Assembly (NCBI RefSeq): GCF_006345805.1
Contig: NC_042997.1
Span: forward strand, 50,654,001-50,718,000
Direction: 5' to 3'
Length of the DNA stretch: 64,000 nt
Source of the DNA: Octopus sinensis
Taxonomy: Eukaryota
Part shown: piece by piece, positions 1 to 64,000 of the stretch
Layout: the number at the start of each line of letters is the position of its first letter
Numbering within the stretch: the stretch's first letter is position 1
The notes under the pieces: model-generated
What the model was told of the DNA's origin: nothing
What the model saw: the letters and a program-made list of their open reading frames with translations, nothing else
Database searches by the model: none
Translations under genes and position numbers: made by a program

Positions 1-99
1 CCACTAAGCTGCATGCTTTCTGAGTATAATATTTACTTATTGCATGTTGGGAATAGTAGTGACGCACTGTTGATAGCTTTAGGAATGGCAACAAATTAG

Positions 100-490
100 T
101 TTACTCTTTTACTTGTTTCAGTCATTTGACTGCGGCCATGCTGGAGCACCGCCTTTAGTCGAGCAAATCGACCCCAGGACTTATTCTTTGTAAGCCTAAT
201 ACTTTTTCTATTGGTCTCTTTTGCCGAACCGCTAAGTGATGGGGACGTAAACACACCAGCATCAGTTGTCAAGCGATGTTGGGGAGACAAACACAGACAC
301 ACAAACACACACATATACATATACATATATACGACAGGCTTCTTTCAGTTTCCGTCTACCAAATCCACTCACAAGGCTTTAGTCGGTCCGAGGCTATAGT
401 ATAAGACACTTGCCCAAGGTGCCACGCAGTGGGACTGAACCCGAAACCATGTGGTTGGTAAGCAAGCTACTTACCACACAGCCACTCCGG
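100..490 (-). mobile_element. tRNA-derived SINE, family A (CORE-like)
   Basis: Minus-strand tRNA-like head (GTGGCTGTGTGGTAAG...GGTTCAGTCCC), central GGCACCTTGGGCAAGTGTCTT, tail ...GAAACAAGTAAAAGAGTAA; recurs many times in the window. Confidence 0.85.
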
Positions 491-2861
491 CTGATGATTT
501 TTAAATTTAAATCTCTATTTTGCGTAAGAGCACATCTACAAAAGGAACAATTTAAAAGCCATCATGGGAACATGGAATAGAAATGAGGGACTTCAGGTAG
601 AAAATGTCTTGTTAAACATTGATTTCAGTTGGCTGCGGTCATCGCTGCCGTCTTTGTCCTCCTCGTCGTCGTTTCCCGTGGGTCAGTCCCGATCAAACAT
701 ATCAATGATCAGTTATTTCAGCCTGGATCATTTTGTGATTTTATGAGTATCTAAAACACTTTATCCAATTCTTCTTTCTCTTCATAACAGTATGGTGTGA
801 TTCAAGGAAATTTTGTTTGCTATTTTTAGCAAGTCTTGTCGCCGTTCGGTTGTTTCCCGGGGAAAACCTGGTTGTCAGTAGTGTAAATTATATAATTGGT
901 CGGTTCGCTGTCATTTTATTTGTGCTTAATTCTCGTTTTCGACAAGATAAGAAATAAAATCGACTTAAGCAAGAACTCAACATTAAACAGTGAGTTAATA
1001 CCTCAAAGTACATCAAATCCACGTATTTACTACCTCATCTTTGAAACGTAAATATTTTAGCTGTTCCAAGGACTAGAGATTTCAGAATCAATGAAATACC
1101 AAACTTAACGGATCTATATTTATCCCCGTTTCCATTCTAAGCTAAAATCCTCCTCCATTCACGTATCACCTTTGATTTTCTTTCTTCTTGAGTTGATCAA
1201 ATGCGTACCAGTAATATATTGTAAGAAGATACGATTGACTATACATCTCCCTTATAAATTGGGTTTATTTTGTCGATGTAAAGGAAATGTTGATTGTAGT
1301 TATTAGAACCCGATATGTTTTCAAAAGAAAGCACTGAGCAATGGATTCATTGTTTTATTGTATTGAAAACCATTGGGTTTGACTTTGGTTTCTGTTCATC
1401 AGATATTGATAAAATAAGGGATATGAGTGATATGTTGGTATCAGCTCTATTGATCATAATTCTCTTTTAATCATCCTTAATCAATAGATATCAATATAAA
1501 CATTACACTGACTGAATATAGAAGCGTCTACGAGGTCGATCGACCTGCTTAAAATGACAACTAATCACCCCATAACACATCTTTTGCTGTCTTCGATGGG
1601 AATACCTTGGATAATACGGTTTTTGGGTTCACTGTACAATGTTAAAAAAGATGGAATGGTCATGAAACGGAATGGCTTTTGATTGTATGTCTTTTTGTCC
1701 AAGGTTGATTTGAGATAAACCAATTGCTTACTCGACGTGCAAGAAGTAGTGATTAAATCTTCCTTAAATAAAAATTGCTGTTCAGGAAAGGAATGGAAAC
1801 GTTCAGAAACATAGTTATGTACATACCTAAAATGAAGTGATAGCCAAGGTTAGAATGTCTGTAACCATATCTACGCGTTGTTAGGGTTACAATAGCAATC
1901 GCATTACAGTACAAAGTGCTACTAGCTCTCAAGCACGCCTCGTAGTTGTGCATATGTAATTGATTACTGACGGAAATGTTCATGTTGTGTAAGTACATCA
2001 CAAGTTAGCAGCCTTTATCTCTTCTAATGTAAAAGAAAATAAATAAAAATAAGTAGGTGAAAAGTTATCATCTTATTATCTGACTATATAACTAAAAATC
2101 ACCATGAAATCCAACGTGATAACGGAAAAATGTGTAACAGTTAATAAAGCATTGCATATTTTACTGTAAAAATATTGGGAATATTTATCAGAACTCCATT
2201 CAGTAAATAGCTAAAAATGATGGACCCTGTCTCTGAAATACAAAACTTTTTCAGAGAAAATTCCATTCCTGACTTACAAGCATTACCATCCAGTGCAGTC
2301 ATCCCCTCTTTACGTTACTTTGCTACAGTTTTGGTATCCATAATAATTATACTTAACTGTGAGAAGACTTCTAGACATTTTATAAGCAGTTTTCATTGAA
2401 TTGTTACTTTTTTGTTATCCTCCTTTTTCTGTTTCGGAATACTCAGAATATCAGCTGGAAGGAGAGCGTGAAAAGGCTTATCTGTTCTTTTGGAATAACA
2501 AAGATGATCACTGTTGGATATAAATTTAATCGTTTACAATGTGGCGGCTTTTTAGTTATAATAATTGTAAAAACTTGATGAATTTCACTTTCTGATGTAA
2601 GGAGTCAAATTAGATACTTATTTCTTTAAAGCTTTTATCATTTCATCGGGACCTATTCGAACAGATTTGTGTTACTTGTTAAGTCTAGGACTAAGGGAAT
2701 TATCCATATTTGATGCAACCCTCCGTGGCCATTGAGCTTGACGCTGCTAATGTTCCGTTAAAACTGCTTCACATTAACATCTGCAGGCAAGTCATAAGCA
2801 GTGAAAAGATTCCAAAGAGCCGATACTCTATGGAGTATCGTTGACTAAAGTTCAGCATATA

Positions 2862-3300
2862 GGAGCAGTCATAGATGTGTGGTTTAGGAGTTCGCTTTTT
2901 GATCACGTGGTTTAGTATCTAGTCCCATCGTGCGGTACCTTGAGAAAGTTTCTTTTATTACAGTCCCAGATCGACCAATGTATGCCTTGTGAGTGAATTT
3001 TGTAGGCGGAAACTAAAATAAGCTCGTCATGTGTGTTTGTGTGTGTTTTATATATAAATTATATATATAAGGTAGGGGTGTTTGCATTTGCGTTTGCCCA
3101 CACTCACACGCACCGCTTAATAACTGGTGTTGGTTTGTTTAAGCCCTGGTAACTTAGCAGTTTGGAAAAAGTTAACGATAGGCTAATTACTAGACTCAAA
3201 AATAAGTACTGCGGTAAATTTATTCGACTAAGCTTTTCAAAGTGGTATTCCAGCATGGCCGCAGCCCAATTTACTGAATTTGGTAAAAGAGTAAACAGCA
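2862..3300 (+). mobile_element. SINE family A, diverged copy
   Basis: Same head, core and tail as 100-490. Confidence 0.75.
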
Positions 3301-4177
3301 AAACAGAATTTAAAAGGATCAATGTATTTTTGACCATTTGCAAAAGCATGTGAAAAAACCTACTTTGATAACATCTGCAACTTAGAAGCGCTGCTATTGA
3401 ATTACAACGTGACATGACTTCTGTATCACATTGTATAAACGGGAATCTCACCTCGAAGAATGACATTGGCATTTGCTGCTTTCAAATAAGCTGAAATTTT
3501 TAAACACATTAAAAACGTTTCCAAATCCGTTTCACACTTATGTGAAGGTGATATTTGTTTGAAAGATGAAAAAAAGCTATTTAACTCTTTTAGAGCGATA
3601 GCAGTTAAAAAAAAAACAGCAACAAAAAACATTGATAGCTTTGAACCAATATATGAGCTTTTATTTGGTTATTCATCTTGCTAAAAATAGCAGCAAAATC
3701 TCTCTGGCCACATGCTGCTGTTTTAAGAAAAGGAAGAACACATTAGATAATGTAGTCCTAGATAGGCCTAAAAAAGATGAGATGATCATTACAGGGATGC
3801 CTTTGATCTTGATTCTATACGATTGGGATTGACTTAGGGTTAAACTTCAACAGCAGCAACAGAAATGTTCCTGACCTTGTTTGATGTCATATGTAAGTAC
3901 CAAGACTCTAACGAATGAAATCACCCAAAACAGATCCTATTGCAATAACGAAATATTGGTACAGAGATTCCTAACACTAATTGTCCGGGATCTCTTATTA
4001 TCTGCACAAATTTACGAGCGTGAACTTCAGATACCCGCGGCCGCCAGACTAGTTTACTAGTACCTTCCACAGACTAGTACTTTGCGCGGTACAGTGTTAA
4101 TAAACTTGTATTGCTTATGGGAATGCACAAGTATCTGAATCTCATTTAACTATTTAAGTAAATTTAATATTTGCTTA

Positions 4178-4520
4178 GTGAAGGCGTATGGCACAGTAGC
4201 TAGAGCGACTGGTTTACTACAATTCTGAGGTTGTGAATTCGGTTCTCGAACTGGGTTGTGTTCTTGAGCAGGACACTTTATTTTCACGTTTTCCCAGTTC
4301 ATTCAGCGGTAGAAATAAATTGCGATGTCACTGGTGCCAAGCTGTATTGGCCTTTGCCTTTCCCTTGGATAATATCAGTGGCGTGAAGAGGGAAGACTGG
4401 TATGCATAGACGACTGCTTGTCTTACATAAACAACCTTACCCGGACTTGTGCCTCAATGGGGAACTTTCCAGGTGCAATCCCATGGTCATTCATGACCGA
4501 ATGAGTTTTTTTTTACTTTA
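4178..4520 (+). mobile_element. tRNA-derived SINE, family C
   Basis: GAAGGCGTATGGCACAGTAGCTAGAG head and TTGAGCAGGACACTTTATTTTCAC core shared with 19368-19645 and 51660-51920. Confidence 0.7.
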
Positions 4521-5059
4521 ATATTTGCGTAATTTAATGTATGCTGACCAAGATGCCCACTTCTGGTTTGGAAAAATCAGTAATCCAGAAAGGCCCTGGA
4601 ACCAAAGGCTTCGGAAAATTTATGTGTTATCTGTATTGAAATGTTTTGCGGCTCAGAAGCATAAACTAAGGAGTTGTTTTATGTCCTTATATAGAGCGGA
4701 AGGAAAACAACCGGTATTGAATGTGCTTAACTGAGACAGTGGAACAATTCAATAAAATTCATAACATATACTATAATAACTTTACCTTACATTAACATAT
4801 GCACTAAACTACACCAATAGCACTGAATTGCACTACATCAACACATCATACAGTACCGTGCTAGTAGTGGTAGTAGTAGTAGTAGCGGGGAATGAGGGTG
4901 CCGGAGATGGCAGTAGTAGAACCGTCGAGATACACCCATTTGTCAGATGCAAGCGAATATGATGTGGTAGAAGGTACCATGCTTTCGCTAATTATTTTAG
5001 ATGCCTATATAGCTGCGAGCAGACAAAGATAGCTTCTCGGTCCCCTACGCCATCCATCC

Positions 5060-5741
5060 CGAAGATCACCCAGAAAGGAGCAACTGAAGGAAGTGCGGAC
5101 GCAAATTGGCGGGAATGAATGTAACATGGTTGGATTACAGAAAAGCATATGACATGGTACTGCACAGTTGGATAAGCAAAACAGAGCCTATTTGGAGGGG
5201 TAGAAATGATGAAACATTGGAATACTGAACTGATTGGAGGAGAGCTAAACCTTTACAAAGTGAACATCAGCTGTGTTATATTTCAAGTTGATAGCTTATC
5301 TCTATTACTATTTGTATTGGCCATGATACCGCTCAGTTTGATATTACGCGAAGTTAAAATAGCTTATGATTTGGGAAAATGATATCATCAGATAAATCAT
5401 CTCCTTTTTATGGATGATTTAAAGGTTTATGCGAAAATGAGAAGCAGTTTGAAAATATTGTACATACTGTTCGCGTTTTCTCAAATGATGTAGGTATGGA
5501 ATCTGGGATTGAAAAGTGCGCTATATTGATAATGAAATGAGGTAGATTTGAAAGAAGCCATGGAATTGAAATGCCAAATGGGCAAACAATAAAAGCAGTT
5601 GAGAAAGAACAGCGGTATGAGTATTTGGGAATGCTGGAAGCAGATGAAATAAAACACGGAGAAAACAAATTGCCAGTAGGAAGTATGCAAAGAGAGTAAG
5701 AAAAGTATTACAAAGTCGAACGCAAAAAATGTTATTGAAGT
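5060..5741 (+). mobile_element. Degenerate R4/Dong-type non-LTR retrotransposon RT fragment (5' of mariner insertion)
   Basis: Frameshifted RT motifs WLDYRKAYDMVLHSW, IFQVDSLSLLLFVLAMIPL, HLLF-MDDLK. Confidence 0.75.
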
Positions 5742-6655
5742 CCTGGTTTGAGGAATAATTCATTGGCATTTTTTTCAAATTTCAAATTTAAAAATGCACG
5801 CAGAAATAAAACGCACAGACAAAATGTGTTATGTTATTTAAATGAGAATCTTTTGCTCTTCAAGATAGTGTGTTTTGATTTTTTAATTTTATTGATTTTT
5901 TTGTATTTTCAGAACATTAAAATAGAATGGCAAGTGGACAACGCTGAGCATTTCCGACACCATTTGCTTTCTGTATTTAATCGATGTGTTAAGGCCCCGA
6001 AGCCGTTCGTAAAATTTGTGCTATGTATGGAGACGGAACATTTCCTCAAAGTACCACCCGCCGTTGGTTTACGCGCTTCAAAAATGAAACATTGACCTTA
6101 AGGTTGGATCACATACCTGTCGACCAAATGAGATCGATGACGAGCGATTGAATCAACGTCTTCACGGAAATCACTAGAGAATTGGCGGAGCAGATGGATT
6201 GGGATAAAAAAAATTGGGATAAAAAAAACTGTGGTGAACCACTTTCACTCAATGGGCAAGGTTCAGGAAGGCGGCACTTGAGTGCAACCCAAAGCCCGTC
6301 CTCACATATCCAATTTGACCAAAGCCGCGATTCAAGAACTTAAATGGGAAAAGTGCTGCCTCACCCTCCGTGCTCCCCTGACATGGCGCCGTCAGATTTT
6401 CATTTCTTTCGACCGCTTTCGAACGCTTTGGGCGGTGTGTCGTTCAATAATGACGTGGAATTGAGGGCTTGGTTCGACGAATTCTTTGAGTCAAGAGCGG
6501 GAAATTTCTATCGCCGAGGTATCGAAAAACTTATTGAACGATGGGAGAAAATTGTAAACAACAACGGAGAGTATATTATTGATTTTTAATTTGTTGTTTT
6601 GTTTTTGTTTAAAATAAATTTGAAAAACGCTCAAGAATTATTCCTCAACCCCAAT
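5742..6655 (+). mobile_element. Internally deleted Tc1/mariner transposon
   Basis: Inverted termini TTGAGGAATAATTC (~5748) and GAATTATTCCTCAACCCCAA (~6635); transposase remnants EHFRHHLL and HPPCSPDMAPSDFHFFR (YSPDLAPSD-like), ORF 6344-6589. Confidence 0.85.
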
Positions 6656-6925
6656 AATAAATGCAAGAGTAGTACCGGTAATCAGATATAGAGTTGGAAT
6701 TGTAGACTGGATAAAATGTGAGAAACCTGTTGACTATGTAATGGAGCCAACCATCGGAAAGCTAATATCAACCGGTTGTATTTGAAGAGTGACCAGAGTG
6801 GAAAAAGGCTCAATAGAGTTTCTCCCAGAATGATGTTGCCTTCCCCTAAGCCTCTATAGAACGCCAAAGTGGAACTTCCACCGACCGCGTTGCCCGACTG
6901 CCAGAAGACAATGACTACCTGACGA
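6656..6925 (+). mobile_element. Continuation of the R4/Dong-type LINE after the mariner insertion
   Basis: IINARVVPVIRYRVGIVDW resumes the post-RT region directly after the mariner right end. Confidence 0.6.
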
Positions 6926-6961
6926 CTTATAATTATGCTAGTAGTAGTAGCAGCAGTAGCA

Positions 6962-7500
6962 AAGGTGGCGAGCTGCCAGAAAGGTTAGCACACCGGGCGA
7001 AATGCGTAGCCGTATTTCGTCTGCTGTTATGTTCTGAGTTCAAATTCCGCCGAGATCGACTGTGCCTTTCATCCTTTCGGGGTCGATTAAATAAGTACCA
7101 GTTACGCACTGGGGTCGATATAATCGACTTTAACCGTTTTTCTATCCTTGTTTGTCCACTCTGAGTTTAGCCCCTTGTGGGTAGTAAAGAAATATGTATT
7201 TCGTCTGCCGCTACGTTCAGAGTTAATATTCCGCCGAGGTCGACTTTGCCTTTCATCCTTTCGGGGTCGATTAAATAAGTACCAGTTACGCACTGGGGTC
7301 GATATAATCGACTTTAACCGTTTTTCTATCCTTGTTTGTCCACTCTGAGTTTAGCCCCTTGTGGGTAGTAAAGAAATATGTATTTCGTCTGCCGCTACGT
7401 TCAGAGTTAATATTCCGCCGAGGTCGACTTTGCCTTTCATCCTTTCGGGGTCGGTTTGTCCCATCTATATTTAGCCCCTTTTGGGCAATAAAGAAATATG
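6962..7500 (+). mobile_element. tRNA-derived SINE, family B (MetaSINE-like domain) with internal 184-bp tandem duplication
   Basis: GGTGGCGAGCTG head; GAGGTCGACTTTGCCTTTCATCCTTTCGGGGTCG domain repeated; ORFs at 7148 and 7332 begin identically, 184 nt apart. Confidence 0.85.
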
Positions 7501-7799
7501 TAGTAGCAGCAACAGTAGTAGTAGTAGTAGTTTATTTTAAACACGAATATTCATTGGTTGAGTTGACGGGCTTGAAATGAATGACATTTTGCTTCTGTTT
7601 TTGTATTGTTTTTTCAGTTATAGTTTCAGTAGTAACGACCTAAATCTTGTCCTAATTCAGATATAATAACGAAAAGACCAACGATTGCAAGATGTGACAA
7701 ACAGGTCGATATACATTACCATAAGCGAAATAAGTAAAGGAAAGTGTGGACGATGATGCTGGAAGTGGCAGCGGCGGCGGAGGTGCTGTTGCAGGTGTG

Positions 7800-7906
7800 T
7801 TGGTAGTGGTAGTGGTGGTAGTGGTGGTGGTGGTGGTGGTGGTGGTGGTGGTAGTGGTAGTGGTAGTGGTGGTAGTGGCGGTGGTGGTGGTGGTGGTGGT
7901 GGTAGT
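7800..7906. repeat. (GGT/AGT)n trinucleotide repeat
   Basis: Direct reading. Confidence 0.95.
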
Positions 7907-8004
7907 ACATGGATACTTTGTCGGTTTTTACAACGAGTACTCTAGTTATTCGATCAGCTTTTTCAGTTGATCGAAGACTTGGATTGACTCGAGGCTATCG
8001 TATT

Positions 8005-8460
8005 ATTTCATTTCATTTCATTTCATTTGGGTTTGAGTCCATGCTCAGGCCAAGTCGAAGACTCCACCCTCAGAGTCTGGTGTGGTTGCCAGGTTGTATT
8101 CTCTGCTTAAATTTGACATGTGTAGGAGCGAGTTTGAGTCAGTTTGTGCTCGTTGTGTATATCCTGGGAGATGGGGTTCATCTCTAATGGTGCTTAAGTA
8201 TCTATCCAGTTGCAATTTGAATGATTCCACACTGCATCCTGATAGATTTCTGACATGTACCGGAATGGAGTTGAACAGTTGTGCTCCTCGAACCAACAGA
8301 CTTGATTCTCGCAGGGTTTTTGCTGCCTGGCCAGCCTTTTTGTTGATTGGTGATATGACATTTATCCCAAGAAGCTCCGTAGGAGGGTCGAACCTAGAAC
8401 TTCCTGACAGTGAAGCAAACTTCTTGCCTATTCTTCCAAAGCAATGCTGGAGACGTAAGT
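8005..8460 (-). mobile_element. CR1/L2-group LINE 3' fragment with (GAAAT)n tail
   Basis: ORF 8045-8296 RGAQLFNSIP...FKLQLDRYLSTIRDEP resembles a CR1-group ORF2 C-terminus; TTTCA repeats at 8005-8028. Confidence 0.75.
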
Positions 8461-8494
8461 GTACTAATATGGCCGTCTTTAGTTTTCATAACTT

Positions 8495-8695
8495 TTCTAT
8501 CGTAGGCATAAGACCAAGAATTTACGGGGCGGGGTCTGGCCCAATACATCGGTCCCCAACGCTCAATTGGTACTTATTTTATCGATCCCGAAACGATGAA
8601 AGGCAAAGTCGACCTCGGTGGAATTTGAACTCAGAACGTAAAGACAGGCAAAATGCCGCTAAGCATTTTGTCCGGCTTGCTAACGATTCTGCCAG
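8495..8695 (-). mobile_element. SINE family B
   Basis: Reverse complement of the family B head and central domain. Confidence 0.8.
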
Positions 8696-8699
8696 TTAG

Positions 8700-8962
8700 T
8701 AAAACGACCGGAGATCCTTCCCGAGCTATAGGTCCTTCAGACAGTTTCCCGAATTCTGTGACGTATATATTCTTACCCACTATCCCCTGGATGGGACGTC
8801 GGTCCGTCGAAGGTTTACTCACTTTTGCCAGTTGAACAAAAGAAAAGACATGAAATGAAGTGTTTTGCTCAAGATCACAACGCATCGCCCAGTCCAGGAA
8901 TCAAAACTGCAATCTTACGATCATGAATGCCACGCCCTAACCACTAAATCCAGTGCCTTCAA
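8700..8962 (-). mobile_element. SINE family C
   Basis: Matches 51660-51920. Confidence 0.7.
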
Positions 8963-8992
8963 TCATCACTTTTAATAATCTTCTTATATAGC

Positions 8993-9657
8993 AAGGCGGC
9001 GATCTGGTAGAATCGATAGCAAGCCGGGCGAAATGTTTAGCGGCATTTTGTCCGTCTTCGAGTTCTGAGATCAAATTCTGCTGAGGTCGACTTTGCCTTT
9101 CATCATTTCGGGGTGGATAAAATAAATACCTATTTCTTTACTACCCACAAGGAGCTAAACACAGAGAGGACAAACAAGGACAGACAAACGGATTAAGTCG
9201 ATTATATCGACCCCAGTGCGTAATTCGTACTTAATTTATCGACCCCGAAAGATGAAAGGCAAAGTCGACCTCGGCGGAATTTGAACTCCGAACGTAACGG
9301 CAGACGAAATACTGTTAAGCATTTTGCCCGGCGTGCTGACGTTTCTGCCAGTTAGGCAAAGGGATCGATGTAATCTTCTTACTCTTCCTCCGAACTTGCT
9401 AGCGTTGTGCCAAAATTTCAAACCAATATCATATAAAAGGCGGCGAGCTGGCTGAACCGTTAGCAAGCCGGATGAAATGCTTAGAGGCATGCTGTTGGTC
9501 TGTACGTTCTGAGTTCAAATACCGTCGAGGTCGACTCTACCTGTCATCCTTTCGGGATCTTTAAAAGAAGTACCAGTCGAGCTCTGTGGTGGATGCAATC
9601 GACTTATGGCCTCCCCCAAAATTGTTGGTCTTGAGCTAAAATTTGAAATCAATATCT
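8993..9657. mobile_element. Cluster of family B SINEs in both orientations (8993-9130 +, 9130-9425 -, 9436-9657 +)
   Basis: Repeated GGCGGCGAGCTGG-type heads and central domain. Confidence 0.8.
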
Positions 9658-9754
9658 TATTTAATTGGTAGTGCGTTTCTTTCTCTCTCCCTCTCCCTCC
9701 CTCCCCTCCCTTTCTCCCTCTCACCCTCTATCCCTTACTCTATCCCTCTCTTTC

Positions 9755-9785
<31 letters not shown>

Positions 9786-10819
9786 TCATGCGTGTGTGTG
9801 TGTTTCAGTTCTCTTGATATGCGCATCAAAGGCAATTAGCTGTTTTGATGCTAATTACCCGTGATAAAACATGTATTTTTTTTCATTTGAATCCCTTTAA
9901 ATCCAATTTGCCGCAAGCAATTTAACGATGAAAATGAAAATTTATTATCCGTGAGTTTTCCACGAGTATCCACAGATTAATTTATAGCACGGAGACAAAG
10001 CCTCACATCTTAGAGGATGAGTACAGCGAATAGATCAACCCCTGTACACACCGAGTATCTATTTTATTACCTCTGGAACGATGGAAGTTAAAGTCGACCA
10101 GGACGTGACTTATCTCATAATGTCATGGAATGCAACTAAATACTTCAAAGAATCACTCAACCGTGTTTTCACATCTAACGCCTCTCTGGCACTTTTAATG
10201 CTGATTTATTAATTAGCGCAAAACTACGAATTTTGTTGAGAGGATACACTGGATTAGATTGGACTCAATATGTCACCGGTGTTTTTTTTTTTTTTTTTTA
10301 CCGCAAAGGCAAAACGCAAAGCTGATCAAGACCTAACTCGAAAAGGTAAAAGTAATTAATTCGACTCTATCATCTGAAAGAAAACGAAAATTTTCAAGCA
10401 CTTACAAGGCATATGACTAAGAAAACTAATTGCCAAACAGTTATATGGTCAACAATTTGAGGGATTGATGAATCATATCTTTGCCAATCCAACAATCACT
10501 ATCACTTTTGATATTAAGTAATAGTTGTGAAGACATTTTTTCCTTGGAATTCACCTTAGAAATATTGGTGGTAGATCTACAGCTGATCGAATAAATAGAG
10601 GAACACACATCTAACAGACATTTATTATATTGTTACCTACGAAAGGCGGTGCTCCAGCAAGACCGCAGGCAAATGACTGAAACAAGTAAAAGATTAAAAG
10701 AGTAACTCAGATTCTCGGCTCCCATAACCAAGATTGATAAACGATTCTCGCTCTCCCTCATGATCTTCACACACGAAGAACTGCCATCATCATCATCATC
10801 ATCTTCTTCAGATCAATAT

Positions 10820-11087
10820 TCTTTTATTCTTTTCATTGTTTCAGTCATTTGACAGCAGCCATGATGGAGCATCGCTTTAAAGGGGTTGCTTTCTTTTTAG
10901 TCGAAGAAATCGACCTCATAACTTATTCTTAGTGAGCCTAGTACTTATTCTATAGGTTCCTTTTTACCGAACCGCTAGTTTGCGGGGGTTTAAACATACC
11001 AACATCGGTTGTGTCAAGCGATGGTGGGGAACAATCACAGACTCAAACACACCACACACATATGTATATATACATATATATATAAAT

Positions 11088-11149
<62 letters not shown>

Positions 11150-11305
11150 GACAGGCTTCTTTCAGTTTCCGTCTGCCAAAATTACTCGCAAGGTTTGGTC
11201 GGCCCGAGAATATAGTAGAAGACACCTGCCGAAGATGCCACGCAGTGGAACTGAACCCGAACCATGTGGTTGGCAAGCAAGCTTCTTACCGTGCACCCAC
11301 GCTGT
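10820..11305 (-). mobile_element. SINE family A with internal (CA)n/(TA)n
   Basis: Homologous to 100-490. Confidence 0.85.
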
Positions 11306-11699
11306 ATATTAGTTAATTGAACGAACACACAATCCAAAAACACAAATAAAAACGGAGAAAAGGCCGAAAAGAGAAAAAACGAACGTGAGGGCGTGCACAA
11401 GAATTATATCAGTTTGACAAACGGTGAAAGGAGAGAGTTTCGAGCATGGCTCTTCGTCGGAAAGGAGAAAGGGAAAAGAAACACCCAAAGAAGAAGGGAA
11501 AAGGAAAATTGCCAACAGTCTACGTGTGGTTACATATGGTTACCACAGACATACACACACACGCGCACACACACATACATATATACATACACACACACAC
11601 ATATTGTTATACTTGGGGACGGTCATATTTTATCAAGTAAACACACGCACTATGTTTGGTCAATACTTCAGCTTTATTATTATTATTATTACTTTTGTT

Positions 11700-11870
11700 T
11701 TTTGTCAAAACACTTTCGTCCCACCTCCTGTGACCTCTTCAACGACTCCTCACGTGTCTCCTCTTTTTCTGCTTATTCCAAAAATAGAATAAGCAAAACA
11801 AGAGGAGACACGTGAGATAAAGAGTCACTGCGGAGGTCACAGAATGTGTAACGAAAGAGCTGAGACAAAG
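11700..11870. repeat. Foldback inverted repeat with degenerate hammerhead-like cores
   Basis: CTCACGTGTCTCCTCTT...TGCTTATTC pairs with GAATAAGCA...AAGAGGAGACACGTGAG around ~11782. Confidence 0.7.
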
Positions 11871-11918
11871 AAGCCAAAATTATAATAATAAAGCTGAACT
11901 GAAGACCAAATATATATA

Positions 11919-11963
<45 letters not shown>

Positions 11964-13592
11964 AATGAATGTTTTTATATATAATGAACGTGAAATACAG
12001 GAAGGGACGAACACGGAACACAGACAAATCATTCGAAGCCTTCAATCTTCAGTCAGACACCGAATCATCATAGCAAATTTCGGCTGTTCAATTCTGATAT
12101 TTGCTCCAACTCGGCCAGCCCCAAGAAAAAAAACTAAGCTGTAAGCATTAGATTCTTGGTAGAAGACAGGAATGTGAACGCACAAGACGGATGTGAATAC
12201 AAGAGACGAAAACGAAATTGAAAACAGTAATGAATAAACAAAATATATATAACGGTGGTTGTCATACGACTTTAGACCAAATGAGACAAAAACAACAACA
12301 ACAACATAGCTGGCGTAGAAATAATTACCGTTTCGGTAGCGGGGACACATGTTGGTCGAGATACGAAGGCCAACAGAATGGTTTAAGAAGCAGCAGGTCG
12401 CAGGAGAGAGAGAAAGAGAGACAGAGAGAGAGGGAATCAAAGAGATAAATAATTATATAAACAGCCTGCAACTAAAATTTGATTTCCAAACACCCAATAT
12501 TTATATACTACTATTTATAGCATTATGTGATGCGCTTCGAGATCCAATGTTCCAAAAACAAAAAGAATTATTATCTCTCGAACGGTCATAAAAATACGCA
12601 TGGCGGAAATAACACACAATTCTCGCTGGTAAGAATAAAGTTTCTAAAATGGATAGAGAAATTTTAAAGATTATTTTGTTCCAATAGTAGAACGCCTGAC
12701 CGCTCTATAGAAGATGGAAACTTCGAGTTCCACGGGCAACCTTCGGCTTTTACTATCCAAAGGGATTTTTCAACCCAATATATACATATTATTATTTATA
12801 ACTTTATGTGATGTTCTACGAGAATCAACTTATATGGACATTCTTTGATTGACGACTTGAGTTTTATGCAACTGCGATCTTCAGGTCAGAATTAGTGTGC
12901 ATTCAGTTCACATCACTTTACATACATTGAAGCAAACATCTATTATTCAAATTGATATTTTAATATCATTTTGTTATATTACTTTTGCGCTGCTTCTTTT
13001 TGCGGAACATTGTCTTTGTCTAAAATATTTTTTTCTTTTTTCCTTTCTTTCTTTCCTTTTTCGTTATCTTCTATTTTGCTTCGCTATTTTGTATTCTAGG
13101 GTGTTATGCTATTCATCGTGCCATTTGCGAATTCGTTTTTATGCTCTATTTTTATTAGACTATTTCTCTGTTACGTAACTTTGCATCCATGTGACATTTT
13201 GTTTAAAATAACTTTCTAATTATACGTGTTTGTCTTATATCTAATACCTCGTTATTTTTCTCTGTCAAAGTTCGTTTTAACTTGCTACTTAAAAATAAAA
13301 ATTTAAGCTTGTTTTAAAGATATTACGTGCGTTATTTACTCTTCGTTGGTCCCCAGCAACGGTGTTTCTAATCGCATATCATCATTCTTTAGTAGAGTTA
13401 CTTATTCTGCCGGTATGTTTCGCAAGTTATTTTGCTTAGGTGCAGTACATCTTGTTATACTTGAGTTATATTTGAGTTATTACTAGTCACACTCAGTAAG
13501 TTTGCATATTATTCTCTTTGTGTGTAAGATCATATATGTATGTATATATATTTACATATGTGTGTGTGTATGTCTATATATATGTCTCTCCA

Positions 13593-13676
<84 letters not shown>

Positions 13677-13769
13677 TATATATGATCTCACTCACGCAGA
13701 GAATAATAATCAAATGTATATATGCATGTACATATATATCTAGAGATACCCACACCGCCATCCTTCTCT

Positions 13770-14272
13770 AATTTACTTTTGCTCGACTCCACCTTGAATA
13801 CTGTTGTCCACTGTGGTTTCCCCATACGAAGCAACTCATCATGAAAGTGGAAGCACACCAGAGGTCAATAGCAAGAAAGATAGATGGCATGACAAGCATT
13901 GACTATTGGGTTCGACTAAAAAAACTCAATCTCTACTCACTCCAACGCTGCCGGGACAAAAATCGGACTCTGGACACAGAACATTACGTCACAACTACTT
14001 TACCTCAACCGGACTAGCTTTCTGTAATACCATACCAAAATACGTCAAAACGGAAACGGATCCCATAGCATTCAAAAGTTCACTGGGCAAATTTCTTCAA
14101 AAAATCCCAGAGCAATGTCCTGCACCCGGATATGTCTCCAACAATAACAACTCTTTGCTAGAGTAGGCCAAAGTGCCCCATATATGACTAAAAGACTTCA
14201 CTAGGTGGTGCTATTATGTTAGACATGGCCTGGGCCTATACTGGCCGAAATCTATCCAAGTTATCAAAGTTA
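13770..14272 (+). mobile_element. CR1-group LINE 3' fragment, internally deleted
   Basis: LEYCCPLWFP, RLKKLNLYSLQR and FKSSLGKFLQKIPEQ motifs; short tandem tail. Confidence 0.75.
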
Positions 14273-14603
14273 TATATGTGTATTGTGTGTGAAAACAGAT
14301 TCATACATACACACGAACTTATGTGTACATATATATGTGTGTGTATGTTTGTGTGTGTGTGTGTGTGTGTGCACATGCTCTCGTTAAATAATTTTTTGTG
14401 AGTATATAAATTCACATATCCACATATGCCTTATTATGCGTTCACACCGAAGCATACATTCATGAGAAGACATGCGCATGTTTGTGCATAATATATATAT
14501 ATATATATATATAATGCATTTATAGAGGTATGGACGTTCGCGTATACGTGTGTGTCCTATATGCACTTTTAGAAACGTATGAACATTGGTGCATGTATGT
14601 GTG

Positions 14604-14958
14604 TTTCCGTTTTGACGTATTTTGGTATGGTATTACAGAAAGCTAGAGCGGTTGAGGTAAAGTAGTTGTGACGTAATGTTCTGTGTCCAGAGTCCGATTT
14701 TTGTCCCGGCAGCGTTGGAGTGAGTAGAGATTGAGTTTTTTTAGTCGAACCCAATAGTCAATGCTTGTCATGCCATCTATATTTCTTGCTATTGACCTCT
14801 GGTGTGCTTCCACTTTCATAATGAGTTGCTTCGTATGGGGAAACCACAGTGGACAACAGTATTCAAGGTGGAGTCGAGCAAAAGTAAATTAGAGAAGGAT
14901 GGCGGTGTGGGTATCTCTAGATATATATGTACATGCATATATACATTTGATTATTATT
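14604..14958 (-). repeat. Inverted duplicate of 13701-14057
   Basis: Near-identical reverse complement, including unique flank; ORFs at 13906 (+) and 14754 (-) start with the same peptide. Confidence 0.9.
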
Positions 14959-15577
14959 AAACGAGTGAATCTAGTATATGTGCTTATATAAATGTGTATA
15001 CATGAAATCTGTCCAATTATTAATTTAATGTCCTCTCAGCGTCATTTCTATTTCAGTGTTGCTATGTATTATTCATTTTGGCGTCAATGTTTCATTCTTT
15101 TTGTCGCCTGATTCTGATGGTTTGATATTTTGTTGGTCTTAGCATTGTTATACATTCATAGTTTCTTTTCCCACTTTTGTTGTGTATTCGTTTGTCTGTA
15201 TTGTTTGTATTTCCGACTATATTTTAAAATAGATTTCTTCTGATGTCTGCAACCTGACATCATCTCTTTTTTCCTTTCTCGAGCAAGCATGTAACTATGT
15301 TGTATCTTTCTGTGTTGCGTATGACACATCCTGAAACCATTTTATTTGAGGGGCTTAAAATTGAACTGCTCTTTTATTGTCGATTTCATGTTTATGCTTA
15401 TGCTGTTCACCTTAAATACCCAACTTGTTTTTATAGAGATGTTTAAATAAATAACCCTGGAGAATGCACTGACTGAGTCCTACCTCACCCTTTCCACCAA
15501 AATTAAATCATGTGAATATATACCTACATACATGCACATATAAATGCATGCATAAACACACACATTCATATACATAT

Positions 15578-15612
<35 letters not shown>

Positions 15613-15991
15613 ATATATATATATATATATAATATATATATATATATATAAATACATATATATTTCTGTGTGTGTGTGCACGCGCGCGTAAATGTATGAT
15701 TATAAGTAGGGACATGCATATATATATATTTATATCATGTCCCTACTACTAATCGTACATTTACACACACACACACAAAGACACATATATAGATATATAT
15801 TATATCTAGAATGCAACCTCGCGATGTACTCCAAGTTTTCTACCAGTCGCTTTGGCAAAAGTATAAGAAATGAAAACTGCGACAGATTAAAGCGGAAGTT
15901 GAGAGCGAAAGAGAAACTCTATAAGTCTGAAGTACACTTTTATCTTGCTTGTTGAACAAAAGACATCGACATACATAGATACAAACATGTA

Positions 15992-16047
<56 letters not shown>

Positions 16048-16076
16048 CAAAATAAAAACATGATGCCAAGGATTCA

Positions 16077-16152
16077 GCGGTACATATGTTTCGGGCCTTT
16101 ATTAGACGGATTTATAACAATGCAATGTGTGTCTATGGCCTTCTTCAGCCGC
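16077..16152 (-). ncRNA. Minimal type-I hammerhead ribozyme (Penelope type)
   Basis: Minus strand: GCGG-CUGAAGA-stem II (GGCC/GGCC, UAGAC/GUCUA)-GAAA-C(AUAU)G-UA-CCGC. Confidence 0.8.
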
Positions 16153-16314
16153 GCACAATTACTACCTCAACGACATGTATTACATCAAAAGTTCTATTTT
16201 GGGGATGCAAATCCTCTCATTCGCGTACGACATAATGCGGCAACAGCACAAAAATGAAGCGTCCATCTCGTCCTCTCAATGTACAATTTACAATTATCAA
16301 GTACTCACCCTAAA

Positions 16315-16358
<44 letters not shown>

Positions 16359-16379
16359 GCAGATATGTATAGACTCTTT

Positions 16380-18350
16380 GACAAGAAGATGAATTAATGT
16401 ATCCCATGTGATGAGTCAAGAAATAGTTTATATAAAAACATTCAGATCAGGTAATAATTGTTTTACAATGATAAGAATATAAAAGTTAATTTTCATGCAT
16501 ATGTCCTGATCAAGTAATAGAGTCTTTGACAAGAAAATAAAATATATAACAAGACCATTTAAAGGTCTCCGATCTGGCTTCTAAAGGTCTCAAATACATA
16601 AGTATTATAAGAGACAACCTGGATCTCCTAAACCACCTCCCTAAACGCGCCAACAGGATCAGAGTGAATACAAATGCTTAAGATAAAATAAACGAAGGGA
16701 ATATGGAAGAGGAAAGAGCGGGGCCTCAACGTGGGGCCAGAATGCTCAATATGCTAAAATCATACCATCTTGCAGTGTGGAGCTTGAAGTCTAAATGCAA
16801 AAGAGTGAACTAGCAGTGATCTAGGGAAATATTTATGGGTTATCACTTTATAAAGGGGAACCAGGGTGTGTAAATAGTAAAGACAGGAATTACTAATAAG
16901 TCTAGAAAAAGAATAGTACTTATGATTTCATAAATAGGTCTAATTAATATTTATCCAAAAGCAAAAAACCGTAGAGTTATTATAATGGTGTACTTACTGA
17001 AATATTGTTGTCCGTATTGGAATTGACCAAAGTCCATCCATCTCTACAATTGGTCAGTTATATTTAAACCAAAAGCAAAGTTAAGAAGAAAACTAACCAG
17101 TAAGTAAAGGGTGTGGAGAAGACTGTGACATAAGTGGCACGAGGCCACTTATGCCCTTCTACAACATCTCAACATAACATAAATAAAAATAAAAATAAAA
17201 CGATAAATACAATCAGCCGAAACGGCTGCAATGCTTTTACAGTTAAGGGGAGACAACTTATAGGAGAGGTGCATACTAGTGGAAGTTACCTACGGAATAC
17301 GGTGCTGAATCTGACATCCTAAAAAGCCACCAAAATTCCAAGTGTAGGTAATACTAGACGAACAAGTAAATGTCTACACGTTCCTAAGTATATTCTGCCT
17401 CATAGGCATGCAAGAGGGCAAAAATACAAAACCCCAAACGTTTAAATGATTTAAAAATTAAATCATTTGCTAATAACTACCATGGTTACAAACTGCAGGT
17501 CTCACCACAGTTTATTAAATATTACTTAATATGTATTATATTATACTAAAAATTACATTGTTCATATCAATAAATTTATCAATTATATTAACCCTTGCGT
17601 GGGTGTAGCCATACTGGGTCTACCATAAAATTACACTTTCATTCATATAGCATAAGCCCAAGTCTACTAATATGTCGTGGGAAGTCATCTACTGCAGTGC
17701 CCAAATACACACTTATATACAATCTGGAGTGGGGGAAGGTAACATTAAGTTCTGAAATTTAAGTTAAATACTACAGTGCAGTAGTGTTGTTTCTAAGTCG
17801 GTAGGACTAATAGGGCCTACTTTAAGTGGAGGTAGACCAGTATGTTGGTTGAAAAATTAAGTCCAGATTGCAACGAATGCCAACAAGCTCATCCATTGTA
17901 TAAAAGGTACAGAAAAAATATGATTAGTTACCAGTGAGTTTTAATATTGGGGTTAAATAAACATGCCCTCTGTGTTCTCAATTAGGTCCATGATTGAAAA
18001 ATGTGGCACTTGCTAAAGGGGATGAGTGGGTTATATTAAGGAGAAATGGCTTAATAAGTATAAGATGTAGGTAGTTGTTATGGGTGGGAAGTAGTACTTA
18101 AACTCGGATATTTTGGTGAAGAGATAGGGGTATTATTACAGGAACGCCCGCAAGAGTCCGGTATGTACAACTAACAAACTAGCTTTAATTAAAGAATTTA
18201 CAAATGGCCTTCAATTAATATCAAGGCCTACTATTTCTGTGGTGAGGGGCTCTTGGTACTATTTTGGGATGGCACAAGGGTTTCTAATGATATTTGTTTA
18301 GTGAAGGTAAGCCTCCCCTTGTGCAGGCAAGGTAAGTTTCTCTCTTCCTT
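16380..18350 (-). mobile_element. Probable highly degenerate Penelope-like retroelement body
   Basis: Weak minus-strand RT-like remnants (RWMD, ILFLDLLV) upstream of the hammerhead at 16077-16152; no open frame. Confidence 0.35.
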
Positions 18351-18356
18351 CAAGTT

Positions 18357-18950
18357 CAGTAGTTAGTTAGTTAGTTAGTTAATTTGGCTCAAAAGCAAAT
18401 AGCAAGGCCATGTAGGGGGACATGGAGGTAAGTACAGGGTGGTGTTCATGTAAATAGTTCAGGCCACTTGAGGTCAAGGGAGGCTTTGAACAAAGCGGTC
18501 GTCGGCATCTTCACCATCTCGTCTATCAGCTTGTTCCACGGATCCGCAACCCGGACGGAGAAAGCTCCTCTCCTTCGATTGAGATGAAATCGTCGCAGGT
18601 AGAGCTTTTCGGAATGACCCCGCAGCCGACGCTCTGGAGCAGGAGTGAAGAACAGCTCTTTCGAGAGGTTACACTTTCCGCTTATGATGCTGTGGGCGAG
18701 AATGAGATCACCACGGCGGCGGCGTTTTTCAAGAGAATAAAGGTCGAGCGTCCTCAGCCTTTCTTCATAGGACAAATTTTTGAGACCATGAACCATGCGG
18801 GTAGCCAGCTTCTGGACTCTTTCGAGATGCTGTATGTCTTTGAGGAGATAAGGAGAAGAGGCTTGAATCCCGTACTCCAATATGGGTCTCACCAGCGTGA
18901 CATAGAGTGGTAGGAATATGGCTGCTGTGAGCATTCCGAATGACCGTCGG
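18357..18950 (-). mobile_element. CR1/L2-group LINE 3' fragment with (TAAC)n tail
   Basis: ORF 18446-18934 LVRPILEYG...LERVQKLATRMV...SLEKRRRRGDLI...FSVRVADPWNKL; AGTT repeats 18357-18380. Confidence 0.9.
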
Positions 18951-19010
18951 TGCCGCTAGTATGAGAAAAACTTAAATTGGTGTAAAGATAACATTTCCTG
19001 TTTTTTAGAT

Positions 19011-19061
<51 letters not shown>

Positions 19062-19082
19062 ATATTGTTTTTTAGATTGCCC

Positions 19083-19163
<81 letters not shown>

Positions 19164-19165
<2 letters not shown>

Positions 19166-19351
19166 GCAATCTAAAAAACAGGAAATGTTATCTTTACACC
19201 AATGGAAGTTTTTCTCATACTAGCGGCACCGACGGTCATTCGGAATGCTCACAGCAGCCATATTCCTACCACTCTATGTCACGCTGGTGAGACCCATATT
19301 GGAGTACGGGATTCAAGCCTCTTCTCCTTATCTCCTCAAAGACATACAGCA
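19164..19351 (+). repeat. Inverted duplicate of 18828-19014 across a (TA)n spacer
   Basis: Near-perfect reverse complement spanning the LINE 5' junction. Confidence 0.9.
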
Positions 19352-19367
19352 TATATATATATATACA

Positions 19368-19645
19368 GTGAAGGCACCTGGCTTAGTGGTTAGGGTGTTC
19401 GGCTTGGGATCGTAGGGTTGCGAGTTCGATTCCCGGCGGCGCGTTATGTCTTTGATCAAGACATTTTATTTCACGTTGGTCCAGTCCACTCAGCTGGCAA
19501 AAATGAGTTGTACATGTATTTCAAGGGGCCAGCCTTGTCGCTCTCTGTGTTACGCTGAATCTCTCTGAAAAGTATGTGAAGGAGTACGCGTGTCTGTGGA
19601 GTGCTAGGTCACTTGCACGTTAATCTCAACTGGAACCCTCGTGTG
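19368..19645 (+). mobile_element. SINE family C
   Basis: Box A-like TGGCTTAGTGG and box B-like GAGTTCGATTCCC. Confidence 0.8.
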
Positions 19646-19649
19646 CCAG

Positions 19650-19696
<47 letters not shown>

Positions 19697-21294
19697 TGTG
19701 CATAGAAGAGAGAAAAGCGGTAAAAGAAGTTATTACATCCAAGATGTCCTAAATGACGTATTTAATCAATACAATTAAAATTGCCTCTCGAAACTTGATA
19801 ACAGACAATTTGCGAATTAGTTTTGCTAAAAACCTAATGCTGTCCCGTGATTATAGTTATAACTAATCCATAGATTTTATCTCGTCAGTTGTTAATATAT
19901 TCCTTCCTTCGTTTTTTCTCTAAACGAATGGCGTTTATTTGTCATCAAAAACGTTTTGATTGAGTACATGTCTCACAGACTGAGAAATGCTTTTAAGCGC
20001 AAGAATAGAGTAACCTAACAGCTGTTGTGTAGGATAGAGTGGAAACAGCTGATATCCGAAATAAATAACAGTAAAGATGAAATAGATATTCAAATAAAAA
20101 TCTATACTGGAAAGTCAATGGGAAGAAAGCTGACACAGAATATACTGAAAAGTTAAAGCCACCTACGCAACATGTGACTTGCACGGTTTGTCTATATAAA
20201 AAAAAAACGGACAAATGGACGACATATTTTAATACTTCTCAGAAGTTGCAGGTGATTAGGTCACCTGAACTTGTGATTTTACTTTTGAGTATGGTAGGGA
20301 GAGACCTTGGAAACAACTGGCGAGCTTTATCAATCTCTATCCCAATTTTGCTCCTTGCAAATAAACTTGATGCTTTGTATTAAGTATGACAAATTGTATT
20401 TATGTGACTTTCGTCTTCTACTTCGTTCATATGTTCCCAATAAGCATGTTCTTCAAAATGGTCGGGAATCTGCTTGGATAATTGTTCGATATAGACTGCA
20501 TGAAAATGGGAGTCTTCAAGGATGACATAATCATTGCTTTATTCATAGCGTATGTAACTTAAATCTTCTGAGGTGAGCTGGATGATGGATACAATGAGAG
20601 CTTTTGACTCGTTCATAAAATATTCAAATAACTAAGGTAAGTTAGTTACTAGAAACAGCAAAACGCTAGATTAAATACTTAACTTTATATACTTTCGGTT
20701 TTTTACTTCAAAGACCTCACAGATCAACGTTGGTTTTCATATAACTTGATATATTGGGATAAATTTGTCCAAGATGCACTACTTGAAAATGGAATCTTCA
20801 GGGATACATTTATAACACAACAGGTTGTGGAAGTCATTACATTCTGGTGGATCATTTAGGATTTTTTTCTTACACAAAGTAAGCAAGACAAAAGAAAAGA
20901 AGATAATTCGATAGTCAAGATAAAACAAAATAACAAGTTAAATGAACACAGATTGCTTAGTGCGAGATGCCAGAACAAATTTTTAGACGAGGGAGATATA
21001 TCCGGTTGAATCTATCGCACCTTAAAATTGACTATTGTTTAATATATCTAAAGGCATCAGACAAAATGTTTTATAATATTTGTTCCCTCTGTGTACACTC
21101 AGAGGTCAAATTTCACCGAGGTCAAAGTTGCTTTTCATCCTTCCGGAATCGATGAAATTTACCTCCAGGGACTAAAATCGATTTCATCGATTAGCTCCCT
21201 CCGCTACATCTCAGGCCTCATTGAGGAGCAGTGAATTGGCAAGGAGTGGTGGATTCGTAGAAGCGTTAGAAGTCAACAAGAATGTATTATGTCA

Positions 21295-22470
21295 TTATTC
21301 AGTTTTATTTCAAGATTTCTTACCAATAGAGAAAGAACCGGTTTCTAACCTAGATCCAAGGCTCCTTCATTGGAATTTCAACATAACAACGGGGTATTTT
21401 TGTATGTATGTATGTATGTATGTATGTACATATGTCAGGTCACTTTCGGGTGATACTGGTAACATGTAACCCAGTACAACCTGTTGCATGGACGGGTCGT
21501 CGGCGACTAAACCGGCAACCCCACCAAGCTTGCTTGGTGAGGAGGGTGCTTATTGGACACCCTATGGGATGAAAAACAAAACCCGTCAAAGGGCAGAGGA
21601 ACTCTTGAGAGTCAACGGCCATCCAATAAATGTCTTAAGGCTGTACCATGCGCGGGGACATAGAAATAATCGGACTGAATACCCGATCGCGCAGTTAAAT
21701 AAACCATTGGGAGTGAAGGACTCCTAGTCTTTGTTAGGGCATTCTTCTATGAGAAGGTAACTCAGGTAACTGGGATAACTCCGACATAAAACCTGCGGCT
21801 CAGTGGTTACCGATGATGTTGACTTGTTCTTCTTTTCGGATTATGGCTGCTGTTGCTTAGTGAGTGGGATTGACTCAGTGCACAGCCTTTCCTCACTTAA
21901 AAAAAAAATTGTTGCACAGGCATTGCACGATAACAACATTGGTTAAGCTTCGCGCAATGGCCATACTCGATAACGAGGGGGCAGCCACCATGTATGTATG
22001 TATGTACGTATGTATGTATGTATGTATGTATGTATGCATGTATATGTGCAGATTTGTATGTTTTGTTTTGTGTCTTCTCATGCGTGGAGTTACATAACTA
22101 GACATACTCATATATATTTAAATGATAAACTTCTGGAAAGTTTTACAGATTTTTACAGTTCCAGTGATGGATTGGATCTGTAGTCTTCGAATTAGCTTTA
22201 TCCTTTCTGGTTTTGAGAAGCCCAATTTCTCAAGGTTGTTATTTAGGCAGTGTATTACATATCCCAGGGCTCCAATAATTACAGGTACAAACCTGAACTT
22301 GTAATCTGGATAGAGTAACTGCAGATTTCTCAATAGTTCAGCGTAGGTATTCTCATTTTCACTGATCTTCAGCTTTATGTTAACATCTGCTGGGCAGCTA
22401 ATTTCCACAGCCCTACACGGTTTCTCTTCTCTGTCTCAAATCATTATATCAGGTCTGTTGTGCTTACATT
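21295..22470 (-). mobile_element. R4/Dong-type LINE 3' fragment: restriction-like endonuclease end plus 3' UTR, interrupted by an insert
   Basis: KHNRPDIMI...VEISCPAD...VPVIIGALG (ORF 22118-22408 and upstream); 3' UTR homologous to 59820-60080. Confidence 0.8.
21433..21990 (+). mobile_element. ~560-bp non-coding insert within (TATG)n
   Basis: Absent from the paralogous UTR at 59820-60080; TATG repeats on both sides; hairpin-rich 5' end; strand is inferred. Confidence 0.7.
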
Positions 22471-23682
22471 TTATTGAGGTCTTTTGCCCAATCTGTTGCC
22501 ACCCGGGATAAAACCTGAGTGGATAGAGGAGACTATCCGCCAGGGTCTGGGTGGTAGCGGAGCCAAGCTCCTTAATGTGAAAGATTTTCCTGCGGTTGAT
22601 TGGGTTGGGTCAAAAGCTGTTTTGACCCTTTGAACCCAATCAGCCAATCTGGTTTGTCCAAATTTTTTGAAAATGGTCGGGTGCAAGTACCCGGTGATTC
22701 TTGAGGGTACCTCCAGGTGTCATCGCTGCCTGGAGCCTGGCCATATAAAGAAAAACTGTCCCCAGGAATAAAGTAAGGTCCTGGAGCAGTTGGTTGAGAC
22801 CTCTGTAGAAGAGGGAACGAAGGCGGCTGAGGAAGCGGAGGACTCCTGAGAGAAGGGCTAAGAGGAAGAAGGGGAGCAACAATGGGTGCTCACCGAAGGA
22901 TCCTAGGGATAAGGGAGGGGAGGCGAATCTCCTGGTGAGAAGAATAGAAAGAGGAAGAGGAAGAGAAACAGGACATTGCCGTCAGTCGGTGACATAGTAC
23001 CGGAATGTCCCGGAACCTCGTCAGTAGGGGTTGTGTCACTGGCAAGGGAAGAGATACTGTCGGTGGGAATTGTACCGCCGACAGTAGAAGTGACTACCTC
23101 GTCCCCGGAGGAAGACGAATTATTGGTCTTCTACAGGGGCGGAGAGGTGGAGAAGGTGTTGGAAAAGCACCATAAGGGAGTACCTTTAACCTGCACTGGG
23201 GATCCCGAATGGCCTCCACAGATAGCTGTGGAGATCATAATGTTTCCCGTGTTGCGTACGCTGCAGGTACTCAACGAGGAATATCGCTTGTGCCAGGGCG
23301 ACGCCGACATAGCACCCGCCTTGTGCTTCAATGAGGCGTGGGTGATGGCGGAGGATGATGTCACAAGCGATGTTGGGGAGGAATATGGATAAGAGGTTGA
23401 AAAGCCTCAGTGTTATTGAAAGTTCCTAGTTTGGAAAAAAAAAGGGTAAGAGGCTTATTGCCTCATTTTGTTATTGAATTGTAAACAATGTAAGAGGTTT
23501 GTTGCCTCATTATTAATATAAGAGATCAATGTTTTCGGGGGGAAAATAGGATCGGCGGACGTCCCTTTTCCCCCCATCTATCATCATTTTCATTTTTCAT
23601 TTCATATAACATTATGTCTGTGTCGAAACCGCAGCTTCCTATCTCTATGTAAGGCCTTTATGGCCAATATAATGAAATAAAG
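22471..23682 (+). mobile_element. 5'-truncated, degenerate ORF1-only Tx1-related element
   Basis: One frame with stops: LPPGIKPEWIEE...DWVGSKAVL...VILEGTSRCHRCLEPGHIKKNC (CCHC)...RKRKRKR, in frame with ORF 22976-23392; ends GGCCTTTATGGCC-AATATAATGAAATAAAG; no EN/RT. Confidence 0.7.
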
Positions 23683-24075
23683 ATTGCTTCCCAAACAAAT
23701 GGTTCCGAGTCCAGTCCCACTGCATGACAACTTAGGCAAGTTTCTTTTATTATAGCCTCGAGCTAACTAAAGTCTTGTGAATGGATTTGTTAGACGGAAA
23801 CTAAAAGAAGCCCGCTGTATACATATATATGTGCGTGTGTGTGTATGTGTGTGTGTGTGTTTGTGCCTGTTTTCCCCCCACCGCTTGACAGCTGGCGTTG
23901 GTGTGTTTATATCATCGTAACTTGGGGGTTTGGTGTAAAGAGACCGGTAGAATAAGTACCAAACTTGAAAAAATAAGTATTGGGGTCGTTTCGTTCGACT
24001 AAAGTTTCTTCAAGGCGGTGCCCCAGAACGGCCGTAGTCTAATGACTGAAACAAATATAAGATAAACGATAAAAG
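23683..24075 (+). mobile_element. SINE family A, head truncated
   Basis: Homologous to 100-490. Confidence 0.8.
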
Positions 24076-25000
24076 AAGCTTCAATAACTTCACGTTTATA
24101 GCAATTTTGCCCGAGACTTCTTTGACACAATGTGTTACATATTCTAATAAATAGATTCTTATCGTTAATAAGAAACTGTTTATCTTCATTGAAAGCAGTA
24201 CTTAATTTAAATATTTACTTTTAAGCGTAAAATATTGTCTTTTACTTTTCTCTCAATCAATATTGTCTTAATATTCGCTTCGGAAATTGCTAACATTTTC
24301 TTTGTATTTTATCTCTCTTGTTCTGTCGTATTTCAATTGTTTGCAAGGAATCTTTAAGATCGCAATACAAGAATAGAATCACCAACGAAGGAATACTACT
24401 CCAGCGAAGAGAAGATTTTCAAACATTAGAAACACCAACCCCATTTCCCATCCAGAAACGTATTGCGCATGTCAGTTAAACAACATGCAAACAAAAAGCA
24501 ATTGATTTACTTACGATCACCAAATAGAGGAAGAGAAAGAATGAAAGTCTGATACAAAGTCTGGCGAAGCACATTCAATGCTGATTTCTTCTCTCAGGCG
24601 GGAGCAGTTACTGCTAACTGATGCTTGTGGAGGAGACTGATTAGTTGGTGTCCTAAGTAGTTAGGCTCCTCCCAAAAGGGCTGTTGTGCCTTCGGCCTAA
24701 AGTAAGGTCGTAATATTGAAGAAACTGCAAAAATGAAGACGTGAGATAAAATCAGAAGCCCTTTATTTGCAAATATAATTTACCATTCGAAACTTTGTAG
24801 TCAAATCTTCACCCGGGCTTATGCAGTATTAGTTTTGTTGATTTGTAGGGTTAGTAAAGTCAAAAACTTCACTCGATCACGTCGAGTCAAAACTTCCCTG
24901 GATGAAAATTTACGTTATACGGACATTTTGCATTTTTTTCTTTTTACAACGATGGACTTTATCTTCGTGGAAAATGGACTCAGTATGAAGATATTGATCA

Positions 25001-25390
25001 AGGCGGCGAGCTAGCAGAAACGTTAGCACGCCGGGCGAAATGCGTAACCGTATTTCGTCTGCCGTTACGTTCTGAGTTCAAATTCTGCCGAGGTCGACTT
25101 TGCCTTTCATCCTTTCGGGATCGATAAATTAAGTACCAGTTACGCACTGGGGTTGATATAATCGACTTAATCCGTTTGTTTGTCCTTGTTTGTCCTCTCT
25201 GTGTTTAGCCCCTTGTGGGTTGTAAAGAAATAGGTATTTCGTCCTCCTTTACGTTCTAAGTGCAAATTCCGCCGAGGACGACTCTGCCTTTCATCCTCTT
25301 AAGTTTGATAAGATTAGTACCAGTTGAGCCCTGGGGTCGATGTAATCGATCCCGAACTTGTTGGTCTTTTGTCAAAATTTGAAACCAATA
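25001..25390 (+). mobile_element. SINE family B, dimeric
   Basis: GGCGGCGAGCTAGCAGAAACGTTAGC head; central domain present twice. Confidence 0.85.
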
Positions 25391-26119
25391 TGAAGACACT
25401 GATTATCAATTCATGTTCCACCAGTTTTGTTTGGAGAGAATGGATTTGATCAATATCATAAATATTACTCAGAGATGTCTTATCCGTAGCCAACATGCAG
25501 AGTGCTAAACTGCCGAAGCATATGTGAAAGTTAAAGAAATTCTAAAATGTTAATTATTCACACCGTTTGTTATCCAATTTCTGAACTGGCTAAATATATT
25601 TCTCCCACCAATGTCCAACTTATTTGCACTCAATAATTCTACTTCAATTGTTATTTATATATTAGTTTGCATTTTGCGAATTAATGATATTATAAGGTAG
25701 TCCGAATTTATGCATCGGGCTGATGAACCAAAGTAGGATACATACGCTCACGAATTTATCCTGATTCCCAATAAGTGCCATTTGTGTAAATAGACCGTCA
25801 GAGAGATGAGTCTGTCAGCCGGTAAGTTATGCGGTTACACGCATAGAAATTTGCATATATTTGTATATATATATATATGAACAAGCCCGAAAAACACCAG
25901 CCAATCGATAAACACGTAAAAGCCTACCGAGGAAAAAACGCAAGAACTAGACCACAAAGAATAAAGGATACGAATACATCACCGGTGCATGGTTGTAACA
26001 GTTCTCGCCTGAAAATTGACACTGACGGAAATCTCGAGTTGCAAAACAAAAACTGTCAGATTCAGTTTCAATATTTTCCTCTCGCAAAACAAATATCCTC
26101 TGCAACATGTTTTGAGCAG

Positions 26120-26164
<45 letters not shown>

Positions 26165-26165
<1 letters not shown>

Positions 26166-26358
26166 TAGGTGCTGAAATGTATGGGTTAAGGAAAATACAT
26201 GAGTACCAGTTAATTATGGTTTTATTCAACATATTCCCCTCTCAGATTCACACACTTGTTGCAGCGATCCTTCAGTTTTCTAAGCCCTGTAAAAGAACTC
26301 GGAAAGTCAGGCCTTTCGCGATAATCTTAAAGTCGGAAACTTTTCAGATCCCCCTCGT
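26165..26358. mobile_element. Short mariner-derived remnant/MITE
   Basis: Ends GGTGCTGAAA and TTTTCAGATCCCCCTCGTA resemble mariner termini. Confidence 0.45.
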
Positions 26359-28779
26359 ATATATATATATATATTATATATATATATACCGAATTATAAG
26401 AACACATAATGCACACACAAAAACATAAGTGTGTGCTTGTATTTTCATCGTGTTACCTCCAAATCTATAGAATCCTGTCATCCAAATTCATAGAGATCTG
26501 CTAAACTTTAGGATACTTTCACTTTGTATTAACTTCTAATCACACGTTGAACCGAACTACTTTTATTTCCACCCGGAAACCTCAATATTTTAAATATTAT
26601 TTTCCTAGGCTATTGTTTACGTGTACACGTAAACAATATTTTATAATTAAGTGAACGAGTTAGAAGTTACGAAAGTTGGTCTGGTCACTAAGTACCACAA
26701 ATGTAAATATTTTGTTTCTTTTGAAGACAAATTCATCAGATTTATTGCGTTTATGTTTGGGAGGTGGTCATATGAATGACTCAGCAGTTGCGTTAAAACG
26801 TGAATTATTCCAATAGACGTGATATTTCCAAGGTACTATATATAAATTTCGAAAAGACATCATATAGTATTGGAAGGTCATGTCTTGACATCTGGTAGCA
26901 GCCTCTGATTGAGTGTGTACTACAGATTTATCACATAATGAAATATACATCATGAAATTTTATAGGATTCTATATTTCACATTTTATCAGTTATTTTGTG
27001 AAGTTTTTAGAGTTTTTTTCAAGGACTGTTCCACTAACAGTTCTTCTGAAATGTGCGGCAAAAACCCCCATAAGTACCCCTTTGTCTATACACAAATGTT
27101 TCTTTTCCGGATCCCTCTTAAGATAGATATCGCAAGCATGTTGTGAGTGCATGCATCTATGACAGTATTTTTTGTGGTTTTTCATCTTTTGAATTTCTCT
27201 CCTGTGCAGAAAAACATTAGCCTTGAAACAAAGCTGTTTCATTAAAATTTAGACAACATTAAGGAGGTAGTTATGTACGCATGTATATATGTATATGTCA
27301 CTTTCTCTTTTTTAAATTTAGAGCAAATTTTCACCGGCCACCTACTTAGTATTAAGATGGTGAAGGAAAGCGCCTTCTTTTAACCAGCATCCTTTCAATC
27401 TTTACCCATTAACTGCCAAAGTTTTTCTTCGTATTTTTGCGCTTTGTCAGGTGTTTTAAGAGTTAAAATAATATATATTATTCAAATTTTCTTCATATGT
27501 GAATTATTTTGGAAATTGTGATAATATTTCGAAAAGTCCTAAATGGGGATCGCGGAAAAAAGCATATTTATGCTTTTCTATTCAAGTGCAATACTGAACA
27601 TTTTAGTTTTTTGAAACTATAGTATCAAATGTGAATGTGTATGAAATATCAATGAATGATATACATGAGAAATGCAAAAAGAAAAAACAGAAAAAGTAAG
27701 CATTTTCAAAATAGTCTGTATTTTTGTAGTTCAAAAATTGCAATATATAATACAAAATGTCCTCTAGAATTAGCGAGAGCTAATAATGACAAACTTTAAC
27801 TTCTAAATATAGTTAAACACTCCTCTGCAAATGCAATGTACATAAGAAATTCACTTTAAATACGACGAACAACCGGCAGTGAGACTGTTTTTAACAGATC
27901 CTCAAATGGGGTTCATGGCAGGCAATGGGCTAAGGTCTTGCAGAATTTTTTTGTTCCAGATATCGTGATCATTTGTAGCGTATGAATGAAGAATTTACGT
28001 TCTCTCCCAAAGATCCCAGGTCCAGTCATACCATGCTCAAATATGTATGTATGAAAGCTTACATATACGCAAGCATACGCATGCATATGCTTCCATGTGT
28101 CTAAGTATAGATTTCACTACATGAATAGATGCATGTTTTCACTTATGTATATACATACATATGCTTTCATATGTTTACACAGGCATATATACACTTATCA
28201 CATACTAAAACACTGGTAAGTTTTACGTACGTTTACGAATGGCTCCGTAAAGGTTCTCTCATTGGTTTGTATGTATAAATGGATGGTTTGATGGATGTTC
28301 TAGTAATTATATCCTAATCATTAAATCAATAGCATAAATTTCTGCTGGTATCAGAAACAGTATTAATTCATGTGAAAACTGATGACCTTCGGAAAAAAAA
28401 GAAAGAAAGAAAGAAAAGCAGAGGTAAAAATGGTCAATTAGATTGGTATCATTTGTTTTTGTGTGACCAAGAGTGAATCAATATTATTTTTAAATTGTAA
28501 AGTTAAATTTATGGCTTTGTAAGCTGTCGGGTATTGAAATGGTGTAAGATGCAATAAATTATGGTAATTTTCCGATTCACAAAGACGGCATCTCTTTTAC
28601 TTAAAAAGCTACACAATGAAAAAATATTGGTGAAAAGTAAAACATCGAATGTAATAACAGTAATTGCATCACAGTTTACAATGAAGTTTAATCTATGAGG
28701 CTATAATCACATAAAGCAAAGCAAAGATCTTAAATACTATGTTTACCTAGAATAGATCTACGCGAAGACCAAACTAATA

Positions 28780-28980
28780 TCTTTTGTATTTGTCTTTTAC
28801 TTGTTTCAATCATTAGATTGCGGTCATGCGGAGGTACCGCCTTGAAGAATTTTAGTCGAAAGAATCGACACCAATACTTATTTTTTAAAGCCTGGTACTT
28901 ATTATATCGGTATCTTATATCGAACCGACATCGTTTGAAAAACGGTGGTGAGAGACAAACAGACTGACTCAAAGACACAC
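28780..28980 (-). mobile_element. SINE family A tail fragment
   Basis: Homologous to 100-300. Confidence 0.7.
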
Positions 28981-28984
28981 TAAT

Positions 28985-29189
<205 letters not shown>

Positions 29190-29190
<1 letters not shown>

Positions 29191-29420
29191 TTTCTTCAAC
29201 CATTTTGATTGAACTTCTAAATTATGTTTTAGCATCTCAAAATATTCTTTTGGTTTGTCCTTATGTTTTGGATGATTTGTTATCAAATGACGTTGAAGTT
29301 TACTGGGAGCCATCGCTTCACTTGAGAGTATTATTAAACAAATCATACAAAAACGAACCGAGTTGTCTTTTCCCGGTAATATAAAACCTTGTTGGATGTA
29401 ATTTTCATTATAATTTCGTT
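29190..29420 (-). mobile_element. hAT (Buster/Charlie-type) transposase N-terminal remnant
   Basis: YIQQGF...CMICLIILSSEAMAPSKLQRHLITNHP resembles the BED-finger region of Buster/ZBED5-like transposases. Confidence 0.75.
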
Positions 29421-30531
29421 TGGATTAATTCCTCTTAGTGTTCCATGCACATGTTAAAAGTAGCAGCCAGATCTCTTTCAAAGAACTTTTCGCAGTCTTA
29501 ATTACGAAAAGAACAGATAAAACAATCCTAGATATCTCTTTAAAATTTACAGGATGATCACAACTAGAAAGGCTGCACGGTCAGAACTGACTTGGATCTA
29601 AAAAAACAATATCAATATTAATATTAATATTTCCCTTAATTCCAGGCAAAATACGCTGTGTGCCAATTTTGAAGTCTATTCAGTTATTTATTAAACATAA
29701 TCATTTAATGATTCTGGTAATATCTTTTTATATGACATTATTCATTACTTTATCCATCCATGCCATCATCCGTAATTCTCGCTGTCTCCTTCCCTCCCAC
29801 TTTTGATCCTAATTCTAATTTTCATCGTTAAGATTTATGGTGAGTTGCAATGCTTGATATTGTATTATTGGTGTTTGTTTATGAGGATGGATTCACTGCT
29901 TGCATATGTCACGTGAGTGCATTTTGTGGTTATCATATTAATGTATCTGCAAAGTTATTCTACATTTAATCGAAACATTACACAAAGACATGCGTATAAT
30001 ATCTGTAAATGCACGGCCTAATGTTTTAATCCCTTCCACCATATAATATTTCTTTTTTTTTTGTTCTCTATATTTCTTATCTCAATAAAGACTATATCAC
30101 TTTACCACATGTTCCAAACACTTTCATTGTTGAACCTTTTCAAGATTCTTTAAACTCAAACGACAGACATTAAGATTTTACGCTTTCTTTTGTCACTACG
30201 CCGTTATTTTCGTACTCTGTAAAACGTATAACGTTTAATTTAGTTCGATATTTTTGACACTTCTTGTACAAATAGGGATAATTATGACGGCTCTCCACGT
30301 TATAATTGATGACGTTATTTCTATTAATATTATTAGTGGAGTTATCGGTGAAGTTGCTGTTCTGCTCTTGATGTAATTAAGTGTATAAATAGAGATCAAT
30401 CAATGTTTAACTTCAAGCAAACTATTTTTACGCCATATCAGGGGATGGGCCAGTCGAACATATTGGCTCAACTATACGTCATAGATCAGACTAAAACGAG
30501 TCGTGAATTTCTTAAAATTCCAACTATAATA

Positions 30532-30928
30532 TCTTTATATATAAAAGAGAGGTTGTGTGCTGTCTGTCTCCTACGATTTAGATTCCTAACTACTCCCACA
30601 TTTTGCGGTGCAGTTTAACCAAAACCGGGTATTTTATAGTCGTGATTCATATCGAGCCCTTCTGGGTATTAGCGCGCGTCTACGATGAGTCTACGATTAA
30701 AAAAAAAAAATTACCATCAATTTTTCCCATTTTTAATGCATTTTTGGCATATATAAGGGAAGTAACTCTCTAAAAATTTATTATTAAATCTCAGAACGTA
30801 AAAAGCTACAGTAACAACCCTCCGTTGTGGTTAGCCATATTGAGATGGCTATTATACTTTACATCTCTAAAAATGCTTATATAGTTATTTCCCTTACAAA
30901 CCCGAGCAACGCCGGGCGATACTGCTAG
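30532..30928 (+). mobile_element. Non-autonomous Helitron
   Basis: A|TC 5' end, subterminal hairpin CCCGAGCAACGCCGGG, CTAG|T 3' end, no TSD. Confidence 0.8.
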
Positions 30929-31209
30929 TGTATTAATAAAGCCGTTGCTTTTTATCTAATTTAACGGTAAAAAATCTCTTATTCACTGCGATCCTGTTTT
31001 TTTGTCTTGAGTTTATTTTGCAAAATCTAAAAAGTAAATTACAGAAAGAATCATGCTTGTATCGATATATTTTGTCGAAAGGAAAATACTTTTCTACCAC
31101 CATATGCCGAGGTGGACGTGTCCTACGTCCATGAGGAGCTGAGTCAAACTCTTATTGACTGAAAACAATTCCTACTCAATGTGTTGAGTGCAACTACGTT
31201 CTTTCGTTA

Positions 31210-31630
31210 GCGCTGGGCAAGTGTTTTCTACTATAGTATTGGGCCGACCGAAGGCTTGTGAGTGGATTTCAGAGAAGGAAACTGAAAGAAGCCTGTCGTA
31301 CGTGTGTGTGTCTTTTGACAAATAGACAACGTAACATAGAGAAAGAGAAAGAGAGACAGACAAACAGATAAAGATAGAATTAAAATGTGCTTCAAGAAAA
31401 AAGTTGTTGTAACCGTCGCTACGCTGCCGGGTAACAAATATAAAATGACATCTGGTGTTGTGTGTTTGCGTACCCATAACTTAGCATTTCGGCAAGAGGT
31501 ACCGATATAATAAGTGCCAAGCTTTAAAAGAATAAGAACTGAGGTCGATTCATTCAACTAAAAATTTTTAAGGCGATGCTCCCACATAGTCACAGTCTAA
31601 TGGCTGAAACACATAAAAGATAAAAGATAC
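31210..31630 (+). mobile_element. SINE family A, diverged
   Basis: Core and tail homology. Confidence 0.7.
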
Positions 31631-31756
31631 ACAGGCTCTCTCCCTCCCTCTTCCCTCTCTCACTCATACACGCACACACCCACATACACACACACACACA
31701 AACATATGTATATACAGTATATATATATATAGAGAGAGAGAGTGAGATAGAAGATC

Positions 31757-31878
<122 letters not shown>

Positions 31879-32499
31879 CGTACACCTAGGTGGTTGATAG
31901 ATTGATTGAGTACCTTTACTTTTTTTTCCGGTATCTGATTGAAAGATGAAGCCAAGATCATAATACAAATAAAAAGTGTTATTTTAACATAAGCTGTACA
32001 TTAGCCAGATGTATTTCAGACTGGTTATTTTTATTGATATCTCAAGATTGTCGTCGACGGTAGACACTATCATGGGAAAATGACGGCGGTAGTTCCGTTT
32101 TTTTTAGTTGCATTTTTGTTTTTGTGATTCTAACTATGTATTACTGGTTTGTTGGTGTTTTTGTTTGCTTTTTCATCGTTATTTCTTGTTTTTTGCATTT
32201 ATATGTTTTTGTATGTGCATGTGCACTATTGCCTAGCTGCTTCTAAACTTGTCATTTTATATTTTACTTGTCCGTGACCGTCGCTACACTGCCGAGTAAT
32301 GACCTAGTCTAGATGAAATAGATCCTTCAGCAGAATCTTACTAGAATGACCAGACTGACATGCTCAACAACAACCTTTTATTATAGTGAAAGCCTTTTTT
32401 TAAAGTCTATGGTGCGTTGTCTATTTGTTGAAAGAAATACAGAAACACACATGCAGAAACAACCAAACTATATGTGTTATATCTATATGCATGTACATT

Positions 32500-32570
<71 letters not shown>

Positions 32571-33059
32571 TGTACATTTATATATATATATATATAATAT
32601 ATATATATATAATATATATATATATATATAGATATATATATATATTATATATATATATATATATTAGGGTTACGACTTTTTCACAACCTAATAACCCTGT
32701 ACTTTAATTCGATGAATAATTTCATAAAAGTCAGGAAACTAATATTTATTTTGCTTTATTTGAGAAGAACATGGCCCCAACTTAAGAAATCGATCGCCAC
32801 TTTTGATCCAAATGATACAAAATTCTAGTGGGGTGGGGTTCATAACTTGGTGTGCTAACTCACTGCAATACAGAAATAGTATATCTGAAATCTCAGCTTC
32901 CTAGTTGAAGTAGTGTCGGAGTTATAAGCTTTTAAAACAATAATCACTAGGTGGCACTATATTCACACTTCAGTATTTCTGCTACTTAAATCCCTGTAAA
33001 CGCAAGAGAGATATGAAATAAAAGTGTATTTATATATTTTTAAGCTTACTGAATTGAAA

Positions 33060-33480
33060 TTTATTATTAAATCTCTGAACGAGATGTAAACAGTAACCGC
33101 TCGACAATGTAAAGTATAATAGCCATCTCAATATGGCTAACCACTAGGGGTGGGTGTTACTGTAGCTTTTAGCCCCAGGAGATCATCGTCTCCAGCTGGC
33201 TTTAGGCACACTTTCTGTCCCCTTATGGCATACAGGCTTTCCCTTTCATCGTAATCCGGTGATTACCGCTCTTTGACAAGAGGCAACAGCCTCGAAACTG
33301 CGGTCGAGCGTATCACTTAGGCTTACAAGAAAGGGATGGCCTCCCTTTGCAAATACCATAAGAGCACAGAAAGTGTGCCTAAAGCCAGCTAGAGACGATG
33401 ATCTCCTGGGGCTAAAAGCTACAGTAACACCCACCCTTTGTGGTTAGCCATATTGAGATGGCTATTATACTTTACATTGA
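33060..33480. mobile_element. Inverted pair of a hammerhead-bearing repeat nested in the hATm
   Basis: 33105-33228 is the reverse complement of 33356-33479; third copy at 37420-37700. Confidence 0.8.
33267..33310 (+). ncRNA. Degenerate minimal hammerhead motif
   Basis: CGCUC-[UUUGACAA]-GAGGC(AACA)GCCUC-GAAAC(UGCG)GUC-GAGCG; core mutated. Confidence 0.55.
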
Positions 33481-35787
33481 ACTGAAATTGCTTTATGCAA
33501 AGGTTCGAAACTAGGCTATTTTAGAGACTGGCCACTACAAGTATTCGATAACATACAAAATTTAAAACAATACATATTTTTAACTTTATAGATTTAATTC
33601 CAATTTTAAATAACTGTATAAGAAAATGAGTGCTGAATGTTAGCAAATATTTAAACATAACAAAGAATTAATATGTTTTGTTAGATAAAATAAATCGTAT
33701 CTGAAGTTTCTTCTTCTTTTTGCAAATATCATAAAGATCTTGGCGGCACTTGAATTCCCGTTCCGCACTCTGATTAGTTCTGGAGATTTCCAGTTTTGAT
33801 GGTTCTCGACTCCAAAAGATTTTTACAGAATCCATTGTTTTTTTTTATGAACTTGCAGGCTACCACATAACTACTGATAATTATGTGCATTGAACATTTG
33901 GTTACTAAATCAAAATTCTGTCCAACTGTAAGAGATGAATCGGCAAACATTGAGAAGCAAAAATATTTTCTCTGGTAGAAGAATAAATGCCAAAATAGCT
34001 AATATTGCTCGAGAACTCCATCTTACATTACTTAAGTTCGGCAGTTTTTGAAACCTTACAGAAGGAAATTTTCCGGTTTCTTCAAAGAAACGAAAACTGT
34101 GGTCAGATGAAATAGAAATTTCATGTCATCTCGCCAGCCTATTGATTCGGTAATATTTTCTTCACCATAGCTAAAATTAACCTGGAGTTTCTCGTATTTA
34201 CTTAGAAGCTCTGGAATGAATTGTGAGATTACTTTTTTTCTCCAAGTTCGTTATCCATTACAACACGAAGAACTCTGTCAAAGGTATGATGCTGACAACC
34301 AATAAATTGTGGTTCTTTCAAACCCTTTTGAGCAAATAATCTTTGCAACTGAATGACAATGCCATTTCTACACTCAGTGTTCACACTCGTTGTATCAGCG
34401 ACAATCATCCTTACACAGTTCCATAAATTGTATTCATCTAAAGCAGTATCGGCTTTTCTGTTTATTCTTTAAAACTAGCACTTGGTATTCTTGGTCATCG
34501 ATACGTTTACCATCGAAATGCAATGACCAGTTTTCTAAATGTAGTGTTTTCTTCATTTTCTTTTATAGTGTAACAGCTTCTTTGATAGTCGATCTGTAAA
34601 TACAAGATTGGGAAGGAGTCTTGACATTGATTCCATTTTGAGATAATTGTCGACAAACTGTTGTTGTTTTTTTGGGTTGACAGCTTAGAAGATATTACTA
34701 ACTTGGTTGCAGTTCCAGTTTTGCCATACTTCCACCTTGTTTGTGTGGATTCTTCATCTGTTTCTTGGGACTCTTGATATTCACTTTGAGTCTCTACTTC
34801 AGACGTTGATAATGACACTGGAGTTGCTCTGGTTGAAGTTGGCATTAAGGACACTTTTCTTCTTTTGGATGGATTGTTAGTTTTGAAACTGGCTGCCTAT
34901 CTAATTGCATACCTAACCTGTCCCTTGCTTTCAATTTCAAGATGATATAACCTTCCATCCTTACTGTACAACCATTCACCGTTTTCCTTTGTGATGTGAA
35001 AATTTCCTTTCAATGAATCGTATTTTCCTTGTTTTACACATTTATCGTAGGTATTCAGCACTTTTTCTACTTTTGCTACTACATTTTGAATTGATTTCTT
35101 TTGCCATAAAAATGTTACTTCTGTCGAAATTTCCTTCCTTCTTTCTTTCTTTCTTTTGATGGTACCTCCAAGGAACAAGTAGCGACCGACAATTTGAAGT
35201 TTCATTGGCATCCTGCAGTTGTTTTCCAAAGAATGCTCTTCTAGAGGAACAGGTCTTCTTTTCCTATGTGATTCATGAAATTGCACAAGATTCTTCGTCC
35301 AGATTTTTTGTTTCGTTGAGTGTCACAAGCACATCTCTTATGTGACATTATTTTAGATAGTCTAGTTGGATAAGCCTACTATTCTGAAAGGTAGTTAATA
35401 TAGTCAGAGTTTTTAGCGTCACAGAAAAAAGAGAGAGGAAGAGGATTTTTCCTAAAGTAGGGCCTAAGTGGTAACAAACTAAAAACTCTATAACTCCTAA
35501 ACTACTTAAACTTGAAAGCTGAAATTTGAGATATACTGCTTCTGCACTGCATTACGTCAGCGCGCCAAGTTTAGTAAAAACTTGAGTAGGCATTATGAAC
35601 TCCCTACCTAGGATTTTGACTGATTTGAGTCAAAAGTGGTGTTAGATTTCTTCAGGTGGGGGTAACTTTTTTTTAAAAACCTTAAAATAAAGGTTATTTT
35701 CCCTGCTTATAGGAAATTGTTTATCGACTTTTGATACAGGAAATTGTTTACTTCCCCAAAAAGTCAAAAAGTCATAAACCCTAATAT

Positions 35788-35820
<33 letters not shown>

Positions 35821-36516
35821 TCTTTCATTCTTATTCTTTATATGTTTCATCCTTGAGGCTGTAGCCATGGTGGGGCATATATAAATAGTTATTTTTGAAG
35901 TTTATGTTGCGTTGTGTTGATAGACTTCCACTTGAAATCCCCGCGTTTACAATCAAAACTTGCTATCATAGTAACAACACTACTTCTCAAACTATCCATC
36001 CCTTTCTCGCTCTCGCTCTCCCTTTCTCTCTTTTTCTTTCTCTCTCTTTCTCTCTCATACTCTTTTTCTCTCTCTCATTGTATTTCTTTCTCAACATTTT
36101 CTCCGCCCCTTCTAAATATACGTTGTGACAAGAGTTATCTCTCCTTTTGATTCCTCGCCTTCTTCCCTCCCTCTCACACATGTTCTGACGGACAGACAGA
36201 TGGAGATCAGCTTCTTTTTATAATGTAAGATTTATTTTTCTTTCAGAATACCGAATTACTGTCTGTGTGTGTCAGTATATTTATATTTGTATATGATGGC
36301 TATTCATCCTTCGAGCCACGTTCAAGTCTTGACCATATGCTCTTTATTTCTCATACTATCATAGTCAGACTTCCATTATTCAATGTGTCGTTTCCTTTTG
36401 ATTTTTTGATTTTATTCATATCGATTAATCACTGTAGATATCGATGCCTTCGTTCAAGTTGATCTTTTCATTAGAAGCAGCTGCTGTTGCAACAGCAATA
36501 TCGAAAACACAACAGC

Positions 36517-36560
<44 letters not shown>

Positions 36561-36751
36561 ATGGGATGGGATGATGATGATGGCAGTAGTGGTGATTAGT
36601 GTGGTGATGGTTGTAGTAGTAGTAGTAGTAGTAGTAGTAGCAGTAGCAGCAGCAGCGGTAGCAGTAGCAGTTGTAGTAGTAGTGATGGTCGGAGGTGGGT
36701 GATGGTGGTGGTGGTGGTGGTGGTGGTTGTCGTAATATTAGCAGCAGCAGC

Positions 36752-36811
<60 letters not shown>

Positions 36812-36812
36812 T
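36517..36812. repeat. (TAG)n/(GGT)n/(CAG)n compound repeat
   Basis: Direct reading. Confidence 0.95.
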
Positions 36813-37419
36813 ATTAATTGTTGTTGTTTGTTTTATCACAGGAGTTGATCTAATTACAAGTAGCGTATCGAATCTGATTGCTGAAGACGATAATGACGTG
36901 TGTGGGTGAGGGAGCTGATTGTGGTGGTGTTGGCAGCAGTGATTTTAGAGGGGTCGAATAAAAGGGGGGAGATATAATATGGTAGAGTTTGGATAACGGT
37001 ATATAATATGGTAGAAAGGGGATAACGGCAATAACTAATAGTAATGGTGGCGGCGGTGGTGGTGGTGGTGGTGGCGGCGGTGGTGGTGGTGGTGGTGGTG
37101 GTGGTGGTGATTGTGTCGATGATGTTGCTGGTGGTGGTTGTTTTGGGAAAACTTCGATAACAACATGAAGAATATGAATAATGATTGATTCTCTTAATAG
37201 TAATGAATATTGCGATGAGTGACATGAGGAACGTTGTAATGAGGACGTGAATGCTGTTGCCTTAACTGTTAGTAGTATCTGTAACAAATTTACTATTCCA
37301 GATTTGAGAAATATATCAAGTCTCAATTCTTGCACGAAAAATAAAACTGCATCCGCGAAATCATGCAAAAAGAAAAAAAAATTCAAATTTAGCAAATACC
37401 ATTTAAGAATAGCAATAAT

Positions 37420-37700
37420 AAATCTCTGAACGAGATGTAAACAGTAACTGCTCGACAAAGTAAAGTATACTAGCCATCTCGATATGGCTAACCACTAAGG
37501 GTGGGTGTTACTGTAGCTTTTAGCCCCAGGAGATCATCGTCTCCAGCTGGCTTTAGGCACACTTTCTGTGCCCTAATGGTATTTGCAAAGGGAGGTCATC
37601 CCTCTCTCGTAAACCTAAGTGATACGCACGGACTGCAGTTTCTCGGTATTTGCCTTCTCCGGCGTACGGTAATCACCGGTTTTCGATGAAGGGAGACCTA
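37420..37700 (-). mobile_element. Copy of the 33060-33480 repeat with degenerate hammerhead at 37625-37668
   Basis: CGUACG-CCGGAGA...GAAAC(UGCA)GUC-CGUGCG on the minus strand. Confidence 0.7.
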
Positions 37701-37972
37701 TTTGCAAATACTTATTGTTTTTCCAGTAACTTCCGTCACTGATTTCGAAATATTTACGATGAAAGTAACTATATTTTCCTTATACGCAACTGCCATTTTT
37801 AGATCGTTGCTATGCTTATCATTATAAATTATCTGGTGCTATCGATGTTTTTATAGAAGTAGTTACTTTTTATTGTGGCTTTTAACCGTTTGCCCTGTGC
37901 AATTCCTTGATTCTTTGGCCTGCATTTGCACAGTATTGCAGACATCTGATATTGTTATATCGATTATGCAAG

Positions 37973-38760
37973 GTGCATTCCAGTTTTGAGATGTTTTGAG
38001 ATGTTTTCAGGAGAGATATTTATTAAGTATAAAAATCTAATATCCTTCAAAGTAGGATCTTCTGACTTCACTGCATTTGTTGTAACATTCCAGTCATTTC
38101 TTGAAGGAGGTCCTACAAATTGACCTTTACCACAACCGCCTTAATCTTTTCAATGTCTTTTAAAACGACTGCCCCTGAGATTCTCCTTCAGCTTGGAGGA
38201 CAACCAAAACTCACAGGAAGCAAAATATGGGCTGTAAGATGGGTGATGGACAATTTTGATACCAGTCTCTACTAAATAGTTGGTTGTCAGGATGATATTG
38301 TAAACTGGTGCAATGTTCTGATGCAGGTGCCACTGACCCCTTTTTCGACAAAATCTCTTCCTGCACTCTCTTAAACCCTTTACAAAGTACTATTTGTTGG
38401 ATGCCTAGCCAGAGGGAACCCAGTGAATGTAAATGATGCTCTTGCTATCGAAAAAGGGTACCATGAAATCCTGTTGGACTTGCTTTGCCAGGCCTTCTTG
38501 GGTCTGGTGAAACCAGGATGCTTTCATTGGACACTCTATCTCTTGGTCTCCAGATCACCACAGAAGATCCAGCTTTCGTAACCGGTCACCAGAGATTCAA
38601 ATACTCTAGGATTGGAGGTAATGAGTTTAACCATTTCTCTGCTTTCATCAACCCGTCTTTCCTTCTTTTCCTCGCCGAACAACCTGGAACAAACTTTGCA
38701 CAAATTTTGTGAAGGTTCAGATCTTCATAATTTTGAGTACATTTTTCTCACCAGTCGAGC
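37973..38760 (-). mobile_element. Degenerate mariner transposase fragment
   Basis: Minus-strand remnants WHLHQNIAP and HPSYSPYFASCEFWL. Confidence 0.7.
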
Positions 38761-40139
38761 AATCACGTATATTCTCACTCTTTGGCTCATTTTTAAAAGT
38801 AGTAGAGCAAAGGATATTCGTAGAAGCAATGACAGAAAACAGAACAGAACCAATAACAAGCGCTATAATACCAACAAGAATAATAAGAAAATCTACGGCT
38901 GCAGTAGGGGCGGCAACATTGCAAGCGACGATAATACACTGAACATCACGCGAGGGTTTTTGTTTGGACAAAACTTGATATTATTCAATATACATGAAGA
39001 TATCAAATTTCCGTTAAAATACGAAAGAAGACATGAAACTATTACAAAGGATGACTAGAGACAGAGATAACTGTAGAAGTCCTTAACTCTTCTATGCGTT
39101 CACTCAGATAATCATCTTTCCCTCATTCATTGCTTCTAAGATATTCAGGTAACCCACTAAAATTTAAACACTGAATTGTAAGGTCGAATCAAGAGAGATT
39201 TGATTAGCACTAAAATATATCATGGGGTTGAGAGTTTCACCCGTAAATGCACAAGACAGCTTTCAGTCTGAATATCGGAACAAGTCACATAAACTTCTTT
39301 GTGAGGAAATGATGTGAGGTGTTGCAAAGGATTTTTGGCTATTGGCAGACAGGAAGCAATTTCAGTTGTATAAATCGGAAAGTGGTCATAATGGAAACTT
39401 TCGGGGTTATGAATATTTCCTCTACAGTGTGTCGTTGGTCCAACAAGTCAGTTTGTATGCATGTGGACGCACGCGCGTGTGCTTACTGTCATGAGACCCA
39501 CAACAACAAATGCAATTTTGTGAACATTTTATCCAGGAGAGACTCCATTTTGTATGATACATTGTAGAAGAAACATTCAATATGTTTGGCTTCGATGGGC
39601 TTTTGTCATTTATGATTTATTGACAGTGATCAATAAATACTTGATTACGTGCTGGAAATTACGTGCACAAGATTATAGCCATTCCTTCTAAATATGTGGC
39701 CTTGTGTCAGTTTTAAGAAACTATCCTTTTGCAAACTAATGAGAGAATATCTACGTGGGCATACAAACTTCTAGAAATATCAGCCAAATCTCTCAAAAAT
39801 CGTACCCTGCAATATAAAAGTTTTACGTTCCGCTGATGGTTTTTATACTGGCATTTCGAATAAAATATATGTAAACAGTACTAAAGAAAGTAGTTCACTT
39901 GAAAATAGATTAGCAGAAATCGATTGAGTGTTGATCCATGAAACCAAAAATTAAAACTGTGCAGTTAATATACAAGTATGAATAAGAAAAGGACACATTA
40001 CATAGTTTAGTTCGGAAACACAGAAAAGAAAACGAGTCGTTTACGGGTAGAATGTCCTTCATCATAGCCTGAGATTTAAACAACAACAGCAACACCATTC
40101 TAATGAGCAGTAGGTGATTCTATTTGTGAATACAATACT

Positions 40140-40312
40140 AAATTCAAATTTTGGCTTAAGGCCAGCAATTTCGGGAGAGAGGTAAGTCGATTACATCTCC
40201 CCCGTTCTCAACTGGTACTTAATTTATCGACTTAAAACTGATCAAAAGCGAAAGTGACTTCAGTGGAATTTGAACTCAGAACGTAAAGGCGGTTGAAATG
40301 CCGCTAAACAAA
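40140..40312 (-). mobile_element. SINE family B, diverged
   Basis: Homologous to 8495-8695. Confidence 0.65.
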
Positions 40313-40974
40313 ATTGCTGCCCTGTTTGTGATAACAATATTGAGAGTAATTTAATGGACATTCTAACTCATCGTTTCTTGCATATCTTTCCGGCTTTCCC
40401 TCTCTTTTCTTTCTCTCTTTCTTTCCCCCTCTCATTTTCTTTTTATCTCTTTCATGCTCATTCGTATCATCTTTTATCTACCATCAGCAAATATTGACAT
40501 GCAATCGATAACGGAACACTAATTTACAGGAAGTGCTCTGATGTGGGTCCTTATGTTTACCGTCTTGCTTGGCAACTGATTTGAATCCAAGATCTAGACA
40601 AGGCTAGATGTTGAAAGTTAAGGCAACAGGTTGGTGTAGTTTTTAATCTCAAGTGACATTTACACATATGTTCTTATTCGGGCTAATCTATTAATGATTT
40701 TCTGTATTGCATATGCATATTAATGCATAAACATACGCACACATGTACACACAAACGCACATATATACTCACATGCACACGCAGATGCAGGCGTATAGAC
40801 ACATCCAACAGATGTGCCATAAGACAATCAAGTCTCTCAATTAGAGAATCCATGTTATCTTAAAGTACATTTTGTGTATCTTTTGTCTAATATGTTTTAT
40901 CCCTACCACAAGTGGGCCCTCATGGACAGACGCTAATCTCATAAAGGCACACACGTGCGCATAGGCGTAGATCA

Positions 40975-41247
40975 AGCGACAGATGGAAAGATGGATAGAG
41001 GAAGAAAGTGACGGACAAAGAAACAGATTGACAGACAGACAGACAGACAGATAGCCAAACAGAGGGAGAAACAGACAAACAGGCAGGTAGGAAAGTAGGG
41101 AGTTAGGTAGGGAGGGAGGTAGGTAGGGAGGTAGGGAGGTAGGGAGGTTGGTTGGTAAATAGGTTGGTGCATTGATGGATAGATGAATGCATAGATAGAT
41201 AAGTTGATAAATAATTGAAGTGATAAATAGATAGATAGATAGATAAG

Positions 41248-41334
<87 letters not shown>

Positions 41335-41348
41335 GAAGATAGATAGAT
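40975..41348. repeat. (GACA)n/(GGTA)n/(GATA)n compound microsatellite
   Basis: Direct reading. Confidence 0.9.
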
Positions 41349-42129
41349 ATGTTTCTTTATTAGCCACACAGGGCTGCACACAGATAGAACAAATTACAAG
41401 GTAGAGCTTTTCTTTTGAAGGTTTAAAAAAAAATTAAAAAATAATAATAATAATAATAAAATAAAAAATAAAATAAAATAAAAAAGGGGGGGTCGATCAA
41501 AAGGGATCGTAAAAGGAGAGAAAGAGGACAAAAAAAGGGGGGAGAGGAAAAAAAAATTGATCAATTGGGATCGTTATCACAGAAATGTCAATATGAAGTG
41601 TAAAGGGGAGGACAGGTGAGGTTTACCCGTGGAAAGAAAAGCCTACGGAAAAGACCACGGTAACCTCGGTCAATGAAGTCACATGTTATATTTCTTTTTT
41701 ATTTTTTTGCAAATAAGCAACTCTCTGTATTAATTTTTACGGTTCATAGAATCATAGTCAAGGTGGCTTCGTCATTCATACGTGCCATCCTTGCTACATT
41801 CACCCATCTTTTTTTAAAACATTCACTAGACAAAACTTGCCTCTCTACTCTCACTTTTTTCTTCAAGTGATACTTGAAGAAGTTGATGAGAGATTGACCA
41901 GAGAGGAAAGTGTTTGTCTCTAATCCTTCAGACGCGTCCACCAGATACATTCTTTCGCCATAGCCACAAGTATGATAAAAATAGCTCTTCCTTCCCGTTT
42001 GAAGGAAGGAGGCGTGACGATATTAACGATAGACTCGGCGGATAAACCGACACGTCCCACACGTGACAGCAGTCGTTCGACATAAGCCCACAGGTGGGAA
42101 ATTGCTGGACACTGCACGATTGCGTGCAG

Positions 42130-42130
<1 letters not shown>
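41349..42130 (-). mobile_element. 5'-truncated Tx1-clade copy 1
   Basis: [28 protein letters not shown]2 end plus 3' UTR ending CCCTGTGTGGCTAATAAAGAAACAT; GATA repeats both sides. Confidence 0.9.
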
Positions 42131-42192
<62 letters not shown>

Positions 42193-42282
42193 CAGATAGA
42201 CAGTTAGACAGACAGAGAGACAGTTAGGCAGATCGACAGACGGACACACAGTTAGACAGACAGACAGACAGACAGACAAACT

Positions 42283-42352
<70 letters not shown>

Positions 42353-42463
42353 CAGACAAACAGACAGACAGTCAAGCAGGCAAACAGACAGTTAGACAGA
42401 CAGACAGGCAAATTGACAGACGGACACAATTAGACAGACAGACAGACAGACTAATAGATAGAT

Positions 42464-42900
42464 ATGATTCTTTATTAGCCACACAGGGCTGAACAGAGAG
42501 GGGACAAATTACAAAGTAGAGCTTTTCTTTTGGGGGATGAAAAAAGGGTGGGGTAGTTTTTCGATCAAAAGTGATCGTAAAAAAAAACGATCAATAGGGA
42601 TCGTGTGTCACAGAAATGTCATGATGTAAAGTGTAAAGGGGGAATCAGATGAGGTTTATCCGTGGAAAGAAAAGGCTACGGAAAAGACCACGGTAACCTC
42701 GGTCAATAATGTCACATGTTAACACATTTAATTGCAAGCAAGTAACTCTGTTTTACATTTTTCCGGGTTCATAGGATTAAGCTCAAGGTGGCTTCGTCAT
42801 TCATACGTGCCATCCTTGCTACATTCACCCATCTTTTTTTGAAACATTCGGTAGACAAAACTTGCCTCTCTACTCTCACTTTCCTTTTCAAGTGATACTT
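42464..42900 (-). mobile_element. 5'-truncated Tx1-clade copy 2
   Basis: Same 3' end; GATA repeats both sides. Confidence 0.9.
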
Positions 42901-42973
<73 letters not shown>

Positions 42974-42975
<2 letters not shown>

Positions 42976-43084
42976 ATTTCTTTATTGGCCACACAGGGCT
43001 GCACACAGATGGGACAAGTTACAAGGTAGAGCTTTTCTTTTGGGGGATGAAAAAAACAAAAAAACAAAAGAAACAAAAAAAAAA
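42974..43084 (-). mobile_element. 5'-truncated Tx1-clade copy 3
   Basis: Terminal ~110 bp of the 3' UTR; GATA repeats both sides. Confidence 0.85.
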
Positions 43085-43405
43085 TAGATAGATAGATAGA
43101 GAATATGTAATCAGTTTTCGTCAACTGACGTAATGTAATATGTATGTAGTATCAGTGCTCAGGTTTACCACTCCGGCTTGAACCGCAGCTGAAAGTGTGG
43201 TGCTGAGACTGTTTATCAGAGGTGCTAAGAAGTGGTTTTTCCTTGAGCATGTAGATTGAAAGATAGACAGACAGATAGGTAGATATATAAACAGACAGAC
43301 AGACAGACAGATAGATAGAAAGACACACACAGACAGACAGACAGATAGATAGAAAGACACACACAGACAGCTAGCTAGCTAGATAGCTAACTAGATAGAT
43401 AGACG

Positions 43406-43502
<97 letters not shown>

Positions 43503-43809
43503 GTAACTTTCTTTTATTAGCCACACAGGGCTGAATACAGAGGGGACAAATACAAATGCAGAGCTTTTCTTTTCGAGGGTGGAAAAAAAGAAAATAAATG
43601 TAAGATTGCGATCAAAAGGGATCGAGAGGAGGAAAAAAAAGAAAAGAAATCGTGTATCACAGAAACAATGATAAAAAAATTGATAAAACAAGATTGGGTT
43701 CATCCGTGGGAAGAAAAGTCTACAGAAAAGACCACGGGAAACTCAGTCAGGGAGGAAATAACCACATGAGATCAAAATGCTCTCTTTCTTTCTTTTTTAC
43801 GATCTACAG

Positions 43810-46800
43810 GATCATGCTCAAAATGGTTTCGTCACTCGCACGCACCATCTTTGCAACATTCACCCATCTTTTTTTGAATCTTTCGCGAGACAAAACTTCC
43901 CTCTCCATTCTCACCTTCCTTTTCAAGTGGTACTTGAAAAAGTTGATGAGCGATTGACCAGAGAGGTAAGTGTTTGTCTCTAATCATTTCGCTCGGGTCC
44001 ACCACACACATTCTTTCACTATGGCCACCAGTACGATGAAAACTGCCTTGCCTTCCCGGTTGAGGGAAGGGGGCAGAGCAATACCCACGACAGACTCGGC
44101 CGATAGGCGGATTCGTCCCACACGTGACAGCAGCCGTTCGGCATAAGCCCACAAGTCTGAAATGGTTGGACATTGCACGTGTCTGTAGAGCTTATCCCGA
44201 ACAGGTAATGCTTCTCGATAGCACTACCAGGCCAGGGATCTTTGGTGATTGTTCATAGGTCCCGGCCCGAAAGTTGTCCTGAACAGGCGGGTCAGGTGTT
44301 CCTCGTCGACGCCCAGACTCTGCCCGAGTTCGTCGTCGCACCTCCCCTCCACTAATCCTCTATAGAATGCCTTTGTTGTGATGGAGTCGCACAAGTTCGA
44401 TCCCGGACGGCAGAGTTGCTTGAGAGCAACGCGACACTCGCGGTGCCATTCGCCTAGCCTCGGTCTCTGCTTGATCCATGACTGTAGTTCGTCCAAGGAG
44501 ACGAGCTGTGGGAAAGCGCGCCGCACAAAAGACGACCACACCTGTTCACCGTTGTCTATGAAGCGCCGGAGATGTCGCAGTCTCAGCGCATGTCTGCACA
44601 TCATCAACCACGGCATGCCCAGCCCTCCATTTAGCGGGTGTTGACAGCAAATGGATCGCCTAACCATCGGAACGTTTCCCTTCCACAAGAAGCGGAAGAG
44701 TATACGTTCCAGTTTGGTGATGGTTGGGTCGGGACAAGGCACGACGGTCAGACGATACTCGATGACGGATGCGATGTACGCGTTCGCCACCTCCGCCGAC
44801 CTTTTAGGATAGCTTTCTCTTAGCCCATTTCTGGGTGAGAGTAGCCACCCTAGTCGTTATCTCGCCCCAGTTCTTCTCCATTTGGAGGTCCGGACCGAAC
44901 CAGACCCCGAGCAATTTAACCGGTCCGTCCGTCCAGCGTCCCACGATGGAGACGCTGTTGGACGGCATGGGCCTGCTTCTCCAGGTGCCGAGCCGCAAGC
45001 CCACTGACTTTTCCCGGTTAATTTTTGCTCCCGTTACCGCTTCGTATTCTTTTAGTGTCTCGCCGACCAGCTCGATGTGCTCGTAGCTCGACACTATGAC
45101 GGTGACGTCATCCGCGTATGCAGACACGCTCCTCCCGCATCCCAGCTCTCGTGGGATGCCCCTCAGCGTCGCCAGTTTCCGCAGTAGTGGCTCAAGAGTC
45201 AATACATACAGCAGCGATGAGAGGGGGCATCCCTGACGAACCGAACGCATGATGTTAAAAGGTCTGGATAGATGACCATTTACGCGAACTACTGAGCGGA
45301 TGCCGCTGTATAAGGCAGCGATCCAACCGCGGAAAACTGGACCGAAACCAGCCGCTTTAAGGACAGCCTCCAAGTAGTGATGGTCTACCCTATCGAAAGC
45401 TTTTGATTGATCCAAATTGATCAGCGCCCCACCCATGCCAGGATTCTTAACTACCCTGTCTATGATGTAGCGCATCAGATGGAGGTTGTCATGAATACTT
45501 CTACCCGGCACGGCGCATGTTTGCGCCTTGTCGATTAGTTTCTTGGTGACAAGCGCCAACCTCTCGGCTAACACCTTGGCCAAAATTTTCAAATCTGCGT
45601 TGAGCAGAGGGATGGGCCTGAAATTATCTATAACGTCCCCCTTGTTTGGGTCTTTCTTAATCAGTGCCACTGCTCCTCGCTTTACAAAAGCAGGAATACT
45701 CCCGTTTTGCTGCCAGTTGCAGTAGACAGCTGCCAAGACGCCTCCAAACAAGTCTGGCATATGAAAATAAAGTTCGTAGGGCAGACCATCCAAACCTGGT
45801 GACTTGTCTCTCGCGCAGCCTACCATCGCATCCTGTACGTCCGCAGCTGTGATAGGCCTTTCACAAGACTCCACCTCTCTTGCTGAGAGTCGTGGCAAGG
45901 CATGCAGGTAGGCACTAAAGTCCACTCTGCGTTCTGACCCACCACTTGTCCCAAACAGTTGGGTGAAGTGTTGTTGAAAAGCCCCACACATCCTTTTAGG
46001 CTCGAGCAATTCGCACCCCTGTTCATCTATAAGAGACTTGATGGTGGCTCTGTTGCCTCGTTGCGTCTCCACCACTCGGGCCTCTTGGGCGGCTCCAACT
46101 CCTTCGTTCCTCAGAGCACGCATCCTAGCCCTGACAACGCATCCCTTGTGTTTGGCGTTGAGGTGTTGGTCGAGGGCCAATCTCGCCGCCAGGACGTTGG
46201 ACGCGATGCCAGTTCTAAGTGCCTCTTCTAAAACCTTAACTAATTCTCCCTCTATTCTATTTCGGTCTAATGCTAGGGCTTTACTGTATCTGAGTGATTC
46301 TGCTTTAATTGCTTTTTTAGGGCATTCCACCATCTGTTGTTGATGATGGTACCTGTCAAAGCTCTCTTAACTAATGTGCTGATCCGGTCCTTGTAACCCT
46401 GTCGTGCTGTAAAAGACGCGTTCAGTTTCCATTAACCAGGACCCTGTCTATGTGTCTTATCTAAGTCAAGTGTACAAGTCACAAACTTGTGATCTGTGTA
46501 ACTGACTATATGAAATTGTGGACAACCTACACTATTTTTATCTATTGTCCTACAGAATACTCTATCTAAGTATGATCTGGACGACCCGATGCGGTTACTC
46601 CATGTCCACATTGGCACATTCGGGTGGTCCAGTCGGTACCTGTCAGACAGTTGGAAATGTCTGAGCAGGTCTTTGAGGCATTTTCATCCCCTTCTATTGC
46701 TATCTCTGCCCACGTAGTCTAGATGCGTGTCCAGGGTGGCATTCCAATCCCCCACTAAAAGTAAAGGACGAGACGTTCCCATGAAAGACTCTAGACGTCG

Positions 46801-47165
46801 AAAGAAATCTGGTCGGCCTGTTAAGGACGGAGCATAAACTGCCTACAGTCGAAAAGCACACTCATTGCTGCCATCGACATCCAAAACGACCAGCCTACCC
46901 TCCGGGTCTAGGAAAATTGCTCTTACTTTGAGATCCAGACTCTTCCGGAGAAGCACCGCGTTGCCACCTCCGCCCATTCTCGGTAGACACGGAGAAAAAT
47001 AAATGTTGAAATGTGTACCGAAACTGTGCTGGAGTGCCCGCAAGCTGTGGAGTCTGGTCTCACTGATGGCTATGATATTCAGATTTAGTGACTTGATGTC
47101 ATTTAACAGGTAGCCTTGTTTCCAAGGTGACCCCAAGCCACGTACATTTATACTGCCTATTCTAG
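43810..47165 (-). pseudogene. Tx1 ORF2 (APE endonuclease + reverse transcriptase) with stops and a deletion
   Basis: SINVRGL, ISETRL, VGDWNA, YLDRVF, TDHKFV; RT KSPGLDG, FRPIPLLNADLK, LDQSKAFDRV, RQGCPLS, AYADD (ORF 44804-46333); stops near 46843, 46685, 46432, 44804, 44224. Confidence 0.92.
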
Positions 47166-47259
47166 CATGTTCCGATAAAATTGTGTTTTACACACGAAAG
47201 AAAGTGCAAAAAAGGAAAGAGAGAGAAAAGGTTATTGTTGTTCGAAAGTCCTTTGTTTT

Positions 47260-49478
47260 TCATCTCACAGTCTTCTTCCATGAGGTTTTGTATAGTTTCT
47301 TTGATGAGTACTTTTGAAATCTCCCTACTGCATCGGGGTAAAGAGATTTCAGGGTGCTGTATGCGTTCTGTGTTATGTGTATTATTTTAATGTTTTGTGG
47401 TGGTGTTGTGCGTGGGTGGTTACTTGTTTTTATGTCGTTTTCAGTTATGTTGGTGTTTGACCTAATGTGTTCCATTAGGTCGTGGTTGTTTGTGTTTATG
47501 GCTGTCAACATTGTTGGGGGGCTTGATGATGGTGTGTTTGTGTTGATGTGTTTGTTTTCTGTGGATGTTTTTGTTTCGGGAGTGGTGAATCTTCCTGCTT
47601 TGTTTATTTTCTTTTCTTTATTTTTCCCTTTTCTTCTCCCACCCTGTGGCTATTTGCCAATCTTCTGTTTCTTCTTCGTCTAAGGACAAATCAGAAGAAT
47701 CAGAGCTTGGAAGAGGGAAAATATTGGGGTCTATTGTAGACTGTGTTGATTTTGTTGTTGTTGTTGGTTGGTGAGCGTTAGGTTGTGGTGTATGCGGTTT
47801 TGGAGGTGGGGTGTGGGTATTTTGTGCTTGAGTGATTGTAGGTATTGTTGTGTTGTTTGGGGTGTCAATTTTGTGGGGAATTAGAGTAGTAATGTTTTCT
47901 TCTTTCTTCATTTCGATGAGTGTCTTTTTGGCAGATGTCCTTGGTTTGGGAGTTGGTTATTCTTGTTGTTGTTGTTGGTGGTGTTGCTTCTGTTTTTGTT
48001 GTGCAGTTGGTGTGGTTGTTTGGTTGGTGAGGTTTGTTTTTTGTTGATTTTCTGTGATTAGTCCTGTTCGTGCAAAACGTGGTGTGGGTAGTAAAGCTGG
48101 TTTATTTGTTTTTTCCGGCTGCCGTTATTGTTGCTGTTGTTTTCTTGCGGCAGATTTGCAATCTTTTTTTAGGTGTTGCTCACTGCCGCATATGTAGCAA
48201 CGTGGTCTTCTGCCATCGACGACCACATACAACTTGTGGTCTTCTGATACACATATCTGGGTGGGTATTTTCTTTATGTCCTCTTGGTTTATATGTAGTA
48301 GAAATTCTACTTTTTTTCCCACCCAGTTTTTGTGCTTCGTGACCGTGGTTCCTAAAATTGTGAAATCTTCCATTTTCACACATAAGGCCTTTACTAGCCA
48401 TAGATTGTTAGCTATTTTTGGGACATTGTTTAAAGTGATCTTAGTCACTTTCTGTCCACGATAACTTGGTGTTAGTTGAAGTTCATCTGAATGAAGAGTT
48501 AGCGTTGAGAAACGTCTTGCTAACTCTTCAGTGTGGAATACCACTTGTATGTGTGCGAACTTGTTCCACCAGGTCACATACTCTTTGTAGTTCCAGATGG
48601 GTTTCAAGCATTTTTCGATTTTGCTTGTGTTAGCCTTCTCTGGACTTTGTGTTTTCTTATTAATTATTTTATAAATAATTGTTCTTTTTTTTTTCATCTT
48701 CTAATATTTCTTCTGGTATGTTTATTTTTACTATACCATCTACTTCCGTTATTAAAATGTTCGTGTCTTTTATTTGTTGTGCAGTAAAATATACTGTTGT
48801 CTTTTTTTCTTTTATCGCCTCGGCGAAATTTGTTGTTGTTTTGTTATTGTTGTTACTGGTGGTGATGTTGTTGGCTGCAGTTGGTAAAATCGGTGTATTT
48901 GGTTTGATTGTGCAAATAGGAAGGGGTGGAAAATTACTTGCATAGTTTATCCCTGTATTCGAGCAGCTTTTGTCAATTTGTTTGGTGGTCACAGTCTTTT
49001 GTTTATTCCCTTCAGTTCTTGTTGTTGGAGTAAAACAGGTCTGAACGGAATTGTTGTTGTTGTTATTGTTGTTTTTGTTGTTAGTGATGGTGTCAGTGGC
49101 AGAAGAGACAGCCGTGGCAGCAGATGTCGAAATGGTGGCGCAATTTTTATTTTTGTTGTCATTGTTATTGTTGTTGTTGTTGGTAGTTGAGGTAGTGGAG
49201 GAGGTGGCGGTGGTGGTGGTGGTGGTGGAGGCGGTGGTGGTGGAGGCGGTGGTGGTGGAGGCGGTGGTGGTAGCAGTAGTAGTCTCGTGGTTGTTGTTGT
49301 TAGTGGTGGTGGTGGTGACAGGGCTGTTACCGCACGTGGTTGCAGCGTTCATTCGACCGTTATTCATGTTTGCACTTTGCGTGCGTACGTTCTTTTTTTC
49401 TCCTAGCGTTTCCAAACTAGGAAAATGCTGCTCCATAAAGGAACGCGACCAGCGTTCTACAATAAAATTTCTCGACAT
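47260..49478 (-). pseudogene. Tx1 ORF1 (RRM-like region + CCHC knuckle, long Thr/Asn tracts), frameshifted
   Basis: ORFs 48669-49478, 48125-48697 (DGRRPRCYICGSEQHLKKDC), 47618-47911, 47260-47511; frameshift in an A homopolymer near 48690. Confidence 0.8.
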
Positions 49479-49675
49479 TTTCTAATGTTGAGAAGAAAAT
49501 TACAGAAATGAAATGGGGTTGAAACTGCCCCTAGGGGCGAATTCCTCCCTTGGAAAAGCACTCAAACGAAAGTTGGGTGCCTTACACACCTTATTTGCAA
49601 AAATGTACATAAAAATTGGGCTATAAATAGTCAAAATAAACGATTACCTTCGGAGCCGAAGTGACAGCACGTCCA

Positions 49676-49836
<161 letters not shown>

Positions 49837-50182
49837 ATGTTTCTTTATTAGCCACACAGGGCTGCACACAGACGGGACAGATTACAAAGTAGAGCTTTTC
49901 TTTTTTGGGAAAAGAAAAAAAACGGTGGGATAGGTTTTCGATCAAAAGGGATCGTAAAAGGGAGAGAAGAAGAAGAAAAAAAAAGAAAAAAGAAAAAAGG
50001 AAAAGAAACAAAAGATGAATAGGGATCATGTATCACAGTGTCACGATGTAAGATGTAAAGGGGGAAGCAGATAAGGTTTATCCGTGAGAAGAAAAGCCTA
50101 CGGAAAAGACCGCGGTAACCTCGGTCAATATTGTTACATGTAACCACATTTGTTTGCAAGTGGGAAACCCTCTGTTTTAAAC
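49837..50182 (-). mobile_element. 5'-truncated Tx1-clade copy 5 (3' UTR only)
   Basis: Same 3' end; followed by (GATA)n 50183-50275 and then unrelated DNA. Confidence 0.9.
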
Positions 50183-50275
<93 letters not shown>

Positions 50276-50946
50276 CCTGTAGATTGATTTTATTGGCTTG
50301 TGTGATGCAAACGTATATATACTTACTTTTATATATTGTATCATTCATATATTATTTAGCAACATTTATTTATTTGTTGCCACATTAAGGAAATAATGTG
50401 GAAGATGGGGGGTGACAAGCAATAGAGAATGAATAAAAGAAAATAGAAGTAAATTAAAAGAGAGTTGAAGGATAAGGTTTATATCCCACGAATCTGAGTG
50501 GGGAAACTGCCTAAAGAGGAGTTGCGAGTGAGTGAGATAATTATAATGGGAATGGGTTGGAGTGAGCGGTTAGATTTATATTGTTTTAAGGATGAGAAGA
50601 AATAAAAATAAAGTTACTGTAATGATAAATTACGATGAGAAAGAAGGAAACCTTTGCGGAACTCGCAATTCTACAATGATTAGGGAACTTCAGAAATAAT
50701 GATAATTACGATTGAATATTTTAATGTTTTGTCACTAGTATTGTAGTGGTTCTATATTTAAGAGATGAAGAATAATGTAGTATTGTTATATTATCATCAT
50801 GGCGTTGAAATGCTCACTGGATCAGTAAAATATGTTGTATATATATAAAAAAAAAAAAAACGCTATTAAATTTGGCGGCAAGTACTTATACACTATTGTG
50901 GAGCATCATTTTCGGCAGTTGGTAAGGACTGCCACGTTTACAAATT

Positions 50947-50981
50947 ATCAGACTCAGACTTTTGGCTAAGATCAAAGTGTA
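50947..50981 (+). pseudogene. U2 snRNA 5' fragment
   Basis: CTTTTGGCTAAGATCAAAGTGTA (50959-50981) matches the conserved U2 5' region as I recall it; similarity stops in the branch-point recognition sequence. Confidence 0.65.
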
Positions 50982-51049
50982 ATTTTTCCCACAACCATCA
51001 CAAACACTCGTTCCTGAGATGGTCGTGATATATAAACAGTTTTGAATAG

Positions 51050-51145
51050 GAACCGGAAAGAAACGGATGAAGACGCAATGCGCATGTGCATACTGGATTC
51101 GTAAAACGGAAGAGAAGAATAAAACGCAATGCGCGTGTCAAATTA
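51050..51145. promoter_or_regulatory. Candidate promoter: NRF1-like and ETS-like motif cluster
   Basis: ACCGGAA, ACGGAAG, TGCGCATGTGCA and ACGCAATGCGCGTG within ~95 bp. Confidence 0.35.
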
Positions 51146-51659
51146 AAACAGAAGAATAGAGATGGGATGCGGATGTCAAACAAGTTATATGATGGTCTGC
51201 ATGTCACGTCTAACACCGCTATCATGTAGCTTTGCTGCTATTTTCCTGTTTCACAATCACGAAACAAATTGCGAAGTCTTTAGATCAGGAATTGATCGAT
51301 TGTTTTGCTTTTTATACTTTATAAGTTTATTACCCAAGAAAATAACAACTTACACTACACACACTACACACAGCAGAACCTTATTGTAACCTGGTACCTT
51401 CCAACTGCTTTTTTATTTGTTTTGCAGATCTGCGTTTTCTGTGATCACGGCATGTCATTGTTATTTGGTTATTGTGTTCGCTATTTTGGGCAATTTCATA
51501 GGTCGTGATTCCTTGTGTTCCCGTTTCAGTCATAATCATACAGTATGATTATTAATGTACCCGTTTTGGCTTTAACTTTTTGCCTGTCCTGCGTATCACG
51601 TCATACACAGGATATATTTCCACGGCGTTCATGCATCATATATGATACATATAAAAAAT

Positions 51660-51920
51660 AATAATAAATAAATGCGCCCTTTTAAAGCCTAGCGAGGCTC
51701 ATGGGCCCATTTTCCCGGTTTCCATGGCATATATGTTCCCCAGCTGGACGGGACGCCAGTCCATCGCAGCGTTACTCATTTTTGCCAGCTGAGTGGACTG
51801 GAGCAACGTGAAATGAAGAGTTTTGCTCAAGAACACAACGCGTCGTCCGGTCGAGGAATCGAAACCACAATCTTACGATCATAATGCTGACACCCTAACC
51901 ACGAAGCCACGCGCCTCCAC
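51660..51920 (-). mobile_element. SINE family C with (TTA)n-type tail
   Basis: Minus-strand GGAGGCGCGTGGCTTCGTGGTTAGGG head and GGTTTCGATTCC box B. Confidence 0.85.
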
Positions 51921-52499
51921 ATATGATACATATTCTCAAGTTTTTTCAACCACCAGAGTCACTTGGGACTTATGAAAGGAAAGTATCACATTACTAAGAA
52001 CGTATTAAATAAGGACTGACTAAAAGCCAGAAAAAAAGCATGTACGTTTAGGACAAACTTTAAAAACTGCTTTGAACAGTCAAAAGGTTAAAACAATTAA
52101 ATCTAATATGTAAGAGGTCGAGCGAATGTGTAGAAGCTTCCTCGTAGGTTCGTATCATTCGAACCAGCAGTAAAGCGGCGTCGATGTGATCTGCTCTGAG
52201 TTTTCAAATCCTTGCACTGTGCACTGTCCCTTTATGTCTCCTTCCTTTTGTGTTCTAAATGTTGAATGTAGCACACATATATAATGATACGTTCTAAGTC
52301 AACGATTGGGAAACTACTTGATTATTCATTAGCTTCTTGATCGATTGGATGCGAATTTTATAAAAACAATACTTGACTACTGATTCGCGATTTGCGAGTT
52401 CGTCTTTTAGTAATGATATATACTTCCACCATAACGATGTGACCAATCTTTAGAATGAGTGTATATGTGGAAACCATTTGTAAATTTCCGATTTCCCTT

Positions 52500-52897
52500 T
52501 TTCTAGTTCTTTCACTTTTTACCTTAACTTGCTTCAGTCATTTGACTGCGGCCATGCTGGGGCACCGCCTTGAAGGTTTTTAGTCGAGCAAATCGACCCC
52601 AGAGATTCTTTTAAGTCTAGTGCTTATCCCATCGGCCTCATTTGAACCGTTAAGTTAGAGAGACGTAAATACACTAACATCGGATGTCAGGCAGTGGTGG
52701 GGGACATATGAAGATACAAAACCAAACGCCCCCTTATGTATATATATATATACACGACAGGTTTCTTTCAGTTTCCATCTACCAAATCCACTCACACGGC
52801 TTTGGTCGGCCTGACGGTGTAGAAGACATGCAGTTGGACTGAACCAGGAACCCTGTGGTTGGAAAACAAACTTCTTACCACACAGCCACACCTGCTT
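52500..52897 (-). mobile_element. SINE family A
   Basis: Homologous to 100-490. Confidence 0.8.
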
Positions 52898-55039
52898 TTC
52901 AAATAATTCGTTAGATTAATTTGCTAAACACATTAATTTGACTTCTCGAAGTGCTGTATTTTAGAATGCTTTGCATTAATAAAAATATGTAACTTTGGGT
53001 TGAGAGTCTTGCGATAGAAATTATACTCACGTTCGTAAGGGCGTAGGCTCGATTCTCGGACCAGCGAGCGCTTTTTCTTGTTGAATAAGGAATATTTCAT
53101 GTTACTCGAATCCTCTGTGGAGAAGATGAGTACCAGCAGCCGAAATTACTCCTGCGACGGACTGACATCCCATTCATTGGAAACCATCAATCCTTAAGCA
53201 TTCACATTATTCCCTTGAATGTTCTGCTTATTTATTCACATTGGTTTAAATTAATCATACCATAACTCATAGCTTTCAGATTTCAATAATGCTATCGTTT
53301 AGTTTTCGGATGACACTGTAGGATAGGTGTGAGAGTTTGGATCTGGCAGGTTTGAACATAAAACAGCAAGAATATTTGGGCCTGTTTAAATGCTAAATGG
53401 TTAAGGATAAGAGCAATGACTCCTGAAACTCTCTTTCCTCTATAAGCATTTGGTGATGCTGCCAACGACGGTTATGATGATGACCACGATGTTTGCGACA
53501 ACGCTGACTTAGAATGTAGACTGTTCATTTCCCCAAGGCTTTTACATTCAAGAATCATGTTTCAGTACTTCAGATAGATTTAAATCCTCTGTGCAGTAAT
53601 TAATCAATATGTCTTCTGGCATTTTTTCGTCCCATTAAAAGAAAAATATTGTCGCGCAAGAAACACTTGATATAATGCAATAACTAAAGGAGCTGAGTCG
53701 TTAAAAACATATTTATTCTAAATTTCATGAGGATATTCCACTTTGACTTAAAAGCCCTATGTTCTATATCACTTCCATGGCAACTTGATCTCAATATGGC
53801 TTTATTCCTATTCCAAAGGATGTATGGTCTTGAATCGGCAAATCACCAAAAGAAATATTTAAGAAGATTCCTTAATAATTATCCTTTAGGAAAACCACTT
53901 ATGTTATTAAAGAATTTTACGGACCATTAAAGAATACGTAAACATTGATATCCTCTATCAAAACGCCAAAGATTGATGCCAGTACTTCGAAGAGCTTAAA
54001 CAATACTCAGTTGTCGTAGGTTTTACCAAATCCAAAACATTAATCGCTTTTATTGGAAATTTCAATATCCGGAGAAAAGGAGACAAGGAGATGATAAAGT
54101 TATTTAAAAATTCGTTTTATACAAAGATATAAAAAAGTAATAATCGGTTTGTGCTTAATATAAAATTCGATTCAGTTCTTCTATCAATCGGCAAAACTAT
54201 TTAATTACTTTAATCCGCAGATTATATTTTACTCTACAATAAATCTTTTGGTTGTATGATTTTATTTCTGGTCATTTTGACTCTGATTTTTTTTACAATA
54301 TGACGAACTTGTACAAACTAACATCGACTGTTTTCACACATGAATATTTCTGCTCACTTCACACATGCATATAGCATAGCATTACTTATAGACATACACA
54401 CATATAGACATGTATACATTCATACTCACTCTATCTCCTCCCTCCATCCTCTCTCTCTATTTATCTATTTATCTATCTGTCTGTCTGTCAGCTTACATTT
54501 TATAAATCTTAAACTTTGCAGAGTGAGATTGAAGTTGTTATATCTCTAAAGTGATGTCAATACATCGCCAGAACTATCATTTTAGCATCACTAAAATATG
54601 AAAATATTAAACATACACATGCACACACGCTCGCACGCTCACACTCACACACCACAGACACACATCACACACACACATATCACACACACACATTATACAT
54701 CTGTGGGGTGGGATGTTATCTCATTGGCAAAAAACGCAGTTCGGAACTTTATAAGAGAAATAATTTATCCAGCAGGACACGTATCGTGTTTCTGAAAATA
54801 ACCTGGCCCTTTAACCAGACTAATCAGCTGCATTATCAGCCGGAACTGAATAACGGAAGACCCAGATTGCTCTGTATTAAGTATATTAATGACAATTGAG
54901 GATATGAAAGAACCTGGTGAAATTTTATACATATTCCACTGACCCCCTAATTAAAAGTAGTCGTTCCGCCAGAGCACGTTAACGAATACTTCGAAAGCAA
55001 TATTTAGAACAGGGAAGCGACACCTACTGGTCTGGCTAC

Positions 55040-55081
55040 GCTGCATTGAAAAGGGGCAATACCCCGAAACGCGTCTGCAGC
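55040..55081 (+). ncRNA. Degenerate minimal hammerhead motif
   Basis: GCUGCA-UUGAAAA-GGGG(CAAUA)CCCC-GAAAC(GC)GUC-UGCAGC; two transitions from CUGAAGA. Confidence 0.6.
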
Positions 55082-55392
55082 TACCGGTCAAGTAGTGTAG
55101 AGCGACTGACCTCCCTTGTTCGAAGGTTATATGGATACAGTTTGTGTATCAAATAGCTAACTTAAGGCGATGGCCTCATGGAGCTAATAAGCGGACAGCT
55201 TTATTCTTATTTTTATAAGAATGCCATATTAGTATGGCGATAACTATTATTTTCCGGGAACGCTGCCGTTGTTCTCTTTTAGAGAGACTTAGTAATTTTA
55301 ATATTTCTATATATGTATATATACATACTTTTGTACATTTCAGCTCTAAGGTTGTGGCCTTGCTGAGACACCACCAGTGGATATATATATAT

Positions 55393-55645
55393 TATATTAA
55401 ATTAGAGACAAAACCACAATTAGGCAAATCAAACAATGAAAAACTTAAGCCAATACATAAGATTATTTAATTTATATTATTTAAATATATAACAAAATTA
55501 TTTAAAAAATATGATTAATATCACACTACGATCGTTTCATGCCTGCTAACTTCTTCAAATTTTTGAGTCGCAGTCATTCATCAGGTGGTTTAAATACTTA
55601 TCTTGATTTGCCTAATAGTGGTTTTGTCTCTAATTTAATATAATA
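55393..55645. repeat. Inverted repeats enclosing a hammerhead
   Basis: TAAATTAGAGACAAAACCACAATTAGGCAAATCA (55398-55431) versus its near reverse complement at 55605-55638. Confidence 0.8.
55524..55587 (-). ncRNA. Minimal type-I hammerhead ribozyme (Penelope type), intact core
   Basis: Minus strand: CAC-CUGAUGA-AUG(A)CUGC...GCAG(G)CAU-GAAA-C(GAUC)G-UA-GUG. Confidence 0.85.
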
Positions 55646-55749
55646 TAATATTTTACTATAAAATTGGATTCAACCCTAAATCTGATTTTCCCTGTAAGTT
55701 TGGATTTATTCCCTAATATTTATTATTATATATATATATAATATATATA

Positions 55750-55835
<86 letters not shown>

Positions 55836-55839
55836 TATA

Positions 55840-56278
55840 TACATACGGGGGGGGGATGATTGTGTATAGAAGAATATATTAATAAAAGGAATTCCAACCT
55901 TGTCTGATAAAATAGTAGAATGTTAAATGTTCATTCTGATTGAACTAGTACTTTCATGCATTAAATTATGTAATCTTTAGTGTTCATGTAGTGGTGGTGA
56001 CACTCATGCTTCACAATTTTTGACTGTCAAAAATTGTGAAGCATGAGTGTCACCACTACTACATGAACCTGAAGATTACAGAATTAATGCATGAAAGTAC
56101 TAGTTCAATCAGAATGAACATTTAAAATTCTACTATTTTATTTTATTTTATTATATTATATTATATTATATTATATCATTATAAGATTGTAAATAAAACG
56201 TGAAAATCAGACAAGGTTGGAATTCCTTTTATTAATATATTCTTCTATACACAATCACCCCCCACCCCCCGTATGTAT
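55840..56278. repeat. Long palindrome centred at 56025
   Basis: ...CACAATTTTTGAC-T-GTCAAAAATTGTG...; arms ~185 bp; right arm carries an extra ~65 bp. Confidence 0.9.
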
Positions 56279-57199
56279 ATGCGTGTCTCGTGTCTAACCG
56301 ACTTATAAGCTGTTCGAAGTATAAATATACTGGAATCGATATAAATCTACAGAACAAACTGTGTGTTTCTACATGCAAGGTGGCCTGAAAATAGTTCAGC
56401 GGGAAATGCATTTGAGTGAATAAGTCCATTTACAAGTCTAAATATTGCTTCTGAAATGTTTATTAATGCGTTGCGGCAGGTGAACTTACCACCTAATACG
56501 GATAATTCAAATATCTCTCAAGTTTCACTAAATTTTAATATCTTTTAACTTGACTGTCACGATTGTATTATATCTGGACAAATTTGGGTCGCCCTCGTCA
56601 TTTCAGTTTTAGCTGATGACGCGGTTAGTTGATCATTTTACAGGGCCAAATTTTATGCAGAGAAGTGATACTTGTTACGGTGAAGGATATATTAGTTCCG
56701 GTATATTTATAGTTTGAACTATTTTGAAGTAATTAGACAATATATATTATAGGCATAACACTAAAAAAATATTCTGTTGTGTCTAAGGAGAGTAATTTTA
56801 TTTTTGTGCCTAATAATGTAACACACTCACCGGTAAAATTTCCACTTTTTTCTTATTTTTATTTTCCGAAAATTTTCGTTGCGTCTTGCTACCTTTTCAA
56901 TAGTTTTGACACAAAAAAGAAAATGATTCTCCCCAGACACAACAGAACATGCTTCATCACACGAACTCATATAAAGAATCTTGCAAACCAAATCCAAAAA
57001 CGAAACTAAAAATGTAATAACTTAGTCTTATCAAACGGTCACGTAGTTTCCTGCTTCAATATTTAATTTCTAATGTATTTTAACAAATGCCTACATATGT
57101 GCATTTATGGGACTGAACCCAGAAGCATGTGGTTGGGAAACAAGCTTCTTACCACACAGCCACGCCTGCGCCCATAGCTATGGCTGCGCTTATACAATG

Positions 57200-57280
<81 letters not shown>

Positions 57281-57281
<1 letters not shown>

Positions 57282-57800
57282 CTTTATATATATAAAACTG
57301 AGAATGTGTGTCTGTCTGTCTGTCTGTGTGTTTCCCTAAAACTTGAGAACTACACAACCAATTTCATTCAAATTTTACACATGCCTTACTTAGGGTCCAT
57401 GTAGTTTCATTGGCAAAAAAAAATGTTCAGTTTCTTGCCTAGGGCGAGCCCATAGCAATATCATATCTTCTCCACTATTTCAGTATTACGTGTTAAAAGT
57501 GAAACAAAAACATTTCTCTATTTTATGTCAGATACTTTCACTTTAACAATAAAAATAATAATAACAATCGAATTATATGTAGTAAGTAATAATTAAAATC
57601 AACCTAAAGTATAATATAATCGTAACATAACAAAAGTAAAAATAGCAATTGGTATAAAATTGCATCAATGCCTTGAACTTGAATAAGTGGTTTCACATAA
57701 ATGGGAATAAATTAAAAATAAAATTAGCGTACAGAAATGGAATAGTCCAGATGGATAATAAAAAATTAAATTAAAGAAAAGACTATTGTCTATAAAGTAT
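57281..57800 (+). mobile_element. Helitron-type 5' portion
   Basis: TCTTTATATATATAAAA...TGTCTGTC start like 30532; 3' CTAG end not seen. Confidence 0.5.
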
Positions 57801-57817
57801 ACAATGTAGAGAAAAAA

Positions 57818-59492
57818 GGTCGCGTTTTTTTGCGCTCTGTAAAATTCGGTTAAAAAAGAAAAACAACAAAAAGTGAATTGTGGTTGCGGAATTGGAACGT
57901 CGGTTGGTGCGGTTTCGCGTCGCACTGGTTCTGTGCGTCGCACGTTTTCTGTTCGGGAGGCCGTTTTTCGGTCTGAGGCGACTATGAGCCGCCTCTACCA
58001 AACGGATGAGATGGAAGGGAGAAATTTCTCTGAAAATTCGTCGACATCTGAGGAGGAGTTGGCGCTGAAAAAAATGGAAAGCACCTATGCAGGTATAACG
58101 AAGAAGTCAACAGAAAAAGAGATAGACCTGGCTAAGTTGACGGACTTCCAGGAGTTCATGAAGGAGGAGGAGAACGGAGAGGTTGAGCTGCTGCCTCCAG
58201 CAGGGCGCGGAGACTGGTTCCATCGTAGAACCATTAAATATAAAGTATTTATGAATGGAGGTAGAAAAATGGAAGTGTTTAACATGGAAGCAATTGAAGA
58301 GGCTTTCAAACGGACAGGAGAAGAAATTGTGTACATGACAAAAGGATTAGAATATGGAACCATAACGGTACAATTTAAAAGTGAGAAAGCAGCCAGGAAT
58401 ATAGCAGCCAAGGTGGTGAGTACAGAAAAGTTTTACTTGTTCCCCTCGTATTTGAATAGAAGGACCACCAGAATTAGGGTGGAAGGAATACCTCCACACC
58501 TAGAGGGCGAATTAATAACGGCTGCGGTTATCAAAGGAATGAAGATAAAGTGGACATCCTCCACGCCATTATGAAATATGAAGGCGTGAGAGGTGCCACA
58601 CTAGTAATGAACATACAGACGGAGGCGGAAGTTATAGAAAAGCTAACGGACAGTATAAAAACTGGAAATATTATTATGAGAGTGTGGGTGGAGGGTAGGG
58701 CGCCCAGGTGCTACAAGTGTGGCATGAGGGGTCACATAAGAGCCTACTGCCCTCCACCACTAAAGGAAAAAGAAAAGGAATCGTCGCGGAAGCCCCAAAA
58801 GAGGAAGAAACCAAAGAGAACCAAAGGGAAAAAGAAACGACAGAAGAAGAGGAGATGCAACAAGAGTGGGAAGAAGGAAGAAAAAAGAGAAAAAGAAAGA
58901 AAAAGAAAACTGTGCGAAGCCCCAACCCACCCCAACACCACCCGCACCCTCTGAATCCCACCCTTCCCCTGCAGACAGTGAACCCACCCGCTCCCCTCCA
59001 ACAAGAAAACAAAAGAAAAATAACAATACAGACAGACAAGAGTTTGAAAACGAACCCAGGCCGAACATTTATATTGTGACTGAACAGAAAGAGGTTGAAA
59101 GGGTAATGGAGGAGTATGAATGGTATGAAATGGATGGGACCAGATATGCAGTGCTGGAAAAGAAGAATATAGATGAGTTTGTGTTGAGGTGTGAAAGGGA
59201 GAATTGGGAGGTGAAAGGTACAAGAATGAGCGATGAATTCGTGGAATATATGGAGGACAGTTTCGGAGTAAGAATGGATATGGATGGTCTTCGTATTGGG
59301 AATGAACATTCAGGTGACAGTGAAAACAAAAGGACAGGTAAGTGATGCTGGCGGAGGGGGCCGTTAGCATCGCTTTCATATTATCATTTTTTCATTTTCA
59401 TTTGCTCATAAATTTAATCATATTGTTCTATGTCCCCCATGTTTTGTTATGTCCGCCATTCTTCGTAGCCCCTGGTGGGTAATAAAGAAATA
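57818..59492 (+). mobile_element. ORF1-only (no EN/RT) Tx1-related element, apparently full length
   Basis: CpG-rich leader, frameshifted ORF1, pyrimidine-rich tract, then GTAGCCCCTGGTGGGTAATAAAGAAA matching the Tx1 3' end. Confidence 0.8.
57984..59345 (+). pseudogene. ORF1 protein (RRM-like, CCHC knuckle, acidic/basic tract, C-terminal domain) with about three frameshifts
   Basis: ORFs 57873-58574, 58550-58954 (EGRAPRCYKCGMRGHIRAYC), 58708-59079, 58866-59345. Confidence 0.75.
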
Positions 59493-59680
59493 ACATGGAG
59501 GAAAGCACCTTCGAAAAGTGTCTTGGTGCGACTATGAAAGATATCTAATCAGAGGCGGTAAATTCGCCACAATAGAAGCAAGGTTCGAGTCAATGGAGTG
59601 TGCAAGGGAGTACTCGACTCGAACGTGCAAAGTAGAAATATTTTATTTTTACCTTTATATCTGGGATGTAGGACGTCTCG
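59493..59680 (+). mobile_element. Fragment of another ORF1 variant
   Basis: YLIRGGKFATIEARFESMECAREYSTR aligns by eye with YMTKGLEYGTITVQFKSEKAARNIAAK. Confidence 0.6.
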
Positions 59681-59819
59681 GAAAAATGGGTCGATTCATT
59701 TGGCAAAAAACTCCTTCAAGATGGTTATCCAGCATGGGCTGCAATCCAATGACTGAAACAAGTGAAGAGTAAAACGGAAAAGGTTAAAAGAAAAGCAATA
59801 AAAGATAAGACACGTATGT

Positions 59820-60080
59820 AGTTATTCGGTTGTATTTCAATATTTCTTGCCAATAGAGAAAGAGCCAGGTTCCAACCTAGATCAAAGGCCCCTTCATTGG
59901 AATTTCAACAGCAACAACAGGATATTTTTGTTTGTATGTATGCATGTATGTTTGTATGTATGTATGTATGTATGTATGTATGTATGTATTTATGTATGTA
60001 TGTATTATGTATGTATATGTGCAGATTTGTATGTTTTATGTATGTATTCTCATGCATAGAGTTGCATATCTAAACATACT
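59820..60080 (-). mobile_element. 3' UTR of the R4/Dong-type LINE, uninterrupted
   Basis: Homologous to 21295-21432 joined to 21991-22110. Confidence 0.8.
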
Positions 60081-60159
60081 TATGTATGTATGCATTTATG
60101 TATGTATGGATGAATGTAAGTATGTATGTGTATATGTGTGCCTGTGTATCTGTGTGTGA

Positions 60160-61845
60160 AGTCCATGCCGGAGCACCACCTTTTGGTACTTTTGGGTCTC
60201 CCTTCTGTACAGTTTTTGATGAAGCAGCGAATTGGACGGAGTTGCTCTTCGTTGTGGCACCTACTCGATGTAGGTTCATCTGAGATTTCAGACAGAATCC
60301 TTTTCAGGCGTTTTCTGAAGGTTTCCATACCGACACCTCACAAATCTCTGAAGTTGTTTGGCAGGTGTTAAACAGTTCTGGTCCCCTGAAACCCAAGCCG
60401 TTACGATACTGGGTTCTTATCCGAGATGAAGACAGTATCTTTGGTATTGCGCAGTGCCGTCCAGTTCGGTGGCTTGTATAGCTTTTTATTCCAACGTTGG
60501 GAGCTAAACCTCCCAGGATCTTCTATATGTCTATCACTGCATACCTTTCTCACCTTGTCTCCAGAAAGTAGTTTCAGTTCTTGTAGGCCCTCCCTGTAGC
60601 TCATCTGTTTCACCGAGTCAATCCTCTTTGTGTAGTAACGTTAGATTACCTCAAGTTCTGCCACCAATTTAACGCCCTGCGGCGACCACAGTGTTGACAT
60701 CTTGGTAATATCTATATGGAACGTTGCATCACTATTCCTGTGGATTCCCAGATCATGCACCAATTCTATCTCTGGAATTTCACTGCCCCTTGGTCCCATG
60801 TATTCCAATTGTTGTCTGTCTGTGGGCCGATAACGGAGTGCTTGAAACTTATCAGCAATGAACTGTATGTTATTTCAATCAGTCTATTTGTATATTGCAT
60901 GCAGGTCGTTTTGCAGTTTTTGTATGTCATCAGATTCCTTGGTGAGAGTGGCTGACTGTTCGACAGAGGGAATGTCTGAGAGAGCCTCTACAAACAGTTG
61001 TGGTCCCAGTACAGTTACCTGAGGGACTCCGCTGCTGGACCCCGCTACGTGACTCCGCTGAGGGACTCCTCACCGGATTGATGACTTCCCAGAGAGAGCA
61101 CCATTGGCTGCGACTGCCTGACTTCTGTCTTTTAAAATGTCGTCCAGCTACACTCCCAGTTTTCCAGTGATACCAAAGTAACGTAGTTTGTGACATATTA
61201 TCCTATGATCAACTTTGTCAAAGGCCTTGGCAAAGTAGTTGAGCTGCTGTTTCAGTACGCAATCGTAATGTTGTAATAGCTATGTAAGGCAGCTCCTCCT
61301 TGGGCGGAAACTATATTGTGCTTGTGTCCAGGAATGTGTTCAGTCTCCTTCTGACAATTTGTTCCATGACTTTGCCAACATATAAGGTGAGAGGGATTGG
61401 CCTGTAATTTTTAGCTTCTTCTCTTCTTCTTCCTTTATGAACAGGGCATATAATCCCCTCTTTTAACAGTTTTAATTTCCACGTGCAGGGAAACTCATAC
61501 AAAGTATCTGCAGTAGTTTTACGAGAACATTGGTGCATGTTTTTCGGAGAGCAACCGGAAATCCATCCGGGCTCGTTGCTGAGTTTGAGCTCATCTTATC
61601 AATGGCCGATATTGCATCTTCCTCTTTTACGTCGATGTAATCGATAATTGCATTTTTCCCTTTTACGTCTGCACTGTGTTGAAAAGCTCTTTAGGCTTGC
61701 TTACTTGCCTGTTTTCCAGTTGAGAGGTTAAGATGCTCTGGAATTGCTTAATAAGTATTTCACTTACCCTTTTGGGGTCTGCAGTCAGTTAGCCGTCTTC
61801 AAACAGTGGCCCTATCTTGTAATGCACTGAGGCAGACTTTTCGCG
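60160..61845 (-). mobile_element. Degenerate CR1-group LINE ORF2 fragment
   Basis: ICPVHKG...NYRPIPLT, FAKAFDKVDH, SGVQQRSPSG(TV), FRKRLKRILSEISDEP. Confidence 0.8.
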
Positions 61846-61846
61846 A

Positions 61847-61942
<96 letters not shown>

Positions 61943-62003
61943 AGAGAGAGAATGAGAGAGAGAGAGAGATAGCTAGATATACACTCATGCTCATGTCTAC
62001 ATC

Positions 62004-62034
<31 letters not shown>

Positions 62035-64000
62035 GTGCGCGTGTGTGTGTGTGTGGTGTGTGTGTGTGTGTGTGTAGTTGTCGTTTTCCCGAACGTAATC
62101 TTGCTATGGTTTGGTCATAAAAATTACTGAGTGTACTTTACTGAGACTGAGATCAGTGCTGGTATTTGGAGATGTATGCTGAATATAGCCAATGTACTGT
62201 ATTTTATTGATCTATGAGAAATGAAACAAAGTTTTCGGCGAAATTCGATCTCAAAATGGAAGACAGCGAGACGAAATACATTATGACACTTTGTATGGCG
62301 CCTTGCCCTTACTTTTAACTTACTAAACAAATAGTTTTTATTTCATCCAGAGCCTAAAGTATTTACATTTGCGCACATATTTCTCAATGTAATATGCCAT
62401 GATAGAATAACCATTAGTTTCACCATTGATTATTTTATCATGAAATAGCAGTAGCCAGTCTACACGTAAATAATGGTTATAAACGGCATTTTATATTTGG
62501 TGTCATTGACAGGAATATAGCCTCATCTGTCGCCTAACTTTGAATTATAATAAGTTTATTAGTTCTTGCTTGAATATACATCCCATCCAGCAGGATCCAA
62601 TTGCAAAATTCGAACGAAATATTGAATTATTAAATAGACACGAGAAAAATTAAGGATAGAAGTGGTAACAAAGGCAGTTTGTTGTTTATGATTTACATAA
62701 GAGCATTAGCTAACATTCTTTATGTATAAAATTCCAGAAATTTTTAAGAGAAAAGTATAATCGAATTAGGTTAAATTGAAAATGGCGCTTGGTAGTTATT
62801 TTAAAGAAACCAGAACAATAAAATGCGAAATTGAGTAAGTAGAGTTTGAACTCAAAAATTCTGATGGGGAAAATATTACTATGAGGCAGTTTGTTCGGAG
62901 CTCTAGTGTTTCTGCCCCTGTACTGACTGAATTCAAACTAGATACTGATCCCGTTACAGAATAAACAAAGAATCTGTACCTCTGGTGGAAGGTAACCGTG
63001 AAATAGTTTTTACTGCTCAAGATCTTATCCCCTACACTACAGAGCTCACTAAGTTTGCTATTTTCTTTTGGCAGGGAACGAGCATGCATTTTCAAGGAGA
63101 ACAAACAAAAATAATTTGGAAGTTGTGTTATTCATTTCTTAGCAGTTTTAATGAAGTGAAAGGTTAAGGGTAGACTTTAAATCTTTATTTCAGATTCTAT
63201 ATGTCGAAATTTAATTCTGCTTTCGAGTTCAAACAAAATTTTAACTGTTCGTATTTAAGACTGTAAATATGTTAAGAAGCAATATTGTCGATTAAAACTA
63301 TCATTAAATGTTAGTGAATATATTCATATATTACTATATTGGTCTCATTGAGATGAAATGAAAAACCATCGTAGACGAGTGTTGGACTGAGAACGAAGGA
63401 CGACGAAACTAATTATTCCAGGTTTTCCGATCATCGCCTTATCATTTTTGCCACGCTTTAATCTGAATGGATTAACCAATTTCTAATTAATGCCCTTATT
63501 TGTTTATATAGGTTCCAATTTGATAGGAGAGCATATAATAAACTGGTATACATATAAACTTTCAATACTTCTTATCCAGCCAAAGAAGAGACCCGTATTT
63601 TCGTTATCCTTTAAAAAATATAAAATGCCAATAGAGAAACTATAGATTTCTGAGTATTTTTGAATAATTTTGTTTGTTTTTTGTCTTGTTTTTTTTTTTA
63701 AGTTTTTTTTTATTGCCGACCTTATGCGTTTTCGTTGTTCGATTTTCATTGTTTTTTCTTGTTTTTTTTTGTTTCTTTTTTATTTCTTACTCTACTGCAA
63801 GGAACAGAAAATATTTTGTGCTATGTTCAAAAGTCTCGCACGCCTCATAACTTTCCGTCGGTGAGCTTTACTTTTTATTCAGAATTCAGTTACAACTACA
63901 TATTTTAATTAAGATAAAATGTTGCTTCAAGAAAAGAGTCTGTGTATCGATTTCAAAAAGCATAAGTGGTTGGAATACCAGCTTTTAAATGTCGTTGAAT

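Follow-up and report, generated by a model that had tools for sequence, protein, structure and literature searches.

Non-LTR retrotransposons that encode ORF1 alone are a described kind of element. HAL1 of mammals is a non-autonomous, ORF1-only LINE derivative present in multiple lineages (PMC5753468, which cites Bao and Jurka, 2010). The part of PMC5786205 that treats bipartite non-autonomous LINEs names HeT-A (Jockey), HAL1 (L1), and Ag-Sponge (CR1) as those with an ORF1, and proposes that the ORF1-like protein of such elements co-assembles with the proteins of a helper. Insertion into a fixed target is, in turn, familiar from the Tx1 clade, e.g., Tx1 in Tx1D, Keno in U2, and Kibi and Koshi in microsatellites (PMC4494074). 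Crocodilian Tx1-Mar and SINEU-3 both reside in Mariner-N4, and this sharing of a site was used as an argument for trans-mobilization (PMC4494074). Tx1-clade elements that target other repeats and have passengers at the same site are also reported in PMC4640811.

Here we describe family A, a group of ORF1-only elements from Octopus sinensis. Like HAL1, they encode ORF1 alone, occur in multiple lineages, and probably rely on a complete partner LINE belonging to the L1 group. Unlike HAL1, they carry an ORF1 of the Tx1 kind with a zinc knuckle and not of the mammalian L1 type, end in a hairpin and AATAAAG without poly(A), are specific for a SINE head, and have no parent LINE identifiable from their 5′ part. 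HAL1 in the strict sense ends in poly(A). An assignment of family A to HAL1 in this sense was considered and rejected, since Pfam recognizes only a CCHC knuckle in its ORF1 and the AATAAAG end lacks poly(A). With HeT-A, HAL1, and Ag-Sponge, family A shares the retention of one ORF1-like protein and a 3′ end common with a complete LINE. In contrast to them, it shares only about 40 nt with that LINE, its ORF1 is 28–31% identical to that of the proposed helper, and the list in the relevant part of PMC5786205 contains no Tx1-type member. Compared with the Tx1-clade systems, the likeness consists in an APE-type LINE fixed in another repeat, a passenger sharing the site, and tandem stacking, whereas in the present system the targeted repeat is a SINE, hit in its head, and the role of passenger falls to protein-coding ORF1-only elements instead of SINEs.

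Thus, the HAL1-like lifestyle and the Tx1-type target specificity are each known, and their combination was not found in our literature search. This search yielded no Tx1-type ORF1-only element or SINE-head target in octopus, although Repbase and the O. vulgaris supplements may list such families; in the O. vulgaris annotation itself, L1-Tx1 comes up a single time, as a table entry. We consider it highly probable that the window, i.e., the whole 64,000-nt stretch analyzed here, contains a dead 5′-truncated copy of a non-LTR retrotransposon that is non-autonomous and encodes ORF1 alone. The family to which it belongs occupies one fixed base of a SINE head, and insertion was likely carried out by the endonuclease and the reverse transcriptase (RT) of a complete Tx1-like LINE residing at the same base.

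The family A copy in the window

Positions 22496..23682 of the plus strand are occupied by a decayed, 5′-truncated family A copy that corresponds to the last 1.2 kb of an element of about 2.1–2.2 kb and is 83.7% identical to positions 979–2188 of a full-length copy (L009). An ORF1-only element had been proposed here by a first-pass annotation made from the sequence alone. The element is real, as homology to other copies runs from 22496 to 23682; the proposed end stands, while the start has to be moved from 22471 to 22496.

The copy opens with the end part of the conserved N-terminal ORF1 domain (22496..22717), which was recognized by hhalign comparison of families A and B and is presumably RRM-like, judging by the Tx1 type of ORF1. 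It is followed by a CCHC zinc knuckle, CHRCLEPGHIKKNC (22718..22759; zf-CCHC, E 0.009 in the relative L168), by a basic linker whose frame is here shifted relative to the family (22858..22937), and by a family-specific C-terminal domain of about 90 aa with the stop codon (23111..23392), which is recognized by selection between subfamilies and by the stop being common to 17/20 copies. The terminal ORF1 stop lies at 23390. The 3′ UTR (23393..23682), again on the plus strand, comprises a TCATTTT tract at 23584–23597, a 4-bp hairpin at 23653–23665, and an AATAAAG end at 23676–23682, with no poly(A).

Most of the peptides quoted in the first-pass annotation (LPPGIKPEWIEETIRQGL, DWVGSKAVL, CHRCLEPGHIKKNC, RKRKRKR, and LLVFYRGGEVEKVL) indeed fall into one frame with stops, spanning 22496–23392. 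The description of this frame as hidden from the list of open reading frames is true only in part, the last 159 codons (22913–23392) being listed as a stop-free frame without a start codon. The additional match EEEGEQQW is an off-frame artifact: compared with other copies, the window copy has a 2-nt deletion near 22858 and a 28-nt deletion near 22937, and because of these two deletions the stretch between them has left the family frame, in which a basic linker (...SNNGCSPK...) is read. The shifted frame across the linker reads ...KRKKGSNNGCSPKDPRDKGGEANL, as in relatives with open frames. Stops 22904 and 22910 of the originally proposed frame are common to 18/20 and 19/20 other copies, respectively, and the four other internal stops to 0–2 of 20. 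A tract said to be the same at ~23584 and ~59384 does not contain the exact 14-mer TCATTTTTCATTTT at either place. Both places do match the looser pattern (TCAT{3,6})x2, which has no third match anywhere in the 64-kb window, and the tract is therefore genuine and specific. The hairpin and the AATA-rich end were read correctly; the hairpin has the sequence GGCC-TTTAT-GGCC.

Directly behind the tail, at 23683..24052 (plus strand, end approximate), lies the 3′ part of a host tRNA-like SINE, starting from the target word, which is AAGCTTGCTTCC in other copies and decayed here. On the other side, the 3′ fragment of an abundant LINE unrelated to family A occupies 22040..22495 of the minus strand (start approximate); its translation (...HNRPDI...ISCPAD) reaches 22495, so that the LINE end abuts the truncated 5′ end of the A copy back to back. 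This fragment is very abundant, with a depth far above that of family A, and we take it to be the end of a Dong/R4-like LINE that has a motif of restriction-like endonucleases. Neither the left half of the SINE nor the left target duplication is present here, and the 5′ kilobase of the element is missing from the window. The joint may stem from an insertion followed by a deletion, or from a single deletion spanning the border of the two elements. The copy probably lost its left flank after insertion and then decayed neutrally. It is dead and bears no sign of a host function.

Layout, age, and selection

A DNA search of the 2.72-Gb genome produced 2652 candidates, from which 40 relatives with 78–87% identity were scored. 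A protein query consisting of the C-terminal 93 residues, and hence holding no flank, produced 1,625 candidates. Among the 150 that were scored, 82 loci were inspected, namely the 30 best, 40 from the weakest end of the ranking, and 12 chosen for their long open frames.

Full-length copies measure about 2.0–2.2 kb, with a 5′ UTR of ~0.6 kb, a single ORF, and a 3′ UTR of ~290 nt, and have one common arrangement of the ORF1 stop, 3′ UTR, and tail. An ORF2 between ORF1 with its C-terminal domain and the tail was found at 0/82 loci, the sole ORF2 match in this set being located beyond the tail and the SINE. The RT-less layout is therefore a family trait (82/82) and not an accident, as had been suspected from two elements of the window. 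The suggestion that the class is old and diversified also holds: copies are 0.15 apart, the subfamilies are 71–75% identical in the N-terminal domain, and at least five ORF1-only lineages were seen. The mean pairwise distance of 0.15 was obtained for 21 copies, whose mean distance to the column majority is 0.079 (0.066 for the window copy). On the scale given for Octopus vulgaris in PMC13282606, where 0.065 corresponds to 18 My and 0.09 to 25 My, family A would be roughly 18–22 My old, provided that this calibration transfers.

Between A subfamilies, dN/dS is 0.19–0.26 for the N-terminal domain and mostly 0.2–0.6 (range 0.08–0.91) for the C-terminal domain; between dead A copies, the latter shows 0.7–1.45. 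ORF1, including its C-terminal domain, has evolved under purifying selection between subfamilies, and hence the lineage required this protein during its RT-less spread. In A-type ORF1, Pfam detects only the CCHC knuckle; neither an RRM in this protein nor any match to the C-terminal domain was found in Pfam. A homologue search with an A-type ORF returned nothing, and the best score of an Atlas search for the C-terminal domain, 0.86, is a weak lead. When the A alignment served as query in a representative search, the single match was a repetitive protein and was judged spurious. Our best guess is that the domain may serve ORF1 as a lineage-specific module for RNA binding or assembly. Family A is covered by contigs from four runs with four organism labels, none of those listed spanning the insertion in the window, and no RNA data set was listed as containing it.

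A fixed target in the SINE head

The target word of the tRNA-like SINE head directly follows the A tail in 64/82 loci (25/30 of the best matches, 11/12 of those with long frames, and 28/40 of the weakest), a count in which L169 and L170 may represent a single locus that was assembled in duplicate, and in 64/70 loci with an intact tail. The junction is missing in 18/82 loci, six of which have an intact tail and another flank. At the 5′ side, a SINE head ending in the same word directly precedes the element in 15/30 loci of the DNA search, among them that of the 5′-truncated copy L004. Where both flanks survive, the target duplication is 12–16 bp long, i.e., 12–13 bp, or 15–16 bp if the AAG common to tail and head is counted as target. 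Target duplication, 5′ truncation, and a fixed 3′ end, the marks of retrotransposition, are thus all present.

Genome-wide, exact tail–target junctions number 1,295, compared with 0 for a reversed control, and there are 31,301 exact empty SINE heads. Family A (64/82) and the complete element described below (30/30) both exceed the share of 20% of flanks in one repeat that serves as a criterion in PMC4494074. Motifs resembling the A box and B box flank the target site when compared by eye with the consensus; neither ARAGORN nor Rfam called a tRNA in the SINE head. A CORE-SINE of octopus, OR2, has been described (PMC4758252). In four A copies (L002, L006, L010, and L027), the 5′ end includes an additional 15-nt version of the target word, decayed and as if derived from a previous landing site; this suggests past transcription of a source copy from inside its own target. 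The first pass had overlooked the fixed SINE target, the candidate helper, and the existence of ORF1-only LINEs as a described kind.

A complete element at the same base

Two of 30 junction loci had an ORF2 upstream. When the end of ORF2 was used as a query without any flank, 30/30 loci finished at the same SINE base as family A. Young complete copies are 97% identical and 5.4 kb long, with the SINE head and the duplication in front. Among the complete elements, L227 contains an open ORF1 of 487 aa and an open ORF2 of 1136 aa, with an A-type ORF1-only copy directly behind. Its ORF2 has the Pfam domains Exo_endo_phos, RVT_1, and zf-RVT, and its best PDB match is L1 ORF2p (E 3e-65), i.e., it combines an APE-type endonuclease with an RT of the L1 group. 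The nearest named relative of this RT is an Argonauta protein, and no named Tx1 reference appeared among its matches. The element is probably Tx1-like, judging by the type of its ORF1 (as characterized in PMC5203782) and by its target specificity. Copies of the complete element as old as family A are broken (L086, L087, L220, and L221). The older copies reside in an old SINE variant, and the young, 97%-identical ones in a young variant.

ORF1 of family A is 28–31% identical to that of the complete elements, and clear DNA similarity to the sampled complete elements is confined to the final 38–42 nt, i.e., the tail. One more A-type DNA match was observed at positions 1946–2234 of L220, upstream of the ORF1 of that element; the 5′ part of family A had no DNA match to the sampled complete elements. 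As only this ~40-nt tail and the distant ORF1 are common to both, a parent LINE was not found; it may be extinct or unsampled. The true helper could, likewise, be an unsampled family.

The window itself harbors a LINE of complete layout (ORF1, endonuclease, and RT) on the minus strand at approximately 43500..49560, between (TATC)n runs. It has a third type of tail and is not the likely helper of family A. Two more tails of related elements are located at 41352–41373 and 49840–49861 within the minus-strand region 41250–49900, again with the third tail and target combination; three such combinations coexist in one genome.

The common tail and its hairpin

The hairpin and the AATAAAG end, i.e., the last ~40 nt, are shared by family A and the complete elements, A copies ending in AATAAAG without poly(A). 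The 4-bp stem occurs as GGCC/GGCC, TGCC/GGCA, CGCC/GGCG, and GGCT/AGCC. Pairing was observed in 93% of 114 cells, compared with 8–47% for slid controls, and two-sided changes in 2/4 pairs, a result that does not exceed shuffles (272/500); these counts come from related rows that are not independent events, and from a stem picked from the same sequences. Tail type and SINE variant are associated (n = 53: GGCC/old 30, GGCA/young 12, GGCA/old 7, and GGCC/young 1). GGCC tails are found in the old variant in 30/31 cases, and junctions in the young variant have GGCA with one exception, passengers and candidate helpers alike.

Element B and other ORF1-only lineages

Element B (57822..59492, plus strand), which served for comparison and is not a part of family A, represents a young 1.67-kb ORF1-only family with full-length copies 95–99% identical. 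It has an intact 454-aa ORF1 in 5/25 loci, no ORF2, and a mean distance of 0.011. Its tail, CCC-CTGGT-GGGT followed by AATAAAGAAATA, and its target both differ from those of family A: the fixed site lies in a ~1.2-kb repeat that starts with TC and ends in a hairpin and CTAG (57200–57821 and 59493–59680 in the window, and the flanks of L046). We assume these to be Helitron-like ends. No clear target duplication was seen at the insertion of B. An old ORF1 fragment is situated in this host repeat right behind the insertion site. A second SINE with the B-type CCC..GGGT AATAAAGAAATA tail is found at 7168–7498, 9131–9157, and 25206–25232, in tandem inside its own copies.

Element B forms stacks, in which other ORF1-only families and the complete element of B itself also take part. 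Head-to-tail stacks of the B group with 1.7-kb spacing were observed in L178–L185, L228, L229, L231, and L232, interspersed with members of a third ORF1-only family and with a complete LINE having the same tail. One B-group copy (L178, 1129–2769) differs from its neighbors by many changes of the K/E/R-to-G/R/E type, such as dense A-to-G change would give.

Further members of this set combine features of A and B. Family D (L233–L257, e.g., L233 1501–3221) is an old ORF1-only family of ~1.7 kb at the same SINE base as A, with a B-like N-terminus. Some elements with the SINE tail and target have a B-like ORF1 that is 45–47% identical to B and 25–29% to A; in a 29-row tree they are sister to B (100/99). 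The occurrence of B-like proteins with the SINE tail suggests at least one switch of tail and target, or separate births.

The first-pass annotation had assumed that A and B share a C-terminal domain. By sequence, this has to be rejected: C-terminal profiles of the two families align with an hhalign probability of 0.1–0.6%, compared with 99.1% (E 4e-19; 24% identity) for the N-terminal domains, and in a search of 7,377 frames neither C-terminal HMM detected the other family at E < 10. Profile comparison is of limited power for alignments this shallow, as no two of six C-terminal regions, complete elements included, match in an all-against-all comparison (probability 1.2% or less). The model of the B domain is confident (pLDDT 90), a small alpha/beta arrangement b-a-b-b-a-b-a-b, with no clear fold match (best Foldseek E 0.085; best VIA Z 4.5), and a new fold is not implied. 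The model of the A domain is poor (pLDDT 49); it begins b-a and has helices at a spacing similar to that in B.

Descent of A and B from one ancient ORF1-only ancestor, with C-terminal domains homologous beyond the reach of profiles, nevertheless deserves consideration, although we regard it as rather unlikely. The predicted similarity of the two models would fit it, as would the TCATTTT tract, specific to A and B within the window, and a weak match of the A domain to that of family D, whose N-terminus is B-like (hhalign 11–27%, score 21–24, compared with a shuffled maximum of 20.1 in 40; the D profile has 6 rows). A clade of A, B, and B-like proteins is not rejected by the AU test (p 0.32), nor is a grouping of A with the B-like proteins (p 0.20). 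In the free tree, however, A forms a long separate branch that does not join B, and the N-terminal identity of A and B is lower than that of B and the candidate helper (34–35%). The C-terminal profiles speak against it too, including those of D and B (0.3–0.5%). Moreover, the ORF1 of complete LINEs likewise terminates in a lysine-rich linker followed by a small C-terminal region, and therefore this region is not special to RT-less elements; and HAL1 has arisen several times independently (PMC5753468). The question concerns descent only, and a common ancestor is compatible with the helper mechanism proposed below.

Proposed mechanism of spread

The observations behind the proposed helper mechanism are the single-ORF layout, the fixed target, the 12–16-bp duplication, the truncations, the complete element at the same site, the ~40-nt tail, and selection. 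By analogy with known LINE biology, the RNA of family A would be translated and coated by its own ORF1 protein. The ORF2 protein of the complete element would then recognize the hairpin and AATAAAG end, nick the SINE head, and copy the RNA by target-primed reverse transcription, so that the tail would choose the helper and the endonuclease of the helper would choose the target. Judging from sequence comparison, such trans-mobilization is likely.

The fixed site might instead reflect one event and not targeting, if a single insertion into a SINE had been followed by amplification of the composite as a unit. The presence of the same SINE 3′ of nearly every copy agrees with this scenario, but we find it highly improbable, because the points at which truncated copies are joined to the SINE head vary along the element (L004, and the tail-only L058 and L060) and unrelated families (A subfamilies, B-like elements, D, and complete LINEs) share the base. 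It is further opposed by the use of both old and young SINE variants and by stacks in which one copy succeeds another, following the duplicated target word (L226, L227). The idea that A copies are complete LINEs which lost ORF2 by independent deletions after insertion can draw on internally deleted complete elements at the site (L219, L086), but is refuted by the junction common to A copies, the agreement of full-length copies in length and arrangement, the lack of ORF2 before the tail in all 82 loci, and the divergence of subfamilies under purifying selection while ORF1-only, and it retains next to no probability.

If trans-mobilization by the complete element is accepted, a broader scheme may be proposed, tentatively and with some reserve. 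ORF1-only lineages would be long-lived and older than their current helpers, and the ~40-nt tail would act as an address code re-tuned to whichever LINE is active, the target changing with the tail, as in the B-like ORF1 with the SINE tail and in B with the tail of the Helitron-like site. Each lineage would keep its own fast-evolving C-terminal domain under selection, possibly for sorting of RNA into particles or evasion of host control.

Biological significance

Family A adds a Tx1-type, site-specific case to the few LINE parasites that keep their own ORF1, and it forms a nesting on three levels, in which an ORF1-only element would depend on a LINE whose target is, in turn, a SINE. RT-less elements of this kind are easily missed or mislabeled in the repeat annotation of cephalopods. 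The natural variants collected here bear on two questions, namely, why a non-autonomous element keeps ORF1 under selection, and what minimal RNA suffices for a LINE ORF2 to accept a passenger, in this case about 40 nt with compensatory changes.

What the first reader, a model, noticed from the sequence alone, without database searches (positions are those of the whole stretch)
57818..59492. ORF1-only 'half-Tx1' element sharing the autonomous element's 3' terminus
Seen: a ~1.7 kb unit with leader, one ORF1-type reading path (RRM-like region, EGRAPR-CCHC, acidic tract + W + RKKRKRKKK, Pro linker, extra C-terminal domain) and, ~120 bp after the stop, GTAGCCCCTGGTGGGTAATAAAGAAA versus Tx1 GCAGCCCTGTGTGGCTAATAAAGAAA. 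There is no EN/RT sequence. Its ORF1 is far diverged from the local Tx1 ORF1, so it is not a simple deletion of that element. Known analogy: mammalian HAL1 (half-L1). Inference: a non-autonomous family that encodes its own RNP protein and borrows Tx1 ORF2p.
Basis: partly seen in the sequence, partly recalled or inferred. Interest (0 to 1): 0.8.

Follow-up and report, generated by a model that had tools for sequence, protein, structure and literature searches.

The report
Half-LINE homing into octopus Helitrons
This octopus jumping gene keeps only its RNA-binding protein and likely borrows a relative's copying enzyme; dozens of its copies sit at one exact spot inside another transposon, likely from repeated landings steered by bits of neighbouring DNA carried in its own RNA.

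Summary
It is a young multicopy ORF1-only retrotransposon (subfamily A) of an Octopus genome. Natural copies carry an intact 454-aa ORF (two predicted RRMs, CCHC); the window copy has three frameshifts. None of 47 sampled relatives has EN/RT before the tail. ORF1 core dN/dS is 0.10-0.23, and truncated copies at unrelated sites have 14-18-bp TSDs, so the family retrotransposes. An intact 5.2-kb APE-RT element and other ORF1-only families use the same site and form mixed head-to-tail arrays. Helitron arms are 2.8 times more decayed than the cargo (19 of 23 loci), favouring repeated homing over hitch-hiking. Each subfamily prefers its own first target bases, consistent with priming by read-through RNA. 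The helper is more likely the 5.2-kb family than the local microsatellite Tx1. ORF1-only LINEs (HAL1, HeT-A, Ag-Sponge) and Tx1 targeting of DNA transposons are known; this combination was not found in the papers searched. New variant of a known kind.

The parts
57281..57817 (+). Left arm of a ~1-kb non-autonomous Helitron (starts TC after a host A); lacks the last ~12 bases before the target site
   Evidence: Shared by 21 of 30 copies directly upstream; empty elements with the intact site in 17 of 30 left-arm hits; position
57791..57817 (+). Predicted 27-nt RNA leader taken from the Helitron arm (inferred transcription start near 57791)
   Evidence: 15 of 39 tail-to-head junctions have exactly 27 nt before the GGTCG-like motif, from 4 leader sequences; DPE at +28 to +32 from PMC4748587 passages; not shown experimentally
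57818..59492 (+). ORF1-only retrotransposon, subfamily A
   Evidence: 39 near-full-length matches at 92-100% among 40 scored candidates of 667
57818..57830 (+). DPE-like motif and T run, the fixed 5' core of A-E and of the autonomous relatives
   Evidence: Seen at the 5' core of units; function inferred
57984..59345 (+). ORF1 (454 aa in intact copies): acidic N-terminus, RRM1 (about aa 74-159), RRM2-like (about aa 159-240), CCHC (aa 242-257), acidic/basic helix, Pro linker, small alpha/beta C-terminal domain (aa 363-441); three single-base frameshifts in this copy
59336..59343 (+). Splice-donor-like AG|GTAAGT overlapping the ORF1 stop; a like motif stands at the ORF1/ORF2 junction of autonomous relatives
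   Evidence: Sequence; the splice-donor label is recalled, function untested
59344..59371 (+). Conserved 11-bp hairpin with a G-rich loop opening the 3' UTR; several 5'-truncated copies stop here
   Evidence: 22 of 25 cluster representatives in register, 94.6% of cells paired, shuffles 93.3 +/- 0.4%, 10 of 2000 reach it; truncations
59447..59492 (+). 3' terminal tail shared with autonomous elements, other ORF1-only families and a SINE; AATAAA at 59481-59486; no poly(A)
59493..59686 (+). Right arm of the Helitron, cut short after 194 bases in this copy; a decayed relic of a related ORF1 that spans the target site
   Evidence: tblastn of ORF1s against an empty Helitron, best E 3e-11
43510..49480 (-). 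Local broken Tx1-like element inserted in (ATCT)n; similar tail but probably not the helper
   Evidence: (EN 49% identical to the 5.2-kb family)

Best explanation
The unit is an ORF1-only non-LTR retrotransposon whose copies sit at one fixed site of a non-autonomous Helitron, and it likely moves by coating its RNA with its own ORF1p, borrowing ORF2p from an autonomous L1/Tx1-group relative, and likely homing to that site again and again because its RNA would carry short pieces of the Helitron at both ends. Shown: no ORF2 in the lineage, TSDs and 5' truncations, purifying selection on ORF1, one target site, arms older than cargo, subfamily-specific first target bases. Inferred steps: (1) a DPE-type internal promoter starts transcription about 27 nt upstream, in the flank; (2) cleavage after AATAAA falls 10-25 nt into the downstream flank; (3) ORF2p of the 5.2-kb family or a sister binds the shared tail and starts reverse transcription at the fixed element end, primed where the nicked DNA pairs with the read-through bases; (4) the cDNA end switches onto upstream DNA that matches its leader, which copies the same 12-base junction deletion into each new site; (5) each insertion leaves or makes a new target just upstream of the resident, so mixed arrays grow at their 5' side. 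My odds: ORF1-only trans-mobilised element 0.92; repeated homing rather than hitch-hiking 0.85; RNA-flank steering as the main cause of the site choice 0.5.
For: ORF1-only: 398 genomic hits of a clade-specific ORF1 pattern; 47 distinct hits examined, all run into the same 3' UTR, 0 with EN/RT before the tail. TPRT marks: truncated A-tail copies at unrelated sites with TSDs of 16, 17, 17, 17-18 and about 7 bp; B- and D-type likewise 14-17 bp. Selection: core dN/dS 0.10-0.23 in 12 of 15 pairs, the other 3 saturated. Tree: A-E clade and F/G clade each starred, long-branched, 28-39% identical to autonomous ORF1s. Site: 66 of 72 A tails at the Helitron site or its duplicate, 1 in the left arm, 5 elsewhere. 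Intact autonomous element (ORF1 457 aa, ORF2 1131 aa, APE-RT-zf) at the same site with a 12-13-bp duplication. Homing: private substitutions 1.44% in each arm vs 0.51% in cargo, arms higher in 19 of 23 loci, p 9e-5, no per-locus correlation; 1.85% vs 0.66%, 9 of 11, for the autonomous cargo; filled arms mixed with empty ones, AU p 0.035; 5 of 51 left junctions keep the undeleted site, in several forms; B/E bodies with an A tail sit at the A site. Flank memory: the B' tail is followed by CCA in 33 of 49 hits and 21 of 37 distinct flanks, present in both TSD copies where checked, against 0 of 72 for A; 25 of 30 carriers examined are ORF1-only, 5 too short, none autonomous; shared target prefix within subfamilies 1.58 nt vs 0.58 shuffled, p 0.0005, 45 flanks; two off-site A insertions begin with the same six bases as the Helitron site. 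The autonomous family with near-identical EN (94-97%) goes to the site in 22 of 23 copies with one tail variant and 0 of 6 with the other. Array polarity: junction bases follow the upstream unit, e.g. B' inserted at CCA inside an A ORF (L254) and F with a 16-bp TSD in the A 5' end.
Against: No experiment and no RNA evidence: promoter, read-through and priming are inferred. 46 of 51 left junctions carry the same deletion, which hitch-hiking also predicts. 11 of the 23 loci in the age test were picked by likeness to the window; among the other 12 the arms are higher in 9. The arm tree is star-like with no starred branch. At least three autonomous families (EN about 70% alike) occur in the arrays, so partner-specific endonucleases could explain part of the subfamily preferences. 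Off-site A targets match the Helitron site for 6, 6, 3, 3, 2 and 0 bases, and off-site autonomous copies match poorly. One A tail inserted beside a truncated resident that has no promoter (L259), so a promoter is not needed for re-targeting. The 27-nt count is dominated by one leader (11 of 15). The flanks in the permutation test are not fully independent.
Confidence: 0.72

Rival explanations
1. Same element, but the site is chosen only by the endonuclease: each ORF1-only subfamily is carried by a different autonomous partner whose EN prefers different bases, and arrays arise by double insertion at sites that TSDs regenerate.
For: Several autonomous families co-occur with different subfamilies: one with A at the Helitron site, another with B/C in SINE heads. 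Tx1-clade targeting of DNA transposons and TSD-separated tandems are documented (PMC4494074; 10.1101/158386).
Against: One EN type gives 22 of 23 vs 0 of 6 site use by tail variant; no autonomous carrier of the CCA-preferring tail among 30 of 49 examined; A leaves no TSD at the site where the autonomous family leaves 12-13 bp.
Confidence: 0.35
2. A inserted once into a Helitron and was then multiplied as cargo by rolling-circle transposition.
For: 46 of 51 identical left junctions and one right junction; complete composite elements at many loci; intact RepHel ORFs exist.
Against: Arms 2.8 times more decayed than cargo and uncorrelated with it; cargo sub-lineages spread across arm variants; filled arms not one clade; several junction forms and chimeric cargoes at the same nick; free A copies with TSDs. 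Some hitch-hiking may still occur.
Confidence: 0.12
3. The local microsatellite-inserted Tx1 at 43.5-49.5 kb supplies ORF2p.
For: Its tail matches 45 of the last 60 bases.
Against: Other autonomous tails match as well or better (44-47); it sits in (ATCT)n while 0 of 72 A tails are followed by that repeat; its ORF1 is further from A (25%) than those of the array partners (32-33%); this copy is broken.
Confidence: 0.07
4. A recent internal deletion or decayed fragment of an autonomous element, with no role for its protein.
For: The window copy is frameshifted; 24 of 30 copies lack the full ORF.
Against: The ORF1-only clade has diverged to 55% identity with dN/dS 0.12-0.23 and never carries ORF2; B-, F- and G-type proteins at 87-92% occur in Octopus vulgaris gene models.
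Confidence: 0.02

Closest known systems
HAL1 (half-L1) of mammals
   Same: Non-autonomous, encodes only ORF1p, arose more than once (PMC5753468 passages); here two separate ORF1-only clades.
   Different: Mollusc L1/Tx1-group lineage with RRM-RRM-CCHC ORF1p, no poly(A), a specific shared tail, strong site preference and tandem arrays. The primary HAL1 paper (Bao and Jurka 2010) was not held, so its non-mammalian examples could not be checked.
HeT-A (Jockey clade) and Ag-Sponge (CR1 clade)
   Same: ORF1-only LINEs that depend on an autonomous partner (PMC5786205 passage); HeT-A forms mixed head-to-tail arrays with its helpers (PMC6719617 passage).
   Different: Arrays here are interstitial, inside a Helitron, SINE heads or unique sites, and grow by nick-primed insertion with TSDs; no host function is known.
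Tx1L into Tx1D (Xenopus); Tx1-Mar and SINEU into Mariner-N4 (crocodilians)
   Same: Tx1-type elements and their non-autonomous passengers target a fixed place in a DNA transposon; tandems with TSDs; 5' extensions taken from the target; hitch-hiking tested and rejected (PMC4494074 parts 2-3; PMC6719617).
   Different: The passengers are protein-coding ORF1-only elements, not SINEs; the target is a Helitron, within a captured relic of the same ORF1 gene family; preferences differ between young subfamilies.
R1Bm / SART1Bm priming on read-through or target-like RNA
   Same: RNA 3' bases that match the target improve accurate initiation (PMC7265360 passages).
   Different: There the target is one fixed host repeat; here the matching bases appear to differ by subfamily and to be re-set by the flank of each source copy (inferred).

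Membership tests
ORF1-only non-autonomous LINE (HAL1/HeT-A/Ag-Sponge type) | Encodes an ORF1p-like protein | tested here: met
   Homologous to ORF1 of APE-RT elements; predicted RRMs, Z 8.8, rmsd 2.3, 77 aligned, and CCHC
ORF1-only non-autonomous LINE (HAL1/HeT-A/Ag-Sponge type) | No ORF2 in the family | tested here: met
   0 of 47 distinct hits examined, of 398
ORF1-only non-autonomous LINE (HAL1/HeT-A/Ag-Sponge type) | Independent retrotransposition (TSDs, 5' truncation) | tested here: met
ORF1-only non-autonomous LINE (HAL1/HeT-A/Ag-Sponge type) | ORF1 under purifying selection | tested here: met
   Core dN/dS 0.10-0.23; C-terminal domain 0.38-0.76
ORF1-only non-autonomous LINE (HAL1/HeT-A/Ag-Sponge type) | Mobilised in trans by a partner's ORF2p | not testable with these tools
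   Inferred from shared tail, site and TSD lengths
HAL1 proper (derived from mammalian L1) | L1-type ORF1p (coiled coil, RRM, CTD) and poly(A) tail (features recalled) | tested here: not met
   Two RRMs plus CCHC and no poly(A) at any junction listed; works like HAL1, is not HAL1
Tx1 clade (autonomous partner) | APE, RT and C-terminal zinc motif of the L1/Tx1 group | tested here: met
   Pfam; nearest solved relative is human L1 ORF2p, E 2e-64
Tx1 clade (autonomous partner) | RT groups with Tx1L, Keno, Kibi, Koshi rather than with L1 | tested here: inconclusive
   No reference RTs available for a tree; the only named hit among 22 was a fungal TX1-like protein at 26%. The Tx1 label rests on ORF1 type and targeting
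Helitron (host element) | 5' TC, 3' hairpin then CTRR, inserted between A and T without TSD | tested here: met
   495 exact copies of the 30-base 3' end, T follows in 98 of 100 listed; A-TC starts; intact RepHel elements end in a like hairpin and CTAG in 5 of 10 examined
Helitron (host element) | A RepHel element with the same termini that mobilises it | tested here: inconclusive
   None of 10 RepHel regions examined had the same arms around its ORF; 150 of 1309 candidates were scored
Inr-DPE core promoter | Motif at +28 to +32 from a mapped start site | tested here: inconclusive
   Spacing fits at 15 of 39 junctions; no start site mapped

The most novel reading that the evidence does not exclude
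A community of octopus retroelements shares one copying enzyme, yet each lineage inherits its own address: promoter and poly(A) signal sit at the very edges of the element, so every RNA includes flanking DNA at both ends, and those flank bases steer priming and 5' joining to matching sites. Target specificity would then be a heritable, re-writable RNA trait rather than a property of the endonuclease, letting ORF1-only parasites colonise a Helitron or a SINE head and build integron-like mixed arrays of up to 10-11 units.
Probability: 0.42. Interest if true: 0.82.

Novelty: new variant of a known kind. Interest (0 to 1): 0.62.

Why it matters
It gives a young, intact and multi-lineage case of ORF1-only LINEs, with helper, passengers and target all present, so the open question of why a parasite keeps its own ORF1p can be tested directly (cis advantage, helper capture or interference). 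The swapped C-terminal domains on a conserved core suggest an arms race that can be assayed. If flank memory is right, an APE-type LINE can be re-addressed through a few RNA bases, which would explain how Tx1-type elements change targets so often and would interest builders of RNA-templated gene insertion tools. For octopus genomics it shows that apparent Helitron cargo and satellite-like arrays are nested retrotransposon landings.

Tried and rejected
Expression: no RNA holder listed on record; laying four guessed-RNA contig sets cannot show transcription, start, end or strand. Empty allele of this exact locus: four further runs hold empty-site joins but only short pieces that cannot be tied to the locus. 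Rfam on four loci gave only sub-threshold miRNA hits on simple repeats; no ribozyme match. Single-sequence fold of the last 100 aa was unusable, pLDDT 43; the C-terminal domain therefore has no fold match tested. Pfam names only the CCHC, below cut-off for A. Word-index protein search found only three Octopus vulgaris gene models holding C-terminal pieces. A 45-codon frame after the ORF1 stop was dropped: it is not kept in relatives and the conservation fits the hairpin. The reading that new units are added at the 3' side of arrays was rejected because junction bases follow the upstream unit. A YY1-like reading of the target bases was considered from recall and not tested. Mantel tests of arm versus cargo distances were null, but so was left versus right arm, so they have little power. 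Three look-ups of earlier findings returned nothing. Literature: searches found no ORF1-only Tx1-type element or Helitron-targeted LINE in octopus; one search returned 0 papers. Repbase entries, Bao and Jurka 2010 and the repeat library of PMC13282606 (supplements not read) could not be seen and may already list these families.

Full report
Observation. The 1675-base unit at 57818-59492 is real and its ends are exact. A search of the window's own genome (2.7 Gb; protein relatives are named Octopus) scored 40 of 667 candidates and returned 39 near-full-length matches at 92-100%. Six of the 30 fetched copies have an intact 452-454-aa ORF; the window copy differs from one of them by 10 substitutions and three single-base frameshifts. 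An AlphaFold model from a 14-row alignment (mean pLDDT 66, 80-89 in the core) shows two RRM-like domains, a CCHC knuckle and a small C-terminal alpha/beta domain; fold searches return tandem-RRM proteins. The ORF is 25% identical to the local Tx1 ORF1.

It is a family that lacks ORF2. A degenerate pattern for the clade's ORF1 has 398 genomic hits. I examined 47 distinct ones, including those that lacked the usual 3' UTR pattern: all continue into the same 3' UTR and none has EN or RT before the tail; two RT matches lay beyond the tail. Units cut from arrays fall into ORF1-only families A-E (one starred clade, 55-90% identical in the core), a second ORF1-only clade F/G, and autonomous families; the groups are 28-39% identical to each other in the core. 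Core dN/dS is 0.10-0.23 in 12 of 15 pairs, with synonymous sites saturated in the other three; the C-terminal domain is looser (0.38-0.76) and is shuffled among families. Truncated copies at unrelated sites carry TSDs, mostly 14-18 bp. These are the marks of target-primed reverse transcription by a borrowed ORF2p; the borrowing itself is inferred.

All 30 top copies are followed by the same few bases, and 21 are preceded by the same 540-base sequence; the other 9 follow the tail of another ORF1-only unit. The flanks are the arms of a 1-kb non-autonomous Helitron: A-TC start, 3' hairpin and CTAG, T next in 98 of 100 listed of 495 exact copies; RepHel elements end alike. Seventeen of 30 left-arm hits show the empty site. 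Of 72 exact A tails, 66 are at this site or its duplicate, 1 in the left arm and 5 elsewhere (the pattern drops flanks with C at its last place). The site lies in a decayed relic of a related ORF1 that the Helitron carries. An intact 5.2-kb element (ORF1 457 aa; ORF2 1131 aa with APE, RT and zinc motif) and families F and G use the same nick and leave 12-13-bp duplications. Mixed head-to-tail arrays reach 10-11 units. B and C copies build similar arrays in the head of a SINE that shares the tail, and short arrays occur at unique sites.

Homing or hitch-hiking. If the composite were copied whole, arms and cargo would be equally old. In 23 loci with both arms, private substitutions away from gaps are 110 of 7629 (left), 121 of 8419 (right) and 167 of 32500 (cargo); arms exceed cargo in 19 of 23 (Wilcoxon p 9e-5) with no correlation. 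Eleven of these loci were chosen by likeness to the window; in the other 12 the count is 9. The autonomous cargo shows the same (9 of 11). Filled arms are interspersed with empty ones (AU p 0.035, star-like tree). Five of 51 left junctions keep the undeleted site, and chimeras with B/E bodies and an A tail sit at the same nick. Against this, 46 of 51 junctions share one deletion. I read that as copying by homology: a leader transcribed from the arm would re-create the junction at each landing.

What picks the site. First target bases differ by subfamily. After the B' tail, CCA follows in 33 of 49 hits (21 of 37 distinct flanks) and is present in both TSD copies where checked; it follows 0 of 72 A tails. 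D tails are followed by G in 13 of 13. Within subfamilies the shared prefix is 1.58 nt against 0.58 shuffled (p 0.0005, 45 collapsed flanks, not fully independent). Autonomous copies with 94-97% identical EN go to the Helitron site in 22 of 23 cases with one tail variant and 0 of 6 with the other; 1 of 30 had no tail. No autonomous element carried the B' tail in 30 of 49 examined. AATAAA lies six bases from the element end and no copy has poly(A), so the RNA would include flank bases that can pair with the primer strand; SART1 and R1Bm give precedent (PMC7265360, passages). At the 5' end, 15 of 39 junctions have exactly 27 nt before a GGTCG-like motif, the Inr-DPE spacing reported for insect LINE promoters (PMC4748587 and PMC8384218, passages); 11 of the 15 are one leader type. 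The rival, partner-specific endonucleases, remains open because at least three autonomous families are present, and one insertion beside a promoterless stub shows that sites can be re-used without a promoter (L259).

The helper. The local Tx1 sits in (ATCT)n, is broken, and its tail is no closer to A than those of the array partners. The 5.2-kb family or a sister is more likely. Its placement in Tx1 rather than L1 was not tested by a tree.

What is known. ORF1-only LINEs are described from L1 (HAL1), Jockey (HeT-A) and CR1 (Ag-Sponge) (PMC5786205 and PMC5753468, passages). Tx1 elements that target DNA transposons, with SINE passengers, TSD-separated tandems and target-derived 5' extensions, are described in Xenopus and crocodilians (PMC6719617, passages; PMC4494074, passages and parts 2-3 of 5). 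Double insertion as a source of tandems is described in Drosophila (10.1101/158386, passages). A recent Octopus vulgaris repeat annotation lists 13 recently active L1-Tx1 and 8 Helitron families and, in the part read, says nothing of ORF1-only or nested forms (PMC13282606, part 1 of 3; supplements not read). Bao and Jurka 2010 was not held and Repbase could not be consulted.

Verdict. A genuine ORF1-only non-autonomous retrotransposon, a new variant of a known kind. Its added value is the system around it: two long-lived ORF1-only clades, an intact helper, a Helitron landing site and subfamily-specific target memory that can be tested directly. Interest 0.62.

Noticed in passing
window 6963-7498 (+); further tails at 9131-9157 (-) and 25206-25232 (+): SINE with a 184-bp internal tandem repeat and the same 3' tail as the ORF1-only and autonomous elements; B and C units insert about 15 bases into the head of this SINE family elsewhere. 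Not matched to a named octopus SINE.
   Followed up: partly
window 41361, 42986, 43510, 49849 (-): Four 3' ends of the local Tx1-like family, each followed by (ATCT)n: a microsatellite-targeting lineage stacked in one repeat tract.
   Followed up: partly
window 57770-57817 and 59493-59686; L086: The Helitron carries a decayed piece of a related ORF1 gene, and the retrotransposon target site lies inside that relic (best E 3e-11).
   Followed up: partly
window 59336-59343; ORF1/ORF2 junctions in L165, L183, L200: A splice-donor-like AGGTAAG motif sits at the ORF1 stop in both ORF1-only and autonomous elements; splicing from it could be how ORF2 was lost, or it may bind U1.
   Followed up: no
L251, L259, L281, L295, L306: 5'-truncated copies stop at or in the 3' UTR hairpin, as if reverse transcription pauses there.
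   Followed up: partly
P0001, P0002, P0027, P0039: The C-terminal domain of family B appears at 87-92% identity at the ends of gene models (two named Octopus vulgaris), either exonised or mis-predicted.
   Followed up: no
L333-L338 (G000 C12599, C4 158.76 Mb, C1 119.63 Mb): Helitron RepHel frames of 1720-1846 codons without stops: autonomous Helitrons are recent in this genome.
   Followed up: partly
L197+L053, L196+L041, L186+L187, L188+L189: Arrays of 8-11 mixed retroelement units, 14-20 kb, inside one Helitron or one SINE; possible seeds of satellite DNA.
   Followed up: yes
L236 (G000 C2 157.26 Mb): A different Helitron-like element of about 390 bases inserted at the end of an ORF1-only element's ORF.
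   Followed up: no
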